DNA from: a virus
Taxonomy: Duplodnaviria > Heunggongvirae > Uroviricota > Caudoviricetes
Virus record (IMG/VR): IMGVR_UViG_2698536576_000002
DNA length: 26,379 nucleotides
Direction: 5' to 3' (one strand)
Shown: in pieces, positions 1 to 26,379 of the stretch
Position numbering within the stretch: the first letter of the stretch is position 1
Layout: each line of letters starts with the position of its first letter
The notes under the pieces: generated by a model
Told to the model about the DNA's origin: nothing
Seen by the model: only the letters and a program-made list of their open reading frames with translations
The model's database searches: none
Program-made: the position numbers and the translations under genes

Positions 1-287
1 AAACACGGCAGTTTGCCCGGATGTTGGGGCTTGAACCGAAGAACACGGCGGTGCGGAGTCCGGAGAGTAACGGCATAGCAGAGAGCTTCGTGAAAACGAT
101 AAAGCGTGACTACATCAGTATCATGCCTAAACCAGACGGGTTAACGGCAGCAAAGAACCTTGCAGAGGCGTTCGAGCATTATAACGAATGGCATCCGCAT
201 AGTGCACTGGGTTATCGCTCGCCACGGGAATATCTGCGGCAGCAGGCCAGTAATGGGTTAAGTGATAACAGGTGTCTGGAAATATAG
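1..287 (+). CDS. insD: IS2 transposase OrfB (InsD), C-terminal part; 5' end lies outside the window
   Basis: ORF track 21..287 with open frame running back to the window edge; rve-type integrase motifs ([16 protein letters not shown]). Confidence 0.8.
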
Positions 288-298
288 GGGCAAATCCA
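1..298 (+). mobile_element. IS2 (IS3 family) right-hand portion; window begins inside the element, right end at about 298
   Basis: Frame translates to the C-terminal core of the IS2 OrfB transposase ([67 protein letters not shown]); sequence ends TGTCTGGAAATATAGGGGCAAATCCA, matching the IS2 terminus as I remember it. Confidence 0.8.
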
Positions 299-448
299 TA
301 TCAGCGATCTTAAATTTCCGGCCTTTTTAATATTACTGTTTGTAATCTCCCAGCCTTTTAATGTTTCCCGACATCGTTTTCCTCGAAACATGAACCAGAT
401 GCGAATGTATCTACCTCTAATCTCGACACCTGTTGGTAATTTAGACAT
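299..448 (-). pseudogene. intR: Prophage integrase N-terminal remnant (about 50 codons), interrupted by IS2
   Basis: ORF 212..448 begins MSKLPTGVEIRGRYIRIWFMFRGKRCRETLKGWEITNSNIKKAGNLRSLI; from codon 51 the frame runs into IS2-derived sequence. Position downstream of xis on the same strand. Confidence 0.6.
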
Positions 449-449
449 A

Positions 450-665
450 TCATGAGTCTTTGATAAACTGATTTATCTTTGGATAGTTGTACCAGATAAT
501 CCCTCGTTTGCTGTCTGGCTTACCTAAAGGAGATACTCGTTTGAAGTGGAAGCCCTCCACCCAACAGTTCTGGCGGTATGCTTCAATTTGTCTGGCCCCC
601 AGACCAGTGCGAAGCATCAGGCCGTATTCAACCATCCACTCTTCATTAAAGATTACTTGTGCCAT
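450..665 (-). CDS. xisR: Excisionase-like protein (YdaQ/XisR-like), 71 aa
   Basis: ORF 450..689; internal start [44 protein letters not shown]; small protein immediately upstream of int. Confidence 0.6.
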
Positions 666-743
666 CGCATCACCTCTGGCAGGCGCCAATGTTAGACTGA
701 AATTGACGCCCGATGTTGATTATTAATAATCAGCTATGAAGTT

Positions 744-953
744 TTAATTTGAATACAATGCAATTCTCGAGGACTGAAGTTTCTCGCAATTAAAATTTAT
801 CAGTTTTACTTTCTGCTCTCTGGAAACGCCTGCTTCTTTTTTACCTGAGAGCATTTTTTCGCATTCTGATTTCGTTAGTTTAGATTTTGAATATCTTGTC
901 CAGTTAGTAGGAGTGCCACCTTCCTTTTCAATAGTGGCGGTAATTTTATACAT
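744..953 (-). CDS. ydaC: YdaC-like small protein, 69 aa
   Basis: ORF 744..1049; start chosen at MYKITATIEKEGG, preceded by GGAGGTG 5 nt upstream. Confidence 0.65.
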   Translation of the reverse strand: MYKITATIEKEGGTPTNWTRYSKSKLTKSECEKMLSGKKEAGVSREQKVKLINFNCEKLQSSRIALYSN

Positions 954-1140
954 GAACACCTCCATTATTATTTCCAGTGGTTCGTTTATTCCATCTTTCG
1001 AGTGCTTCTTTTTCACTTCCACCATAACCGGTTCGGGATTCGCATCCATTACACTTCGCTCGGTAATATCCTGAAATGGCTTTCACCGTTACTGATGGAC
1101 AACCACAAAATGGACATGGTTTAACATTGTCATATCTCAT
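946..1140 (-). CDS. ralR: Lar/RalR restriction-alleviation protein, 64 aa
   Basis: ORF 946..1179; internal start MRYDNVKPCPFCGCPSV...CNGCESRTGYGGSEKEALERWNKRT, a Lar-family Cys motif; overlaps the ydaC start. Confidence 0.7.
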   Translation of the reverse strand: MRYDNVKPCPFCGCPSVTVKAISGYYRAKCNGCESRTGYGGSEKEALERWNKRTTGNNNGGVHV

Positions 1141-1196
1141 AATTTTTCTCATAAAAAATATTTCAAGTTGGCGGTGCATTACACCGCCAGGCTGAA

Positions 1197-2006
1197 TTAT
1201 TCCTCTGAATTATCGATTACACTGTATTCCCCGGTTAATACAGAGGAATCTGCAGGATCGATTGTCAGTGGTTCCTTTTCATCCATTGATACTGCACGCT
1301 GGATCTCAATTGATACGGGCAGATATTTGAACAGGCGACGAATAGCCGTTTTCTTTGCCATTTCTTCCCAGTGAGTTACCCACGGCCCGTTATTACCAGC
1401 TTTACTCAGGCTGCGCACCAGCTCAATCTGTTTGCGCGTCATAACTTCAAACTGAGTACCTCCGTCTTTCAGTCTTGCGACAGCATAGACGTGGGTAACC
1501 GGGGCATCTTCGTTTTCTCCCGGGCGGTGTATTAACTTTTCATCAAGGCCAAATTCGAAGCTAAACTCGTCACCTTCACGGACAACACGGGCTGACAGGC
1601 TGGCGATTTGACCAGAACGGCGAGCCAGATCAATCATGCCGCGATAGCCAATGATTAGCTGAACGTTCTTTTTACCGCTCTTTTCGTTTTTATTACCAAA
1701 AGGCAGTAAATATGCATGACCGAGGGCGCTACCTGGCTCAAGTCCGAGCTGTGAACACTGTACGATCGCACTGACAAAACTCATAGTGTCACAGTTTCCT
1801 AACGCCGGAACTTTACGAATTTCTGTGGTGGCGATACGGATCATACGTTCAGCCGTCATATGGCGTGGAAGAGCTGCTGCCAGTTGCTCTTTCATTGATG
1901 GCTGGTTAATAAAACTAATCACGTCGCTATTTTTAACTGCTGCTGGTGCATGGTTTCCCTGAGTTTTTTGCAGATCGGCTTTTGCGATTGGTGGTTGCTT
2001 AGTCAT
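1197..2006 (-). CDS. recT: RecT single-strand annealing protein, 269 aa
   Basis: ORF 1197..2063; start at [18 protein letters not shown]; full-length RecT-like sequence; start overlaps the recE stop. Confidence 0.9.
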
Positions 2007-4599
2007 TTGCATATTCCTTAGCCCAGCGGGGCAGTGATAATGTCTTAATAGCTGGCCATTCATCGGTATTCAGGCAGTCAGACAGGGTTCGCAGATTGCG
2101 GTGATATTCCTGTTGACCTGCCAGTTTTGCTTCTTCGCCCATCATGAAAATTTCAACCGGATAACGTCCGCATTCAATAGTTGTGCTGGCAACCAGAAAA
2201 ACGAAAGTTGGCTGCACTCCAAACTGTGCTTCATAACCGTCACTGTAGAATGCATCCTGAACGTGATAGCGGTAGTCGTAATAAGCGGTTTTGAATCGTT
2301 GAATATCCGCCGTAGTTTTCACGTCCATGATCCAGTGAAATTCAGGGATAATTTTGTCCGGACGGCACCGACACAAAATTCCTGTTTCAGGATCTTCCCA
2401 GTAAATTGATGATTCAGCGTGTCCGGCGCTTTCAACAAGCCATTGCCCCAGCGGCAAAGCCATAACGCTTTGATACATGAGTTCAATTTTCCGGCCTTCT
2501 TCCGCAGTGATAACCGTTTTTCCTGTGCTTGCGCATTCCATCAGAAACGCTTTCTCTTCTTCTTTTCCGGCGTTTGTACGGCGGTTAAATTCAGGTGCTA
2601 CGATAAAGCGGTTACTGAATTCTTCCGGTTCAAGTACCCGGCAGTGGAAAGCAGTTCCTAAATCGAGCGTTTTTGTCTTTGTGGTGTCCACGGGGGCATT
2701 TTTACGCCACAAATATAGTGCCGGAGTATCAGCAATGTCATCGAGCTGAGACTTACTGATACCGGGACCCGCGTGGTAATTCTCATTCGAAATTCCGTAA
2801 TAAATACCTGGCTCTATGTCTTCTACGATTACGGGATCTGCGACTTCGCCAGTTTCATCACTGCAATCGCGATGGGGATCGCTGCCAGCATTCTCATTGT
2901 GCGGATGTTCAGCGCCTTCCATTTCCTCCGGATCATTTTCCTTAGCTTCAACCTGACTCTCTTCATCGAATGTTTCCTGGTATGTTGCGTCGCCCATCAC
3001 CGCACCACAGTCAGGGCAGTTATCCCCGCCAGTCTGGCCGCAGGCATTGCAGGCTATTTCCGGTTCCTGTTGCACTACTGGCTCAGGTTGATTCATATCT
3101 GGGCTGGTTTTTTCCGTTTCTGGCTGGTTCTGGTACACACAATCGCGAGTCTGGATCCCCTTTACCCATTTCGGATCGTTCGGGTCGCTAATTCCGTCAA
3201 CAAATTCACCACGTGATGCAGCAAGCAATTTATCGGCATCGACAGGATTTTTTGATGGAATGTTTTTCCGGGCTTCATGGAGTTCTGCCCGCAGTTCCTG
3301 ATATTTCGCATCAACAGAATTTACCTGTGACTGAGCATCCAGCGGCTGCGTGTCCTGATGATGTTCAGTTGCGTCCGGTTCCATTGTTTCAGCCTCTCCC
3401 TGTTCAACTGCCGTTGTTCCAGATGGTTGCGGTTTTTCTTCATCATCCTGTTTTCCTTCTTCTGTTACTCGCTGCGGCATCGGGGCAGAGGAGCGACCGC
3501 AGGCAATATCCACGATTTCCGGATCAGGGTTGGCATGATCGGTTTCAGTCAGTACTTTGTTCAGATATTCAGTGACGTGCGCGGGGATGACCTCGATCCC
3601 AATTGGTGCTTCTTTTACGGACGCAACCACGATGGCGCGGGAATAATCCAGCCCGCCAGGCATGGTGATGAATTTGTCGCGGAAAACAGAAAAGGGCGGT
3701 TTATTTTCAGCGATAATTTCCTCAATGCGTTTAGCGTGTGCCGGATGAAGGTTATAGATGTCCAGATCCATTGAACGGGCCAGTACGCCAGTGGCTACGT
3801 CGCGCGCCAGTGACGTCAGATCGTGTACGAAACCTTCGCCGCGATCGGTGAGGTTTCCGCCGCCAGCATTAGCACCGGAAGCCGTGCGAGTGATGTGTGA
3901 AACACGATTACCCTTCATCCACTCTTTTGTCAGCAGTCCTCGATCGGTGTAGTCAGCGTTCAGGTATGCTTCGAAAAAAGCAGTTATCAGTCCCAGGTTT
4001 GAATTACCAGGATTAGGGAAAACTTTGTCAGTGTCACGAACCAGTTTGTGGAGTTCGCGAATTTCCAGCGGGTCGAGCAGGCTGGTTTTGTGGGAAACAG
4101 CCAGGGCAGTAACAGCCGGTAGTTCTTCAGCCCGAGCAATGTGTAATGCCTGGAGTCCGTCGCGTGAAACGTGCGTTACCGGTTTTTCGCTGCCGTGTTG
4201 AGCAAGCCAACGAATGGGCAGTTCCTGGCCAGAAATTGGGAGTAGCATATTCTCCTCAATCTCAGTCATGTCTTCGCCGTTGACGTTGGTATTGCCTTGA
4301 TAGTGAGCGTTGTCTGGTGCTGCTCCCGGTTTTAGTTCCCATGTCATGGAGTCTTTGCTGAGTTGATAGCGTTCACTCCAGGTAAAATCGATCTCACCTT
4401 CAGCGGGCAGGTCATTAACGACAGGAAAATTCGTGGCAACAGCTTTAAAATAGCTGCTCAGTTTTTTACCTGACTTAACGATCAGGTAGTCCAGAGTGGC
4501 ACAGGTCGATTCAAAATCGTTGCTTGCCCACAGGACGACGTCAGGTTCACCGGATGATTTTTTCGCTTTCCGTAACAGGAAGAGTGGTTTTGTGCTCAT
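1999..4599 (-). CDS. recE: RecE exonuclease VIII, 866 aa
   Basis: ORF 1999..4599, [30 protein letters not shown]...; full-length RecE-like. Confidence 0.9.
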
Positions 4600-4670
4600 T
4601 GTTTTTTAACCTCAACTCAGATTAAAATTCGTTTTGTTCAGTGAATGATCTTGCCGGATACACACTGTTC

Positions 4671-4695
4671 ATAGCCTGCGCCATACGCAGGCTAT
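4671..4695. other. Perfect 10-bp inverted repeat (ATAGCCTGCG-N5-CGCAGGCTAT) between racC and recE
   Basis: Read directly from the sequence; lies 6 nt after the racC stop and about 70 nt before the recE start; no U-run follows on the minus (transcribed) strand. Confidence 0.5.
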
Positions 4696-4700
4696 TTCTT

Positions 4701-4976
4701 TCAGATTTCACCTTTTAATTTCATTGCAATTAGAGTTGCCAGAAATTCGGCTTTTTTTTCTGCGGGCAGATTCTTTCCGATATGCACCAGGCACATTTTT
4801 TTGACACCTTCATCAAGTGTTTTTACGTTGCCTGATGGACCATCGATATCAACCACAGTGAATGGGGTTTCTTTATTTTCTGTTTTAATTACGTAGCCAA
4901 TGCGCTTTCCTTCCAGATTCACCTCGTGAACAATGTCATCGGTAGTTACAACAGTGGCTTCATAATTGGTAATCAT
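4701..4976 (-). CDS. racC: RacC, 91 aa
   Basis: ORF 4701..5024; start MITNYEATVVTTDD preceded by AGGAG. Confidence 0.8.
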   Translation of the reverse strand: MITNYEATVVTTDDIVHEVNLEGKRIGYVIKTENKETPFTVVDIDGPSGNVKTLDEGVKKMCLVHIGKNLPAEKKAEFLATLIAMKLKGEI

Positions 4977-5050
4977 GTTTTTCTCCTTAATTAAGGTTGA
5001 GCGAATACCTGCCATTTCTGGCATAAATTCAGTTTCGAATAGTCAATTAA

Positions 5051-5221
5051 TTAAAGTTCATGTGCCATCTGGTCTTTTTCGGCACAAGCTTCACTGCAAT
5101 ATTTTCTCGGTTCGTCTTTTGATAAAATCCCGTGCATGAAGTGAAGCATTCTTTCAATAGCTTTGCTTTCTTCAACGTCTTTTTTGCAAAGGTGGTAAGC
5201 ACATTTTATTTTCTTAGTCAT
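5051..5221 (-). CDS. ydaE: YdaE-like Cys-rich small protein, 56 aa (hand-translated; absent from ORF track)
   Basis: Minus strand reads [56 protein letters not shown]; its ATG overlaps the kilR stop as ATGA. Confidence 0.7.
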   Translation of the reverse strand: MTKKIKCAYHLCKKDVEESKAIERMLHFMHGILSKDEPRKYCSEACAEKDQMAHEL

Positions 5222-5442
5222 CACCATGACTCCGCCTTTACAGGTAAACCATCACGACCGAGGAAGACTTTAATCATGCGGTCAGTAATGCATGTTTTTG
5301 TGGTCAGGTTACGAATATATAGTTTTCGCTTTTTAATATTGTTTGCCGAGGCAATATATGTCCGGCCTTCATGAAGAACATAATCGCCAGGAGTCACACA
5401 CTGACGTGGTATTTCATCAGTTCCGAAGTGATGTGCAATCAT
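5221..5442 (-). CDS. kilR: KilR (FtsZ-targeting cell-division inhibitor), 73 aa
   Basis: ORF 5221..5454; start [15 protein letters not shown] with GGAGA 6 nt upstream. Confidence 0.8.
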
Positions 5443-5604
5443 AATTATCTCCATTTTTACAAATGAACTTTGTTGATGCGGTGCCTGGTGCCTCCAGGTG
5501 ACTGCAACCAGTTAACAATTACAGTCGGCTTTCCCACCCAAACCAATAAGGACTAACATGACTTTTAACTGTGCCACGTGCGCTTAGCCGCATTCACCGC
5601 ATCA

Positions 5605-5665
5605 CAAAATTCACTTTAAAAAGGGCGGACATCAGCCGAACTTCAAGAAAAAAACTGATGCCGCC
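5605..5665 (-). terminator. Candidate intrinsic terminator/attenuator on the minus strand upstream of kilR
   Basis: Imperfect stem GGCGGaCATCAG / CTGATGCCGCC (5624-5665) followed on the minus strand by TTTTTAAAGTGAATTTTG. Confidence 0.35.
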
Positions 5666-5883
5666 AGGACTACACACAGCAATGTCGTTATTTACAACCG
5701 GAGGCGCACTCCCACCATTTAAATTTAACAGACAAGACCGACTCTTTATGGATATCGGAAATGCGCCTTCGTGTTGTGCCCGGTTTTATTTCACCACCTC
5801 CGGGCTTCGGTGGTCTCGGCTATACCCCTACAGCGAGAGCTTGTGTTAACATTTCAATACCCTTACAGTTGAGAGTTATTGAT

Positions 5884-6372
5884 ATGTTGGATGTATTTAC
5901 TCCATTGTTGAAACTTTTTGCTAACGAGCCACTCGAAAGACTTATGTATACGATTATCATTTTTGGTCTCACTCTCTGGCTGATACCGAAAGAGTTTACT
6001 GTCGCATTCAATGCTTATACTGAAATACCTTGGCTCTTTCAGATTATCGTTTTTGCCTTTTCTTTCGTGGTCGCCATTTCCTTCTCAAGATTGCGAGCAC
6101 ATATTCAAAAGCATTATTCATTACTACCAGAGCAACGAGTATTGCTTCGTTTATCTGAGAAAGAAATCGCTGTATTTAAAGATTTCCTTAAAACAGGAAA
6201 TCTTATTATCACTTCTCCTTGCCGTAACCCGGTTATGAAAAAATTAGAACGGAAGGGCATCATTCAACATCAGAGTGATAGCGCAAACTGTTCTTATTAT
6301 CTCGTCACCGAAAAATACTCCCATTTTATGAAGTTATTCTGGAACAGCAGGAGTAGACGTTTTAATCGTTAG
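5884..6372 (+). CDS. sieB: SieB superinfection exclusion protein, 162 aa, membrane protein
   Basis: ORF 5761..6372; internal start MLDVFTPLLKLFANEPLERLMYTIIIFGLTLWLIPKEF; hydrophobic N-terminal half. Confidence 0.8.
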   Translation: MLDVFTPLLKLFANEPLERLMYTIIIFGLTLWLIPKEFTVAFNAYTEIPWLFQIIVFAFSFVVAISFSRLRAHIQKHYSLLPEQRVLLRLSEKEIAVFKDFLKTGNLIITSPCRNPVMKKLERKGIIQHQSDSANCSYYLVTEKYSHFMKLFWNSRSRRFNR

Positions 6373-6524
6373 CTTACTGTGTGCTTCTCCAACCATCGGC
6401 GCGCACCAGTTTCGGTTTTAAATGTTTTGCTTTTGGTATACGTCATGGCAGTGAACGTTCCATCCTGGTTGGGGAACACGCCGCACACCAGGGATTCGTT
6501 GTTGCCGAGGTCGATTTTTTGCAT
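6369..6524 (-). CDS. ydaF: YdaF-like small protein, 51 aa (hand-translated)
   Basis: Minus strand reads MQKIDLGNNESLVCGVFPNQDGTFTAMTYTKSKTFKTETGARRWLEKHTVS; its stop overlaps the sieB stop (convergent). Confidence 0.6.
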   Translation of the reverse strand: MQKIDLGNNESLVCGVFPNQDGTFTAMTYTKSKTFKTETGARRWLEKHTVS

Positions 6525-6534
6525 TTTGCGAATC

Positions 6535-6669
6535 TCACATCTTGTTGCTACGTATAGCGACTTCTGCCTGCCAGAGATCCCAGTCGTTGCTGCGTAAAGC
6601 CTGCACAGCCTGGTTGTAAGTGATACCGCAACAATCCATCAAATACTGAACTACTTCGTAATGCACCAT
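6535..6669 (-). CDS. ydaG: YdaG-like small protein, 44 aa (hand-translated)
   Basis: Minus strand reads MVHYEVVQYLMDCCGITYNQAVQALRSNDWDLWQAEVAIRSNKM. Confidence 0.6.
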   Translation of the reverse strand: MVHYEVVQYLMDCCGITYNQAVQALRSNDWDLWQAEVAIRSNKM

Positions 6670-6840
6670 CTTATCTATCCCCTTAACGCCGGGTGGCGGA
6701 ACTAACTGCTGCACTGCAAAATTTGAATCCCGCCGTCATGTTCATACGCCTCGGGCTGGCTACTTAACCCCTGACCACTGCCTGGTAACTCGAAGTATTG
6801 CCCGGCGTTCTGTGGGGCGGGGTGGGTTGGTAGGTATATA

Positions 6841-6881
6841 ATGTACTTTGTGTTCATCATTGTAAAGTACTTTAAGTACAT
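6841..6881. promoter_or_regulatory. OL-like operator pair: two 17-bp imperfect palindromes with invariant ATGTACT half-site (6841-6857 and 6865-6881)
   Basis: ATGTACTttgTGTTCAT and, on the minus strand, ATGTACTtaaAGTACTT; centres 24 bp apart; located between the repressor gene 3' end and the leftward small genes. Confidence 0.45.
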
Positions 6882-6956
6882 TTTATGTATAAAAAAATGA
6901 GACGGGATAAAGTGAAGCACAAACCCGGAGGGGGACGCTACCGGATTTATGCTGGT

Positions 6957-7376
6957 TTAAGAGGCTTTTTGTTTTTTCTTTCGTGCTAACTCTTCGTAAA
7001 TTGCATTGTACTTCTGTTTTTTCTCCTCAAGAGTTTTTAAAAGTTCATCTGTCTCACTGTCAGGGAGCTCGTCCAGAAGGTCAATGATGATTTTTTGTCT
7101 TGGATTTAACTCCTGATAGAAACGTATCTGTCCACTTTCTTCTGTATCCTCTCCCAAAAGATAGGTTGGTGTTGTTCCAATGAGTGTTGCTAATTCCCTT
7201 AATTTCTCTCGGCGAGGAATTGTTTCACCATTAAACCATTTGCTAACCGCTTTTGGTGTTAATTTCATTCGACGGGCAATTTCTGCCTGCCTTCCATGTT
7301 GTTCATAACCAGCGTTTTCACAGGCTAGCGCAAGCCTACTGGCGAACTCTTTACGCGCTTTATCTTCATGAACCAT
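6957..7376 (-). CDS. racR: Prophage repressor, XRE-family helix-turn-helix (RacR-like by position), 139 aa
   Basis: ORF 6957..7376; HTH segment QAEIARRMKLTPKAVSKWFNGETIP; charged, coiled-coil-like C-terminus; divergent from the cro-like gene. Confidence 0.6.
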   Translation of the reverse strand: MVHEDKARKEFASRLALACENAGYEQHGRQAEIARRMKLTPKAVSKWFNGETIPRREKLRELATLIGTTPTYLLGEDTEESGQIRFYQELNPRQKIIIDLLDELPDSETDELLKTLEEKKQKYNAIYEELARKKKQKAS

Positions 7377-7396
7377 AAGTTCAATGATATTCGCTC

Positions 7397-7441
7397 TTGA
7401 ATGTACTGTCAGTTCTGTTATAGCATGTACTCAAAGTTCAC
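7397..7441. promoter_or_regulatory. OR-like divergent promoter/operator region: sites ATGTACTgtcAGTTCTG (7401-7417) and ATGTACTcaaAGTTCAC (7425-7441); candidate rightward promoter TTGAAT-16-TATAGC
   Basis: Read from sequence; same half-site and same 24-bp centre spacing as the OL-like pair; the sites overlap the -35 and -10/+1 of the candidate cro promoter. Confidence 0.45.
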
Positions 7442-7455
7442 ATTGTGAGGATGAT

Positions 7456-7710
7456 ATGAACCAGAAAACACTTGAAGATGTAATCAAAACTGTTCGCGTT
7501 TCTGTTGTGGCCGACGTTTGTGGTGTCAGCCAAAGAGCAATCTACAAATGGATGGATAACGGAAAATTGCCTCGCACAGAATATACCGGCGAAACAAATT
7601 ACGCTGAAAAAATCGCTCATGCATCAAACGGATTATTTTCTGCCGATGCAATTTTAACTATTGGCAGAAATAAAACTACTACGAAAAAGCTGATGGGAGT
7701 TGATTCATGA
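7456..7710 (+). CDS. Cro-like small HTH regulator (YdaS-like by position), 84 aa
   Basis: ORF 7384..7710; start MNQKTLEDVIK with GAGGATGA upstream; HTH segment VADVCGVSQRAIYKWMDNGKLP; stop overlaps the next start (ATGA). Confidence 0.6.
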   Translation: MNQKTLEDVIKTVRVSVVADVCGVSQRAIYKWMDNGKLPRTEYTGETNYAEKIAHASNGLFSADAILTIGRNKTTTKKLMGVDS

Positions 7711-8129
7711 AAATCAAGCATGAGCACATCGAATCAGTGTTGTTAGCCCTGGCAGCCGAAAAAGGGCAGGCGTGGGTCGCTAACGCAATTACTGAAGAAT
7801 ATCTGCACCAGGGGGGCGGCGAATTGCCCCTGGTACCAGGCAAGGACTGGAACAATCAGCAGAATATCTATCATCGTTGGTTGAAAGGTGAAACGAATGC
7901 GCAAAGGGAAAAAATTCAGAAACTGATCCCTGCGGTTCTGGCAATTCTTCCTCGCGAGCTGCGTCACCGACTCTGCATCTTCGATACCTTGGAACGCCGT
8001 GCATTACTGGCGGCACAGGATGCACTGAGTACGGCAATTGATGCGCATGATGATGCAGTCCAGGCCGTTTACCGTAAAGCACATTTCAGCGGCGGCGGTT
8101 CTCCTAGCGATTCTGTCGTAGTGCATTGA
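7707..8129 (+). CDS. ydaT: YdaT-like protein (CII-position), 140 aa
   Basis: ORF 7707..8129 MKIKHEHIESVLLALAAEKGQAWVANAITEEYL; translationally coupled to the cro-like gene. Confidence 0.65.
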   Translation: MKIKHEHIESVLLALAAEKGQAWVANAITEEYLHQGGGELPLVPGKDWNNQQNIYHRWLKGETNAQREKIQKLIPAVLAILPRELRHRLCIFDTLERRALLAAQDALSTAIDAHDDAVQAVYRKAHFSGGGSPSDSVVVH

Positions 8130-8142
8130 TTGAAATTAATCG

Positions 8143-8164
8143 TACCGAACTGTTTTGTTCGGTA
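8143..8164 (+). other. Hairpin TACCGAAC-N6-GTTCGGTA after ydaT (no clear U-tract)
   Basis: Perfect 8-bp inverted repeat read from sequence, 14 nt after the ydaT stop. Confidence 0.3.
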
Positions 8165-8174
8165 TCAGTTAAAT

Positions 8175-8615
8175 GTAACGCTGCGAGCGTTACAAGGTGA
8201 AAACAAATGGCTTCAAACTGGATAAAGCTCGAAGTTATTACGCCGGATAAGCCGGAAATATTCAGGCTTGCTGAGATTCTGAATATTGATCCAGATGCCG
8301 CATTAGGGAAAGTCATTCGCTTCTGGGCATGGGCGGATCAACAAATGATAGACGGTAACGCAGAGTGTAACGCTCGAGGCGTTACAAAAAGTGCAATAGA
8401 CCGTATCACTTTTATGGCTGGTTTTGCTGATGCGTTAATTCAGGTTGGATGGCTGGTCGAAAGTGATGGAGTGCTTTCACTACCAAACTTTGAGCGTCAT
8501 AACGGAAAAAGCTCGAAAAAACGGGCGGTTACAAACGAGAGAGTTACAAAAATACGCGAACTGAAGCGAAAAGGTAACGCTGCCAGCGTTACACAAACGG
8601 ATCAAAAAGCGTTAC
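8175..8615. repeat. Iteron-like set: three 19-bp palindromes GTAACGCT-N3-AGCGTTAC (8175-8193, 8367-8385, 8574-8592) plus half-sites (8525-8532, 8541-8547, 8608-8615)
   Basis: Read from sequence; first copy 14 bp upstream of the ydaU start, the others inside its 5' third. Confidence 0.55.
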
Positions 8616-8995
8616 CAGAGGAAGAGGAAGAGGAAGATATAAATACTGATCTCCCCCTAAATCCCCCTCGGCAAAAACGAGCGTCTAAACAATTCGAGCC
8701 GGAGGCCATTGCTCTGCCCGACTGGTTGCCAGAAACACTCTGGAATGAGTGGGTCCAGTTCAGGCAGGCATTGCGAAAACCGATTCGAACGGAGCAGGGC
8801 GCTAACGGGGCGATACGGGAACTGGAAAAATTCCGCCAGCAGGGTTTTACCCCTGAGCAGGTGATTCGACACAGCATCGCCAATGAATACCAGGGCTTGT
8901 TCGCGCCGAAAAGTGTTCGGCCTGAGACGTTGCTCCGACAGGTTAACACTGTCTCGTTTCCGGACAGTGCGATCCCGCCAGGCTTCAGGGGGTAA
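8207..8995 (+). CDS. ydaU: Replication initiator-like protein (YdaU-like, O-position), 262 aa
   Basis: ORF 8207..8995; AAGGTGA RBS; acidic linker EEEEEED; precedes a DnaC-like gene. Confidence 0.65.
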   Translation: MASNWIKLEVITPDKPEIFRLAEILNIDPDAALGKVIRFWAWADQQMIDGNAECNARGVTKSAIDRITFMAGFADALIQVGWLVESDGVLSLPNFERHNGKSSKKRAVTNERVTKIRELKRKGNAASVTQTDQKALPEEEEEEDINTDLPLNPPRQKRASKQFEPEAIALPDWLPETLWNEWVQFRQALRKPIRTEQGANGAIRELEKFRQQGFTPEQVIRHSIANEYQGLFAPKSVRPETLLRQVNTVSFPDSAIPPGFRG

Positions 8996-9001
8996 CTGAC
9001 C

Positions 9002-9748
9002 ATGAAAAATATTGCGACAGGCGGCGTTCTGGAACGTATCCGCAGACTGGCCCCGCCACATGTAACCGCGCCATTCAGGACGGTGGCGGAGTGGCGCGAG
9101 TGGCAACTTGCAGAAGGCCAGAAACGTTGCGAGGAGATCAATCGCCAGAATCGTCAGTTGCGGGTGGAAAAAATTCTGAATCGCTCCGGCATCCAGCCGT
9201 TGCACCGCAAATGCTCGTTTTCGAATTACCAGGTGCAGAACGACGGCCAGCGATACGCGTTGAGCCAGGCGAAATCCATCGCCGATGAACTGATGGTCGG
9301 GTGTACAAATTTTGCGTTTAGCGGAAAACCTGGTACCGGAAAAAACCATCTGGCGGCGGCTATCGGGAATCGCCTGCTGAAAAACGGTCAGACAGTGATT
9401 GTGGTTACCGTGGCTGATGTTATGAGTGCTCTACACGCCAGCTATGACGACGGGCAATCAGGCGAAAAATTTTTGCGGGAACTGTGCGAAGTGGATCTGC
9501 TGGTTCTTGATGAAATTGGCATTCAGCGCGAGACAAAAAACGAGCAGGTGGTACTGCACCAGATTGTTGATCGCCGGACAGCGTCGATCCGCAGCGTGGG
9601 GATGCTGACAAACCTGAACTATGAGGCCATGAAAACATTGCTCGGCGAGAGGATTATGGATCGGATGACCATGAACGGCGGGCGATGGGTGAATTTTAAC
9701 TGGGAGAGCTGGCGCCCGAATGTTGGTCAGCCAGGAATTGAGAAGTAA
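9002..9748 (+). CDS. ydaV: DnaC/IstB-like AAA+ helicase loader (YdaV-like), 248 aa
   Basis: ORF 9002..9748; Walker A GKPGTGKNHL, Walker B LLVLDEIG. Confidence 0.8.
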   Translation: MKNIATGGVLERIRRLAPPHVTAPFRTVAEWREWQLAEGQKRCEEINRQNRQLRVEKILNRSGIQPLHRKCSFSNYQVQNDGQRYALSQAKSIADELMVGCTNFAFSGKPGTGKNHLAAAIGNRLLKNGQTVIVVTVADVMSALHASYDDGQSGEKFLRELCEVDLLVLDEIGIQRETKNEQVVLHQIVDRRTASIRSVGMLTNLNYEAMKTLLGERIMDRMTMNGGRWVNFNWESWRPNVGQPGIEK

Positions 9749-9770
9749 TTTTTACCGGGAGGAAATTTTA

Positions 9771-10496
9771 ATGGAGACCGTTTTTGACGCACTGAAAGCA
9801 ATGGGAAAAGCCTCTTCCCAGGAAGTGGCAGCACGTCTGGGAATGACCCGGGATGAGGCGATTAACGAGCTGTGGAAACTGAAGCGTCGTGGGGAAGCTG
9901 ATAACAAGGGCCCGATGTGGTGGTTGACTCAAACCGACGAAAACGCATCTGTAGCACAGGCTTCTAAAGTGACAGCGCAAATGCTGATCGAGGCGATTGA
10001 ACAGCATGGCCCTAAAGCGGCTGATGAACTTGCACTGATATTCAGAATTACTTCCCGCAGGGTGAACTCATCGCTGGCTATGGCCATCAGCAAAGGTCGT
10101 CTGATTCGCGTAAATCAGAACGGTAAATTTCGTTACTGCCTGCCGGACGGTAATTTACCAGCAGAGCCGAAAGTTGTATCGGTAGTGAAAACACCTGGTA
10201 AAGGCTTTCCTCAGCCAGCCGGTGTTGCGTTACCAGTACAGGAAGCGGCAACACAGGAAGAAATTAAAACAGATACTGTGGGGGACATTGTGCAGTCACT
10301 ACCATCGTTCACTGAAACGCGAGCCAATGACCTGATTATACCATCGCTGCAAATGGCAAACCGCGAACTGCGCCGGGCGAAAAGTTATGTCCAGAAGTGG
10401 GAGCGAGTCTGCGCCGCGCTGCGTGAGCTGAACAAGCACCAGGATATTGTCCGTCAGATTGTCGATTCCTCCAGTCGTATTGTGTCGGAAAAGTGA
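9771..10496 (+). CDS. Hypothetical prophage protein with two winged-helix-like modules (YdaW-like by position), 241 aa
   Basis: ORF 9720..10496; start METVFDALKAM with GGGAGG upstream. Confidence 0.5.
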   Translation: METVFDALKAMGKASSQEVAARLGMTRDEAINELWKLKRRGEADNKGPMWWLTQTDENASVAQASKVTAQMLIEAIEQHGPKAADELALIFRITSRRVNSSLAMAISKGRLIRVNQNGKFRYCLPDGNLPAEPKVVSVVKTPGKGFPQPAGVALPVQEAATQEEIKTDTVGDIVQSLPSFTETRANDLIIPSLQMANRELRRAKSYVQKWERVCAALRELNKHQDIVRQIVDSSSRIVSEK

Positions 10497-10512
10497 TTCT
10501 AGGGGAGGGCTT

Positions 10513-10935
10513 ATGGCAAAAGTATTAACACAGGAAGAGCGAGAAAAAATTAAAGGGCAGATTGTTGATCTCGTACGCCAGAGTGGGCGCGAGACGTTAA
10601 GGCAACTGGAGGCCAAGACAGGGGCGACAAGATATCTGATGAGCATTCTTGCCAGAGAGTTGGTTGCCAGTGGCGATGTATACAACTCTGGCTATGGGTT
10701 ATTTACCTCTGAACAGGCTCGTAAGGACTGGAATAACGCCCGCAAAAAACTATCCAGGGCAAAGGTGAAAAAAACGGTTGTGGTTGATCCTGACCTTATC
10801 TGGTCATTACCAGACGGAGAAATACGCCGATATGACGGGCGTCTGAATATAATCTGTAGCGAGTGCCGTAAGAGCGAAGTTATGAAGCGTGTACTGATGT
10901 TTTATCGAGGAAGTATCCAGGAATTTATTCGGTAA
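10513..10935 (+). CDS. Hypothetical protein, 140 aa, N-terminal winged-helix-like module
   Basis: ORF 10447..10935; start MAKVLTQEEREKIKG with GGGAGGG upstream. Confidence 0.5.
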   Translation: MAKVLTQEEREKIKGQIVDLVRQSGRETLRQLEAKTGATRYLMSILARELVASGDVYNSGYGLFTSEQARKDWNNARKKLSRAKVKKTVVVDPDLIWSLPDGEIRRYDGRLNIICSECRKSEVMKRVLMFYRGSIQEFIR

Positions 10936-11071
10936 GCAAAATCAAAATGTAATCGCTCAAGTTTAAGTTGGTGTATCTACGGCGCAGAGCCATCGCCTCA
11001 TCTGGCACTGCGCTAAAATCAAATTTAGTTCCACTCTTTATTTTGTATCTGCTAAAACGCTACATAAGATT

Positions 11072-11344
11072 TTACTTTTTTAAAGAATAAGGGAATATGT
11101 GCACCATATTGGAGGCTAGTGGATATATTCCTATGCTACGAGTTGTCTTTTTTAGTTGATCTATGCTTGCTTCTTTATCGGGAGCCCGGCCTCCCCACAC
11201 TGTAACTCCCTCAGGTATATCGATTGGGCGACTTTTGTTTTCATCTGTGATTTCAATCGTTTCCCCATTATTAAGCGTAATAATCAACGATGACACGTCC
11301 AGGTGTTGTGTATTCCCATTTTTATTTTTAATATCTATTTTCAT
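11072..11344 (-). CDS. Hypothetical protein, 90 aa, in AT-rich island
   Basis: ORF track only; no convincing Shine-Dalgarno; protein-like composition. Confidence 0.3.
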   Translation of the reverse strand: MKIDIKNKNGNTQHLDVSSLIITLNNGETIEITDENKSRPIDIPEGVTVWGGRAPDKEASIDQLKKTTRSIGIYPLASNMVHIFPYSLKK

Positions 11345-11614
11345 GGCTATTTCATTATATGTTATCTGTGCTGGAGTAATAAGTTTACGGTATTAAGAAG
11401 CATTTTGACGAAACAATCAACTGACTTATCAGCTAAGGTGGCATTGTAATGCGATCTGATTGGTATCATCAGGACGCTGTTCAAAAAAGGGGGATTAGTT
11501 GATCTTGAAATCTTGCTCAAAATGTGTAGCCTCTCGTTTAACTGCCAACTTTTTGGGGCAGTACACTCTGATGCTACACAACTTGCAAGTTTCATTACCC
11601 CGACGTAAACATTT

Positions 11615-12283
11615 ATGACAGTTGCTGATTTCAAACGTCCTAAGTTGGAGCTCCCAAACGGGGCAAACAAACTACTATTACACTCTTGTTGTGCACCATG
11701 TTCCGGTGAAGTGATGGAGGCTCTTCAGGCCTCAGGAATCGACTACACCATCTTCTTCTATAATCCGAACATTCATCCTCAGAAAGAGTATTTGATTCGT
11801 AAGAATGAGAATATTCGATATGCTGAACAACATGGTGTACCGTTTATCGATGCTGATTACGACACTGACAACTGGTTTGAGCGAGCCAAAGGAATGGAAT
11901 GGGAGCCCGAACGTGGGAGGCGTTGTACTATGTGTTTTGACATGCGTTTTGAACGGACGGCGCTGTACGCCGCTGAAAATGGTTTCAGTGTGATCAGCAG
12001 TTCACTGGGCATTTCTCGCTGGAAAAATATGCAGCAGGTTAACGACAGCGGACGGCGAGCTGTCGCACATTATCCGGGCATGGTGTACTGGGATTATAAC
12101 TGGCGCAAGCAGGGAGGCTCGTCCCGCATGATTGAAATCAGCAAACGCGAACAATTCTATCAGCAGGAATATTGTGGTTGCGTGTATTCACTTCGCGATA
12201 CCAATTTACACCGCAAATCCCAGGGACGCCCTCTTATCAAAATTGGTCAACTCCACTACGGTAAAGAAGAAGGGCAGGAATGA
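11615..12283 (+). CDS. QueH-like epoxyqueuosine reductase (DUF208 family), 222 aa
   Basis: [11 protein letters not shown] near the N-terminus, [18 protein letters not shown] and YCGC Cys motifs, which I recognise as QueH family features; no search run. Confidence 0.5.
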
Positions 12284-12592
12284 TTTTTACATTACGTCAA
12301 CAGAGTGTCACAACGTTTCTATATATGGTATGCCGACCGTAATTTTCGAATCATCATGACTAATAGGCAGGTCACCTATGCCAGCAATGACCTGCTCATC
12401 TTGAAATTAGCAGAAATCTTGTAGCTATGATGTAGCTCAAAATAGTTTTTCATTCTTTTACCTGATGTCTGTTCCTGGCTGAAAACAGACTGTATTATTT
12501 AATTACGCACCACTGACACTTGTTTATTGAAGTAGTGAGTACAAAGCCACATATTTATCAGTGTATGTATACGTCAAAAACAGGAGATTGTT

Positions 12593-12682
12593 GTGCTGGT
12601 TCTGAAGTGTGCGTTAGCAATAGTGGCTGTGGTGGCAATTTATTGCCTTGTTGTTGTTCTTATGGAGCGACTTTCTGATTGA
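12593..12682 (+). CDS. Small hydrophobic ORF, 29 codons, GTG start (V/M-LVLKCALAIVAVVAIYCLVVVLMERLSD)
   Basis: AGGAG 6 nt upstream of GTG; single predicted transmembrane helix; hand-translated. Confidence 0.35.
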   Translation: MLVLKCALAIVAVVAIYCLVVVLMERLSD

Positions 12683-12816
12683 TTACATACTGGCTAAAAA
12701 AAGCGTTTGCCTGGTTTATCTTTGTCCGGCAAGGTGCGCTCATTAATCTGAAGTAAATTTATTTCTTAAGTATTCAGATTACTTCTTATGGTCGAAGTCT
12801 CCTGGCAATGTAGAAC

Positions 12817-12864
12817 CAAAATATTTACAAAAAGGAGACCCGTCGGGGATAGCCCTGCCGGGTC
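12817..12864 (-). terminator. Intrinsic terminator downstream of the YeaR-like gene
   Basis: GC-rich stem GACCCG...CGGGTC followed on the minus strand by TCCTTTTTGTAAATATTTT. Confidence 0.5.
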
Positions 12865-12894
12865 TGACTGTTAAAGCATTTTTAATATGATCAT

Positions 12895-13239
12895 CTATTT
12901 TTTGGTGCTATAGACTTTTTCGCCTGAGAAGTCTGGAGCGACCCAAAAGTTAATATTAAACTGAGCATCATCGCTTAGTTCAACACGGTGCCAGTATTGT
13001 GGTGGGCTTGTTGCAAAAGAGCCAGCATTAATAACTACTTTTATCTCTGGTTCAGTAGTATTCTCATCAGCAAAACCATAATATGTTACAGTGCCTTCCA
13101 TTACGCACAACTGCCCAAAAACACCTGCTGCTGTATTATGATGTGTTAATAATGCTGAAGGTACGTTCTCTTTTGTGAAGAACGGAGTTGAGCGTTTGAT
13201 TACCCAATCTTTAGGAATTCTCTTGTGTGTCATAACCAC
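12895..13239 (-). CDS. DUF1971-family protein (YeaR-like), 114 aa
   Basis: RSTPFF...VMEGTVTYYGFADE...EPE...AGSFATSPPQYWHRVE...FNINFWVAP pattern resembling E. coli YeaR as I remember it; AGGAGGTG RBS. Confidence 0.55.
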   Translation of the reverse strand: MVMTHKRIPKDWVIKRSTPFFTKENVPSALLTHHNTAAGVFGQLCVMEGTVTYYGFADENTTEPEIKVVINAGSFATSPPQYWHRVELSDDAQFNINFWVAPDFSGEKVYSTKK

Positions 13240-14103
13240 CTCCTATAAAACATGCATTATGAATGCTCCTTTTGAGGAGTTATGTCAAGCTGTTATGAAA
13301 CACATAATTGATATGTTGATTAGAGGAGTAGATAGAATAAATATGGTTGTTTTTGGTGTAACTACTTGTTTTTCTTTTGGTTTATGCATTCTGTGTGTTA
13401 GGAATAAGTTATTAAAGTTTAATCAAGAAATCTCGATGCATTCCACATAGATTACTGTTACTGAACCTTATTGTGTGCATTAGTTGTGTTCTGAAATTTC
13501 AGCTTAATTATTTATGATATATTTTTTAACGATAAATGTTTTCCCAGGTGAAAGACAGTTGGGAATAAGATAAGTAATATATCATTAATCCTGATTATTC
13601 CCAGGTACCTTTACTGTGCATATAAATAAATCATATATGCATCAAATAGTGTAAAGGCATCCTTTTAGATATGTCTTATCAAATGTTAATGACTTGAGTG
13701 GGAAACATGATTCCAGCAACTTATCATGTGGCTACTTTATAAAAATAATGCCCATATAAAACAACAAGCGAAAAGGATTACGGATAAAAAAGGAGCGAGA
13801 TGTGCAAACTTGTTATTTTCCATGTTTAACCACCTTAAATAATTGATGATGACGGGATGATTGCATCTGTAATGCTTTTATTGAAATGTTATGATAAAAA
13901 AGAACTTTTTCATAACATTAAAATGTAATTTAGCTAATCGTTTTTAATAATAAGTGTCGTATTTCTATCCTTGTACCAGCTATTTGATATGTAGTGTTTG
14001 TTCATGCTATGTGGGGCTTTACACCATAGCCAGTTTATTTATACTTTATTCGTCAGCCTGAACAACTGGCATCTGCTGCACTGCGCCATAGAGAGATTGA
14101 GAA

Positions 14104-14703
14104 ATGGCGCATATACAACTGGTCAAACAAACTTCTTCTGGTTTACTTCTCCCGGCGACGCCGGAGAGTTGTGATTTTCTGCATCAAATTAAAATAGGCG
14201 AGTGGATACACGCTGATTTTAAGCGTGTGCGTAACTACGCATTCCACAAGCGTTTTTTCAAACTCCTGCAACTGGGATTCGATTACTGGACTCCGGTCGG
14301 TGGGGCGATCACGCCTCGCGAACGAGAACTGCTGTCTGGTTTCGTTGATTACCTGTGCGAATCAGTTGGTCGGGAACACACGCCAGCCCTGAGTGATGCC
14401 GCAGAGCAATATCTGAATACAGTTGCGACACGCAGAACCCGGGATGCGGCATTGCTAAAGTCGTTTGAGGCTTTTCGCGAGTGGGTAACCATTCAGGCTG
14501 GATTTTACACCGAACATTTTTATCCGGACGGTAGCCATGGGCGTCGGGCGAAATCCATCGCTTTTGCGAATATGGACGAAACCGAGTTTCAGCAGGTTTA
14601 TAAATCTGTTCTGAATGTGCTGTGGAACTGGATTCTGTTCCGTAAATTTTCCTCTCTGGAACAAGTCGAAAATGTGGCCGCGCAGCTGCTGGAGTTTGCG
14701 TAA
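14104..14703 (+). CDS. Phage nin-region protein (DUF1367-like), 199 aa
   Basis: ORF track; position immediately upstream of the ybcO-like gene and Q; family assignment from memory only. Confidence 0.45.
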   Translation: MAHIQLVKQTSSGLLLPATPESCDFLHQIKIGEWIHADFKRVRNYAFHKRFFKLLQLGFDYWTPVGGAITPRERELLSGFVDYLCESVGREHTPALSDAAEQYLNTVATRRTRDAALLKSFEAFREWVTIQAGFYTEHFYPDGSHGRRAKSIAFANMDETEFQQVYKSVLNVLWNWILFRKFSSLEQVENVAAQLLEFA

Positions 14704-14993
14704 TGGTGGATTTACGTAAAGCGGCGCGGGGGCAGATGTGCACCGTCAGAATTCCTGGCTACTGCAATCACGATCCGGAAACGTCTGTGCTGGCGCATTA
14801 CCGACTGGCGGGAACGTGCGGAACAGCGACAAAACCACACGATATGCAGGCGGCGATTGCCTGTAGCTCATGCCACGATCTAATCGACGGGCGGGTAAAA
14901 ACCAGCGATTACACCAAAGAAGAATTACGCCTGATGCATGCAGAAGGTGTTTTTCGCACACAAGAAATCTGGAGAAAGGAGGGATATTTGTGA
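14703..14993 (+). CDS. YbcO-like putative nuclease (DUF1364), 96 aa, Cys-rich
   Basis: MVDLRKAARGQMCTVRIPGYCNHDPETSVLAHYRLAGTCGTATKPHD...CSSCHDLIDGR; TAATG overlap with the upstream gene. Confidence 0.6.
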   Translation: MVDLRKAARGQMCTVRIPGYCNHDPETSVLAHYRLAGTCGTATKPHDMQAAIACSSCHDLIDGRVKTSDYTKEELRLMHAEGVFRTQEIWRKEGYL

Positions 14994-15532
14994 TTTACCC
15001 AACGAATACAGGAAAAAGCGGAGAACACCTTCGTCTCGCCACGCTGGAAAGTGTCTGGATTCAGGGCAAACTGCGTATGTGGGGGCGCTGGTCGTATATT
15101 GGCGGTGGCAGGTCAGGAAATATGTTCAATCAGTTGTTGGCATCCAAAAAATTGACGAAAACAGCCATCAATGAAGCCCTGCGCAGAATGAAAAAAGCGG
15201 GAATAGAGAAAGCTGAGCTGGAAGCGTTTTTGAGAGAGATGATCAACGGCAAGCAAAAGAGCTGGCTGGCGCATTGTACTGATGCAGAGGCGTTATGTAT
15301 TGATCGAGTCATAAGTGAGGTGCTGGCAGAGCATCCAGGATTGATTAGCGTCCTTCGGCAACGGTATGAGGGGCGGGGGATGACCAAACGCAAAATGGCT
15401 GAATTGCTAAATGATGCACACCCAGAGTGGTGTTTTAGCACATGCGAAAAGCGAATTGCTAATTGGTTGGCCGTTGCTGAGTATGCGCTATACATTCCCA
15501 TGCGAGAATCATTCGCTCAAAAAACGGCTTGA
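14990..15532 (+). CDS. Late-gene antiterminator Q family protein, 180 aa (GTG start)
   Basis: ORF 14870..15532; AGGAGGG RBS then GTG giving IYPTNTGKSGEHLRLATLESVWIQGKLRMWGRWSYIGGG; followed by promoter-like and terminator elements. Confidence 0.65.
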   Translation: MIYPTNTGKSGEHLRLATLESVWIQGKLRMWGRWSYIGGGRSGNMFNQLLASKKLTKTAINEALRRMKKAGIEKAELEAFLREMINGKQKSWLAHCTDAEALCIDRVISEVLAEHPGLISVLRQRYEGRGMTKRKMAELLNDAHPEWCFSTCEKRIANWLAVAEYALYIPMRESFAQKTA

Positions 15533-15557
15533 TTTTTTACGCATAAACTGCTTCAAT
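15529..15557 (+). promoter_or_regulatory. Candidate pR'-like late promoter (TTGATT-17-TTCAAT) at the 3' end of Q
   Basis: Hexamers read from sequence; position analogous to lambda pR'. Confidence 0.3.
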
Positions 15558-15617
15558 TTTGCTACGCTTCGCAAAGCTGTATCGCGTGGCGAATCAAGCG
15601 CAATTAAACTTTAATAG

Positions 15618-15649
15618 AACCCGCATCGAGCGGGTTTTGTTGTTTTTGT
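15618..15649 (+). terminator. Intrinsic terminator (tR'-like): AACCCGC-atcga-GCGGGTT followed by a T-run
   Basis: Perfect stem plus TTTTGTTGTTTTTG. Confidence 0.75.
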
Positions 15650-15884
15650 GGTGTGATATAAGAAACGACATTTAATAATTGCCTTCAAAATAAATTTGTT
15701 TATATATTGTCGCGTATATTTTAAATGAAGGTGAAATGTTCACATAAAATAAAAATACATAAATAAATTTACATAACTTGACGCAAAGTGTTGTTGCGAT
15801 TGGAATATTAAATCGTATTATCGAAAACGGTTCTGAGGTGGAACTCTTCTTTGATCGGTGATATCGCTCCCCTGAAGAACCAAT

Positions 15885-15960
<76 letters not shown>

Positions 15961-15963
15961 TAT

Positions 15964-16038
<75 letters not shown>

Positions 16039-16402
16039 GCATTTGAAACAAGCCTTATTGTATTGCGGCACTGGCGTATTTTTTATTACGTGGGAGCAGG
16101 TTGTTTTGGAAAAGCATTCTGTTCTCTGGCTATGATTTGAGGCCAGGTGTAGCCTCAGTGCTGATTTTTTTACGACAGCAGAATGGTGCATTATCGGTGG
16201 AGATTTTGTATTTCCTGGCAGGGTCGGTGATGCATCATTCTGGTGTTGTAAAAGCACCACAGAGGTGTTCCTCAGTGCGAGGGTGGTTTATATAGTGGTT
16301 TAGCGGGGAATCACAATATTTGTTGTAGGGACAGATATTTCGGGAGGCACCCGACACCTCGATTTTTATTACAATTAAAATGATTTATCTTATACATTGA
16401 CC

Positions 16403-16430
16403 AACCGCCATATCTGGCGGTTTTTTTTTA
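16403..16430 (+). terminator. Strong intrinsic terminator: AACCGCCA-tatc-TGGCGGTT followed by T9
   Basis: Perfect 8-bp stem, 4-nt loop, nine T residues. Confidence 0.75.
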
Positions 16431-16817
16431 TACCTGCATCAGACAAAAAAAGACACGAGCATCCAGGAATACTCGTGGGACAACGTCCTTTAGATAGCAA
16501 TTTGCGAGAGGGTGAAAAGTAGCGCGGTCGTCGGATTAAGACCGCGGGACAAAGTCCATGAAGAATAATAAGTATTGGCCCCCTTCTGGGGACATGTTCA
16601 TACTACTAAGCTTCAGAAGTGGTTTAAATCATCAAATTAACCTTAATTTTCGATAAGTCTTATTTCATTTCTTTGCGCCACATCTGGCGCGCATCAAATA
16701 ACGCCACGCAAAGGGCATCTGCGGATGCCGGTGCTTTTGACGGGGTGTTTTTTACGGGCCGCTGGTGGCCATTTTTTGTTTCCGTTACACAGCGCCCGCA
16801 TCTGCGAGGTGGGGGTT

Positions 16818-17033
16818 ATGAAATCCATGGATAAGTTAACAACGGGTGTCGCCTATGGCACCTCCGCAGGCAGTGCTGGCTACTGGTTTTTACAGCTGCT
16901 CGATAAAGTCACGCCCTCACAGTGGGCAGCAATAGGTGTGCTGGGTAGCTTGGTATTTGGCCTGCTGACGTACCTGACAAACCTTTATTTCAAGATTAAA
17001 GAAGATAAGCGCAAGGCTGCGAGAGGTGAATAA
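16818..17033 (+). CDS. Class II holin/pinholin (phage 21 S-like), 71 aa, dual start MKSM
   Basis: ORF 16725..17033; start [26 protein letters not shown] with GAGGTGGGGG upstream; two transmembrane segments. Confidence 0.85.
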
Positions 17034-17530
17034 TGCCTCCATCATTACGAAAAGCCGTTGCTGCTGCTATTGGTGGCGGAGCAATTGCTATAGCATCAGT
17101 GTTAATCACTGGCTCAAGTGGTAACGATGGTCTGGAGGGTGTCAGCTACATACCATACAAAGATATTGTTGGTGTATGGACTGTATGTCACGGGCATACA
17201 GGAAAAGACATCATGCTCGGTAAAACGTATACCAAAGCAGAATGCAAGGCACTCTTGAATAAAGACCTTGCCACTGTCGCCAGACAAATTAACCCGTACA
17301 TCAAAGTCGATATACCGGAAACAACGCGCGGCGCTCTTTACTCATTCGTTTACAACGTGGGTGCTGGCAATTTCAGAACATCGACGCTTCTTCGCAAAAT
17401 AAACCAGGGCGATATCAAAGGCGCATGTGATCAGCTACGTCGCTGGACATATGCTGGCGGTAAGCAATGGAAAGGTCTCATGACTCGTCGTGAGATTGAG
17501 CGTGAAATCTGTTTGTGGGGTCAGCAATGA
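17033..17530 (+). CDS. SAR endolysin (phage lysozyme family), 165 aa
   Basis: ORF 17033..17530; N-terminal Gly/Ala-rich signal-anchor-release segment [18 protein letters not shown]; TAATG overlap with the holin. Confidence 0.85.
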
Positions 17531-17991
17531 ACAGAGTAACCGCGATTATCTCCGCTCTGGTTATCTGCATCATCGTCTGCCTGTCATGGGCTGTTAATCA
17601 TTACCGTGATAACGCCATTACCTATAAAGCCCAGCGCGACAAAAATGCCAGAGAACTGAAGCTGGCGAACGCGGCAATTACTGACATGCAGATGCGTCAG
17701 CGTGATGTTGCTGCGCTCGATGCAAAATACACGAAGGAGTTAGCTGATGCGAAAGCTGAAAATGATGCTCTGCGTGATGATGTTGCCGCTGGTCGTCGTC
17801 GGTTGCACATCAAAGCAGTCTGTCAGTCAGTGCGTGAAGCCACCACCGCCTCCGGCGTGGATAATGCAGCCTCCCCCCGACTGGCAGACACCGCTGAACG
17901 GGATTATTTCACCCTCCGGGAACGACTGGTAATGATGCAGGCCCAACTTGAAGGAGCTCAGCAATACATAACCGAACAGTGTTTAAAGTAA
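17527..17991 (+). CDS. Rz i-spanin, 154 aa
   Basis: ORF 17515..17991; start [16 protein letters not shown]; ATGA overlap with the endolysin stop. Confidence 0.8.
17747..17932 (+). CDS. rzoR: Rz1 o-spanin lipoprotein, 61 aa, embedded in Rz in the +1 frame
   Basis: ORF 17747..17932; lipobox VVGC, proline-rich PPPPPAW. Confidence 0.8.
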
Positions 17992-18128
17992 AATCTTAAC
18001 TACAATATGATTTATTTTGATGATTGTTTCATAAGGAACAGTGAAGTAAGATCTAAGAGGAGTTAAATTTTATACAGTATAATCATAATATTGCAGCAAG
18101 GTGGTTATAATTGAAAGAATATTTAGAT

Positions 18129-19586
18129 ATGAATACATCTCATGTAAGAGTTGTTACTCATATGTGTGGGTTCCTGGTTTGGCTCTATAGTCTTTCAATG
18201 TTGCCACCAATGGTTGTAGCATTGTTTTATAAAGAAAAAAGCCTGTTCGTTTTCTTTATAACCTTCGTTATATTTTTTTGCATTGGTGGCGGAGCGTGGT
18301 ATACAACTAAGAAATCTGGCATTCAATTACGTACCCGTGATGGGTTTATTATAATTGTAATGTTTTGGATTTTGTTTTCTGTTATTAGTGCATTCCCTTT
18401 ATGGATTGACTCAGAACTTAATTTAACGTTCATTGATGCTCTTTTCGAAGGGGTTTCTGGAATAACAACAACAGGAGCAACTGTAATTGATGATGTTAGT
18501 TCATTACCTCGGGCATATTTGTACTATCGGTCACAGTTAAATTTTATAGGTGGTTTAGGAGTTATTGTTCTGGCGGTTGCTGTATTGCCATTATTGGGTA
18601 TTGGTGGTGCAAAGCTTTATCAGTCAGAAATGCCGGGGCCATTTAAGGATGACAAACTCACTCCCCGCCTGGCCGATACGTCACGGACACTGTGGATAAC
18701 TTATTCTTTATTAGGTATTGCTTGTATTGTCTGTTATAGACTTGCAGGAATGCCTTTGTTTGATGCTATTTGTCACGGGATTTCCACAGTTTCGCTTGGT
18801 GGTTTCTCAACTCATAGCGAGAGTATCGGATATTTTAATAACTATTTGGTTGAGCTGGTGGCTGGTTCTTTTTCCCTGCTATCGGCTTTCAACTTCACTC
18901 TTTGGTATATTGTTATTAGCAGGAAAACGATAAAACCTTTAATCAGAGATATTGAACTTCGTTTCTTTCTGTTAATAGCCTTAGTGGTGATCATTGTTAC
19001 CTCTTTCCAGGTCTGGCATATAGGTATGTATGACTTGCATGGAAGTTTTATTCATTCGTTTTTTCTTGCCAGCTCCATGCTCACTGATAATGGTTTAGCT
19101 ACGCAGGATTATGCAAACTGGCCCACGCACACGATAGTGTTTTTGCTGTTGTCAAGTTTCTTTGGGGGATGTATAGGTTCAACTTGTGGTGGAATTAAGT
19201 CACTTCGATTTCTTATACTTTTCAAACAAAGCAAACACGAGATAAATCAGCTTTCTCATCCCAGAGCGTTGTTGAGTGTAAATGTAGGAGGGAAGATAGT
19301 TACAGATCGTGTAATGAGGTCTGTATGGAGTTTCTTTTTTCTTTATACTCTCTTCACGGTGTTTTTTATACTGGTGTTAAATGGTATGGGATATGATTTT
19401 CTTACATCATTTGCAACAGTGGCTGCATGTATTAATAATATGGGATTAGGTTTTGGGGCTACTGCATCGTCATTCGGAGTGCTTAATGACATTGCAAAAT
19501 ATTTAATGTGCATAGCTATGATTCTTGGTCGCCTTGAAATTTATCCTGTTATTATATTGTTTTCAGGTTTTTTTTGGCGCTCCTAA
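18129..19586 (+). CDS. trkG: TrkG potassium uptake protein (Trk system membrane subunit), 485 aa
   Basis: ORF 18111..19586; start MNTSHVRVVTHMCGFLVWLYSL; multi-pass membrane protein; markedly AT-rich. Confidence 0.9.
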   Translation: MNTSHVRVVTHMCGFLVWLYSLSMLPPMVVALFYKEKSLFVFFITFVIFFCIGGGAWYTTKKSGIQLRTRDGFIIIVMFWILFSVISAFPLWIDSELNLTFIDALFEGVSGITTTGATVIDDVSSLPRAYLYYRSQLNFIGGLGVIVLAVAVLPLLGIGGAKLYQSEMPGPFKDDKLTPRLADTSRTLWITYSLLGIACIVCYRLAGMPLFDAICHGISTVSLGGFSTHSESIGYFNNYLVELVAGSFSLLSAFNFTLWYIVISRKTIKPLIRDIELRFFLLIALVVIIVTSFQVWHIGMYDLHGSFIHSFFLASSMLTDNGLATQDYANWPTHTIVFLLLSSFFGGCIGSTCGGIKSLRFLILFKQSKHEINQLSHPRALLSVNVGGKIVTDRVMRSVWSFFFLYTLFTVFFILVLNGMGYDFLTSFATVAACINNMGLGFGATASSFGVLNDIAKYLMCIAMILGRLEIYPVIILFSGFFWRS

Positions 19587-19723
19587 TATATGGCTGATTT
19601 ATAATTGTGAGTTTAATATTATATTGACTCACTCATTGATCCAATACCTAACTTTACCAGCAACACCTCCGCCCCCAGTAGCACTGGCTGCTGGGGTGCG
19701 TTTTATTCATAAAGCAAGGCTGT

Positions 19724-20512
19724 ATGAGCGAGAAATTAAAGATAGTCTATCGCCCATTACAAGAATTGTCACCGTATGCGCACAACGCCAGGACGCACAG
19801 TACTGAGCAGGTGGCACAACTGGTAGAAAGTATTAAGCAATTCGGCTGGACTAATCCGGTGCTGATTGACGAAAAGGGCGAAATTATTGCGGGTCACGGT
19901 CGTGTTATGGCGGCTGAAATGCTCAAAATGGATTCTGTTCCGGTCATTGTTCTGTCTGGCCTGACGGATGAGCAGAAAAAGGCGTACCGCTTGGCAGATA
20001 ATCGCCTACCGATGAATGCTGGCTGGGATGAAGATCTGTTGCGGATGGAGCTGTCGGTCCTAATCAATGCTGATTTTGATGTCTCCCTGACAGGCTTCGG
20101 CCCGACAGAAATTGATGAACTGTTGACGGATGTTTTGCCCGGTACAGGAAATAAGGAGGAGCCGTATACGACGAAAATTGATACGCCTGTTTATGAGCCG
20201 TCGGGCGGTAAACCGGATATCAGTGAACTGTACGACGATACGAAAACTCAGGAGCTGATCAGCCGGATACGTTCGGCGTCCCTTGATCCTGATATTGAGA
20301 AATTCCTCCTGTGTGCGGCAGAACGTCACACGGTGTTTAATTTCAGCAGAATTGCGGACTATTACGCTCATGCCCCCGCTGAAATTCAGTGCCTTTTCGA
20401 GGAGTCGGCGCTGGTGATCATTGATTATCAGCAGGCTATTGAAAATGGATTTGTCCGAATGACGCAGCGCATGGTGGAGATCATGCATGGCGGGGAGGAG
20501 GAATATGCGTGA
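19724..20512 (+). CDS. ParB-like nuclease domain protein (full-length YnaK-like), 262 aa
   Basis: ORF track; N-terminal ParB/Srx-type segment LQELSPYAHNARTHSTEQVAQLVESIKQFGWTNPVLIDEKGEIIAGHGR. Confidence 0.6.
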   Translation: MSEKLKIVYRPLQELSPYAHNARTHSTEQVAQLVESIKQFGWTNPVLIDEKGEIIAGHGRVMAAEMLKMDSVPVIVLSGLTDEQKKAYRLADNRLPMNAGWDEDLLRMELSVLINADFDVSLTGFGPTEIDELLTDVLPGTGNKEEPYTTKIDTPVYEPSGGKPDISELYDDTKTQELISRIRSASLDPDIEKFLLCAAERHTVFNFSRIADYYAHAPAEIQCLFEESALVIIDYQQAIENGFVRMTQRMVEIMHGGEEEYA

Positions 20513-21263
20513 TGATTTTTGCGCCTTTATTCTGACTCACGGGCGACCGGAAAAAGTTCTGACTTACCGGACGTTGCGTCGTGCTGGCTATACCGGGAAA
20601 ATTTTTATCGTTGTTGATGATGAAGATAAGACACGGCATCAGTACATGGCTGAATTTGGTGAACAGGTGCTGGTATTTTCCAAAGCCGATATCGCCAGTC
20701 GTTTTGACGAAGCCGATAATTTTGGTGACCGCCGCTCAATTTTTTACGCCCGTAATGCCTGTTTCGACCTGGCAAAACTGGTCGGGTGTAAATACTTCAT
20801 TCAGCTCGATGATGATTATCACGAGTTCCAGTTTCGGGTGGATCGCAACTATGACCAGGCCTATTTTCCGATAAGGAAACTGGATGCGATCCTTTCTGAA
20901 ATGCTGGCGTACTACGAATCAATACCTGTTCTTTCCATCGCTATGTCGCAGGGCGGGGATTTTCTTGGTGACAATGGCGGCCATGCTTCGTGGGTGAAAC
21001 GCAAGGCAATGAACAGCTTTATCTGTTCGGTTGATCGACCGTTCTCATTCATGGGGCGCATTAACGAGGATGTGAATACGTACACGAATCTCGGTCGCTG
21101 TGGTGAATTGTTTATGACGATCGGTGCTGTCCAGTTAGGGCAGAAACAGACGCAGAAAAACAGCGGCGGAATGACCGAGCTGTATCTGGATTCCGGAACC
21201 TACGTTAACCGAATCCCATCTCGGCAAGGAGCTGCTGGAAAAAGTCGAGCTGACGGAGGATAA
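20505..21263 (+). pseudogene. YdaY-like gene with GT-A-like motifs; 3' end replaced by J-derived sequence
   Basis: Start MRDDFCAFILTHGRPEKV with GGGGAGGAGG upstream; IFIVVDDED and LDDDY motifs; from about 21187 the DNA encodes J-homologous sequence in another frame. Confidence 0.45.
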
Positions 21264-22137
21264 CGCCAGCAAACTGGAGGAGTTTTCGAAAGAGTGGAAG
21301 GACGCCAACGATAAATGGAATGCCATGTGGGGCGTCAAAATTGAGCAGACCGAAGACGGCAGGCATTATGTCGCGGGGCTTGGCCTTAGTATGGAGGATA
21401 CGGAGGAAGGCAAACTGAGCCAGTTCCTGGTTGCCGCTAACCGTATCGCGTTTATTGACCCGGCAAACGGGAATGAAACGCCGATGTTTGTGGCGCAGGG
21501 CAACCAGATATTCATGAACGAAGTGTTCCTGAAGTATCTGACGGCTCCCACCATTACCAGTGGCGGCAATCCTCCGGTATTTTCCCTGACACCGGACGGG
21601 CGGCTGACGGCGAAAAATGCCGATATCAGCGGTAACGTGAATGCGAACTCCGGGACGCTCAATAATGTCACGATTAACGAGAACTGTCGGGTTCTGGGAA
21701 AACTGTCCGCGAACCAGATTGAAGGCGATCTCGTTAAAACAGTGGGCAAAGCTTTCCCCCGGGACTCCCGTGCACCGGAGCGGTGGCCATCAGGGACTAT
21801 TACCGTCAGGGTTTATGACGATCAGTCGTTTGACCGGCAAATTGTTATTCCAGCGGTGGCTTTCTGCGGTGCCAGACATGAGCGGGAGAATAGCGATACT
21901 TATTCGTCATGCCGCCTGATAGTGAAGAAAAACGGGGCTGAAATTTATAACCGAACGGCTCTGGATAATACTCTGATTTACACGGGTGTTATTGATATGC
22001 CTGCAGGCAGTGGTGTAATGACACTGGAGTTTTCTGTATCAGCATGGTGGGTAAATGGCTGGTATCCCACAGCAAGTATCAGCGATTTGCTGGTTGTGGT
22101 GATGAAGAAAGCCACTACAGGCATCACGATTAGCTGA
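21187..22137 (+). pseudogene. C-terminal fragment of host-specificity/tail-tip protein J (about 315 codons)
   Basis: Frame reads ...[54 protein letters not shown]...[26 protein letters not shown], matching the lambda J C-terminal region as I remember it; no N-terminal part and no other tail genes present. Confidence 0.7.
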
Positions 22138-22156
22138 ATTTTATAACCCAGATACG

Positions 22157-22182
22157 GGCACCAGAAATGGTGCCTTTTTTAT
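22157..22182 (+). terminator. Intrinsic terminator after the J fragment: GGCACCA-gaaa-TGGTGCC followed by TTTTTTAT
   Basis: Perfect 7-bp stem plus T-run. Confidence 0.7.
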
Positions 22183-22204
22183 TGCAGAAAAGCGAGAGGT
22201 AATT

Positions 22205-22804
22205 ATGCGTAAATTATGTGCTGTTATTCTGTCCGCAGTAGTCTGGCTGGTTGCCGCTGGTACGCCAGCGAGCGCAGCAGAGCATCAGTCCACACTAAGC
22301 GCCGGGTATCTTCAGACCCATACTGATATGCCAGGCAGTGATGACCTGAAGGGCATTAACGTGAAATACCGTTATGAATTTACGGACACGCTGGGGCTGG
22401 TGACGTCATTCAGTTATGCAGGATACAAGAATCGTCAGCTGACCCGTTACAGCGATACCCGCTGGCATAAAGATTCCGTGCGTAACCGCTGGTTCAGCGT
22501 GATGGCGGGGCCGTCTGTGCGCGTGAATGAATGGTTCAGCGCGTATGCGATGGCGGGTATGGCTTACAGCCGTGTTTCGACTTTTTCCGGGGATTACCTC
22601 CGCGTAACTGACAACAAGGGGAAAACGCACGATGTGCTGACCGGAAGTGATGACGGTCGCCACAGCAACACGTCTCTGGCGTGGGGGGCTGGCGTGCAGT
22701 TTAACCCGACCGAATCCGTGGCCATTGATATTGCTTATGAAGGCTCCGGCAGTGGTGACTGGCGCACTGACGGTTTCATCGTGGGTGTCGGTTATAAGTT
22801 CTGA
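22205..22804 (+). CDS. lom: Lom/Ail-family outer membrane protein, 199 aa, intact
   Basis: ORF 22205..22804; signal peptide MRKLCAVILSAVVWLVAAGTPASA; C-terminal GYKF. Confidence 0.85.
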   Translation: MRKLCAVILSAVVWLVAAGTPASAAEHQSTLSAGYLQTHTDMPGSDDLKGINVKYRYEFTDTLGLVTSFSYAGYKNRQLTRYSDTRWHKDSVRNRWFSVMAGPSVRVNEWFSAYAMAGMAYSRVSTFSGDYLRVTDNKGKTHDVLTGSDDGRHSNTSLAWGAGVQFNPTESVAIDIAYEGSGSGDWRTDGFIVGVGYKF

Positions 22805-22830
22805 TTAGCCAGGTAACACAGTGTTATGAC

Positions 22831-22858
22831 AGCCCGCCGGTTCAGGCGGGCTTTTTTG
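22831..22858 (+). terminator. Intrinsic terminator after lom: AGCCCGCC-ggttca-GGCGGGCT followed by TTTTTT
   Basis: Perfect 8-bp stem plus T-run. Confidence 0.75.
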
Positions 22859-22868
22859 TGGAGTGGAT

Positions 22869-25244
22869 ATGGCAGCAGTAAAAATCTCAGGTGTGCTGAA
22901 AGATGGTGCGGGAAAACCAATACAGAACTGCACTATTCAACTGAAGGCAAAGCGTAACAGCACCACGGTACTGGTGAACACGGTGGCCTCTGAAAATCCG
23001 GATGAAGCCGGGCGTTACAGCATGGATGTTGAGTATGGCCAGTACAGCGTCACCCTGCTGGTTGAAGGTTTTCCGCCTTCACATGCCGGGACCATTACCG
23101 TCTATGAAGGTTCCAGACCAGGTACGCTGAATGATTTTCTCGGTGCCATGACGGAAGATGATGTCATGCCGGAGGCATTGCGTCGTTTTGAGGAAATGGT
23201 GGAAGAAGCGGCACGCAACGCTGAAGCCGCCTCTCAGAGCGCAGCGGCGGCAAAGAAATCCGAAACTGCAGCGGCATCATCGAAGAACGCGGCGAAAACC
23301 TCAGAAACGAATGCAGCTAACAGCGCACAGGCGGCAGCGACCTCACAGACTGCATCGGCAAACTCCGCGACAGCAGCCAAAAAATCAGAAACCAACGCGA
23401 AAAACAGTGAGACAGCCGCAAAGACGAGCGAAACCAACGCAAAGTCCAGCCAGACGGCAGCGAAAACCAGCGAAACGAATGCTAAAGCCAGTGAAACTGC
23501 GGCAAAAAACAGCCAGGTTGCAGCAGCCCAAAGCGAGAGCGCGGCAGCCGGTTCTGCGACTTCAGCAGCTGGATCAGCAACTGCTGCGGCTAACAGCCAG
23601 AAAGCTGCGAAGACGAGTGAAACTAACGCAAAGTCCAGCCAGACGGCAGCGAAGACCAGCGAAACGAATGCCAAAGCCAGTGAAACTGCGGCGAAAAGCA
23701 GTCAGGATGCAGCGGCTCAAAGCGAGAGTGCCGCAGCCAGTTCTGCAAGCGCGGCGGCTGCTTCTGCCACTGCATCAGCTAACAGTCAAAAAGCAGCAAA
23801 AACCAGTGAAACCAACGCAAAGGTGAGCGAAACAGCGGCTGCGAACTCAGCGAAAGCATCGGCAGCAAGCCAGACGGCAGCTAAAGCAAGCGAAGATGCA
23901 GCCAGAGAGTACGCAAGCCAGGCTGCGGAGCCGTATAAATATGTCTTACAGCCGCTGCCTGATGTGTGGATACCATTTAACGATTCGCTGGATATGATTA
24001 CGGGCTTTTCGCCGTCATATAAAAAAATTGTTATTGGTGACGATGAAATAACGATGCCTGGCGACAAGATTGTTAAGTTTAAACGTGCATCGAAAGCAAC
24101 CTATATTAACAAATCTGGTGTGCTGACAGAGGCTGCCATTGACGAGCCACGATTTGAACGTGATGGCCTGCTTATTGAGGGGCAAAGAACAAACTACATG
24201 CTCAATTCGGAAAGCCCTGCCAGTTGGGGGCGATCGTCAAATATGGATGTGCCCGAAACAGGGACGGATAATTTTGGTTTTACCTATGGAAAGTTTGTCT
24301 GCAACGATTCTCTGATTGGGCAAACCTCAGCCATTAATATGGCATCAATTGCTGCAACAAAGTCAGTTGATGTCTCAGGCGATAATAAACACGTGACAAC
24401 CTCATGTCGTTTTAAAACAGAACTGCAGGTAAGGTTGCGTATCCGGTTTGATAAATATGACGGTAGCGCAACAACTTTTCTTGGTGATGCGTATATTGAT
24501 ACACAAACGCTTGAAATTAATATGACAGGCGGTGCTGCCTCAAGGATTACAGCGAGAGTCAGAAAGGACGAAGCTACCGGATGGATTTTTGCAGAGGCAA
24601 CAATTCAGGCAATTGATGGGGAGTTAAAAATAGGCTCTCAGATACAGTATTCTCCTAAGCAGAGCGGGGCAACCGTATCTGGTGACTATATTTATCTGGC
24701 CACCCCACAAGTAGAAGATGGGCCTTGTGTATCATCTTTTATTATATCAGGAGCGACGGCGGCGACCCGCGCAAGCGATATAGTTACAGTTCCAATTAAG
24801 AATAATCTTTATAATCTTCCTTTTACGGTTCTTTGTGAGGTACATAAGAACTGGTATAAAACGCCAAATGCAGCGCCACGTGTTTTTGATACCGGCGGTC
24901 ATCAAACCGGAGCGGCTATTATTCTTGGCTTCGGTCGTTCAACAGATTACGACGGATTTCCTTATTGCGATATTGGAGGAGCTAACAGACGGGTAAACGA
25001 AAACGCATCGCTTGAAAAAATGGTTATGGGGATGCGTGTAAAGTCAGAGCAGTCTACGTGCTCAGTAAGTAACGGGCATATATCCAGCGAAACAAAAACC
25101 ACATGGTCCTGTATTCAGAACACCGCAATTATCCGTATTGGAGGCCAGACTACAGCCGGGTTACGTCATTTATTTGGTCATGTCAGGAATTTCAGAATAT
25201 GGCACAAGGCATTGACTGATGCTCAGGTGGGGGAGTCAATCTAA
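22869..25244 (+). CDS. Side tail fibre protein (Stf-like N-terminus, Ala/Ser/Thr-rich repeat shaft, distinct C-terminal domain), about 791 aa
   Basis: ORF 22863..25244; ATG at 22869 gives MAAVKISGVLKDGAGKPIQNCTIQLKAKRNSTTV, lambda Stf-like; C-terminus ends ...HVRNFRIWHKALTDAQVGESI. Confidence 0.85.
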   Translation: MAAVKISGVLKDGAGKPIQNCTIQLKAKRNSTTVLVNTVASENPDEAGRYSMDVEYGQYSVTLLVEGFPPSHAGTITVYEGSRPGTLNDFLGAMTEDDVMPEALRRFEEMVEEAARNAEAASQSAAAAKKSETAAASSKNAAKTSETNAANSAQAAATSQTASANSATAAKKSETNAKNSETAAKTSETNAKSSQTAAKTSETNAKASETAAKNSQVAAAQSESAAAGSATSAAGSATAAANSQKAAKTSETNAKSSQTAAKTSETNAKASETAAKSSQDAAAQSESAAASSASAAAASATASANSQKAAKTSETNAKVSETAAANSAKASAASQTAAKASEDAAREYASQAAEPYKYVLQPLPDVWIPFNDSLDMITGFSPSYKKIVIGDDEITMPGDKIVKFKRASKATYINKSGVLTEAAIDEPRFERDGLLIEGQRTNYMLNSESPASWGRSSNMDVPETGTDNFGFTYGKFVCNDSLIGQTSAINMASIAATKSVDVSGDNKHVTTSCRFKTELQVRLRIRFDKYDGSATTFLGDAYIDTQTLEINMTGGAASRITARVRKDEATGWIFAEATIQAIDGELKIGSQIQYSPKQSGATVSGDYIYLATPQVEDGPCVSSFIISGATAATRASDIVTVPIKNNLYNLPFTVLCEVHKNWYKTPNAAPRVFDTGGHQTGAAIILGFGRSTDYDGFPYCDIGGANRRVNENASLEKMVMGMRVKSEQSTCSVSNGHISSETKTTWSCIQNTAIIRIGGQTTAGLRHLFGHVRNFRIWHKALTDAQVGESI
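23419..23797 (+). repeat. Tandem duplication of a 189-bp unit (two copies) inside the fibre shaft, itself built from about 33-bp subrepeats
   Basis: AAGACGAGCGAAACCAACGCAAAGTCCAGCC at 23421 recurs as AAGACGAGTGAAACTAACGCAAAGTCCAGCC at 23610; protein repeat KTSETNAKSSQTAAKTSETNAKASETAAK. Confidence 0.7.
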
Positions 25245-25525
25245 TGAAAGATTTAACACTCAAATTTGAAGACAGGGCCGACTTTTCGGCCTTTATGGAG
25301 AGTATTGGCTATTATGATGACGAGTCGATGCAGGATGATATTCTTATCGACGTGATAGGTAACGTGTACAAAGAAACCGGAGAACTGACTGAAGATGGCG
25401 AACCGGTATGTGTTAAGGAAGACGGATATTTTGTAAACGTGCGCATCATTAATGATTCGCAAATATCGTCATTATTCGATGAATACGTGGTTGCTGTTGA
25501 GCATCAACTTCGTGGCTGGATGTGA
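25244..25525 (+). CDS. Small acidic hypothetical protein, 93 aa, translationally coupled to the fibre gene
   Basis: ORF track; TAATG overlap with the stf stop; AT-rich codon usage. Confidence 0.5.
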   Translation: MKDLTLKFEDRADFSAFMESIGYYDDESMQDDILIDVIGNVYKETGELTEDGEPVCVKEDGYFVNVRIINDSQISSLFDEYVVAVEHQLRGWM

Positions 25526-25534
25526 GGAAGAAAA

Positions 25535-26379
25535 ATGGCTACATCGACAGTAATTCCTGATGACATCAAAACGCTAAAATCCGACGTTAGCAAATTAAAA
25601 AACGATCAAGGAAGCTACGCAACAAAATCTTATGTAGACAATAAAACAACATGGAATGGTTATTGCAATGTAATCTATGATCAAAAAACATTGCCAACAA
25701 CTGGAACTATATTCAGCGGTAAGCTGCATTTGTCAAATAAGACTGGTGAAACGGAAAACGCTTATAGTGACATATATACCAGAAAAAATATTGATGGTAC
25801 TAAAGATACAATGACGAGGATCGTCACACATAACGGGACAAAAGGTATCTTTTGGGACTTTAGTGATCTTTACGGAGGAACTTTAATTTTTCCAGGCAGT
25901 GATGGTTACCTTAAGATGGGGAACTGTCTCATGTCGTATGGTGTGCGGGGAAGTAACGCGCTTATTAAGTTTGATAATACAGACTCATTGCAGATCAAAT
26001 ATGCTAATCACGGGTCGACCATGACACTAAACACGCAAGGTACGGCGTATTCTGGTGTGTCGACGTTATTATGGGGAAATTCCAGCCGTCCTGTTGTTTA
26101 TGAAGTCGGTGTTGATGGTGGCGCTTATATGTTCTATGCGCAGAAAAATACCGATAACACCTATATGTTAAGCGTTAATGGTGCATGTCATGCCACCGCA
26201 TTTAACCAGCATTCCGACCGGGATCTGAAAGACAACATTCAGGTGATCGATAATGCAACCGACCGCATCCGTAAAATGAACGGCTATACATACACGCTTA
26301 AAGAAAACGGTATGCCCTATGCTGGTGTCATTGCACAGGAAGCTCTGGAAGCAATCCCAGAAGTTGTAGGTTCCGCAAT
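25535..26379 (+). CDS. Tail fibre/tailspike-like protein with C-terminal intramolecular chaperone (peptidase S74-type) domain; 3' end beyond window
   Basis: Hand-translated open frame from ATG 25535 (GAGGAAG RBS) to the window edge; C-terminal motif HSDRDLKDNIQVIDNATDRIRKMNGYTYTLKENGMPYAGVIAQEALEAIPEVV. Confidence 0.6.
   Translation, partial: MATSTVIPDDIKTLKSDVSKLKNDQGSYATKSYVDNKTTWNGYCNVIYDQKTLPTTGTIFSGKLHLSNKTGETENAYSDIYTRKNIDGTKDTMTRIVTHNGTKGIFWDFSDLYGGTLIFPGSDGYLKMGNCLMSYGVRGSNALIKFDNTDSLQIKYANHGSTMTLNTQGTAYSGVSTLLWGNSSRPVVYEVGVDGGAYMFYAQKNTDNTYMLSVNGACHATAFNQHSDRDLKDNIQVIDNATDRIRKMNGYTYTLKENGMPYAGVIAQEALEAIPEVVGSA

Follow-up and report, generated by a model that had tools for sequence, protein, structure and literature searches.

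Five predicted operators of the HK022/933W family around a short immunity repressor gene in a Rac-like lambdoid prophage

The immunity switches of phages HK022 and 933W are the described systems closest to the locus reported here. HK022 encodes a 235-aa CI repressor that possesses both an S24 domain and an Ala-Gly cleavage site, and its operators comprise a right set (oR, centres 3007, 3040 and 3064) and a left set (oL, centres 2208 and 2232), together with OL3, 53 bp from OL2, and OFR, downstream of cro. According to the passage of PMC8053113 that cites Carlson & Little 1993, HK022 CI binds adjacent operators in OR and OL with high cooperativity and loops OL to OR. Phage 933W (OR1-3 and OL1-2, annotated in GQ499361.1) has sites with a 15-bp core, in which positions 2-5 (G, A/T, A, C) set affinity and the centre matters less (PMC3317979). 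Its OR3 lies on the cI ATG and it has only two OL sites; its repressor is S24-type and cleavable and, at an OR spacing of 32/24 bp, reportedly fills OR1 and OR2 without cooperativity (PMC3317979, PMC5977221).

The more general model is lambda, in which divergent PRM and PR promoters are governed by 17-bp dyad operators, a second operator set lies on PL beyond the repressor gene, and CI is RecA-cleavable. Adjacent operator centres in lambda are 24 bp apart, and the PRM -35 element is close to OR2, not inside it. The C-terminal domain is the oligomerization domain in lambda-type repressors, while a group of shorter repressors, including GfoR, GtgR and GfhR of the Gifsy prophages, DicA and RacR, has about 135-150 aa, a helix-turn-helix (HTH) and a short tail, with no Ala-Gly/S24 module (PMC3121763). 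Another short CI-like repressor without a peptidase domain is PaaR2 of the cryptic prophage CP-933P, which acts alongside YdaS and YdaT and is made from a leaderless mRNA (PMC8630535, PMC9986795).

We analysed a stretch of viral DNA of 26,379 nucleotides, hereafter the window. Five sites within it, judged by homology, are with a probability of about 0.9 the immunity-switch operators of a Rac-like lambdoid prophage, belonging to the HK022/933W operator family and predicted to be bound by its repressor. An earlier note on this DNA had pointed to four of them.

Operator sites and promoters of the switch

The four 17-bp sites of the earlier note, two beyond the end of the repressor gene and two in the gap between the divergent repressor and cro genes, were all recovered where it had placed them, and the 24-bp centre-to-centre spacing of each pair was borne out by the centres. 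Its count for the gap was incomplete, in that OR has three sites and OR3 had been missed. The features of the switch are listed below with their scores from the operator matrix (PWM, in bits).

6838-6866, minus strand: PL-like promoter, TTTACA (6866..6861), 17-bp spacer, CATTAT (6843..6838), from the promoter scan
6841-6857: predicted operator OL1 (S1), ATGTACTTTGTGTTCAT, in the PL spacer with a 3-bp overlap with the PL -10; PWM 14.1; aligned with HK022 oL 2201-2215
6865-6881: predicted operator OL2 (S2), minus-strand ATGTACTTAAAGTACTT, plus-strand AAGTACTTTAAGTACAT; PWM 17.9; aligned with HK022 oL 2225-2239
6916-6953, minus strand: stable hairpin just past the repressor stop codon, RNA fold -19.4 kcal/mol, z = -5.1
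6957-7376, minus strand: immunity repressor gene, 139 aa, with an HK022-CI-like HTH (about residues 1-75), a linker and a helical C-terminal tail; Pfam HTH_3
7368-7384: predicted operator OR3 (the fifth site), ATGAACCATAAGTTCAA; PWM 19.8; in the position of HK022 oR3 (3000-3014) and of the 933W-type OR3
7384-7412, minus strand: PRM-like promoter, CTGACA (7412..7407), 17-bp spacer, TATCAT (7389..7384), from the promoter scan with 10/12 matches
7397-7424, plus strand: PR promoter for cro, TTGAAT (7397-7402), 16-bp spacer, TATAGC (7419-7424), read from the sequence
7401-7417: predicted operator OR2 (S3), ATGTACTGTCAGTTCTG; PWM 14.9; aligned with HK022 oR2 3033-3047
7425-7441: predicted operator OR1 (S4), ATGTACTCAAAGTTCAC; PWM 16.4; aligned with HK022 oR1 3057-3071
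7456-7710, plus strand: cro-like gene, 84 aa, 62% identical to HK022 Cro over 73 aa (E = 1e-34)
7700-7717: YdaT (CII-like) operator motif, a perfect TTGATT-N6-AATCAA, at the cro stop and ydaT start

The matrix drew only on the five annotated operators of HK022 (record X16093.1) and is independent of the window. Its top five matches in the 26-kb window are exactly OL1, OL2, OR1, OR2 and OR3 (14.1-19.8 bits, the best being OR3), against about 0.10 sites per shuffle expected by chance at 14.1 bits or more. The sixth-best match, at 13989-14005, scored 11.6 bits against a mean shuffle maximum of 11.8 and lies in an AT-rich gap, and it was therefore treated as chance. The site unit is an imperfect 17-bp palindrome, ATG(T/A)AC-N5-GT(A/T)CAT. 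Within the ATGTACT half-site that had been proposed as invariant, the core is TG(T/A)AC; the T at the seventh position belongs to the variable centre and is not constant among relatives. The heptamer alone occurs five times in the window against 2.4 expected, a count reached in 9 of 100 shuffles, in agreement with the earlier remark that it is about as frequent as chance.

The site centres are at 6849 and 6873 in OL and at 7376, 7409 and 7433 in OR. The OR3 centre is the A of the repressor ATG, 33 bp from OR2. This geometry is that of HK022, where OR3 also lies on the repressor ATG with OR2 at -33 and OR1 at -57, where OL1 and OL2 are likewise 24 bp apart, and where the pL and pR hexamers occupy identical columns; the TG(T/A)AC half-site in a 17-bp dyad is common to the window, HK022 and HK75. 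The 933W operators resemble those of the window in the G-(A/T)-A-C at positions 2-5, the tolerant centre, the near-identical OR spacing (32/24 bp in 933W), the OR3 on the start codon and the possession of two OL sites, and differ in having C/T at site position 1. The lambda comparison drawn in the earlier note is apt as regards operator sets on both sides of the repressor gene and a right-hand pair on the cro promoter. HK022 and 933W are nevertheless closer models than lambda, because OR has three sites with OR3 on the repressor start codon. In lambda, OR3 is upstream of the cI start, OL has three sites instead of two, and the operator sequence and half-site are unrelated, so that the window is an analogue of lambda OL/OR and not a member of it.

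The PL-like promoter is directed leftward, away from the repressor gene, with its hexamers in the same columns as the -35 (TTTACA) and -10 (CATCAT) annotated for HK022 pL, and OL2 abuts or overlaps its -35. The cro promoter TTGAAT-16-TATAGC, which had been described as overlapped by the right-hand pair, is present and matches column for column the annotated HK022 pR (-35 TTGACT, -10 CATAAT). Its -10 is weak by consensus but has a TG at 7416-7417, an extended -10 context; because C is the last base of the second hexamer, PR was not listed by the consensus promoter scan. OR2 fills the PR spacer and includes the PRM -35, and OR1 lies directly 3' of the PR -10, over the expected transcription start. 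A TAnnnT hexamer stands exactly 7 nt 5' of the repressor ATG in nine of the ten lineages compared (see below), while its sequence drifts. The predicted PRM start is at or beside the ATG and probably yields a leaderless mRNA, for which both lambda cI and PaaR2 are precedents (PMC8630535). Since the predicted PRM -35 is inside OR2, repressor bound there might repress PRM and not activate it, leaving the autoregulatory logic uncertain.

Most likely, dimers of the 139-aa repressor would bind the five sites through the HK022-CI-like HTH, and the HK022-like Cro would bind the same five. Repressor on OL2 and OL1, at the PL -35 and the spacer/-10, would shut the leftward early lytic promoter, and repressor on OR2 and OR1, in the PR spacer and over the start, would shut PR. 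OR3, just downstream of the conserved PRM -10, would be filled by Cro or by high levels of repressor and so turn off PRM, the maintenance promoter, from which a leaderless repressor mRNA is probably made. The hairpin at 6916-6953 is probably the terminator of the repressor transcript: equal folding was seen in 0 of 200 shuffles, and the commonest polymorphisms (6932-6935) lie in or beside the loop, with few in stem columns. Its T-run is weak, and for that reason the terminator scan passed over it.

Two HK022 sites have no counterpart in the window. Neither OL3 nor OFR (about 270 bp right of OR1) was found in 6890-6956 or 7450-7800 among the top 20 PWM matches, which extend down to 6.9 bits; HK75, S9-5 and the Klebsiella and Raoultella relatives have both. 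As a third OL site we considered a lone GTGAAG half-site near 6912-6917, which is absent from those 20 matches, and the alternative position annotated in HK75, which fails in the window. An OFR-like site at 7713-7729 was rejected as well; it has 3-4 mismatches, is outside the top PWM matches and has no counterpart in two related loci (L082 and L085). The PL leader gave no alignment with HK022 putL, to which it is unrelated, and Rfam returned nothing relevant for it; a put-like or other known RNA was rejected on these two comparisons.

The repressor, Cro and the YdaT motif

Between the repressor and HK022 CI, identity is 58% across residues 4-75 and 46% across 99 aa, and the recognition helix of the repressor, TPKAVSKWFNGE, is near-identical to that of HK022 CI, TPKAISKWFNGE. 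The DNA-binding domain (DBD) of the 933W repressor is 51% identical, with different recognition-helix residues, SSKGVSKWFNAE. The Cro proteins of the window and HK022 are homologous too. Beyond the DBD the resemblance to HK022 CI ends: alignments with HK022 and other S24 relatives stop just before their SAG motif, and Pfam gave HTH_3 as the main match and no Peptidase_S24. The AF2 model shows the HTH domain, a linker and two helices, the latter forming a tail of about 55 aa. This tail is confidently predicted as helical, is conserved, and is common to Salmonella homologues of 62-66% identity. A fold search with it returned HTH-level matches only, plus SinR-like full-length matches (E ~0.01) that are too weak to assign the tail.

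With 139 aa, an HTH and no S24 match, the repressor has the properties of the small non-cleavable lambdoid class and resembles the Gifsy, DicA and RacR proteins in these respects. It is matched by the DicA profile NF007257 over residues 29-137 (E = 2.7e-15), but at 56 bits it scores below the curated family cut-off of 101 bits. A Salmonella homologue, P0015, was suspected of being Gifsy-3 GfhR from an in-frame upstream AUG in both; however, gfhR begins MTKVKHH, according to the supplement primers, and this also sets GfhR apart from the window repressor. Besides the short repressor, the CP-933P switch has in common with the window an OR set on PR/PRM and an OL set on PL, and also YdaT as CII analogue, whose TTGATT-N6-AATCAA site likewise lies where the cro-like gene ends. 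The operator consensus of CP-933P differs (GTTTAGTAA repeats), and a toxin-antitoxin pair follows paaR2, whereas the window has no insertion between repressor and OL. PaaR2 itself starts MQKKE and the window repressor MVHEDK, an N-terminal start by which alone the two proteins were told apart.

After cro the window carries a YdaT-type CII analogue that has an operator of its own, an arrangement unlike that of HK022. The gene 3' of the motif (7707-8129) has a Pfam YdaT_toxin match, and the motif, together with its place at the end of ydaS, has been footprinted in CP-933P (PMC9986795). The window holds one perfect copy and one with a single mismatch (716-733), where about 0.2 are expected at one mismatch or fewer. 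The motif is a neighbouring part of the switch and not a repressor site.

How such a repressor would be inactivated is suggested by analogy. The 26-kb window, which is part of the prophage, contains no CTGT-N8-ACAG and no CTG-N10-CAG that comes closer to the LexA consensus than 7 mismatches, and no antirepressor family was found among the ORFs checked in it. Inactivation by an antirepressor, as in the Gifsy prophages, is a plausible guess.

Conservation and distribution of the cassette

Near-identical loci came from contig scans: a genome-contig scan gave a single locus, whose repressor is 99% identical, and two viral-contig scans gave only copies of 99-100% identity. The loci of the genome-contig scan and of the first viral-contig scan served the study of polymorphism but were of no use for divergence. 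Divergent relatives came from a protein search and a phage collection. Nine further lineages were compared, from Salmonella, Klebsiella, Raoultella, a metagenome contig, HK75, S9-5, SF6, a 933W-like phage and a Pseudomonas phage, with DBD identities to the window from 45% upward (57% for HK75). Relative to the repressor ATG, their sites occur at 0, -32/-33 and -56/-57. The ATG-centred site scores at least 9.5 in nine of the ten lineages, the window included, the exception being the Pseudomonas phage, which has no scoring site at 0. The 24-bp OL pair is kept in lineages whose locus extends that far. Salmonella, Klebsiella, Raoultella, Stx and Pseudomonas phages show the same layout. A weak outer OR2 half-site (CAGAAC or CGGAAC) is kept in HK022-type lineages but not in the 933W-type, SF6 and Pseudomonas sites.

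Within E. coli, the window together with 78 loci from IMG/VR and genomes gave 46 haplotypes. No common variant falls in the 20 columns of the core half-sites, against 6 of 10 in the 5-bp centres and 14 of 71 elsewhere (Fisher p = 0.0004 for core versus centre; p = 0.011 for core versus everything else). Cores free of common variants beside variable centres match the affinity pattern of 933W. Conservation in related prophages, on which the earlier note had staked its reading, therefore holds across 45-100% DBD identity and in the E. coli polymorphism. The repressor is under purifying selection, since 12 of its segregating sites are synonymous and 1 is nonsynonymous (81 loci).

Of 5426 complete E. 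coli genomes, 1047 (~19%) carry the cassette, O157:H7 and O111 strains among them, and it occurs at 96-99.8% identity in two records deposited as phage genomes, vB_EcoS-666R9 and Tritos. Nucleotide homology is confined to two islands, one covering OL/PL (6837-6895, 80%) and one the repressor N-terminus, OR and cro (7216-7626, 70%), and what is shared with a Rac phage of dicA/dicC immunity is flanking sequence only, up to 6705 and again from 7693. It follows that operators, DBD and cro move together as one cassette.

Alternative readings, cooperativity and implications

The heptamers and their spacing could in principle be a functionless coincidence in an AT-rich intergenic region, as the unenriched ATGTACT and the chance-level match at 13989-14005 might suggest. 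Such clustering is effectively refuted by five sites of at least 14.1 bits against 0.10 expected, found with a matrix from another phage at exactly the positions of the annotated HK022 operators, by a layout conserved across genera, and by E. coli cores that lack common variants while the centres vary. It is also very improbable that the sites are inherited relics in a cryptic prophage, with the 139-aa protein a truncated remnant of an S24-type CI and no working switch. Many Rac-like elements are indeed defective, and the missing S24 domain, OL3 and OFR would fit with decay; but the tail is a conserved module with a DicA profile match and homologues in Salmonella, the excess of synonymous sites and the unchanged operator cores amid varying adjacent bases are not those of a relic, and the cassette is found both in deposited phage genomes and in about a fifth of complete E. 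coli genomes. We therefore retain the reading of the five sites as operators of the immunity switch. They are very probably close relatives of the long-known HK022 operators in a common E. coli prophage, and the whole is ordinary lambdoid switch anatomy on a short repressor without a self-cleaving domain, with no new kind of regulatory element.

The earlier note had also taken the spacing to suggest cooperative repressor dimers, which does not follow. HK022 CI is cooperative but the 933W repressor, at near-identical spacing, reportedly is not, so cooperative binding, like OL-OR looping, is conjectural for a repressor that lacks an S24-type domain. With that oligomerization domain absent, occupancy of the weak OR2 could differ from HK022, and any order of filling is a prediction. 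At somewhat less than even odds, the operators are bound non-cooperatively as in 933W, each site being filled by its own affinity and the 24 bp reflecting inherited geometry or a promoter constraint. The replacement of the S24 C-terminal domain by the tail of about 55 aa would suit this, as would the absence of OL3 in both short-repressor lineages examined (the window and Salmonella L082/L083); the 53-bp gap between OL3 and OL2 of HK022 is reportedly where CI induces loop-like DNase I sensitivities. On the other hand, the 24 bp is kept in different promoter registers (OL2/OL1 at the -35 and spacer, OR2/OR1 at the spacer and +1), and therefore promoter anatomy alone does not fix the spacing. 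A conserved weak OR2 half-site beside a strong OR1 is, moreover, the classic arrangement for cooperative filling, and PaaR2, another short lambdoid repressor, forms octamers (PMC8630535).

As to origin, we tentatively entertain a natural domain swap, which we consider possible though doubtful, in which HK022-specificity DBD, Cro and OL/OR geometry were kept while the RecA-cleavable S24 domain gave way to the helical tail and the loop-forming OL3 was lost. If this is true, and if the tail alone gives pairwise cooperativity or docks an antirepressor, the operator geometry of lambdoid switches would not depend on which type of oligomerization domain the repressor has, and one recombination event close to the cleavage site would convert SOS-cleavable and antirepressor-controlled switches into each other. 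The two types of repressor on one operator set would offer a natural comparison of cleavable and non-cleavable forms. Cross-immunity with HK022-type phages is predicted to be possible, because the recognition helices are nearly identical. For a cassette this frequent in E. coli, the analysis provides a concrete operator map (OL1-2, OR1-3, PL, PR and PRM). RefSeq labels the genes of the cassette only as 'helix-turn-helix' proteins.

Predicted operators and their correspondence with phage HK022

Direct reading of the region confirmed the four 17-bp sites described in the earlier note, each an imperfect palindrome, ATG(T/A)AC-N5-GT(A/T)CAT, with a centre-to-centre spacing of 24 bp in both pairs. 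The two sites reported in the gap between the repressor and cro-like genes stand, but that inventory was incomplete, as a fifth site (OR3) had been overlooked. The predicted operators (OL, OR) and neighboring genes are as follows.

Left of the repressor: a UBA-like 59-aa ORF, a DUF1391 gene and sieB
6841-6857: OL1, ATGTACTTTGTGTTCAT
6865-6881: OL2, read on the minus strand, ATGTACTTAAAGTACTT
6957-7376, minus strand: repressor, a 139-aa HTH_3 protein, between the two site pairs
7368-7384: OR3, fifth site, with its centre on the first base (A) of the repressor start codon, ATGAACCATAAGTTCAA
7401-7417: OR2, ATGTACTGTCAGTTCTG
7425-7441: OR1, ATGTACTCAAAGTTCAC
7456-7710, plus strand: cro-like gene, an 84-aa HTH protein, divergent from the repressor and on its right
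7707-8129: YdaT-family gene, right of the cro-like gene
8207-8995: 262-aa ORF without assignment, followed on its right by a DnaC/IstB-like gene

The ATGTACT heptamer occurs on the plus strand at 6841, 7401 and 7425, on the minus strand at 6875-6881, and in a remote fifth copy at 20641; five copies against 2.4 expected, a count reached by 9 of 100 shuffles, is near chance, as had been stated. A symmetrised operator matrix, built from five HK022 sites only and independent of the window, was more discriminating. Its best five matches in the window are the five sites (19.8, 17.9, 16.4, 14.9 and 14.1 bits), with a chance expectation of 0.10 matches of at least 14.1 bits per shuffle and a mean maximum of 11.8 (300 shuffles). 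The sixth-best match, ATGTAGTGTTTGTTCAT (13989-14005; 11.6 bits), falls within an AT-rich gap of 650 bp, upstream of an ORF at 14104, and is probably due to chance, since it scores no better than a typical shuffle's best.

Using repressor residues 1-92 as a tblastn query, HK022 CI was matched at 58% identity (residues 4-75) and a 933W-type CI at 51%. In the HK022 record (X16093.1), the annotated potential repressor sites have their centres at 3007 (the cI start codon), 3040 and 3064 in oR and at 2208 and 2232 in oL; the pL and pR hexamers are annotated as well. Given the fifth site, these spacings (33 + 24 bp and 24 bp) are the same in the window, and the HK022 17-mers (ATGTACTTAAAGTTCAT, ATGTACTATTGGTACTT, TTGAACCATAAGTTCAA, CTGTACTATCAGTTCCG and ATGAACCATAAGTTCAC) are plainly of the same type. 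The TTGAAT/TATAGC promoter proposed earlier for the cro-like gene (PR) aligns with the HK022 pR -35 and -10, and TTTACA/CATTAT with those of pL. The Cro proteins are 62% identical; the recognition helices are TPKAVSKWFNGE in the window repressor and TPKAISKWFNGE in that of HK022. This correspondence of sites, spacing and promoters bears out the earlier reading: judged from sequence, the sites are a real operator system, one that adds a member to the established HK022/933W operator family without being a new kind of element.

Promoters and the proposed switch

OL2 and OL1 bracket the -35 and occupy the spacer of a leftward sigma-70-like promoter (PL), while OR2 takes up the spacer of PR and OR1 lies over the bases immediately 3' of the PR -10. 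Repressor dimers on both pairs would block PL and PR. A minus-strand promoter, CTGACA-17-TATCAT (PRM-like), ends 7 nt before the repressor ATG, and 9 of 10 lineages have a TAnnnT hexamer at the identical distance, its sequence being otherwise variable. Repressor mRNA from PRM would be leaderless, as has been demonstrated experimentally for lambda cI and PaaR2 (PMC8630535). Through OR3, the repressor may limit its own synthesis and Cro may turn PRM off. Because the predicted PRM -35 falls within OR2, repressor bound there might either activate or repress PRM.

Cooperative repressor binding is plausible, because the pairs keep 24 bp despite differing promoter registers and one half-site of OR2 is weak yet conserved. 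It needs experimental support and is not established, since HK022 CI binds cooperatively and forms an OL-OR loop (PMC8053113), whereas the 933W repressor, whose geometry is almost identical, is reported to be non-cooperative (PMC3317979, PMC5977221).

Several further features were observed. The PR -10 is weak, reading TATAGC where relatives have CATAAT or TATAAT, and is polymorphic among the 81 loci (TATAGC, TATGGC, TATAAC, TATAGA and others). A TG-N immediately before it makes an extended -10 context (7416-7424), which arises from the OR2 variant of the window lineage (GTTCTG in place of GTTCCG) and may be a compensating change. The PL leader (6715-6835, minus strand) is G+C-rich (CCAACCCACCCCGCCCCACAG...), is unrelated to HK022 putL, and departs from all relatives as soon as the PL -10 is passed; neither a gene nor a site for antitermination was recognised, and Rfam gave no relevant match. 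A stable hairpin directly after the repressor stop codon (6916-6953, minus strand; -19.4 kcal/mol, z = -5.1) has its commonest polymorphisms in or beside the loop and few in the stem. It was not called by a consensus terminator scan; its probable role is to terminate the repressor transcript, which would insulate it from PL. A perfect YdaT (CII-like) operator motif, TTGATT-N6-AATCAA (TTGATTCATGAAAATCAA, 7700-7717), overlaps the cro stop and ydaT start codons. YdaT was footprinted at the equivalent place in CP-933P (PMC9986795), and the motif suggests PRE-type establishment control of the repressor.

Conservation and variation of the sites

Protein searches returned short relatives from Salmonella (138-151 aa, 62-66% full-length identity) and long relatives with an S24 peptidase domain from Raoultella and metagenomic contigs (235-240 aa), which have only the N-terminal domain in common with the repressor. 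Their contigs were compared together with Klebsiella phage ST15-VIM1phi2.1, Salmonella phages S9-5 and SF6, HK75, a 933W-like phage and a Pseudomonas phage. The sites proved to be conserved, at -32/-33 and -56/-57 from the repressor ATG in every lineage, with a scoring site at 0 in all but the Pseudomonas phage and an OL pair 24 bp apart in every locus extending far enough. In the S24-bearing relatives with an HK022-type DNA-binding domain (HK75, S9-5, Klebsiella and Raoultella), OL has a third member 53 bp away from OL2; neither short-repressor lineage, the window or Salmonella, has one. The interval between repressor and OL in Salmonella carries an inserted HigB/HigA-like pair (compare paaA2-parE2 after paaR2 in CP-933P). 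Two gene calls start upstream of the conserved MVHE start and cross OR sites: P0015 (loci L083/L084) by 45 nt and P0021 (Raoultella locus L085) by 12 nt. These N-terminal extensions are probably annotation artefacts; the latter, upstream of MVHEE, accounts for the shifted site distances in L085.

Within E. coli, the repressor is 99-100% identical in eighty IMG/VR loci and one Shigella genome, with 12 synonymous and 1 nonsynonymous segregating sites in its gene. The 260 bp downstream formed 46 haplotypes, the window included. Variants carried by at least three haplotypes fell in 0 of 20 columns of the four core half-sites, 6 of 10 of the two 5-bp centres and 14 of 71 of the rest of 6800-6900 (Fisher p = 0.0004 for core against centre; 0.011 for core against rest). 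This pattern of cores without a common variant and variable centres is that of measured 933W repressor affinity, which is set by site positions 2-5, with position 1, positions 6-7 and the centre tolerant (PMC3317979).

A short repressor in a modular cassette

Homology of HK022 CI and other S24 relatives with the window repressor stops just ahead of their Ser-Ala-Gly cleavage motif. An AF2 model gave an HTH domain (residues 1-74), a low-confidence linker (77-86) and a tail of two helices (92-103 and 106-138; block-mean pLDDT ~78-91) that is kept in Salmonella homologues. A DicA subfamily profile matches residues 29-137 with a score below the family cut-off. These features place the repressor in the small, non-cleavable class of lambdoid repressors. 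Such repressors of Gifsy prophages are inactivated by LexA-controlled antirepressors (PMC3121763); neither an antirepressor gene nor a LexA box was found within the window. HK022-type operators are here paired with a short repressor lacking the S24 cleavage domain, which is mildly unusual.

The stretch 6300-8200 is 99.8% identical to Escherichia phage vB_EcoS-666R9, whose record encodes integrase, RecE/RecT, RacC, Kil, SieB and TrkG, and is therefore Rac-like prophage. Nucleotide resemblance to HK022 is limited to two segments: 6837-6895, at 80% (OL/PL), and 7216-7626, at 70%, which holds the first 53 repressor codons, OR and most of cro. Rac-SA53 differs in having a dicA/dicC immunity region, its flanks being common with the window only up to 6705 and from 7693 on. 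Thus, operators, DNA-binding domain and cro are inherited as one unit, the specificity cassette. The cassette (6830-7710) occurs at a coverage of at least 80% in 1047 of 5426 complete E. coli genomes, O157:H7 and O111:H2 strains among them. In RefSeq, its genes carry no more specific labels than helix-turn-helix protein and YdaT-family toxin.

Follow-up and report, generated by a model that had tools for sequence, protein, structure and literature searches.

Phased half-sites inside the initiator gene of a Rac-type prophage: a candidate lambda-style origin in an unrelated protein family

A 19-bp palindrome that recurs just before and within a phage replication gene raises the question of what these copies are for. 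The first-pass annotation proposed that they were either origin iterons or autoregulatory binding sites. The DNA analysed here is a stretch of 26,379 bp, called the window, and its repeats are probably the iterons of a replication origin that, like that of phage lambda, is contained in the gene for the initiator acting on it. Conserved DNA sites and an adjacent tract, the two features named for checking, were found; the repeat unit had to be corrected to a half-site of 7 bp.

The repeats and the gene that contains them

The pattern GTAACGCT-N3-AGCGTTAC (GTAACGCTNNNAGCGTTAC) was searched in the whole window with up to 3 mismatches, and exactly three matches were obtained, at 8175-8193 and 8574-8592 (no mismatches) and at 8367-8385 (one mismatch). 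The expectation from shuffled sequences was 0.04, and none of 100 shuffles reached three. The copies number and grade as first described (two perfect, one with a single mismatch), and their start-to-start distances of 192 and 207 bp agree with the separation of about 190-210 bp given at that time. The 7-mer GCGTTAC/GTAACGC was present 12 times in the window against 2.6 expected, a number not reached in any of 100 shuffles, and 8 of these 12 copies were inside 8175-8615. Extra half-sites were present at 8355, 8528, 8543 and 8609, those at 8528 and 8543 being weaker, and the strong half-sites of the window's own cluster II were only three. The spacing inside cluster II was 14-31 bp in the window and 11-25 bp across the family described below. 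It must be considered that the functional unit is the 7-bp half-site GTNACGC arrayed in helical phase and not only the 19-bp palindrome. The features and the genes around them are provided in Table 1.

Table 1. Position of the repeats, associated elements and neighbouring genes in the window.
Feature	Position	Strand	Basis or remarks
Upstream palindrome U, GTAACGCT-GCG-AGCGTTAC	8175..8193	.	Perfect match, non-coding
Cluster I: half-site GTAACGC (8355-8361) and palindrome GTAACGCT-CGA-GGCGTTAC (8367-8385)	8355..8385	.	
Cluster II, proposed origin core: weaker half-sites (G/A)GTTACAAA at 8528 and 8543, palindrome 8574-8592, half-site GCGTTAC (8609-8615)	8528..8615	.	
Polypurine tract AGAGGAAGAGGAAGAGGAAGA (8617-8637), then TATAAATA; proposed unwinding element	8617..8645	+	Sequence, conservation
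C-tract pair CCCCC-TAAAT-CCCCC	8653..8667	+	Motif recurrence; membership in the feature uncertain
HTH repressor gene	6957-7376	-	
cro-like HTH gene	7384-7710		
YdaT-family gene	7707-8129		
Replication-initiator gene, 262 aa	8207..8995	+	PHROG 2509
DnaC/IstB-like helicase-loader gene (ydaV-like), presumed partner of the initiator	9002..9748	+	Pfam IstB_IS21 (E = 1.4e-19); Bac_DnaA

One copy had been placed just upstream of the start codon and the rest within the gene, and so they were found. Palindrome U is located between the stop of the ydaT-like gene (8129) and the ATG (8207), ending 14 nt before this ATG and immediately 5' of the ribosome-binding site AAGGTG, while the remaining sites occupied codons 50-60 and 108-137 of the 262-codon ORF. 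Cluster I is coded in a loop (aa 47-60) between helices 2 and 3 of the predicted structure, and in the window a 12-bp insertion, corresponding to 4 aa in this loop, contributes the extra half-site. Cluster II extends from +321 to +408 relative to the ATG, in the DNA coding for the interdomain linker (basic helix and start of the disordered linker). The recurring peptides initially reported were recovered in the translation as NARGVTK, NERVTK and NAASVTQ.

The 262-aa protein matched PHROG 2509 'replication initiation protein' with E = 3e-89. It consists of an N-terminal domain predicted to be winged-helix-like (aa 1 to ~100), a basic helix followed by a disordered linker (aa 103 to ~175), and a C-terminal domain that is common to K-12 YdaU and carries a DnaT-like tail. 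AlphaFold2 gave a confident N-terminal domain with helices at 16-25, 29-46, 61-68 and 73-80 and a beta-hairpin at 84-91, which is predicted to contain a helix-helix-beta-hairpin unit and whose fold similarity to winged-helix domains was weak; the loop at aa 47-60 had low pLDDT in the models. Pfam revealed no match for the whole protein and has no model for the N-terminal domain, and Pfam and NCBIfam searches with this domain found nothing. With respect to DnaT, the equivalog NCBIfam PRK02854 scored 16.7 bits against a cut-off of 201 and covered only the last 19 residues, the Pfam DnaT domain was present in 11 of 37 relatives and absent from the window protein, and a sequence search of solved structures yielded only a marginal match to the DnaT C-terminus. 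The family of the N-terminal domain is large, with 6,588 clusters at 50% identity (E <= 1e-3) or 4,116 (E <= 1e-10), and only 2 of 72,556 plasmid records encoded it.

The segment 8100-9000 of the window was 100% identical to a Rac prophage located beside ttcA in E. coli strain AMSCJX02, in which the initiator is annotated by RefSeq as 'hypothetical protein', and phages of the vB_EcoS-666R9 group showed 96.6% identity over 7700-9100. Given that the element is a Rac-type prophage with truncated tail genes, the proposed origin may have fallen out of use in this copy. The DnaC/IstB-like gene is followed by a DUF1627 gene. In 9 of 10 distant loci, the gene downstream of the initiator coded for a DnaB-like helicase, a lambda-P-like protein, a DnaC/IstB-like loader or a primase-helicase, which supports an initiator role for the 262-aa protein.

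K-12 Rac is a prophage of the same type, with the same ttcA integration neighbourhood and the same gene order (repressor, cro-like gene, ydaT, initiator and DnaC-like ydaV). Its ydaU aligned only with window positions 8634-9000 (86% identity). The name ydaU-like used in the first-pass annotation is thus correct for the 3' part of the gene, from ~8634, and not for the 5' part that bears the repeats. The N-terminal half of K-12 YdaU gave an hhalign probability of 0.09% against the N-terminal profile, and its DNA contained no GTNAC sites. Instead, K-12 ydaU has its own repeats, CAGATGTTCAA, at +352, +385, +418 and +430 with an inverted copy at +448 (span +352 to +458), and homology with the window resumes directly after them. 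The difference between the two elements is exactly the N-terminal domain plus the repeats (8130 to ~8634). In addition, homology with other Rac-like elements that share the ydaT region ends at ~8127-8134. Judged by these two breaks in homology, the segment from 8130 to ~8634, which contains every repeat as well as the leader and the N-terminal domain, is an exchangeable module, and the sequence comparison shows at least two unrelated candidate initiator/origin modules among Rac variants. An active origin, oriJ, has been reported in Rac (PMC3945230).

Arrangement of the sites in homologous loci and in known origins

Homologues of the N-terminal domain were collected from 70 loci (one genome per species), 80 loci of viral contigs and named phages, and after dereplication 61 homologous loci were retained. 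They span Enterobacteria, Pseudomonas, Burkholderiales, Alcanivorax-like bacteria, Xanthomonas phages, Planctomycetes and Verrucomicrobia including Akkermansia; since they are phylogenetically related, the counts given here exceed the number of independent events. Conservation in homologues had been proposed as a check on the repeats, and the sites were kept at fixed positions relative to the gene in proteins of 30-70% identity from several phyla. The half-sites GTNACG/CGTNAC reached 0.8-1.7 per 50 bp per locus at +100 to +199 and 0.7-2.1 at +300 to +449, the strongest peak, which corresponds to cluster II, against a background of ~0.08; at -100 to -1 the density was 0.3-0.4.

The usual plan consisted of a palindrome at +148/+161 (cluster I), present in most of the 61 representative loci, followed by a run of half-sites oriented > > < < at +345 to +405, with cluster II located at +320 to +410 across the family. 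Between neighbouring half-sites of the same orientation the distance was 11, 12 or 23 bp, compared with 14 or 25 bp for convergent pairs. Phage epsilon15 and loci L015 and L049 were without the cluster-I loop. Ten enterobacterial lineages, whose upstream genes differ, had the upstream palindrome at -45 to -19; it was missing in loci where the preceding ORF runs up to the ATG, and also outside enterics.

Directly 3' of the last site there is a polypurine tract of low G+C content, of (GAGAA)n or (GAGGAA)n character. An adjacent AT-rich element had been named as a feature to look for, and the tract of the window (8617-8645) is modestly AT-rich, with a GC of 0.40 against 0.50 for the gene. Across loci, the 45 nt from the start of the tract had a mean GC of 0.41 compared with 0.54 for the gene and were 76% purine on the coding strand. 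In 34 of 56 loci the tract ranked among the 5% of windows with the lowest GC in the gene, and in 30 of 45 the purine run, with lengths from 10 to more than 30 nt, started 1-2 nt past the last site. Further downstream, the arrangement CCCCC-N3-5-CCCCC was found at +420 to +500 in 11 of the 61 loci (0.006 expected per 180 nt), often followed by GGGG; it is also present in K-12 ydaU, and it is possible that this C-tract pair is a further element of the origin.

The iterons of lambda, which occupy the central part of gene O next to an AT-rich tract, are 19-bp imperfect inverted repeats (PMC7466680). Gene O starts at 38686 and its four iterons extend from 39034 to 39118, that is, from +348 to +432, the same relative position as that of cluster II, and are followed by ACAAAAGAAAAAAGAAAAGATTATT. 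The likeness is not restricted to position. In both cases the origin, proposed in ours, is inside the initiator gene, in the DNA coding for the linker between the DNA-binding and partner-binding domains, and the sites have dyad symmetry. The lambda iterons are followed by a tract that is purine-rich and AT-rich on the coding strand, comparable to the polypurine tract described above, a helicase-loader gene is next downstream, and the N-terminal domain and the iterons are swapped as one module among related prophages. The differences concern the sites and the tract. Lambda has four adjacent iterons of 18-19 bp, at distances of about 20-24 bp, whereas here there are 7-bp half-sites, mixed direct and inverted, at 11-14 bp, and the full palindromes are ~200 bp apart. 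Unlike in lambda, extra clusters are located ~200 bp upstream, in the sequence coding for the DNA-binding domain and, in some lineages, in the 5' leader, and the tract is a (GAGAA)n/(GAGGAA)n polypurine run and not a plain AT-rich stretch. The proteins are also different, as lambda O and the N-terminal domain of the initiator gave an hhalign probability of 0.15% and no Pfam Phage_rep_O match was obtained. The designation O-like replication gene has to be corrected for the N-terminal half, which is not homologous to lambda O.

Iteron plasmid replicons offer a second comparison. Their Reps (RepA, RepE, pi) are winged-helix proteins acting on short, helically phased repeats beside an unwinding element, and the combination of direct and inverted repeats could separate initiation from autoregulation. 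The present locus has likewise helically phased repeats, a proposed unwinding element, direct and inverted sites and an initiator predicted to be winged-helix-like. In contrast to iteron plasmids, no match to Rep-family sequences was obtained, the sites are inside the initiator coding sequence, there is no promoter-like site at the upstream palindrome, and no DnaA boxes were found near the repeats. An enrichment in GATC was not detected either.

The inverted repeats of iteron plasmids are commonly operators for Rep dimers, and the sites studied here could be only autoregulatory operators, at which the initiator or another phage regulator blocks transcription or translation of the replication genes, the origin being elsewhere. 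The position of palindrome U beside the ribosome-binding site, and its retention at -45 to -19 in 10 enterobacterial lineages, are in agreement with this explanation. However, no sigma-70-like promoter was found on the + strand of 8130-8206, and U is missing from most lineages while clusters I and II are near-universal. Moreover, the helically phased direct repeats and the conserved polypurine tract of the linker look like an origin, and the position of the sites agrees with that of lambda ori. Taking both sides together, we consider an exclusively regulatory role unlikely, and that the sites belong to an origin is the reading we favour with reasonable confidence.

Changes within the sites and the factor that reads them

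Sites were not only conserved but also changed in a concerted manner. In the 46 distinct sequences of cluster I, 92% of the arm positions were complementary, and 11 cells had changed on both sides, a figure that none of 500 shuffles reached. The best example of covariation was AAC to CAC in the left arm (Asn to His) with a synonymous GTT to GTG in the right arm. This switch was observed in L035, whose nearest relatives are of the GTAAC type, and separately in the clade formed by L041, L057, L065 and L067, and in all of them every other site had switched too. L041, for instance, has GTCACG at +326, +337, +348 and +359 and CGTGAC at +372 and +383. Similarly, L056 carries CTAACG/CGTTAG and L038 carries GTTGCGCT-N3-AGCGCAAC in both clusters. 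In phage epsilon15 (32% identity), cluster I was lost and only cluster II was kept, with GTCCGC, GTCCGC, GCGGAC and GCGGAC in 11-bp steps followed by CAGAGAAGAGAAGAGAAGAGAAGATATTAAA. Thus, all lineages with an altered site (GTCAC, CTAAC, GTTGC, or GTCCGC in epsilon15) had the alteration in every cluster retained.

The constant companion of the sites was the N-terminal domain only, given that the upstream genes, the C-terminal domains and the downstream genes varied. Because the sites shift together within a locus and differ between lineages, the sequences indicate a co-evolving factor encoded by the element and not a conserved host protein. Residue 51 (N or H) was considered as a self-encoded specificity residue, as it was the only alignment column separating GTAAC-type from GTCAC-type loci. 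This candidate was rejected, since its codon is inside the site and the association is imposed by the genetic code; in addition, L049, L015 and epsilon15 keep type-specific sites in cluster II without the loop.

The lack of any other column that separates the proteins of both types can be taken in favour of a different factor, either a host or another phage protein, binding the sites in place of the product of the gene that contains them. Nevertheless, a host factor conserved across phyla would not tolerate the concerted changes between GTAAC, GTCAC, CTAAC, GTTGC and GTCCGC, of all components only the N-terminal domain accompanies the sites in every case, and DnaA boxes were not found nearby, so that binding by such a factor appears improbable. 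Binding of the sites by the encoded N-terminal domain is, on this comparative evidence, the probable case.

Symmetry of the arms also has to be considered in terms of pairing, as the palindromes could be hairpins in RNA or single-stranded DNA, acting, for example, on the stability or translation of the mRNA or serving as a signal for single-strand initiation. An 8-bp stem is possible in each palindrome, the complementarity of the arms covaries, and the leader (8125-8215) folds better than shuffled sequences (z = -3.4) with the hairpin of U intact. Against these observations, many of the half-sites stand alone or are repeated directly every 11-12 bp, and these are unable to pair, and the sequence itself is conserved across phyla, beyond pairing. 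Rfam at gathering thresholds gave only RalA and two tRNAs in the window and nothing near 8100-8700, and the terminator-like matches (minus strand, including the 8574-8592 palindrome and a hairpin at 8143-8164) were not above the shuffle expectation. A function as hairpins is therefore very improbable.

With respect to the coding sequence, N51, A52, V59 and T60 were nearly invariant in the alignment, forming the protein motif G-N-A-x-x-V-T. The codons of this motif were fixed as well. In all 39 loci of the GTAAC type, some of them in genomes of 57-68% GC, the Val codon of the right arm was GTT (11.9 expected from local codon usage), and the Gly codon of the left arm was GGT in 29 of 30 (6.1 expected), compared with mixed usage at three other invariant Gly codons of the same genes (GGT in 6/55, 21/57 and 6/60). 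The first residue of the motif was G, C or S, yet its codon was always NGT (GGT, TGT or AGT).

The half-sites of cluster II occurred in all three codon phases and in both orientations, being translated as GNA, VTx or xSR in one orientation and as VTx, ALP or RDx in the other. The junction between sites and polypurine tract, GTNACC(A/T)AGAG, was present in 41 of 61 loci in two reading frames, with ALPE as its translation in 34 loci and VTRE in 7. All 7 VTRE loci had GTGAC at the junction, a word that in the ALPE phase gives a TGA stop. These codon and frame data show that selection on the DNA of the sites is independent of the encoded protein, and the sites are, in our judgement, very probably double-stranded DNA sites selected for protein binding. 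The view of the repeats as a by-product of an NA..VT peptide needed by the protein, to which the near invariance of the four residues lends something, is refuted for practical purposes by the fixed synonymous codons, the reading of the word in three frames and the non-coding perfect copy, and the loop that codes cluster I is of low confidence, accepts a 4-aa insertion and is missing in epsilon15, L015 and L049.

Proposed mechanism and meaning for the family

The layout is most likely, as far as comparison of sequences can tell, that of a lambda-style, gene-internal origin on a large, unrelated and uncharacterised initiator family. The N-terminal domain would recognise the GTNACGC half-site, with a dimer occupying each palindrome and with monomers or oligomers binding the direct repeats, which are spaced by one helical turn. 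The likely core of the origin is the linker-region cluster (8528-8615) together with the tract at 8617-8645, reaching ~8650. By analogy with lambda and in view of the conservation described, the array would nucleate a complex similar to the lambda 'O-some' beside the tract, and the duplex would open at this polypurine stretch. The variable C-terminal domain and the partner gene were exchanged together between loci, and from this joint swapping and the gene order we infer that the host DnaB helicase and the neighbouring DnaC-like loader are brought in by this domain. Both the non-coding copy at -32 and the palindrome in codons 50-60 would be auxiliary sites, with a possible role in reinforcing or looping the complex or in the control of initiator expression by its own product; palindrome U in particular may serve as a roadblock, a translational operator or the third anchor of a looped complex. 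With the core so defined, the concern about the spacing of ~200 bp applies to the auxiliary sites. The searchable literature yielded no binding or replication data for this initiator family, and searches of it on oriJ, ydaU, the origins of epsilon15/phiV10 and the motif itself found nothing about these sites.

We suggest tentatively, as a possibility that we consider rather doubtful, that this locus is the archetype of an undescribed, phylum-spanning class of phage origin and initiator, defined by sites in the initiator's own gene, coupled changes of specificity and a dedicated polypurine element, and comprising ~4,100 clusters at 50% identity (E <= 1e-10) without a Pfam model. If such a class exists, the coding sequence of the initiator would itself contain the binding sites, also in the part for the loop of the DNA-binding domain, and recombination would be unable to part the origin from its initiator. 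A change of specificity would then be a coupled change of coding sequence and site (AAC to CAC with GTT to GTG), accompanied where necessary by a change of reading frame to avoid TGA, and either the initiator or the loader would read the near-universal (GAGAA)n tract as a dedicated site of unwinding or helicase entry, comparable with the DnaA-trio elements of bacterial oriC.

If confirmed, these results would assign an origin and a function to a very common protein of phages and prophages, present in E. coli Rac variants, epsilon15-like phages, phages of Xanthomonas, Xylella, Pseudomonas and Ralstonia, and prophages of Akkermansia and Planctomycetes, where its annotation varies between 'hypothetical', 'primosomal protein I' and 'replication protein O'. 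They would also provide a rule for finding such origins, namely GTNACGC half-sites in helical phase at +320 to +410 with a polypurine tract after them, and natural specificity variants (GTAAC, GTCAC, CTAAC, GTTGC and GTCCGC) for the study of co-evolution between initiator and site. Finally, the locus would be a clear example of a DNA-binding-site code that overrides codon choice and even the reading frame.

Mosaic boundaries, the initiator leader and RNA genes

Sharp mosaic boundaries were found on both sides of window positions 8130-8634. On the left, homology to other Rac-like elements sharing ydaT stopped at the ydaT stop codon (about 8127-8134), and on the right, homology to K-12 ydaU started directly after the polypurine tract (about 8634). 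The segment between them is therefore a single exchangeable cassette, comprising every repeat together with the leader and the N-terminal domain. In addition, the cro-like/ydaT region of this E. coli Rac element (7700-8134) shared 91% nucleotide identity with Actinobacillus phage vB_Apl-pPE4 (PP818812.1), whose recorded host is Actinobacillus pleuropneumoniae. Such closeness is unexpected between hosts so different.

The initiator leader, 77 nt from the stop codon of the ydaT-like gene to the initiator ATG, gave an RNA folding z of -3.4 and contained a perfect hairpin (see the table below). On the minus strand this hairpin had a terminator-like score with a weak T tail, and it could serve as an antisense terminator resembling oop, or else as an element of the mRNA. 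The window also carried an antitoxin sRNA gene and a pair of tRNA genes; in an E. coli genome identical over 8100-9000 the adjacent prophage tRNA pair was annotated as tRNA-Thr and tRNA-Gly.

Features of the window and of other loci (L004, E. coli K-12 Rac; L156, Salmonella phage epsilon15)
Feature	Locus	Position	Remarks
RalA antitoxin sRNA	Window	769-947	Rfam, 225 bits
Perfect hairpin, TACCGAAC-N6-GTTCGGTA	Window	8143-8164	Second in initiator leader
C-tract pair, CCCCC-TAAAT-CCCCC	Window	8653-8667	Just 3' of polypurine tract
Two adjacent tRNA genes	Window	15885-16035	Prophage-borne
ydaU repeat, CAGATGTTCAA	L004	2357, 2390, 2423, 2435	
Inverted copy, TGTTTGAACAT	L004	2453	
Four half-sites, GTCCGC/GCGGAC	L156	About 1834-1905	11-bp steps; gene AAO06105

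The half-site/polypurine junction and the C-tract pair

In the homologous loci with GTGAC half-sites (lineages L041, L049, L057, L064, L065, and L067), the conserved junction of cluster II was read as VTRE instead of ALPE. The frame was shifted around an unchanged DNA element because GTGAC in the usual frame would give a TGA stop.

The window's C-tract pair recurred between +420 and +500 in 11 of the 61 loci, which were diverse, whereas chance would give 0.006 occurrences per 180 nt; K-12 ydaU has the motif as well. In these 11 loci it was often followed by GGGG and was read in two frames. It may be an additional origin element, or merely the coding sequence of a PPxPP linker.

Candidate origins in epsilon15 and K-12 Rac

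In epsilon15, the half-sites of AAO06105, whose product is named "DNA replication protein", were followed by (GAGAA)n, and array and tract together form a likely epsilon15 origin, which lacks annotation in the record.

A separate repeat family was observed within ydaU of E. coli K-12 Rac (2357-2463, with the ATG at 2005). It spans +352 to +458 and so matches cluster II of the window in its placement relative to the gene start. It was followed on its 3' side by an A-rich tract and by CCCCCCCTAAATCCCCCC, common to the window and K-12. These repeats are candidate iterons of Rac oriJ.

Follow-up and report, generated by a model that had tools for sequence, protein, structure and literature searches.

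Why should a prophage of E. coli carry a gene for QueH, when the host already has QueG to carry out the final reaction of queuosine synthesis? The question is raised by a block inside a defective Rac-type prophage, within a stretch of viral DNA of 26,379 nucleotides (hereafter the window). Four ORFs had been placed in this block by the first-pass annotation, and all were recovered at the same coordinates and on the same strands, in the order 90-aa ORF (-), QueH (+), 29-codon ORF (+) and DUF1971/YeaR-like gene (-) (Table 1). The block lies between the replication and nin/Q modules, as had been proposed: it is preceded by a replication initiator, a DnaC-like loader, DUF1627 and a Ren-like DUF977 gene, and followed by a NinB-like DUF1367 gene, an HNH protein and a Q-like antiterminator. 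The prophage is defective; the annotation of an identical prophage contains no head or tail genes.

Table 1. Features of the cargo block and its borders (coordinates of the window)
Feature	Coordinates	Strand	Basis or remarks
DUF977 / Ren-like gene	10513..10935	+	Pfam DUF977 E=8e-28; PHROG 142 Ren-like exclusion protein E=6e-43
Cargo block	10936-14103	mixed	low-GC interval inside defective Rac-type E. coli prophage
90-aa orphan gene	11072..11344	-	divergent from QueH
QueH cassette (leader + ORF)	11566..12287	+	blastn junctions, upstream alignment
QueH, predicted cobalamin-independent epoxyqueuosine reductase, 222 aa	11615..12283	+	PF02677, Cys constellation, AF2/Foldseek
29-codon gene, small hydrophobic single-TM-like protein (MLVLKCALAIVAVVAIYCLVVVLMERLSD)	12593..12682	+	GTG start; AGGAG Shine-Dalgarno 12582-12586
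Probable intrinsic terminator of DUF1971 gene	12836..12865	-	GC-rich hairpin then T-run, read from sequence
DUF1971 / YeaR-like gene	12895..13233 (ORF 12895-13239)	-	probable ATG 13233 (PGAP start), AGGAGG Shine-Dalgarno
Putative DUF1971 promoter	13249..13288	-	perfect TTGACA -35 at 13288-13283; CATAAT hexamer
AT-rich spacer	13289..13735		GC about 0.30, most AT-rich; short inverted repeats
Phage backbone upstream of NinB-like gene	13736..14103	+	76-88% identity to prophages without QueH/DUF1971, e.g. L006

Family membership, cysteine ligands and predicted fold of the prophage QueH

The 222-aa protein, initially described as QueH-like, is a bona fide member of the QueH family. It matched the Pfam QueH model PF02677 (DUF208) with E=1.2e-65 and 221 bits (cut-off 23.5) over model positions 1-174 of 175, and a phmmer search against the PDB retrieved T. 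maritima QueH (7lc5) at E=3e-22. No NCBIfam model matched, though PGAP assigns the QueH name. The primary papers on QueH are those of Zallot (2017) and Li (2021).

All seven family cysteines (C25, C26, C29, C104, C107, C187 and C189) are kept, which gives the metal-ligand pattern CCxxC ... CxxC ... CxC of the family, in the constellation C25 C26 A P C29 ... R C104 xx C107 ... C187 G C189. Among 80 diverse family representatives most of these columns are at least 94% Cys, with C189 at about 90% and C187 at about 82%. The T. maritima enzyme carries Asp13 in the C29 column, and is an exception to the family consensus CCAPC; a loss of ligand at Cys29 was rejected, Cys being the consensus residue. 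All seven cysteines are also present in each of the 80 QueH copies from IMG/VR, which are all intact.

The AF2 model of the protein (pLDDT 82.8, pTM 0.83) is predicted to adopt the QueH fold, of the adenine-nucleotide alpha-hydrolase-like type. The top Foldseek matches of this model were all T. maritima QueH, with a target-normalised TM of 0.87 and an rmsd of 2.2 A to 7lc5, and the next best were TtuA/LarE-type PP-loop proteins with TM below 0.6. The prophage protein thus resembles T. maritima QueH (PDB 7LC5/7LC7/9DEU) in its predicted fold and Cys constellation, at about 31% identity. It is far closer to chromosomal QueH of Erwinia, Providencia, Proteus and Photorhabdus (75-90% identity among the matches listed). 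Unlike these enzymes, however, the predicted QueH is carried by a lambdoid prophage, and the chromosome of its host species already has QueG.

Distribution, selection and origin

The view that E. coli uses QueG was borne out, as queG was found in 5426/5426 complete E. coli genomes; the phage QueH is therefore a non-orthologous duplicate. The same genomes contradict the suggestion that a phage-borne QueH would be unusual. QueH is present in 995 of the 5426 (18%) but not in K-12; the carriers include ST131, some O157:H7 and the laboratory strains B (REL606), C and ATCC 8739. It also occurs in at least 188 viral contigs of IMG/VR and, at 96.8% aa identity, in the deposited 45-kb complete genome of Escherichia phage HannyBb (PP925841), where it is annotated as 'hypothetical protein'. 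RefSeq already names the prophage protein QueH. A literature search found no paper describing a prophage QueH, and a viral survey reported no QueA, QueG or QueH in viruses (Hutinet et al. 2019; PMC6884629). The gene is common and labelled in RefSeq, yet seemingly unstudied: the enzyme is real and ordinary, and its setting has received little attention in print.

The place of QueH in the phage genome is well conserved on one side only. The DUF977/Ren-like gene, which closes the replication-side module, borders QueH on the left in nearly every prophage examined. In 75 of 80 IMG/VR loci it lies upstream and is co-oriented with QueH (in the other five it was not detected by tblastn), and the gap is 181 bp in 40 of these 75. 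In this window the distance is 680 bp and the divergent 90-aa gene lies between. On the right, the neighbours vary among Hok, RM, DUF968 and NinB. QueH is missing from otherwise related prophages, of which L005 and L006 have flanks in common with this one.

Comparison of QueH with other phage alleles gave a dN/dS of 0.03-0.04 at a dS of about 0.47, which indicates strong purifying selection. In Erwinia and Providencia, chromosomal orthologues of 82-85% identity have a core neighbourhood, with the order purL-QueH-glrK in the former and tmcA beside QueH in the latter. The only stretch common to this prophage and the usual ST131/O157-type prophages is the QueH cassette itself, whose leader retains 49 bp upstream of the ATG with an invariant TCTGATGCTACAC block, as seen in the upstream alignment of alleles. 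Capture of QueH together with its native promoter was rejected, the upstream region being unlike those of Erwinia and Providencia. Neither a consensus sigma-70 promoter nor a Shine-Dalgarno sequence was recognisable on the + strand upstream of QueH; the conserved TCTGATGCTACAC block could be an extended -10-like element. A hairpin without a T-run lies downstream of the gene, at 12367-12395.

A mosaic block at a cargo hotspot

The first-pass annotation had described the whole interval as AT-rich cargo, a description which applies in part. GC is 0.385 in the block, against 0.456 in the whole window and 0.46-0.49 in the flanking genes, and the 500-nt minimum of the window (0.292) is found at 13501-14000. 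QueH itself is not AT-rich (GC 0.472, GC3 0.48); the low value stems from the 90-aa ORF, the DUF1971 gene and intergenic DNA. Likewise, the last ~370 bp (13736-14103) belong to the backbone and not to the cargo, since they are common to prophages that lack QueH. In the spacer just before them no RNA family matched and no record annotates any feature.

Separate acquisition, proposed on composition and orientation, is upheld by the distribution of the modules, which occur in 43, 995, about 350-460 and about 1000 genomes. Because these distributions differ, the block is best described as a mosaic whose modules are distributed independently of each other, at a site already known as a hotspot for cargo. 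The same slot between Ren-like and NinB-like genes holds, in other prophages, an NgoMIV-type RM system, Hok toxins, a TetR/amidohydrolase/NTP-pyrophosphatase/SIR2 cluster, or DUF262 with an AAA ATPase. QueH thus shares the hotspot of lambdoid morons known at the replication/nin junction (hok/sok, relBE-hokD of Qin, RM), and resembles them in its variable presence and its neighbours of atypical composition. It differs in kind: they serve as toxin, exclusion or restriction genes, and QueH is a tRNA-modification enzyme of housekeeping type. A transposon-like cassette marked by flanking direct or inverted repeats was rejected, just short chance-level matches being found. Rfam, applied to the window at gathering threshold and to the block at E<=1, gave no match within the block, nor did PADLOC defence models for any of the five small proteins. 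Elsewhere in the window, Rfam detected RalA and two tRNAs.

The 90-aa ORF has no match in Pfam, NCBIfam, PHROG or PADLOC and its AF2 model (pLDDT 48) is unusable. It belongs to a small family restricted to Enterobacteriaceae, with 61-100% identity and conserved length, and is present in only 43 E. coli genomes. A role as functional partner of QueH was rejected, as homologues lie in unrelated chromosomal contexts without QueH.

The frame of the 29-codon ORF is kept in four diverged alleles, with mostly synonymous changes; in the closest pair 8 of 11 substitutions are synonymous and the rest conservative. It is thus a small hydrophobic ORF under coding constraint, a trait that a type I toxin (Hok/Ldr/Ibs-like) would also show. 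In other prophages it lies upstream of hok. As to a cognate antisense RNA or a described toxin family, no match was obtained in Rfam even at E<=1, nor in Pfam, NCBIfam, PHROG or PADLOC; an exact-sequence look-up of the peptide showed that some GenBank records label it 'putative membrane protein'.

The gene earlier called YeaR-like deserves this name: its 114-aa product matched DUF1971 (PF09313) at E=2.7e-26, YeaR (PDB 3bb6) at E=3e-25 and 3dl3 at E=3e-59. It is present in 457 E. coli genomes. Some copies are labelled in RefSeq as TehB, a SAM-dependent methyltransferase, which was rejected: NCBIfam TehB NF008992 scored 48 bits against a cut-off of 303 and aligned at model positions 11-106 of 289 only, covering the N-terminal TehB domain, and the 'TehB family' label overstates the gene since the methyltransferase domain is absent. 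Like YeaR of the NsrR/NarL-regulated yeaR-yoaG operon of E. coli K-12 and the 'TehB' of PDB 3DL3, the block protein (112-114 aa) is a stand-alone DUF1971 protein; unlike YeaR, it is prophage-borne and lacks a yoaG partner.

The putative promoter region of this gene carries, as for NsrR-regulated YeaR, an NsrR-operator-like palindrome (11-1-11, 13271-13249), which overlaps the CATAAT hexamer. A PWM derived from 19 published NsrR sites (PMC5320621, Table 4) gave the putative site 17.2 bits, 6 bits more than any other site in the window and above 95% of shuffles; the homologous site in L005 scored 19.7 bits. The gene may respond to nitric oxide. The hairpin with its T-run at the 3′ side, probably an intrinsic terminator, is identical in two aligned alleles; a consensus scan did not report it.

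What the prophage QueH may do

QueG depends on cobalamin (B12) and on 2x[4Fe-4S], and E. coli cannot synthesise B12. For this reason a phage QueH would let the host finish queuosine (Q) without cobalamin. The two enzymes share the same predicted reaction, epoxyqueuosine (oQ34) to Q34 in tRNA, and differ in fold and cofactor, B12 being needed by QueG and not by QueH. QueH has been described as a non-orthologous replacement of QueG, and E. coli K-12 has a complete queuosine pathway (PMC5372724), in which tgt and queA would supply the substrate. When K-12 is grown in B12-free M9, oQ builds up instead of Q (PMC7026641, which also credits this observation to Frey et al. 1988).

Most plausibly, then, the phage QueH is a B12-independent back-up for the conversion of oQ to Q. 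We propose that it is a catalytically competent, cobalamin-independent Fe-S enzyme that would reduce the oQ34 of tRNA-Asn, -Asp, -His and -Tyr. Its gene would have been taken from an enterobacterial chromosome and then kept by lambdoid prophages of E. coli as a moron, an accessory gene in a fixed slot just 3′ of the Ren-like gene. Where cobalamin is not available it would allow the host to complete Q, whether as a lysogen or while the phage develops. Its three neighbours (90-aa orphan, 29-aa membrane peptide and DUF1971 gene) would be unrelated, independently acquired passengers of one cargo hotspot. To this reading as a whole (competent enzyme, enterobacterial origin, retention as a moron, B12 bypass and unrelated neighbours) we give a probability of about 0.62. 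We know of no established phenotypic difference between oQ-tRNA and Q-tRNA, and the selective benefit is for this reason conjectural. The early rightward operon is repressed in the lysogen, and since QueH lies on the same strand, its expression there, and hence lysogenic conversion, is uncertain.

This orientation could instead mean that the gene serves lytic growth, staying silent in the lysogen, with no part in lysogenic conversion, and, through delayed-early rightward transcription after induction or infection, turning host oQ-tRNA into Q-tRNA to aid phage translation. QueH is indeed co-stranded with the replication and Ren-like genes and directly downstream of them, often at a spacing of 181 bp; no consensus promoter of its own was detected and the common cassette retains just the 49-bp leader. 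Yet the gene here is separated from DUF977 by a divergent gene and 680 bp, it is intact although the prophage is defective, the tRNAs of this phage (Thr-UGU, Gly-UCC) are not Q substrates and the TCTGATGCTACAC block could be an extended -10-like element. We regard a lytic purpose as rather unlikely. Still less probable, in our estimation, is that QueH, far from being a passive back-up, is brought into play through the early operon once the phage is induced or infects a cell, switching host GUN-anticodon tRNAs from oQ to Q and so re-tuning NAU/NAC decoding for phage genes or altering susceptibility to anticodon nucleases. If true, it would be the first known phage gene to edit host tRNA wobble hypermodification as an infection strategy, and Q status and the B12 dependence of translation would vary between E. 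coli lineages, with B, C and ST131 on one side and K-12 on the other.

A role in conflict, as defence or counter-defence, or a substrate other than tRNA, such as 7-deazaguanine in DNA, or escape from, or attraction of, anticodon nucleases through altered tRNA, was also weighed. Defence genes (RM, SIR2, DUF262/AAA) often occupy neighbouring hotspot slots, as does Hok, which leaves room for such a role, and enzymes of the preQ0 pathway serve phage DNA modification (PMC6884629). Phage 7-deazaguanine clusters (DpdA with FolE/QueD/QueE/QueC; phages 9g and CAjan) are, like QueH, phage-borne queuosine-pathway genes. These clusters put preQ0-type bases into phage DNA, whereas here only the tRNA-specific last step is found, without a transglycosylase: neither the 43 features annotated in the identical prophage nor the window ORFs examined include a DpdA/TGT-like transglycosylase or a gene for preQ0 synthesis (QueC, QueD, QueE or FolE). 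PADLOC gave no match, an identity of 82-85% with the chromosomal housekeeping QueH suggests that the substrate has stayed the same, and the variable right-hand neighbours leave no conserved partner beyond the upstream Ren-like gene. We hold this to be very unlikely. Marginally less credible again is that QueH hitch-hikes neutrally, without a function under selection in E. coli. Full redundancy with the universally present queG and the presence of QueH in only 18% of genomes would fit it; the low dN/dS between phage-borne alleles and the 80/80 intact copies do not. Nor do the recombination junctions, which hug the QueH ORF, as expected if the gene itself is the retained unit.

If the B12-independent back-up is active, the last step of queuosine synthesis would be B12-independent in about one fifth of E. 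coli strains, including pandemic ST131. Modification of tRNA in B12-free media would then depend on the strain, for a cause which pathway descriptions stating that E. coli uses QueG omit. The auxiliary genes of phages would then also include a tRNA-specific gene for queuosine, a kind of which the 2019 viral survey reported none.

QueH of the prophage and its conservation

The 222-aa protein, which the first-pass annotation had called QueH-like, matches the Pfam QueH family over the whole model (E=1.2e-65) and also the crystallised T. maritima QueH (E=3e-22). An exhaustive HMMER scan gave a family set of 4733 proteins at E<=0.001, of which 80 diverse representatives were aligned. In this alignment, the phage protein keeps all seven conserved cysteines (C25, C26, C29, C104, C107, C187 and C189). 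The column of C29 is occupied by Asp13 in the T. maritima enzyme and by Cys in 68 of 72 family members, so that the phage protein follows the consensus at this position. An AlphaFold2 model (pLDDT 82.8) superimposed on PDB 7LC5 with a target-normalised TM of 0.87 and an rmsd of 2.2 Å, while the next-best folds, PP-loop sulfurtransferases, scored far lower.

The window's allele differs from the ST131/O157 and HannyBb alleles by 47–48 synonymous and 7–10 non-synonymous substitutions; between phage alleles dS is about 0.47 and dN/dS 0.03–0.04. All 80 IMG/VR copies examined were intact, with the seven cysteines kept. We read this combination as the signature of selective maintenance during phage residence. 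The gene is genuine and looks functional and, judged from sequence and model, its family membership and competence seem close to certain.

PHROGs holds the QueH family as phrog_3217, under the label "unknown function"; the profile begins at Met34 of QueH and therefore excludes the CCAPC motif at the N-terminus. In many phage records the gene is probably called from an internal ATG or goes unnamed, as in the genome deposited for Escherichia phage HannyBb, where a 96.8% identical copy is annotated only as "hypothetical protein".

Distribution and origin of prophage queH

A phage-borne QueH had been thought unusual. It is instead common, since QueH DNA was found in 995 of 5426 complete E. coli genomes (43 with the window's allele and 952 with an allele 90–95% identical) and RefSeq already names prophage queH in about a thousand genomes, "epoxyqueuosine reductase QueH" being the name on all E. 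coli copies among the matches listed. Close relatives are also present in at least 188 viral contigs of IMG/VR. Carriers include O25b:H4-ST131 and O157:H7, and prophage copies are intact in E. coli B REL606 (in a Qin-like prophage), E. coli B ATCC 11303, E. coli C and ATCC 8739. Strain AMSCJX02 has one copy in each of two prophages. K-12 MG1655 is absent among the QueH matches listed, and a record labelled DH5alpha (L006) has other cargo at the QueH slot. That QueG is E. coli's own enzyme was borne out by queG in 5426 of 5426 genomes; in every case, QueH is therefore an additional and non-orthologous enzyme for the oQ to Q step.

Outside Escherichia, the nearest homologues (75–90% identical) bear the name QueH and are those of Erwinia, Providencia, Proteus, Photorhabdus, Gibbsiella, Rahnella and Serratia symbiotica. 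The Providencia gene lies in a core neighbourhood adjoining tmcA and the Erwinia gene between purL and glrK; these are housekeeping chromosomal genes. Most simply, phage queH would be a capture from such an enterobacterial chromosome. The DNA that precedes the phage cassette shows no relation to the regions upstream of the Erwinia and Providencia genes.

The prophage slot and its other genes

The window consists of a lambdoid prophage of the Rac type whose integration site adjoins ttcA. E. coli 13TMH22 carries an identical copy of the block, left of which PGAP annotates intR, xisR, ralR, recT, recE, kilR, sieB, a repressor/Cro pair, ydaT, a replication initiator, a DnaC-like ATPase, DUF1627 and DUF977, and right of which it annotates DUF1367, DUF1364, DUF1133, two tRNAs, lysis genes, trkG and tail-gene remnants. 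Genes for head or tail morphogenesis are absent from the PGAP annotation of this prophage copy, which makes the prophage defective. PHROG profiles identify a replication initiation protein, a DnaC-like loader and a Ren-like exclusion protein upstream, and NinB/Orf-like, HNH and Q-like antiterminator proteins downstream. Together, these labels confirm the placement of the block between the replication and nin/Q modules. Neither of the prophage tRNAs is a queuosine substrate.

Coordinates of features in the window, and in other records where named
Feature	Position	Strand	Remarks
RalA antitoxin sRNA (of RalR)	769-947		Rfam
Block	10936-14103		
Homology to common prophages	11566-12287		
QueH	11615-12283	+	
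Segment with 29-aa ORF	12545-12894		
29-aa hydrophobic ORF	12593-12682	+	also in prophage loci L004 (about 9960-10050), L005 (about 5070-5160), L006 (about 3450-3540)
DUF1971 gene	12895-13233	-	
NsrR-operator-like palindrome and TTGACA element	13249-13288	-	upstream region of DUF1971
Most AT-rich stretch	13450-13735		GC about 0.30; imperfect inverted repeats
TTCCCAGGT	near 13541 and 13598		two copies, among these inverted repeats
500-nt GC minimum of window	13501-14000		GC 0.292
Right-hand segment of block	13736-14103		
tRNA-Thr(UGU), tRNA-Gly(UCC)	15885-16038		downstream of Q-like gene; Rfam
Slot cargo, prophage locus L003	9851-11861		Ren-like to NinB-like or DUF968
Slot cargo, prophage locus L005	1517-4590		Ren-like to NinB-like or DUF968
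Slot cargo, prophage locus L006	1-3107		Ren-like to NinB-like or DUF968
QueH of REL606 (L097)	NC_012967.1 1620376-1621041		

All four ORFs of the block were recovered with the sizes and strands first assigned to them. The description of a low-GC block holds for the region as a whole (0.385, against 0.456 for the window; flanking DUF977 0.46 and DUF1367 0.49) but not for QueH itself, whose GC of 0.472 (GC3 0.48) is slightly higher than the window mean. The dip is due to the 90-aa ORF (0.377), DUF1971 (0.40) and intergenic DNA (0.31–0.39). The most AT-rich stretch has no ORF annotated in any record and no Rfam match.

A DUF977/Ren-like gene lies upstream of QueH on the same strand in 75 of 80 IMG/VR loci (tblastn gave no DUF977 match in the remaining five) and in ST131, O157:H7, REL606 and HannyBb, while the right neighbours of QueH are hokD, an NgoMIV-type RM system, DUF968 or a NinB-like gene. 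The window's order, 90-aa ORF, QueH, 29-aa ORF and DUF1971, is a minority form (3/80 IMG/VR loci). By pairwise blastn, homology of the block to common prophages is limited to the QueH ORF and its 49 bp leader. The remaining segments have their own distributions: 43 genomes for the 90-aa ORF, about 350 for the segment with the 29-aa ORF, 457 for DUF1971 and about 1000 for the right-hand segment, among them some prophages lacking both QueH and DUF1971. In the USMARC-49610 Rac-like prophage, the 29-aa ORF, DUF1971 and the AT-rich spacer are present and a TetR/amidohydrolase/NTP-pyrophosphatase/SIR2 cluster replaces QueH; in another prophage, DUF262, an AAA ATPase and hok take its slot. Examples of slot cargo in other prophages are an NgoMIV-type RM pair, the TetR-to-SIR2 cluster, and DUF262 plus AAA ATPase with a third gene. 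The slot between the Ren-like and NinB-like/DUF968 genes looks like a defence/cargo hotspot. Separate acquisition, as originally suggested, is thus upheld for independent modules, though not for one single island: given the separate distributions and the other cargo at the slot, the block is a recombinational cargo hotspot. No flanking repeats were found around it. In three genomes (e.g. NZ_CP116970.1), an IS3-family element is inserted in the block and splits the match into two pieces.

The DUF1971 protein shares about 83% identity with PDB 3DL3 (E=3e-59), and its relation to YeaR (PDB 3BB6) is clear. Some RefSeq copies are named "TehB family protein", an unjustified label, because the protein has the N-terminal domain of roughly 100 aa alone (48 bits against a 303-bit cut-off) and lacks the methyltransferase domain. 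With an NsrR matrix built from published sites (PMC5320621), the top score in the window (17.2 bits; kept in a second allele, at 19.7 bits) fell on AAGGAGCATTCATAATGCATGTT, a 23-bp NsrR-operator-like 11-1-11 palindrome directly upstream of the gene. The palindrome and a CATAAT hexamer overlap, and a perfect TTGACA stands 21 nt farther upstream. NsrR is known to target yeaR in K-12, so a similar nitric-oxide-responsive expression of the DUF1971 gene would be a reasonable guess.

The 90-aa ORF belongs to a small family of conserved length, restricted to Enterobacteriaceae, whose members occupy unrelated chromosomal settings. For the 29-codon ORF, the frame is kept in four diverged alleles, a Shine-Dalgarno sequence is present and, of the 11 substitutions in the closest allele pair, 8 are synonymous and the remainder Val to Ala or Met; it is a real gene with clear coding constraint. 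PGAP leaves it unannotated and some records call it "putative membrane protein". In HannyBb and one further prophage, hok follows it at a distance of a few hundred bp. The product resembles, and could be, either a type I toxin or a small membrane protein; no antisense RNA and no known family were found, Rfam included.

Proposed role of prophage QueH

QueG requires cobalamin to convert oQ to Q, and E. coli does not synthesise cobalamin. In B12-free M9, oQ rather than Q builds up in K-12 (PMC7026641, citing Frey et al. 1988). QueH, a non-orthologous replacement in bacteria without QueG (PMC5372724), uses iron and not cobalamin (PMC13443448; PMC9508795). The simplest reading, to which we give a probability of roughly 0.6, is that prophage queH would free the final Q step from B12, with a presumed physiological benefit.

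QueH runs in the same direction as the early rightward operon, and this operon is repressed in a lysogen. A purely lytic-phase role is a rival to the reading above. In the window, a divergent gene stands between QueH and that operon. Neither a consensus promoter nor a Shine-Dalgarno sequence is visible upstream of QueH; TCTGATGCTACAC, a 13-nt block 37–49 nt ahead of the ATG, is nevertheless invariant between alleles otherwise differing at nearly half of their synonymous sites. A conflict-related role, which the defence genes in the same hotspot suggest, and neutral hitch-hiking are further rivals; the latter is hard to reconcile with the low dN/dS. DNA modification is an unlikely role, since annotation of the identical copy includes no DpdA/TGT or preQ0-synthesis genes in the prophage.

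The QueH family, its chemistry and lambdoid cargo hotspots were all known before. A 2019 survey of viral queuosine-pathway genes reported no QueA, QueG or QueH homologues (PMC6884629), and our literature search found no paper on prophage- or phage-borne QueH. Prophage queH is thus a correctly annotated, unstudied auxiliary tRNA-modification gene; the finding is real, yet the enzyme is ordinary and the gene common. In practical terms, if QueH acts on oQ as proposed, the B12 dependence of queuosine may not be the same in K-12 as in E. coli B, C, ST131 and others.

Follow-up and report, generated by a model that had tools for sequence, protein, structure and literature searches.

Ibs/Sib, ShoB/OhsC, TisB/IstR, DinQ/AgrB and ZorO/OrzO are the very short type I toxins of enterobacteria. 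Loci of this kind are defined by a conserved antisense sRNA gene in combination with a long, structured toxin mRNA. MgtS, KdpF, CydX, AcrZ, MgrB, PmrR and SgrT belong to the small regulatory inner-membrane proteins of E. coli and Salmonella. Most characterised single-helix peptides of up to 50 amino acids act by binding a larger membrane protein, as is the case for MgtS, KdpF, CydX, AcrZ and MgrB. Additionally, prophage morons and small phage membrane proteins have been described that exclude other phages, such as HK97 gp15, the Cor-type exclusion proteins and DicB, which acts on membrane receptors. The Hok/Gef proteins, finally, are encoded by loci such as hok-mok-sok of R1 parB, hokD/relF and hokW-sokW of Sakai Sp5. 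Hok is a protein of approximately 50 amino acids with a periplasmic C-terminal domain, and its loci comprise a mok frame, the Sok antisense RNA and a fold-back mRNA.

The locus described here encodes a hydrophobic peptide of 29 residues. It is located in a stretch of 26,379 nucleotides, hereafter called the window, that matches part of a Rac-like lambdoid E. coli prophage with 100% identity. Judging from the ORF and from its homologues, it is very probably a real membrane-peptide gene. The gene order of the prophage is intR, xisR, rcbA, ralR, recT, recE, kilR, sieB, the immunity and replication genes and queH, followed by a gap, DUF1971, DUF1367/1364/1133, two tRNAs, the lysis genes and trkG. 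The gap, which holds the peptide ORF, measures 611 nt (12284-12894) and is without any RefSeq annotation in the 100% identical genome. The features of this region are the following.

11615-12283, plus strand: queH, the left border of the gap
12367-12395: second terminator-like hairpin between queH and the mobile module
12467-12504, plus strand: terminator-like hairpin (GTCTGTT, 10-nt loop, AACAGAC, T-rich tail)
12517-12694, plus strand: mobile module consisting of the promoter-like region, the Shine–Dalgarno sequence, the ORF and 12 nt of 3′ flank, delimited by BLAST against phage Tritos
12527-12532, plus strand: candidate −35 hexamer TTGAAG, 17 nt before the candidate −10 hexamer, 0.72-0.98 conserved
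12550-12555, plus strand: candidate −10 hexamer CATATT, at least 0.97 conserved per position in 58 unique upstream sequences
12582-12586, plus strand: Shine–Dalgarno sequence AGGAG, 6 nt before the GTG, with a GGAG core that is retained in the homologues
12593-12682, plus strand: peptide gene with a GTG start and a TGA stop, encoding a single-pass hydrophobic product, supported by the sequence, the ORF list and the homologues
12696-12732, minus strand: terminator-like hairpin (stem 12707-12711/12728-12732, T7 run 12696-12702)
12724-12762, plus strand: remnant of approximately 40 nt of a hok mRNA leader and Sok target, found by alignment to Tritos
12895-13233, minus strand: DUF1971 gene, the right border of the gap

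The three terminator-like hairpins in this list were read directly from the sequence. An earlier note on this DNA had placed the ORF in otherwise non-coding DNA. This is correct in the sense that the gap is unannotated, yet the gap does hold terminator-like hairpins as well as a short remnant of a hok leader. The plus-strand hairpin at 12467-12504, which was skipped by the promoter and terminator scan because its loop is longer than 8 nt, would insulate the ORF from upstream transcription. The minus-strand hairpin was not flagged by the scan. It ends 14-20 nt short of the ORF, without overlapping it, and the 93%-identical class has a hairpin in another register, with a T6 run behind it. An orphan Sok-like RNA or some other small minus-strand transcript could terminate here; no convincing promoter was found for a minus-strand transcript ending at 12696-12732. 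The same hairpin is situated approximately 100 nt beyond the terminator of DUF1971 (12835-12864).

The reading frame extends on the plus strand from the GTG at 12593 to the TGA at 12680-12682, and its translation is MLVLKCALAIVAVVAIYCLVVVLMERLSD. The frame, its GTG start, the AGGAG 6 nt ahead of it, the length of 29 codons and the hydrophobic nature of the product had all been pointed out in the earlier note and are confirmed by the sequence and the ORF list. The peptide consists of a short N-terminus with Lys5, a 19-residue helix and an acidic tail of five residues (E/D-R/H-L-S-D). The hydrophobic core spans residues 6-24 and has a mean Kyte-Doolittle value of +3.07; the GRAVY of the whole peptide is 2.06 and its net charge is approximately zero. 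The positive-inside rule makes N-in, C-out the likely orientation, which would leave Lys5 in the cytoplasm and the acidic tail in the periplasm.

The size of the ORF is by itself unremarkable, as there are 13 ORFs of 20 aa or longer that overlap the 611-nt gap. The combination of features is rare. A start codon 5-10 nt after a Shine–Dalgarno-like pentamer, opening an ORF of 20-60 aa that contains a 19-residue stretch with a mean Kyte-Doolittle value of at least 2.5, turned up in 0.3% of the shuffled versions of the gap (n = 2000) and is found a single time across both strands of the whole 26-kb window. This rarity, both in the shuffles and in the window, indicates that the combination reflects more than chance. 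That the ORF is a piece of a longer gene was considered and rejected, because a TGA at 12536-12538 closes the frame 57 nt ahead of the GTG and the ORF has a constant length across contexts.

Indications for a protein-coding function come from the homologues. Positions 12525-12694 of the window are common to four Escherichia phages (HannyBb, Tritos, Evi and mEp460_ev081) with 77-80% identity, and HannyBb additionally matches the window upstream, back to queH. The frame is intact in all four phages, and the differences are mostly synonymous third-position changes. With a degenerate DNA pattern, more than 120 further loci were retrieved from IMG/VR, E. albertii, E. ruysiae, Shigella flexneri and three short MAG contigs. 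Approximately 125 of the 129 loci have an intact ORF of exactly 29 codons; broken copies comprise two frameshifted ones and one without a stop codon. Among 27 distinct intact alleles, the variable sites are distributed as 8/5/19 over the three codon positions. The Nei-Gojobori pN/pS ratio equals 0.30 when the entire ORF is counted and 0.23 when only the part free of the constraint imposed by the search pattern is taken. This is the lowest value of the six frames, with 0.36 for the codon-complementary reverse frame and 0.62-0.91 for the others. Replacements are conservative (A/V/T/I, D/E, R/H) and sixteen residues are invariant, i.e., M1, L2, L4, K5, L8, A9, I10, A12, I16, Y17, C18, L19, V22, L23, M24 and D29. 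The start codon is conserved as well, being GTG in all prophage copies, and all aligned homologues have the purine core GGAG, present as AGGAG, GGAGG or GGGAG with majority fractions of 0.86-1.00. By the measure of these substitution patterns, the peptide gene is under purifying selection, and the proposal in the earlier note of a translatable single-helix membrane peptide is borne out.

The gene has nevertheless been overlooked by annotation. Among the matches listed in complete E. coli genomes, no RefSeq row carries an annotation under the module. A 37-aa version starting from a non-canonical upstream codon and labelled ‘membrane protein’ is present in a few GenBank/ENA records. In line with this, a query padded to 40 aa retrieved 14 E. 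coli proteins, mostly 37-aa calls from the non-canonical upstream start, and three of the 14 are named ‘membrane protein’ or ‘hypothetical protein’. Against this upstream call, the conserved GTG with its Shine–Dalgarno sequence is the credible start. Scanning the peptide against Pfam, NCBIfam and PHROGs gave no family match; matches to ATP synthase c were discarded as noise, with 13-15 bits compared to cut-offs above 116. With an exhaustive HMMER search, only six close relatives were retrieved from 1.84 billion cluster representatives, so that the family is narrow and distant homologues are out of reach. Searching phages and plasmids with tblastn gave no hits, presumably as a result of masking of the peptide by the low-complexity filter, and homologous loci were therefore sought at the DNA level. 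Five substrings of the peptide sequence were absent from a full-text literature search, the peptide and its DNA are absent from the supplements of the Sakai small-gene paper, and the ORF is absent from the examined part of Sakai Sp5. The accessible part of the hokW-sokW paper does not mention the upstream ORF (PMC8621323). In HannyBb (L002 2722-3011), two opposite-strand CDSs annotated as ‘hypothetical protein’ run across the peptide gene and the 29-codon frame is missed; these opposite-strand calls are probably spurious.

The conserved unit to which the ORF belongs is short. Its edges lie 76 nt ahead of the start codon and 12 nt past the stop codon of the ORF, and the resulting module of approximately 178 nt is the only stretch that the window has in common with the hok-linked phages and with the copy on the Shigella plasmid. 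Several contexts are found on the left-hand side of the module, and three on the right-hand side, namely hok, DUF1971, and a decayed hok with icsP behind it. Being a discrete unit with mosaic boundaries and varied neighbourhoods in the phage operon structure, the module has the traits of a moron. Of 5426 complete E. coli genomes, 1910 (35%) have the module, at 2163 places, and so do 124 Shigella plasmid records of the pCP301/M90T type, where the identity is approximately 80%. In some 277 E. coli genomes, the match to the window extends only from approximately position 12545 onward.

Within the module, CATATT is the most conserved element upstream of the Shine–Dalgarno sequence. The −35 element occurs as TTGAAG or TTGAAT and is disrupted in 7 of the 58 upstream variants. 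The spacer always measures 17 nt (58/58 unique sequences), despite the existence of 17 different spacer sequences. Together, the two hexamers match the sigma-70 consensus at 8 of 12 positions, which is under the scan threshold of 9/12. TTGAAG-17-CATATT looks like a moderate sigma-70 promoter, and the odds that the peptide gene is transcribed from a promoter of its own appear to be about even.

The copy on the Shigella virulence plasmid pCP301 (L134 3072-3161) is intact, starts with ATG and encodes MLVLKGTLAIAAVMTIYCLIVVLMERFSD. It has diverged by approximately 20% and yet has kept the frame, the GTG being changed to ATG. In pWR100 of strain M90T, the copy is found at CP037924 complement(90908..90997), where a Prokka call exists (CP037924_00134, hypothetical protein). 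Downstream of the pCP301 copy, a decayed hok promoter and leader are followed by icsP/sopA approximately 260-290 nt further on, and the peptide gene as such is situated approximately 260-350 nt ahead of icsP/sopA. It thereby falls in the long H-NS-silenced, VirB-controlled stretch that serves as a model for anti-silencing. The table of transcription start sites from the M90T dRNA-seq study has no start at the predicted peptide promoter (PMC7132871). The nearest same-strand starts are 90709 and 90726, belonging to icsP, and 91318, approximately 320 nt upstream (PMC7132871). Transcription from this orphan start at 91318 could read through the Shigella peptide gene.

A genuine tie to type I toxin-antitoxin biology does exist, as in most cases a hok/sok cassette follows directly downstream of the ORF. 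In 94 of the 110 loci with enough flank, a hok gene of the hokD/hokW type begins 210-211 nt after the ORF stop. The hok promoter is TTGGCG-17-TAGAAT, and its −35 element starts 10 nt past this stop. In Tritos, the Rfam sok/hok-leader model RF01794 starts 40 nt past the ORF stop (111.7 bits), and this match belongs to the neighbouring hok gene. E. coli LF82 carries a module with 100% identity to that of the Tritos type. The association works out differently when seen from the side of hok. Loci of the hokD type are found at 11,342 places in 4767 genomes, and the ORF and hok are contiguous in only 1627 genomes; other hok copies start at the hok promoter or keep only the last ~10 codons of the ORF. 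The latter is seen in many of the O157:H7-type hokD loci, which retain these codons upstream of the hok promoter and in which the query is matched only from position 129 or 137 onward. This truncation points to a recurrent breakpoint inside the ORF, or to the stretch being the upstream part of the hok promoter.

Conversely, 353 E. coli genomes, including those of the window type, have the ORF beside DUF1971 and without hok. The remnant at 12724-12762 aligns to Tritos L003 2774-2815 with a local score of 28, the shuffle maximum being 26 (0/500), and no Rfam match to sok or RF01794 was found in the window. A live hok/sok locus downstream of the ORF was rejected for the window on these grounds, i.e., a remnant of only ~40 nt and the missing Rfam match. 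The presence of the hok-leader remnant downstream of the ORF implies that the DUF1971 arrangement derives from the ORF-hok arrangement by loss of hok. As hok has been lost beside an intact ORF both in the DUF1971 lineage and on the Shigella plasmid, at least two losses must have occurred.

Compared to the described systems, the ORF is similar to the small regulatory membrane proteins in its architecture and to the morons in its genetic behaviour. It shares with the former a length of at most 50 aa, a single helix, an ordinary Shine–Dalgarno sequence and the absence of detectable antisense control, and short acidic tails like that of the peptide are present in MgtS and CydX. There is, however, no sequence relationship, and whereas the genes of the regulatory proteins are located within or beside their partner's operon, the ORF is mobile cargo without a constant protein-coding neighbour. 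Its conserved gene neighbourhood points to no partner protein. As with morons, the ORF forms an autonomous small cassette with (predicted) promoter-like signals, resides in a variable cargo hotspot and is retained in defective prophages. Because the gene is intact in defective prophages and on a plasmid without phage regulatory circuits, a strongly lethal product seems unlikely.

The explanation that we prefer is that of a mobile prophage cargo gene for a membrane modulator. A cassette of approximately 178 nt, consisting of the candidate sigma-70 promoter TTGAAG-17-CATATT, AGGAG, GTG and 29 codons, moves as a unit among the lambdoid prophages of Escherichia and Shigella. In the lineage of the window, the hok cassette was lost and the DUF1971 gene came in its place, leaving the peptide gene intact. 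The peptide would insert in the inner membrane as a single helix and bind a larger membrane protein or complex, either of the host or of an incoming phage, which it would modulate without killing the cell. Taken as one statement (a real gene, a sigma-70 cassette of its own, a non-lethal membrane modulator and mobile prophage cargo), this explanation has an even chance of being right. The role as a non-lethal modulator, which is suggested by analogy and by the absence of toxin-type regulation, is put forward tentatively, at slightly less than even. The linkage to hok at a fixed distance could mean that both have a shared, possibly membrane-damaging function, and the GTG with which every prophage copy starts could be the outcome of selection to keep the expression of a harmful product low.

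The main rival, although an unlikely one, is that the peptide has an accessory function for hok or for the lytic programme of the phage. It would then be produced at induction by read-through from pR or by other upstream transcription, and would cooperate with or tune Hok or lysis, e.g., through depolarisation, lysis timing or abortive infection. The constant spacing between the ORF and hok, with the hok −35 element directly past the ORF stop, fits well with such a role. Moreover, there is no terminator between both genes, so that transcripts of the ORF would run on into hok, and the ORF is read in the direction of the early-right operon. The lack of a start site at the predicted promoter in the Shigella M90T table is consistent with upstream transcription as well. 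According to the accessible part of the hokW-sokW paper, hokW-sokW aids the release of phage Sp5 (PMC8621323), which would match an accessory function. However, the ORF is intact without hok in two independent lineages, i.e., the 353 E. coli genomes and the 124 Shigella plasmids, and it is missing from most hokD-type loci. In addition, the ORF is preceded in many loci by a gene on the other strand, and a local promoter is therefore needed there.

Less probable still is a type I toxin that damages the inner membrane and is held in check by an overlooked antisense RNA. The peptide does show the generic trait of such toxins, being a hydrophobic peptide of less than 60 aa with one transmembrane helix. 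Its size and hydrophobicity are those of toxins of the Ibs, ShoB or Fst type, and it falls within the 19-35 aa length range of the very short type I toxins, which likewise have a single hydrophobic helix. A bona fide type I system adjoins the ORF in most loci, and the GTG start of all prophage copies can be listed on the same side. The similarity to Hok/Gef includes the small size, the hydrophobicity, a Lys on the N-terminal side and a Cys in the helix, and both genes occupy the same prophage region and strand. Yet the ORF encodes only five residues after the helix, where Hok has its periplasmic domain, and it has no mok frame, no Sok antisense and no fold-back mRNA. A search with Pfam Hok_Gef (PF01848) gave no match to the peptide at E ≤ 10. 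The short type I toxins are cationic, whereas the peptide has no appreciable net charge and ends in an acidic tail.

As to the antisense RNA itself, the earlier note had seen none by eye, and scanning of the minus strand agrees with this: there is no conserved antisense promoter or terminator in the module of the window or in the Shigella plasmid copy. In Tritos, a promoter-like site on the minus strand (L003 2658-2687, TTAACT-18-TAAAAT) lies across the ORF stop and would give an antisense transcript. This site is, however, missing from the window and from the Shigella copy and is altered in most homologues, where the −10 element TAAAAT is replaced by TGAAAT. The module contains no terminator for an antisense RNA, and its edges leave no space for a conserved partner gene. 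The gap has no Rfam match, even at E ≤ 10. The stability of the mRNA is not unusual (z = −1.29 in the window, −0.88 in Tritos), and the minimum-free-energy folds of both mRNAs are unrelated. Finally, the complementarity of the ORF mRNA to Sok and to the Sok remnant is no better than that of shuffled sequences, of which 133/300 and 39/300 do as well. Action of Sok in trans on the ORF mRNA was rejected for this reason. Neither the antisense sRNA gene nor the structured mRNA that typify the short type I toxins was found for the ORF. As the antisense features were sought and not found, the idea of a toxin with its own antisense RNA is not supported by the sequence data. Of the two possibilities that the earlier note had raised, a small membrane toxin or a small regulatory membrane protein, the resemblance in size and hydrophobicity and the regulatory option therefore stand, and the antisense features of a type I locus do not.

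It is also doubtful, and slightly more so, that the peptide is a third, protein component of hokD/hokW-sok, either protecting the lysogen from leaky Hok or potentiating Hok. The peptide would meet Hok in the inner membrane, with potentiation taking place during phage induction or abortive infection. The orphan copies, in the window and on the Shigella plasmid, would survive by acting on other Hok paralogues in the cell.

A terminator-like hairpin (GGCAA-TTTA-TTGCC with a T-rich run) is present inside the ORF; it was rejected as an attenuator, since it shows no covariation and has a G.U pair in most copies and a mismatch in one. It is highly improbable that the locus is no protein gene and owes its conservation to a function at the DNA or RNA level (a hok promoter element, an attenuator or a leader peptide of irrelevant sequence). 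This hairpin speaks for such a function, and so does the fact that in O157:H7-type loci the last ~10 codons accompany hok without the remainder of the ORF. Against it, the substitutions follow a frame-specific pattern, copies with approximately 20% divergence and copies without hok have kept the length, start and stop of the ORF, and the hairpin lacks covariation.

Under the preferred explanation of a mobile gene for a membrane modulator, the locus encodes a small prophage-encoded membrane protein that is widespread, conserved and overlooked, with nothing so far pointing to a new principle. Provided that the peptide is produced, the pan-genome of E. coli and Shigella gains a conserved small membrane protein that standard annotation has missed. 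Two well-studied loci carry the peptide gene, one ahead of hok/sok in lambdoid prophages and the other ahead of icsP on the virulence plasmid of Shigella. Studies that used deletions or reporter constructs at either place may have deleted it or carried it along without being aware of this. Its fixed place beside hok poses the concrete, testable question whether small membrane peptides have a modulating effect on type I toxins or on the exclusion of phages.

Some further elements of the prophage deserve mention. The Rfam matches in the window are RalA and two tRNAs. RalR/RalA is the known type I toxin-antitoxin pair of Rac and is located at 744-1049 and 769-947 (Rfam RF02694, 225 bits), which means that a genuine type I system is present elsewhere in the same window. 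The cargo site, between the replication genes and the Q/nin region, is a highly variable hotspot of accessory genes. In the window, the cargo around the gap consists of a homologue of the epoxyqueuosine reductase QueH and a DUF1971/TehB-like gene; in a related class, the left-hand cargo is instead composed of an MFS transporter, a gamma-glutamylcyclotransferase and a LysR regulator. The two prophage tRNA genes (15885-15957 and 15964-16035) are situated upstream of the lysis cassette and are annotated as tRNA-Thr and tRNA-Gly in the identical RefSeq genome.

Follow-up and report, generated by a model that had tools for sequence, protein, structure and literature searches.

What is understood of DNA glycosylation in phages comes almost entirely from hydroxymethyl-pyrimidine pathways, as in the T-even phages, TET-linked systems and base J. 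Among the enzymes concerned is the TAGT family, which Iyer et al. are said to have defined in Nucleic Acids Research in 2013. The known phage DNA glycosyltransferases of the TAGT/GT-A type act after replication on 5hmC or 5hmU; GT-A enzymes that sugar-modify 5hmC in DNA have been described in a study that briefly mentions ParB-like neighbours (bioRxiv 10.1101/2023.12.21.572611), and T6 carries a TAGT credited with adding a second glucose (PMC13390438). A TAGT domain also occurs in the animal O-GlcNAc transferase GREB1, a 1949-aa multidomain cytoplasmic protein that acts on ER-alpha and has neither a ParB-type partner nor a phage context. Proteins with a ParB N-terminal domain (ParB_N), for their part, include partition ParB/Spo0J, a CTP-dependent DNA clamp, and fusions of ParB_N to DNA methyltransferases (phrog_498, MTase_II), which lie upstream of terminase genes in the same position as the gene pair described here.

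The window (the whole stretch of DNA analysed, 26,379 nucleotides) is a Rac-type defective Escherichia coli prophage. Within it lies a Rac prophage pair already annotated as ynaK and 'GREB1-related', the latter being the RefSeq name for the E. coli TAGT protein. The features of the pair are as follows.

19673–19706, plus strand: terminator-like hairpin with T-run, downstream of trkG and 18 nt before the ynaK ATG
19724–20512, plus strand: ynaK, an intact ORF of 262 aa with a ParB/Srx N-domain, a linker and a C-terminal partner domain
20165–20473, plus strand: TAGT-associated C-terminal domain of YnaK (residues 148–250), a motif followed by a domain of 4–5 helices
20495–20502, plus strand: Shine–Dalgarno sequence GGAGGAGG of the TAGT gene, read from sequence, within the 3′ end of ynaK
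20505–21208, plus strand: TAGT-family GT-A glycosyltransferase gene, truncated (codons 1–234 of 310; DxD at 20808–20816)

As in the original prediction, a ParB/Srx-type gene (19724–20512) overlaps the gene that follows. The ATG of the latter at 20505 is supported by the family, as M-x-DDF begins all homologues, and with the ynaK stop TGA at 20510–20512 it therefore gives an overlap of 8 nt, ATGCGTGA. The strong ribosome-binding site previously noted before the second gene, 5′ of its ATG at 20495–20502, falls inside the end of ynaK, a position that points to translational coupling of the two genes; overlaps of this type are also seen in phi jlb1, HHTV-2, c5, NTR1 and most metagenomic loci. By consensus scan only, the hairpin after trkG has a 10-pair stem (7 GC; 19673–19696) followed by TGCGTTTTAT. 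The gene order in intact relatives is lysis genes, trkG, YnaK, TAGT (310 aa) and terminase, and because the pair thus lies between the lysis genes (with the trkG moron) and the terminase genes, we presume, from gene order alone, that its expression is late and Q-dependent.

Even in its truncated form, the second ORF matches Pfam TAGT (PF20691) over profile positions 4–205 of 205 (E 1.2e-34; 120.5 bits, cutoff 27.5) and phrog_842 (E 1.6e-103). The motifs from which a GT-A enzyme had been predicted are GKIFIVVDDED (residues 31–41) and IQLDDDY (99–105); across an alignment of 102 homologues D102 and D104 never vary, and D103 is kept in more than 90%. AlphaFold2 modelled an intact homologue (P0001) with a pLDDT of 85.4 and a pTM of 0.83, and the named top Foldseek matches in the PDB are all GT-A enzymes (ColGalT1, GnT-I, K4CP, GalNAc-T2, SpsA and glycogenin), so that profile and structure searches alike support the predicted fold. 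PF20691 membership, the GT-A fold and the DxD are held in common with the known phage DNA glycosyltransferases, and the two groups are further alike in being phage-encoded and in having, at some loci, tandem paralogues (2–5 TAGT genes in this clade) and sugar-nucleotide epimerases (GalE or others). Unlike known TAGT enzymes, this clade has an obligate partner with a private C-terminal domain and a family-specific invariant C-terminal extension from K235 to W265.

The PHROG label of phrog_842 is beta-glucosyl-HMC-alpha-glucosyltransferase. The T4-like protein of that name is distantly related in structure (E 2.3e-8, TMq 0.58); the T2/T6 enzyme, although in the same PHROG, has only ~13–25% identity. 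No T-even phage appeared among tblastn matches at E 1e-5, and the T4-like homologue of Aeromonas phage Ah1 (25% identity) has no YnaK-type partner within 5 kb. T-even phages supply a glucosyl-hmC acceptor, whereas YnaK–TAGT carriers cannot make one. Orthology to the T2/T6 enzyme was ruled out on identity and on the lack of an hmC pathway in the carriers, and the HMC-glucosyltransferase name that siphovirus genes have taken from PHROG is an over-annotation, because identity is low, the T4-like homologue lacks the partner and glucosyl-hmC is missing.

YnaK is identical to WP_001291108.1 from the intact prophage and matches phrog_620 (E 3e-89). Its ParB/Srx N-domain (residues ~5–95, with GHGR at 57–60 and LADN at 90–93) scores 29.3 bits against Pfam ParB_N (PF02195; cutoff 26.3). 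The best solved relatives of this domain are Spo0J and ParB (E 2e-5); aligned with Spo0J (1vz0), GHGR falls on GERR and LADN on LVEN, and the GxxR motif varies among partner proteins (GHGR, GHTR, GNQR, GNGV). Residues 3–141 match the ParB part of ParB–methyltransferase fusions (phrog_498, E 3e-50), and in PADLOC YnaK matches only the ParB part of the methylase model MTase_II (E 6e-38). From this homology YnaK would be expected to bind DNA and a nucleotide. The C-terminal half is a domain unrelated to partition ParB. It opens with YTTKIDTPVYEPSG (20165–20206), a motif of the YTxK..PxYEP type whose two tyrosines Y14 and Y23 (numbered as in alignment A5) are invariant and which AlphaFold2 models with low confidence, and continues as a helical domain with the signature FLxxAAxRHxVFNF..IADYYAHA..E.Q.LFEESALVIID.

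The annotation label carried by YnaK is 'partition protein'. Against the partition family TIGR00180, however, it reaches 38.1 bits, below the 58.45 cutoff, with only the N-domain aligned; the helix-turn-helix and dimerisation domains of partition ParB were not recognised in YnaK, and annotation of the intact prophage and of the phages examined shows no adjacent ParA. A role as a partition ParB or terminase-accessory nuclease was considered and ruled out, as the C-domain is conserved rather than ParB_N and the pairing with TAGT is reciprocal.

That pairing spans bacterial and archaeal viruses and prophages. A TAGT gene and the C-terminal domain of YnaK (~110 aa) stand side by side at 156 of 156 informative diverse loci: the partner is present at 78 of 80 loci from IMG/VR and at 78 of 80 from GTDB, the latter covering more than 10 phyla and an archaeon, and the four loci without it (of 160) are all cut by a contig edge and were left out of the 156. 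In the reverse direction, a search from the YnaK C-domain found TAGT at 44/44 loci. Natural fusions of partner and TAGT (L108, P0244, P0245 and P0246) are taken here as genetic evidence only. A scan of viral contigs with the single E. coli protein returned near-identical E. coli prophages only, and the wider scan used an alignment headed by a distant member. Phage isolates of Lactobacillus, Nocardia, Haloarcula, Vibrio and Porphyromonas have the pair, and strictly lytic large phages also carry it. The C-terminal domain of YnaK and TAGT form an obligate two-component unit, in which the conserved partner of TAGT is that domain rather than the ParB domain. The original prediction had made co-conservation of the two genes its own check, and across the 160 diverse loci the pairing, sometimes as a fusion, proved near-exceptionless. 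Tailed viruses and prophages carry the module across many bacterial phyla and in archaea.

Genes for ParB-like and HNH proteins are often found beside terminase genes. This habit and the 'partition protein' label would favour a view of the two genes as unrelated neighbours, in which YnaK would be a packaging-site or partition ParB, or a nuclease for the terminase, and the glycosyltransferase would be a moron in its own right. We regard such a view as highly improbable: the reciprocal pairing (156/156 and 44/44), the stop/start overlap and the recurrent fusions contradict it, the conservation of the C-domain rather than ParB_N and the occurrence of C-only partners away from terminase genes weigh against it, and the TIGR00180 score (38 versus 58 bits) speaks against a partition role.

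ParB_N itself is optional in TAGT partners, some of which consist of the C-terminal domain only. A DnaN-like (phage beta-clamp) gene lies near 12 of 19 such C-only partners, compared with 0 of 121 partners with ParB_N and C-domain, and a QxxLF-like motif is present at the N-terminus of 16–17 of the 19 (background, 12%); by resemblance, this motif is a putative clamp-binding peptide. Since ParB_N is dispensable, it cannot supply essential chemistry. Directly upstream of the YnaK–TAGT pair in two loci (L088 and L117) lie fusions of ParB_N to a DNA methylase, which are like the pair in joining a ParB_N module to a putative or known DNA-modifying enzyme. They differ in that the catalytic partner of YnaK is a glycosyltransferase, held on a separate, coupled chain through an adaptor domain and only rarely fused. 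The speculation in the original prediction that the pair is a nucleic-acid-modifying module is strengthened by the TAGT family, the methylase-type ParB domain and the alternation of ParB_N with the beta-clamp, but it stays a hypothesis.

What the enzyme could modify is narrowed by the genomes that carry it. Unlike in TET/JBP-linked TAGT systems, no TET/JBP, C5-methylase or thymidylate-synthase-like hydroxymethylase is annotated in the intact Rac-like prophage or in Lactobacillus phage c5. This absence was judged from annotation; c5 is a complete genome of 31.8 kb with 50 ORFs, none of which is both unassigned and long enough for a hydroxymethyl-pathway enzyme. The known acceptors of the TAGT family are therefore absent in c5 and the Rac-like phage, and as the carriers make no 5-hydroxymethyl-pyrimidine, the acceptor must be something else. 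The papers on HHTV-2 hold no DNA-modification data, and in the literature searched, with Iyer et al. outside its scope, ParB was nowhere mentioned together with TAGT, DNA glycosylation or beta-glucosyl-HMC.

We propose, at about even confidence, that a conserved phage enzyme, a DNA-tethered, TET-independent glycosyltransferase complex, has left its inactivated remnant at this locus. In an intact Rac-like phage, YnaK and the 310-aa TAGT glycosyltransferase would be made by translational coupling, and the C-domain of YnaK, with its YTxK..PxYEP motif, would bind TAGT, acting as its subunit or as a specificity factor. The complex would then be carried onto DNA by the N-terminal module of YnaK or its counterpart, either a nucleotide-binding ParB/Srx domain like those joined to DNA methylases in phages or, where the phage is larger, a clamp-binding peptide through which the phage-encoded beta-clamp is recruited. 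There, a hexose from a UDP-sugar would be moved to replicated phage DNA before packaging, and the sugar may protect that DNA against host nucleases. More tentatively, and well short of even confidence, we suggest that the clade as a whole glycosylates DNA without prior hydroxymethylation, the ParB/Srx- or beta-clamp-delivered enzyme acting on canonical DNA (a base amine, the backbone or ends) or on a novel phage-made acceptor. We found no precedent for direct glycosylation of canonical DNA.

The surroundings of the pair bear on whether its target is DNA or protein. The first large gene downstream is the terminase large subunit in most loci, and in small siphoviruses the pair lies directly before terminase, portal and capsid genes, as it might if the acceptor were a virion or packaging protein of the adjacent operon. 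GREB1 is a TAGT-domain protein that O-GlcNAcylates ER-alpha (PMC7968844), glycogenin is among the structural neighbours of TAGT, and a missing hydroxymethyl-pyrimidine pathway is no obstacle to a protein target. The partner itself could be glycosylated, with the Tyr/Thr motif YTxK..PxYEP in the low-confidence linker as a glycogenin-like acceptor, and its two invariant tyrosines favour this form. In large phages, however, the genes around the module are those of replication (primase, helicase, beta-clamp) rather than structural genes; both interchangeable N-terminal modules are DNA-associated, and ParB_N–DNA-methylase fusions occur in tandem with the pair. Self-glycosylation would, moreover, leave the exclusive alternation of ParB_N and DnaN unexplained. 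Glycosylation of protein rather than DNA is accordingly an unlikely reading, although it is the most serious of the alternatives.

Among enzymes with the ParB/Srx fold are some that bind NTPs and some that carry out phosphotransfer. That chemistry would suit an acceptor such as RNA or tRNA, host DNA or a small nucleotide (for example, a defence signal), with ParB/Srx serving in nucleotide binding or phosphotransfer. MoaA/viperin-like radical SAM enzymes, which act on nucleotides, accompany the pair in some loci and, like the missing hydroxymethyl-base pathway, lend this idea some weight; radical SAM genes are present at about 10% of the viral-contig loci. We nonetheless find it doubtful, and more so than a protein target, given that C-only partners dispense with ParB_N and hence with ParB/Srx chemistry, that association with the beta-clamp points to duplex DNA, and that the neighbourhoods hold no hints of a signalling pathway and TAGT has no match in the PADLOC defence-system library.

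If phage DNA is the substrate of the complex we propose, a member of an enzyme family known from hydroxymethyl pathways would define a new acceptor chemistry, as it occurs, in the Rac-like prophage and c5 (the carriers examined), with no pathway of that kind, and always with an adaptor. ParB_N or the beta-clamp as a delivery device for DNA-modifying enzymes would then be a general principle, with a bearing on restriction evasion, sequencing artefacts in prophage DNA and enzymatic tools for DNA labelling. Intact carriers can be cultivated (Rac-like E. coli phages, such as vB_EcoS-683R6, and the Lactobacillus phages c5 and phi jlb1), which makes the question directly testable.

The copy in the window has been broken by a deletion, with the following features.

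21206–21208, no strand: deletion junction, TAGT codon 234/235 to J codon ~822, with TAA microhomology
21209–21263, plus strand: 18 J-derived out-of-frame codons and the stop (21261–21263) of the chimeric ORF
21208–22137, plus strand: C-terminal ~310 codons of the tail-tip gene J, a tmpR-like remnant that lacks its own start codon upstream of 21325

Identity between the window and the intact copy extends through 21208, and homology to J begins at 21206, which leaves a 3-nt TAA microhomology; with the junction there, TAGT codon 234 therefore runs into the 18 out-of-frame J codons. Truncation of the second gene and J-derived sequence behind it had both been predicted correctly, but the break, placed at about 21187, lies ~20 nt further downstream. 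Relative to NZ_AP022087, ~19.3 kb is deleted and all head and tail (morphogenesis) genes are gone. The window TAGT is left without the invariant K235, F237, Y238, P244, R258, H261 and W265, and it carries A142V (nt 20929) at a position more than 90% conserved. Because the last 76 TAGT codons, invariant residues included, are deleted and only YnaK is intact, the module is dead in the window. The deletion is recent: the window differs from the intact copy by 1 nt in 1.6 kb, and the exact junction is present in 11/5426 complete E. coli genomes. On that account, the intactness of YnaK needs no selection.

This bears on a further idea, that the pair serves the host in the lysogen (in phage exclusion, or stress or antibiotic tolerance) and that a benefit from YnaK keeps the remnant. 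YnaK has indeed come through the loss of the genes downstream intact, and it does not differ from the functional-phage copy; ynaK raised the MIC of six antibiotics in a genome-wide gene screen in MG1655 (PMC12924614), and prophage glycosyltransferases have been raised as possible defences (bioRxiv 10.1101/2023.12.21.572611). The MIC data, however, concern the K-12 ynaK gene, a recent deletion accounts for the survival of YnaK, the pair sits behind a terminator-like hairpin in the late region, and strictly lytic large phages carry the module, so that we consider a host benefit improbable.

The window is in itself modest: the cryptic prophage is a known one, and its copy of the module decayed recently and no longer functions; the intact pair occurs in Rac-like prophages of about one in six complete E. 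coli genomes. The J remnant beyond the junction is 94% identical to gpJ of the intact prophage and is annotated by PGAP as 'phage tail tip domain, missing N-terminus'.

A defective lambdoid prophage of the Rac type, from Escherichia coli, makes up the window. Over positions 19600–21400 it is 100% identical to 11 complete E. coli chromosomes, where this region is annotated as trkG, ynaK (ParB/Srx family), a 'hypothetical / GREB1-related protein' and a 'phage tail tip domain protein'. The features of the central gene pair are:

19673–19696 and following T-run, terminator-like hairpin between trkG and ynaK
19724–20512, ynaK ORF, 262 aa
GGAGGAGG, putative Shine–Dalgarno sequence ending 2 nt before ATG 20505
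20505, ATG start of the glycosyltransferase (TAGT) gene, inside the end of ynaK (ATGCGTGA), overlap 8 nt

The original prediction of a full-length ParB/Srx-type gene with an 8-nt overlap into its neighbour was thus borne out. An in-frame ATG at 20487 was ruled out as the TAGT start because every homologue opens with M-x-DDF. In window-identical genomes, RefSeq lists ynaK as a 258-nt pseudogene 'missing C-terminus' (window 19724–19981; 12125–12382 in the matching genome L001), presumably through naming against the shorter K-12 YnaK reference; the window ORF is full length despite this label and encodes exactly the protein WP_001291108.1. Elsewhere in the prophage, an ORF resembling QueH, the epoxyqueuosine reductase, lies in the nin-like region (11615–12283); there are also tRNA-Thr(TGT) and tRNA-Gly(TCC) (15885–16038), which in the related, intact phage vB_EcoS-683R6 lie between the Q-like antiterminator and lysis genes, and a side tail fibre (22863–25244) with a long Ala/Ser/Thr-rich region of repeated AAKTSETNAKSSQTAAKTSETNAKASETAAK-type units.

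The second protein is a member of the Pfam TET-associated glycosyltransferase (TAGT) family by sequence and fold, matching PF20691 (E = 1.2e-34) and PHROG 842 (E = 1.6e-103). An AlphaFold2 model of the intact E. coli TAGT, built with 102 homologues (pLDDT 85.4, pTM 0.83), was compared with the PDB using Foldseek, and the named top matches are all GT-A enzymes (ColGalT1, GnT-I, chondroitin polymerase, GalNAc-T2, SpsA and glycogenin), confirming the GT-A call made originally from the motifs VVDDED and LDDDY. These matches are distant (E about 1e-4, 8–14% identity), so TAGT has no solved close relative. Among viral models, TAGT-domain proteins match best (TM up to 0.85), with a more distant relationship to a T4-like 'beta-glucosyl-HMC-alpha-glucosyltransferase'. 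Orthology with the T2/T6 enzyme, a name supplied by PHROG-based annotation, was rejected. The T4-like homologue of Aeromonas phage Ah1 lacks a YnaK-type partner within 5 kb. Unlike in the family's eponymous context, linkage to TET or to a hydroxymethyl-base source was not found here.

The ParB_N domain of YnaK scores above the Pfam threshold; among solved structures it is nearest to Spo0J and ParB, with GHGR of YnaK aligned to GERR. A role as partition ParB was rejected: the ParB/Srx N-domain is present, but the score falls below the partition-family cutoff. This domain most resembles the ParB portion of phage ParB–DNA-methyltransferase fusions (phrog_498, E = 3e-50; PADLOC MTase_II, E = 6e-38), and such a ParB_N–DNA-methylase fusion is the nearest functional analogy of YnaK/TAGT. 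Besides ParB_N, alignment of the proteins encoded beside TAGT reveals a common, strongly conserved C-terminal region of ~110 aa (the C-domain), comprising a YTxKIxxPxYEPxG motif and then FLxxAAxRHxVFNYxxIAEYYAHAxxExQxLMExSALVIID. The helix FLxxAAxRHxVFNY (YnaK residues 199–218, window ~20318–20377) gives a sub-threshold match to PF23887 (mycobacteriophage L5 gene 47-like) that is too weak for interpretation (11 of 56 members, best E 0.022, 20 residues).

It is the C-domain of YnaK that is the real partner of TAGT. Searches of isolated phages with tblastn found TAGT in phages of Escherichia/Salmonella, Lactobacillus, Nocardia, Vibrio, Porphyromonas and the archaeon Haloarcula (28–47% identity outside enterics), preceded by an overlapping ParB-like gene in phi jlb1, HHTV-2, c5, NTR1 and a Porphyromonas phage. 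With HMMs built for ParB_N, the C-domain and TAGT, the C-domain was detected beside TAGT in 78 of 80 diverse IMG/VR loci and, likewise, in 78 of 80 GTDB loci (Bacteroidota, Bacillota, Proteobacteria, Verrucomicrobia, Planctomycetes, Acidobacteriota, Spirochaetes, Saccharibacteria, Chlorobi and one archaeon); in the four remaining loci TAGT sits at a contig edge with no upstream space. The reverse search, from the C-domain, recovered TAGT in 44/44 non-enteric loci. The anticipated co-conservation of the two genes therefore holds in other genomes. Single-chain ParB_N–C-domain–TAGT fusions occur at one locus (L108) and in three protein clusters (P0244, P0245 and P0246), and one cluster (P0243) is a TAGT–TAGT fusion. 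TAGT and the C-domain thus form a reciprocal, translationally coupled, sometimes fused obligate pair; that YnaK and TAGT are mere neighbours is highly improbable. We saw neither the C-domain nor the obligate pairing described in the literature covered. ParB-like neighbours of phage glycosyltransferases are mentioned only in passing (bioRxiv 10.1101/2023.12.21.572611).

ParB_N itself is optional. At 19 loci the partner is a genuine C-domain-only protein of 123–153 aa starting just before the YTxK motif, and in 12 of these a DnaN-like β-clamp gene (Pfam DNA_pol3_beta) adjoins the module, versus 0 of 121 loci with a ParB_N-containing partner. An [LM]F dipeptide lies within the first ~25 residues of 16–17 of the 19, compared with 12% of background ORFs, often as QxxLF or QxxMF (KQTNLFG, IQKTLFG, QSELFTV, QFTMFG). 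This N-terminal peptide, a putative clamp-binding motif, resembles in sequence the QL[SD]LF-type β-clamp-binding motifs of bacteria. At its N terminus the partner thus switches between ParB_N and a clamp-like motif accompanied by DnaN; loci of the second kind are:

L089, L132 (5613–7960), L138, L140, L157, L161, L163, L184, L195, L201 and L247, C-domain-only partner with QxxLF-like start beside a DnaN-like gene

The neighbourhoods combine packaging or replication genes with sugar-nucleotide enzymes. Across 58 loci of small siphoviruses and prophages, the first large downstream gene is mostly a terminase large subunit. Phage c5 has the pair as the first feature past cos, and in Vibrio phage pv27 a C-domain-only partner and TAGT are set among genes for primase, exonuclease and helicase. 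Directly after or in tandem to TAGT, some loci encode bona fide GalE and other NAD-dependent sugar-nucleotide epimerases/dehydratases, and some a DNA N6/N4 methylase. A radical SAM enzyme of about 315 aa (~280–330 aa; MoaA/viperin/SPASM-like by weak NCBIfam matches), which might create or alter the sugar or acceptor, directly follows TAGT in ~10% of diverse viral loci, and 2–5 tandem TAGT paralogues can accompany a single partner gene, suggesting stepwise glycan building or several specificities:

L109, L110 (6867–7805), L114, L128, L130, L134, L136 and L154, radical SAM ORF
L157 (4249–9218), five tandem TAGT paralogues
L097, L109, L120, L123, L124, L132, L136, L158 and L161, other tandem TAGT paralogues

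Immediately upstream of the partner, L088 (3930–5105) and L117 (3988–5274) encode ParB_N–N6/N4 DNA methyltransferase fusions, placing two ParB-tethered modifying modules in tandem ahead of the terminase genes. At L225, a class I methyltransferase-like domain (weak match) is fused N-terminally to the partner.

We propose that the C-domain, with its Tyr-rich motif, would act as subunit or adaptor of the glycosyltransferase, that the N-terminal module would bring the complex to DNA, and that, ahead of packaging, the enzyme would place a UDP-hexose-derived sugar on replicated phage DNA to counter restriction, a model to which we give an even chance. Its main weakness is the missing acceptor, the hydroxymethyl base being absent: by annotation, neither c5 (31.8 kb with 50 ORFs) nor the Rac-like phage has a thymidylate-synthase-like hydroxymethylase, TET/JBP, C5-methylase or polymerase, so the acceptors of known TAGT systems are unavailable, and we found no earlier case of canonical DNA being glycosylated directly. 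The main competing reading, which we consider unlikely, is that the complex glycosylates protein, either a virion protein or the partner's own motif; in its favour, the TAGT-domain protein GREB1 is a protein O-GlcNAc transferase (PMC7968844). Another nucleotide-type acceptor is less probable still. The original interpretation is supported, its speculative idea of a nucleic-acid-modifying module being strengthened but not proven, and the parent module is a widespread, uncharacterized, TET-independent, partner-dependent variant of phage TAGT systems that offers a testable model of DNA tethering.

The window copy is in itself ordinary, being what remains of the module, after recent inactivation, in an already known cryptic prophage. 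The intact version, in E. coli WP4-S18-ESBL-07 (L002) and isolated phages such as vB_EcoS-683R6, reads Q, tRNAs, S, R, Rz, trkG, ParB/Srx (262 aa), TAGT (310 aa), a 69-aa ORF, TerS, TerL, portal ... tape measure, J, lom, stf. The window follows it up to 21208 with a single difference over 1609 nt, at 20929, which causes A142V in TAGT at a position >90% conserved in the 102 homologues; such a substitution would fit a relaxation of constraint once the gene was truncated, but one change proves nothing. Homology to gpJ begins at 21206, a TAA microhomology joining TAGT codon 234 to J codon ~822 of 1137, with J read out of frame for 18 codons. The predicted loss of the 3' end to J-derived sequence therefore stands, with the breakpoint moved from about 21187, ~20 nt too early, to 21206–21208. 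The deletion spans ~19.3 kb and removes every head and tail gene. Because the lost segment holds seven residues invariant in the 102 homologues (K235, F237, Y238, P244, R258, H261 and W265) and is well ordered in the model, the window enzyme is almost certainly dead. That the surviving YnaK benefits the lysogen seems quite improbable, although a screen of MG1655 genes found higher MICs of six antibiotics with ynaK (PMC12924614).

Few complete E. coli genomes, 11 of 5426, contain this exact junction; the intact 3' end is found in 867. In many E. coli ORFs the start of TAGT or YnaK runs on into parts of various tail genes or other prophage genes (tail tip, tail fibre repeat, tail fibre assembly, Lom and terminase C-domain; P0021, P0040, P0042, P0045, P0207, P0208, P0215 and P0231), so morphogenesis genes have been lost from Rac-like prophages through independent deletions with left ends within the pair. 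In L002, the 69-aa ORF (16816–17025) overlaps the 3' end of intact TAGT, precedes the annotated 364-aa TerS and matches the middle of the small-terminase family phrog_309 (E = 1e-17); it could be part of a small terminase that is split, or an accessory to it.

Follow-up and report, generated by a model that had tools for sequence, protein, structure and literature searches.

A side tail-fibre cassette with two sugar-binding-type domains, a constant small partner and an S74-type second fibre in a cryptic Rac prophage of Escherichia coli

Results and discussion

The window, a 26,379-nucleotide stretch of viral DNA, belongs to a defective lambdoid prophage of the Rac type in E. coli and ends in its host-recognition cassette. 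The cassette consists of a side tail fibre (Stf) with two domains of the sugar-binding type, an obligatory small partner (p93) and a short second fibre of the S74 type. We consider it likely that this is a lateral tail-fibre operon built as a two-tier fibre. The module is common in coliphages and has partly been described already. It does not represent a novel type of system; the role of p93 is the only point at which it is not ordinary. The first-pass annotation of this DNA missed the two-domain tip, the constancy of p93, the optional nature of the distal branch and the cryptic-prophage setting.

Anchor, shaft and neck of the side tail fibre

The Stf gene lies in the stfR position of the Rac-type prophage (22863..25244, + strand); translated from a GTG, it gives 793 aa. 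RefSeq places the start at the ATG at 22869, which gives a protein of 791 aa (WP_000741769, 'prophage tail fiber N-terminal domain-containing protein'). Stf matched phrog_1419 over its full length with 1497 bits. Its N-terminus had been described as lambda Stf-like, and this is borne out by the Pfam domain phage_tail_N (PF08400), which matched aa 5-134 (22875..23264, + strand) with an E-value of 7.3e-67 and 223.9 bits against a cut-off of 26.6. The anchor is followed by an Ala/Ser/Thr-rich repeat shaft (aa 135-364; 23265..23954, + strand), in which Tandem Repeats Finder detected a 189-nt tandem repeat of 2.2 copies (23403-23822). The shaft is probably a trimeric coiled coil, and the lengths of the Stf homologues (685-742 aa) suggest that the number of repeats varies.

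The linker and neck (aa 361-453; 23943..24221, + strand; QPLPDVWIPFNDSLDM...LLIEGQRTNY) show the highest conservation within the C-terminal module, with a mean pairwise identity of about 0.7 compared with about 0.3 in the domain cores across 19 lineages, and have low confidence in the AF2 monomer model. This segment is a candidate junction or docking region.

Two domains at the fibre tip

The first domain of the tip, C1 (aa 437-637; 24171..24773, + strand), belongs to the head-spike-fibre family of gene transfer agents (GTA). The NCBIfam profile NF048003 (GTA_spike_fiber) matched it with 50.5 bits (cut-off 36) at 181 of its 182 positions (1-181). When C1 was compared with PDB sequences by phmmer, it matched Rcc01080 (E 1e-7), the capsule-binding head-spike fibre of RcGTA (PMC7296036, PMC10218006). 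The AF2 model of C1 is confident and indicates a beta-sandwich with a carbohydrate-binding-module fold, the closest folds being a phage baseplate protein and carbohydrate-binding modules.

The second domain, C2 (aa 651-793; 24813..25241, + strand), ends in the terminal motif RHLFGHVRNFRIWHKALTDAQV. A motif at the Stf C-terminus had earlier been taken as the typical end of LamG/concanavalin-like lectin domains; we located it at aa 771-789 (FGHVRNFRIWHKALTDAQV, nt 25173-25229), and the end motif is kept in all C2 variants. Laminin_G_3 was the sole relevant Pfam match and coincided exactly with the C-terminal strands of this motif, covering only profile positions 98-150. In the window it scored 17-19 bits, below the cut-off of 27.6, but it was the top family in all 13 diverse C2 homologues (best E 1.5e-6). 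The LamG assignment thus appears right at the level of the LamG / concanavalin A-like superfamily, while the window sequence itself stays sub-threshold. Structure prediction, which had been proposed as a check, gave a confident model with carbohydrate-binding-module-like neighbours for C1 but a pLDDT of about 25 for C2 (Stf aa 621-793), where the alignment was shallow. A 73%-identical homologue was called galectin-like from AlphaFold-Multimer (PMC11990801). The Stf tip would accordingly comprise two lectin-type beta-sandwich domains, and the most likely ligand of their variable cores is surface polysaccharide, either O-antigen or capsule.

A small acidic partner coupled to Stf

The p93 gene (25244..25525, + strand) starts at an ATG that overlaps the Stf stop codon in a TAATG, which points to translational coupling of the two genes. 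The protein has 93 aa and a pI of 4.05, with 22 Asp+Glu and 7 Lys+Arg residues, as expected from the earlier description of a coupled, acidic product. It belongs to phrog_1361, a family of unknown function (E 2.5e-46), and had no sequence match in Pfam, NCBIfam or PDB. The AF2 model (pLDDT 85) is an alpha/beta fold with no known fold relative. Neither p93 nor the next ORF matched Tfa in Pfam, PHROGs or NCBIfam and the window holds no Tfa-type gene, in agreement with the first-pass annotation. In a genome with an identical copy of the cassette, a 40-codon Tfa remnant (pseudogene) lies about 0.7 kb past the position of the window end.

In all loci examined, p93 was positioned directly 3' of the C1-C2 module, and it is the constant partner of this module in five phage lineages. 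Among the IMG/VR loci, p93 kept an identity of at least 94% where C1 and C2 had been exchanged for versions of 32-67% identity. Its identity tracked that of the distal N-terminal peptide (rho 0.89) and of the last 40 aa of Stf (rho 0.71), and tracked the domain cores much more weakly (rho 0.2-0.4); these correlations are confounded by the physical adjacency of the segments on the DNA. The protein was also found in phage 21, ev243 and an rV5-like phage, which have no distal fibre. Therefore, serving purely as a socket for the second fibre cannot be its sole function. We infer that p93 is a fibre-tip assembly factor or adaptor.

The distal fibre gene

The distal fibre gene (25535..26379, + strand) starts nine nucleotides past the p93 stop codon, with a GAGGA box upstream, and runs past the window end at codon 281. 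The downstream sequence, which had been asked for earlier, is available from an identical locus (L001:10673-11713), where the full-length protein has 346 aa. The protein matched phrog_4563 ('tail fiber protein') with an E-value of 6.6e-166, and tail-fibre PHROGs matched aa 87-280.

By nucleotide and motif comparison the gene opens with a conserved N-terminal peptide (MATSTVIPDDIKTLKSDVSKLKND...; 25535..25639, + strand). The 99% nucleotide match to lambdoid phages persists only as far as position 25640. The peptide motif, M-x-T-x-T-x-I-P-x-D-I-x-x-L-K, recurs in distal fibres of Drexlerviridae, T5-like and Nonagvirus phages that are not otherwise related. Where the same body forms part of a single fused polypeptide, as it does in DT57C LtfA, the motif is missing. 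This distribution is consistent with the peptide being a docking element.

At the other end, the window includes the start of an S74 intramolecular chaperone domain (IMC; 26213..26379, + strand). The earlier reading of a self-cleaving chaperone signature was well founded: on the partial ORF, Peptidase_S74 (PF13884) matched aa 227-278 with an E-value of 4.9e-14 and 52.8 bits (cut-off 22), and SDRDLKDNI and GVIAQE lie at aa 227-235 and 264-269. Cleavage itself is predicted. With phmmer, the S74 region matched the corresponding region of phage S16 gp37 (6f45_A, E 1.2e-3), and H-S227-D-R-D-L-K232 aligned with SDRRIKKDI of gp37. Ser227 and Lys232 are the putative catalytic pair, assigned from published work on endosialidases and T5 pb1. 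Between the docking peptide and the IMC lies a body of 186 aa, which is 66-72% identical between phages compared with 90-97% for the IMC.

Distribution and mosaic make-up

Copies with 100% identity to the cassette occur in many E. coli genomes, and cultured lambdoid phages carry it at 99% identity. Among phages, HannyBb, Tritos and 2G7b have the same cassette. At a coverage of at least 80%, the module was present in 281 of 5426 complete E. coli genomes, and the two-domain fibre tip occurred in 219 phage records. The module had been called unusual, and these counts contradict that. The order of a C1-C2 fibre and an overlapping small gene recurs among lambdoid, Nonagvirus, Drexlerviridae, T5-like and rV5-like phages. 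Most of these lineages also have the distal fibre, which phage 21, ev243 and the rV5-like phage lack; judged by gene content, this distal branch is optional. Of the 80 IMG/VR loci, 78 have a next gene that begins 13 nt past p93 and opens with the conserved N-terminal peptide. The remaining two loci end 3 nt past p93. Upstream, C1 and C2 range from 32 to 100% identity across the 80 loci.

The G+C content is 53-56% in the Stf N-terminus and shaft (shaft 55.8%), 44-46% in the C-terminal part of Stf and 41% in both downstream genes. The second fibre gene had been termed AT-rich, which is true in a relative sense. Relative to phage 21, identity amounts to 86% in C1, 41% in C2 and 54% in p93. Since G+C steps down inside Stf and the segment identities between phages are discordant, the cassette is a mosaic, as had been suspected. 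Along it, conserved joints alternate with variable cores, and the joints appear to be sites of natural recombination. Side-fibre cassettes set which O-antigen or capsule types coliphages reach, and their parts are exchanged in host-range engineering. The outcome is a parts list of a very common module (anchor, shaft, neck, two variable-core domains, constant partner and optional distal fibre) with its conserved joints mapped.

A proposed two-tier fibre and its alternatives

The two-tier model builds on the domain identities, the gene order and coupling, the linkage across lineages and the way in which conserved joints alternate with variable cores. In the proximal fibre, the lambda Stf-type anchor would plug into the tail tip, followed by the repeat-rich shaft, the conserved neck and the GTA head-spike-fibre / CBM-like C1 together with the LamG-like C2. 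A homologue, ORF137 of AKFV33, is a virion protein by mass spectrometry (PMC3326045). p93 would act on the C1-C2 tip, helping it to fold or assemble or else remaining bound to it as a small structural adaptor. The distal fibre, short and presumably trimeric, would dock onto the tip of the proximal fibre by its conserved N-terminal peptide of ~20-35 aa. Its C-terminal S74 chaperone would assist folding and then be freed by autocleavage at Ser227, driven by the Ser227/Lys232 dyad, which would leave a processed N-terminal part of ~25 kDa. Release of the chaperone would expose a second, exchangeable receptor-binding tip.

For p93, a plausible role, which we hold to be somewhat short of probable, is that of a non-structural folding helper for the C1-C2 tip, Tfa-like in function and unrelated to Tfa, that is released before or after assembly; the distal fibre would then dock directly on Stf, at the conserved neck or the C-terminal strands. 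p93 occupies the gene position of lambda Tfa, is coupled to Stf, is small and acidic like many chaperones, and is kept in the phages that lack a distal fibre. Gel-based proteomics of AKFV33 reported the fibre and not the small protein (PMC3326045), but the study covered four gel bands only, so that this absence is uninformative. The near-constancy of p93 beside such divergent C1 and C2 domains would be odd for a folding helper unless it recognises only the conserved strands. Alternatively, p93 would stay on the fibre tip as a structural adaptor, a constant joint between two variable receptor-binding parts that forms the socket into which exchangeable distal fibres plug their N-terminal peptide. 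We regard this only as a tentative reading. The C-terminal strands of Stf, p93 and the distal peptide form a conserved block with variable flanks in the 78 loci, and the peptide shows the best identity correlation with p93. Among the loci inspected, it stands at a protein N-terminus only downstream of p93, and it is lost where the same body is fused into a longer fibre. However, genes 13 nt apart are expected to be linked by adjacency, p93 homologues exist without any distal fibre, and Humolli et al. modelled the attachment without discussing the small protein (PMC11990801). Extended further, p93 (phrog_1361) might be a universal joint of enterobacterial phage fibres, which caps C1-C2 and receives the M-x-T-x-T-x-IP-x-DI-x-x-LK peptide. 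This is speculative and rather doubtful at present; if true, one conserved plug-and-socket would let lambdoid, T1-like, T5-like, 9g-like and rV5-like phages swap receptor-binding tips.

Two other readings seem improbable to us. One would make the C-terminal Stf domains enzymes instead of lectins, namely a concanavalin-like, glucanase-type lyase or hydrolase acting as a depolymerase that cuts O-antigen or capsule. The other would make the gene at 25535 a trans-acting chaperone for the first fibre. A 225-aa Drexlerviridae homologue carries the BASEL label 'putative lateral tail fiber chaperone', the homologues of 225-234 aa hold little beyond the N-terminal peptide, a coiled coil and the S74-like region, and Stf itself has neither an IMC nor a Tfa. 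Against this, the 346-aa version has its 186-aa body, variable as receptor-binding tips are, and is matched by tail-fibre PHROGs. Moreover, S74 domains are known to act as chaperones in cis, within their own polypeptide (Pfam PF13884; PMC4728585), and phage 21 and ev243 carry the same Stf tip without this gene.

Comparison with known systems

The closest described arrangement is that of the T5-like phage Bas32 (IrisVonRoten). There, Gp22 forms the proximal fibre, whose C-terminal domain is galectin-like, and the distal fibre Gp24, which has an IMC, is attached to it (Humolli et al. 2025, PMC11990801). The attachment rests on AlphaFold-Multimer only, and the small protein was given no role (PMC11990801). 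The three-gene order and coupling (Gp22, Gp23, Gp24) are the same as here. Gp22 is 58% (C1) and 73% (C2) identical to the Stf tip, Gp23 is a p93 homologue of 38% identity, and Gp24 starts with the conserved peptide and has the IMC at its end. In contrast, Bas32 has an N-terminus of the T5 LtfC-collar type in place of the lambda phage_tail_N, and its distal fibre is 'T-shaped', with 574 aa and two binding domains, compared with 346 aa here. With lambda Stf-Tfa the cassette shares the PF08400 anchor, the repeat-rich shaft and the genome position after J and lom, but the C-terminal half is unrelated, and p93 followed by a second fibre gene stands in the place of Tfa (Caudo_TAP).

Rcc01080 (GhsB, PDB 6tb9) is homologous to C1, binds capsular polysaccharide and was predicted to be beta-rich and lectin-like (PMC7296036, PMC10218006). 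Unlike the cassette, it is monomeric (325 aa) and attaches to capsid pentons through an N-terminal peptide of 10 residues (PMC7296036, PMC10218006), and it has no trimeric shaft, LamG-like C2, p93 or distal fibre. DT57C LtfA/LtfB and phiEco32 gp14/gp15 share the principle of a proximal fibre bearing a second fibre, with S74-matured tips (PMC4728585, PMC10713586). The LtfA body is homologous to distal fibres of the AKFV33 type; however, LtfA has its own S74 tip and neither C1-C2 nor p93, and resembles Stf only in the shaft repeats. We also considered docking as in these phages, where the N-terminus of LtfB or gp15 sits on the mid-region of LtfA or gp14. The LtfB N-terminus (MSRPLMPKSG...) is unrelated to MATSTVIPDDIKTLK, so this is a different attachment system. 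As in the S74 domains of endosialidases and T5 pb1, the Pfam match begins exactly at the Ser of S-D-R-x-L-K, with the Lys five residues on, whereas here the domain sits on a very short fibre (226 aa when mature) without a virion anchor of its own.

The cassette in the Rac prophage

The window is the Rac prophage at ttcA, with a J remnant present. The cryptic Rac prophage that carries the cassette has a truncated J and lacks head and tail genes. Therefore, the cassette cannot build fibres on Rac's own virions and is at most a recombination reservoir there. In its present host it is probably not expressed at all as part of any particle, and it is most plausibly kept as a source of host-range modules for lambdoid phages that infect the host. 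The stf/tfa region of Rac recombines with lambda at about 2e-6 (PMC3945230). In many non-K-12 E. coli the cassette replaces stfR-tfaR-pinR in the Rac prophage, which makes Rac a standing reservoir of host-range modules.

A common two-tier fibre module

The fibre cassette of the window is a common, partly described two-tier lateral fibre module, fossilised in the cryptic Rac prophage. The first-pass annotation had named its two domains essentially correctly and had taken the arrangement as unusual. That second point does not stand, as the 3.5-kb cassette occurs at 100% identity in many complete E. coli genomes and is covered to at least 80% in 281 of the 5426 complete genomes. The cultured lambdoid phages HannyBb, Tritos, 2G7b and PhiR63_1 match the genes for Stf (the side tail fibre) and for the small protein at 98-99% identity. 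This match reaches ~105 nt into the third gene, which diverges from there on. Nonagvirus ESCO3 shares 92% identity from Stf codon ~360 to its end. By tblastn, 219 phage records contained the tip made of the two C-terminal domains of Stf (C1 and C2), and 181 contained the small protein.

The closest described system is the T5-like phage Bas32. According to Humolli et al. 2025 (PMC11990801), its proximal fibre Gp22 has a "galectin-like" domain protruding from the C-terminus, and a distal fibre with an intramolecular chaperone, Gp24, is attached to it. Gp22 is 58-73% identical to C1-C2 of the window, Gp23 is a homologue of the small protein, and Gp24 carries the same N-terminal peptide as the window distal fibre. 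Another homologue, AKFV33 ORF137, was detected by mass spectrometry as a virion protein (PMC3326045). The branched fibre of DT57C and phiEco32 is analogous to the cassette but uses a different docking system (PMC4728585), and the lambda Stf-Tfa system (Tfa being the tail fibre assembly protein) has only the N-terminal anchor in common with it.

Gene layout and transcription

The cassette consists of three closely packed genes on the + strand. The stf gene (22863-25244, RefSeq start 22869) encodes 793 aa. The ATG of the second gene (25244-25525) overlaps the TAA stop of stf by one nucleotide, the A, and the product of this gene, p93, has 93 aa and a pI of 4.05, in agreement with the coupled acidic protein described from the sequence earlier. 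A GAGGA box precedes the start of the distal fibre gene at 25535, and the window ends at codon 281 of this gene. The first 364 codons of stf have a G+C content of 53-56%, the part of stf for the C-terminus 44-46%, and the other two genes 41% each.

Scanning the cassette for promoters and terminators gave site counts at chance level, so the three genes look like one transcription unit. The sole convincing hairpin of the scan lies upstream, between lom and stf (22831-22852). It is strong and terminator-like (an 8-bp stem in which 7 pairs are G-C, then a T run), which means that expression of the fibre operon would need read-through, i.e. antiterminated late transcription.

The side tail fibre and its two C-terminal domains

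Stf begins with a lambda-type phage_tail_N domain (aa 5-134, Pfam, E 7e-67), bearing out the proposed lambda Stf-like N-terminus. The Ala/Ser/Thr-rich region that follows (aa 135-364) holds a tandem repeat (23403-23822) with a 189-nt unit (63 aa) in 2.2 copies at 83% identity. Since Stf homologues with the same ends have 685-742 aa, compared to 791-793 aa in the window, differences in shaft length seem to come from the number of repeats. Over its C-terminal 430 aa, the protein has no relation to lambda Stf.

C1 (aa 437-637) is a GTA head-spike-fibre domain (NCBIfam, 50.5 bits against a cut-off of 36). When the PDB was searched with phmmer, C1 matched the RcGTA head spike fibre Rcc01080 (E 1e-7), whose ligand is the R. 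capsulatus capsule and whose predicted structure is beta-rich and lectin-like (PMC7296036, PMC10218006). A near-copy of this spike fibre, labelled "minor tail protein" and with an 88-aa gene in front, is present in Rhodobacter phage RcWaterboi (locus L092, 2603-3849), which indicates that the domain moves between GTA head spikes and phage tails.

The motif FGHVRNFRIWHKALTDAQV, read in the first-pass annotation as the end of a LamG-like fibre tip, is located at aa 771-789. In C2, the last ~140 aa of Stf, the sole relevant Pfam match was Laminin_G_3, spanning exactly this motif. On the window sequence it scored 17-19 bits, under the cut-off of 27.6. It was the top family in all 13 homologues tested (C2 36-77% identical to that of the window; best E 1.5e-6). 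A C2 profile searched against PDB sequences gave no matches beyond the end of Rcc01080 (E 0.056) and a TCR hit due to chance. AF2 modelling of the whole Stf C-terminus, with an alignment of 26 sequences at 76-100% identity from a family of more than 2500 members, folded only C1, and the neck and C2 stayed at pLDDT 25-45. The proposed tip is thus supported at the superfamily level, with C2 as a putative LamG domain on the basis of profiles and the literature, not of our own structure model.

The distal fibre and its putative docking peptide

The SDRDLKDNI...GVIAQE signature of the distal fibre was found at aa 227-269. The Peptidase_S74 profile confirmed the chaperone domain with 52.8 bits against a cut-off of 22. 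The match starts at Ser227, with Lys232 five residues further, and this stretch can be aligned to the equivalent part of phage S16 gp37. The identical copy from E. coli (locus L001) extends past the window end and has the complete gene, which encodes 346 aa, and PHROGs placed the protein in a 346-aa "tail fiber protein" family. The mature distal fibre would be just 226 aa long.

Where distal genes are present, they begin with M-x-T-x-T-x-I-P-x-D-I-x-x-L-K whatever comes after, and end in an S74-type region. We call this N-terminal stretch, a putative docking element, the docking peptide. A distal fibre is not obligatory: in phage 21 and ev243 the small gene is directly followed by the gene for a 97-aa membrane protein, and in the rV5-like phage tail assembly genes come after the small gene. 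Fibre bodies of the AKFV33 type were also found fused within longer fibres (DT57C LtfA, Kenya-K36, phiKT and phiR2-01). In LtfA, the only fused fibre whose sequence was read, the docking peptide is missing, which fits a role of the peptide in non-covalent attachment. AKFV33-type distal fibres that exist as separate proteins have a body homologous to LtfA (locus L093, 3480-6710) from about aa 530 on, so that one and the same fibre occurs both fused and split among T5-like phages. The docking system of phiEco32 gp15 and DT57C LtfB was considered for the distal fibre and rejected, as the N-termini are unrelated.

One class of "distal fibres" is short (225-234 aa) and comprises, besides the docking peptide, just a coiled coil and a region resembling S74 (L058 6292-6993, L070 5215-5895, L084 5270-5944). 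One of these proteins is labelled "putative lateral tail fiber chaperone" in BASEL. The S74-like motif suggests that they would be a mere stub after cleavage.

Constant joints and the small acidic protein

Along Stf, mean pairwise identity among 19 non-redundant variants was about 0.7 at aa 361-453, about 0.3 in the C1 core (454-613), 0.55 at 614-673, 0.28 in the C2 core (674-753) and 0.65 at 754-793. Across 80 IMG/VR prophage loci, selected for p93 at least 94% identical, C1 identity ranged over 43-100% and C2 identity over 32-100%. Of these loci, 78 have the conserved peptide at the start of the next gene, 13 nt past p93, and the other two end 3 nt past p93. This is the pattern of apparently exchangeable binding parts set apart by constant joints.

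In every one of ten examined loci from five lineages, the gene for a p93 homologue (88-110 aa) begins right at the stop codon of the C1-C2 fibre or a little beyond it; among these loci are those of lambdoid (HannyBb, phage 21, ev243), Nonagvirus (ESCO3, BRET), Drexlerviridae (KarlJaspers), T5-like (IrisVonRoten, AKFV33) and rV5-like (rV5_ev146) phages. Neither the single sequence nor a profile of p93 matched Pfam, NCBIfam or the PDB, and BFVD returned only uncharacterised phage proteins of ~80-100 aa. No domain fusions of p93 were found among 1.84 billion representatives; two long proteins with repeated matches were dropped as compositional, since only the acidic stretch matched.

We rejected the idea that the ubiquitous p93 corresponds to Rcc01079, the base protein of the RcGTA spike. 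It has no PDB sequence match although Rcc01079 is contained in 6tb9, and the folds differ: a jelly roll in the base protein (PMC7296036), predicted alpha/beta in p93. In pairwise comparisons, p93 identity is most closely correlated with that of the docking peptide (rho 0.89) and of the last 40 aa of Stf (0.71), and poorly with that of the C1 and C2 cores (0.2-0.4); the correlated segments are also DNA neighbours, so the correlation cannot prove that they interact. We consider it possible, tentatively, that p93 is a chaperone only, and a little less likely that it is an adaptor retained on the fibre.

A cassette fossilised in Rac

The window holds the Rac prophage at ttcA with intR, xisR, recET, kilR, sieB, ydaT, ydaV, the lysis cassette, trkG and a ynaK remnant, after which come what is left of the tail-tip protein J (a C-terminal fragment), then lom and the fibre genes. 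Head genes and any further tail genes are missing, so the prophage cannot build a particle. The J fragment (21325-22137, Phage_Tail_Tip and Ig_GpJ_C) adjoins an unrelated pseudogene (20487-21263), and this junction (20487-22137) is the scar of the deletion by which this Rac variant lost its head and tail genes. Since recombination of lambda with Rac is known from the stf/tfa region (PMC3945230), a role of the Rac cassette as a reservoir is plausible.

Beyond the second fibre, the identical copy has the 97-aa membrane-type protein, a remnant of Tfa just 40 codons long, and the operon sitDCBA. An invertase gene, which the first-pass annotation had proposed to look for, or a shufflon-like switch is found neither in the window nor downstream in this locus, where sitDCBA lies. 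HannyBb has a DNA invertase gene ~0.6 kb past the cassette, with no sign found of action on the cassette genes. The 97-aa protein, with predicted membrane helices (L001 11756-12049, ~0.4 kb beyond the window end), has no family match. It always follows the cassette in lambdoid versions, with 93-100% conservation, and its position suggests a possible lysogenic-conversion or exclusion function. In phage 21 (L086, OL657228, 5292-9126) sitDCBA comes immediately after the genes for the fibre, the small protein and the 97-aa protein. The same junction is present in the Rac-type prophage of E. coli 13TMH22 (L001 11756-15850), so this iron/manganese transporter (sitABCD) looks like cargo of lambdoid phages that is linked to this end of the fibre genes.

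Within the prophage, at 11615-12283 and about 13000-14000, genes for the epoxyqueuosine reductase QueH and a DUF1971 protein adjoin a stretch of low G+C (29-35%) and are possible cargo genes. Two neighbouring tRNA genes, tRNA-Thr (TGT) and tRNA-Gly (TCC), are located upstream of the lysis cassette (15885-16038).
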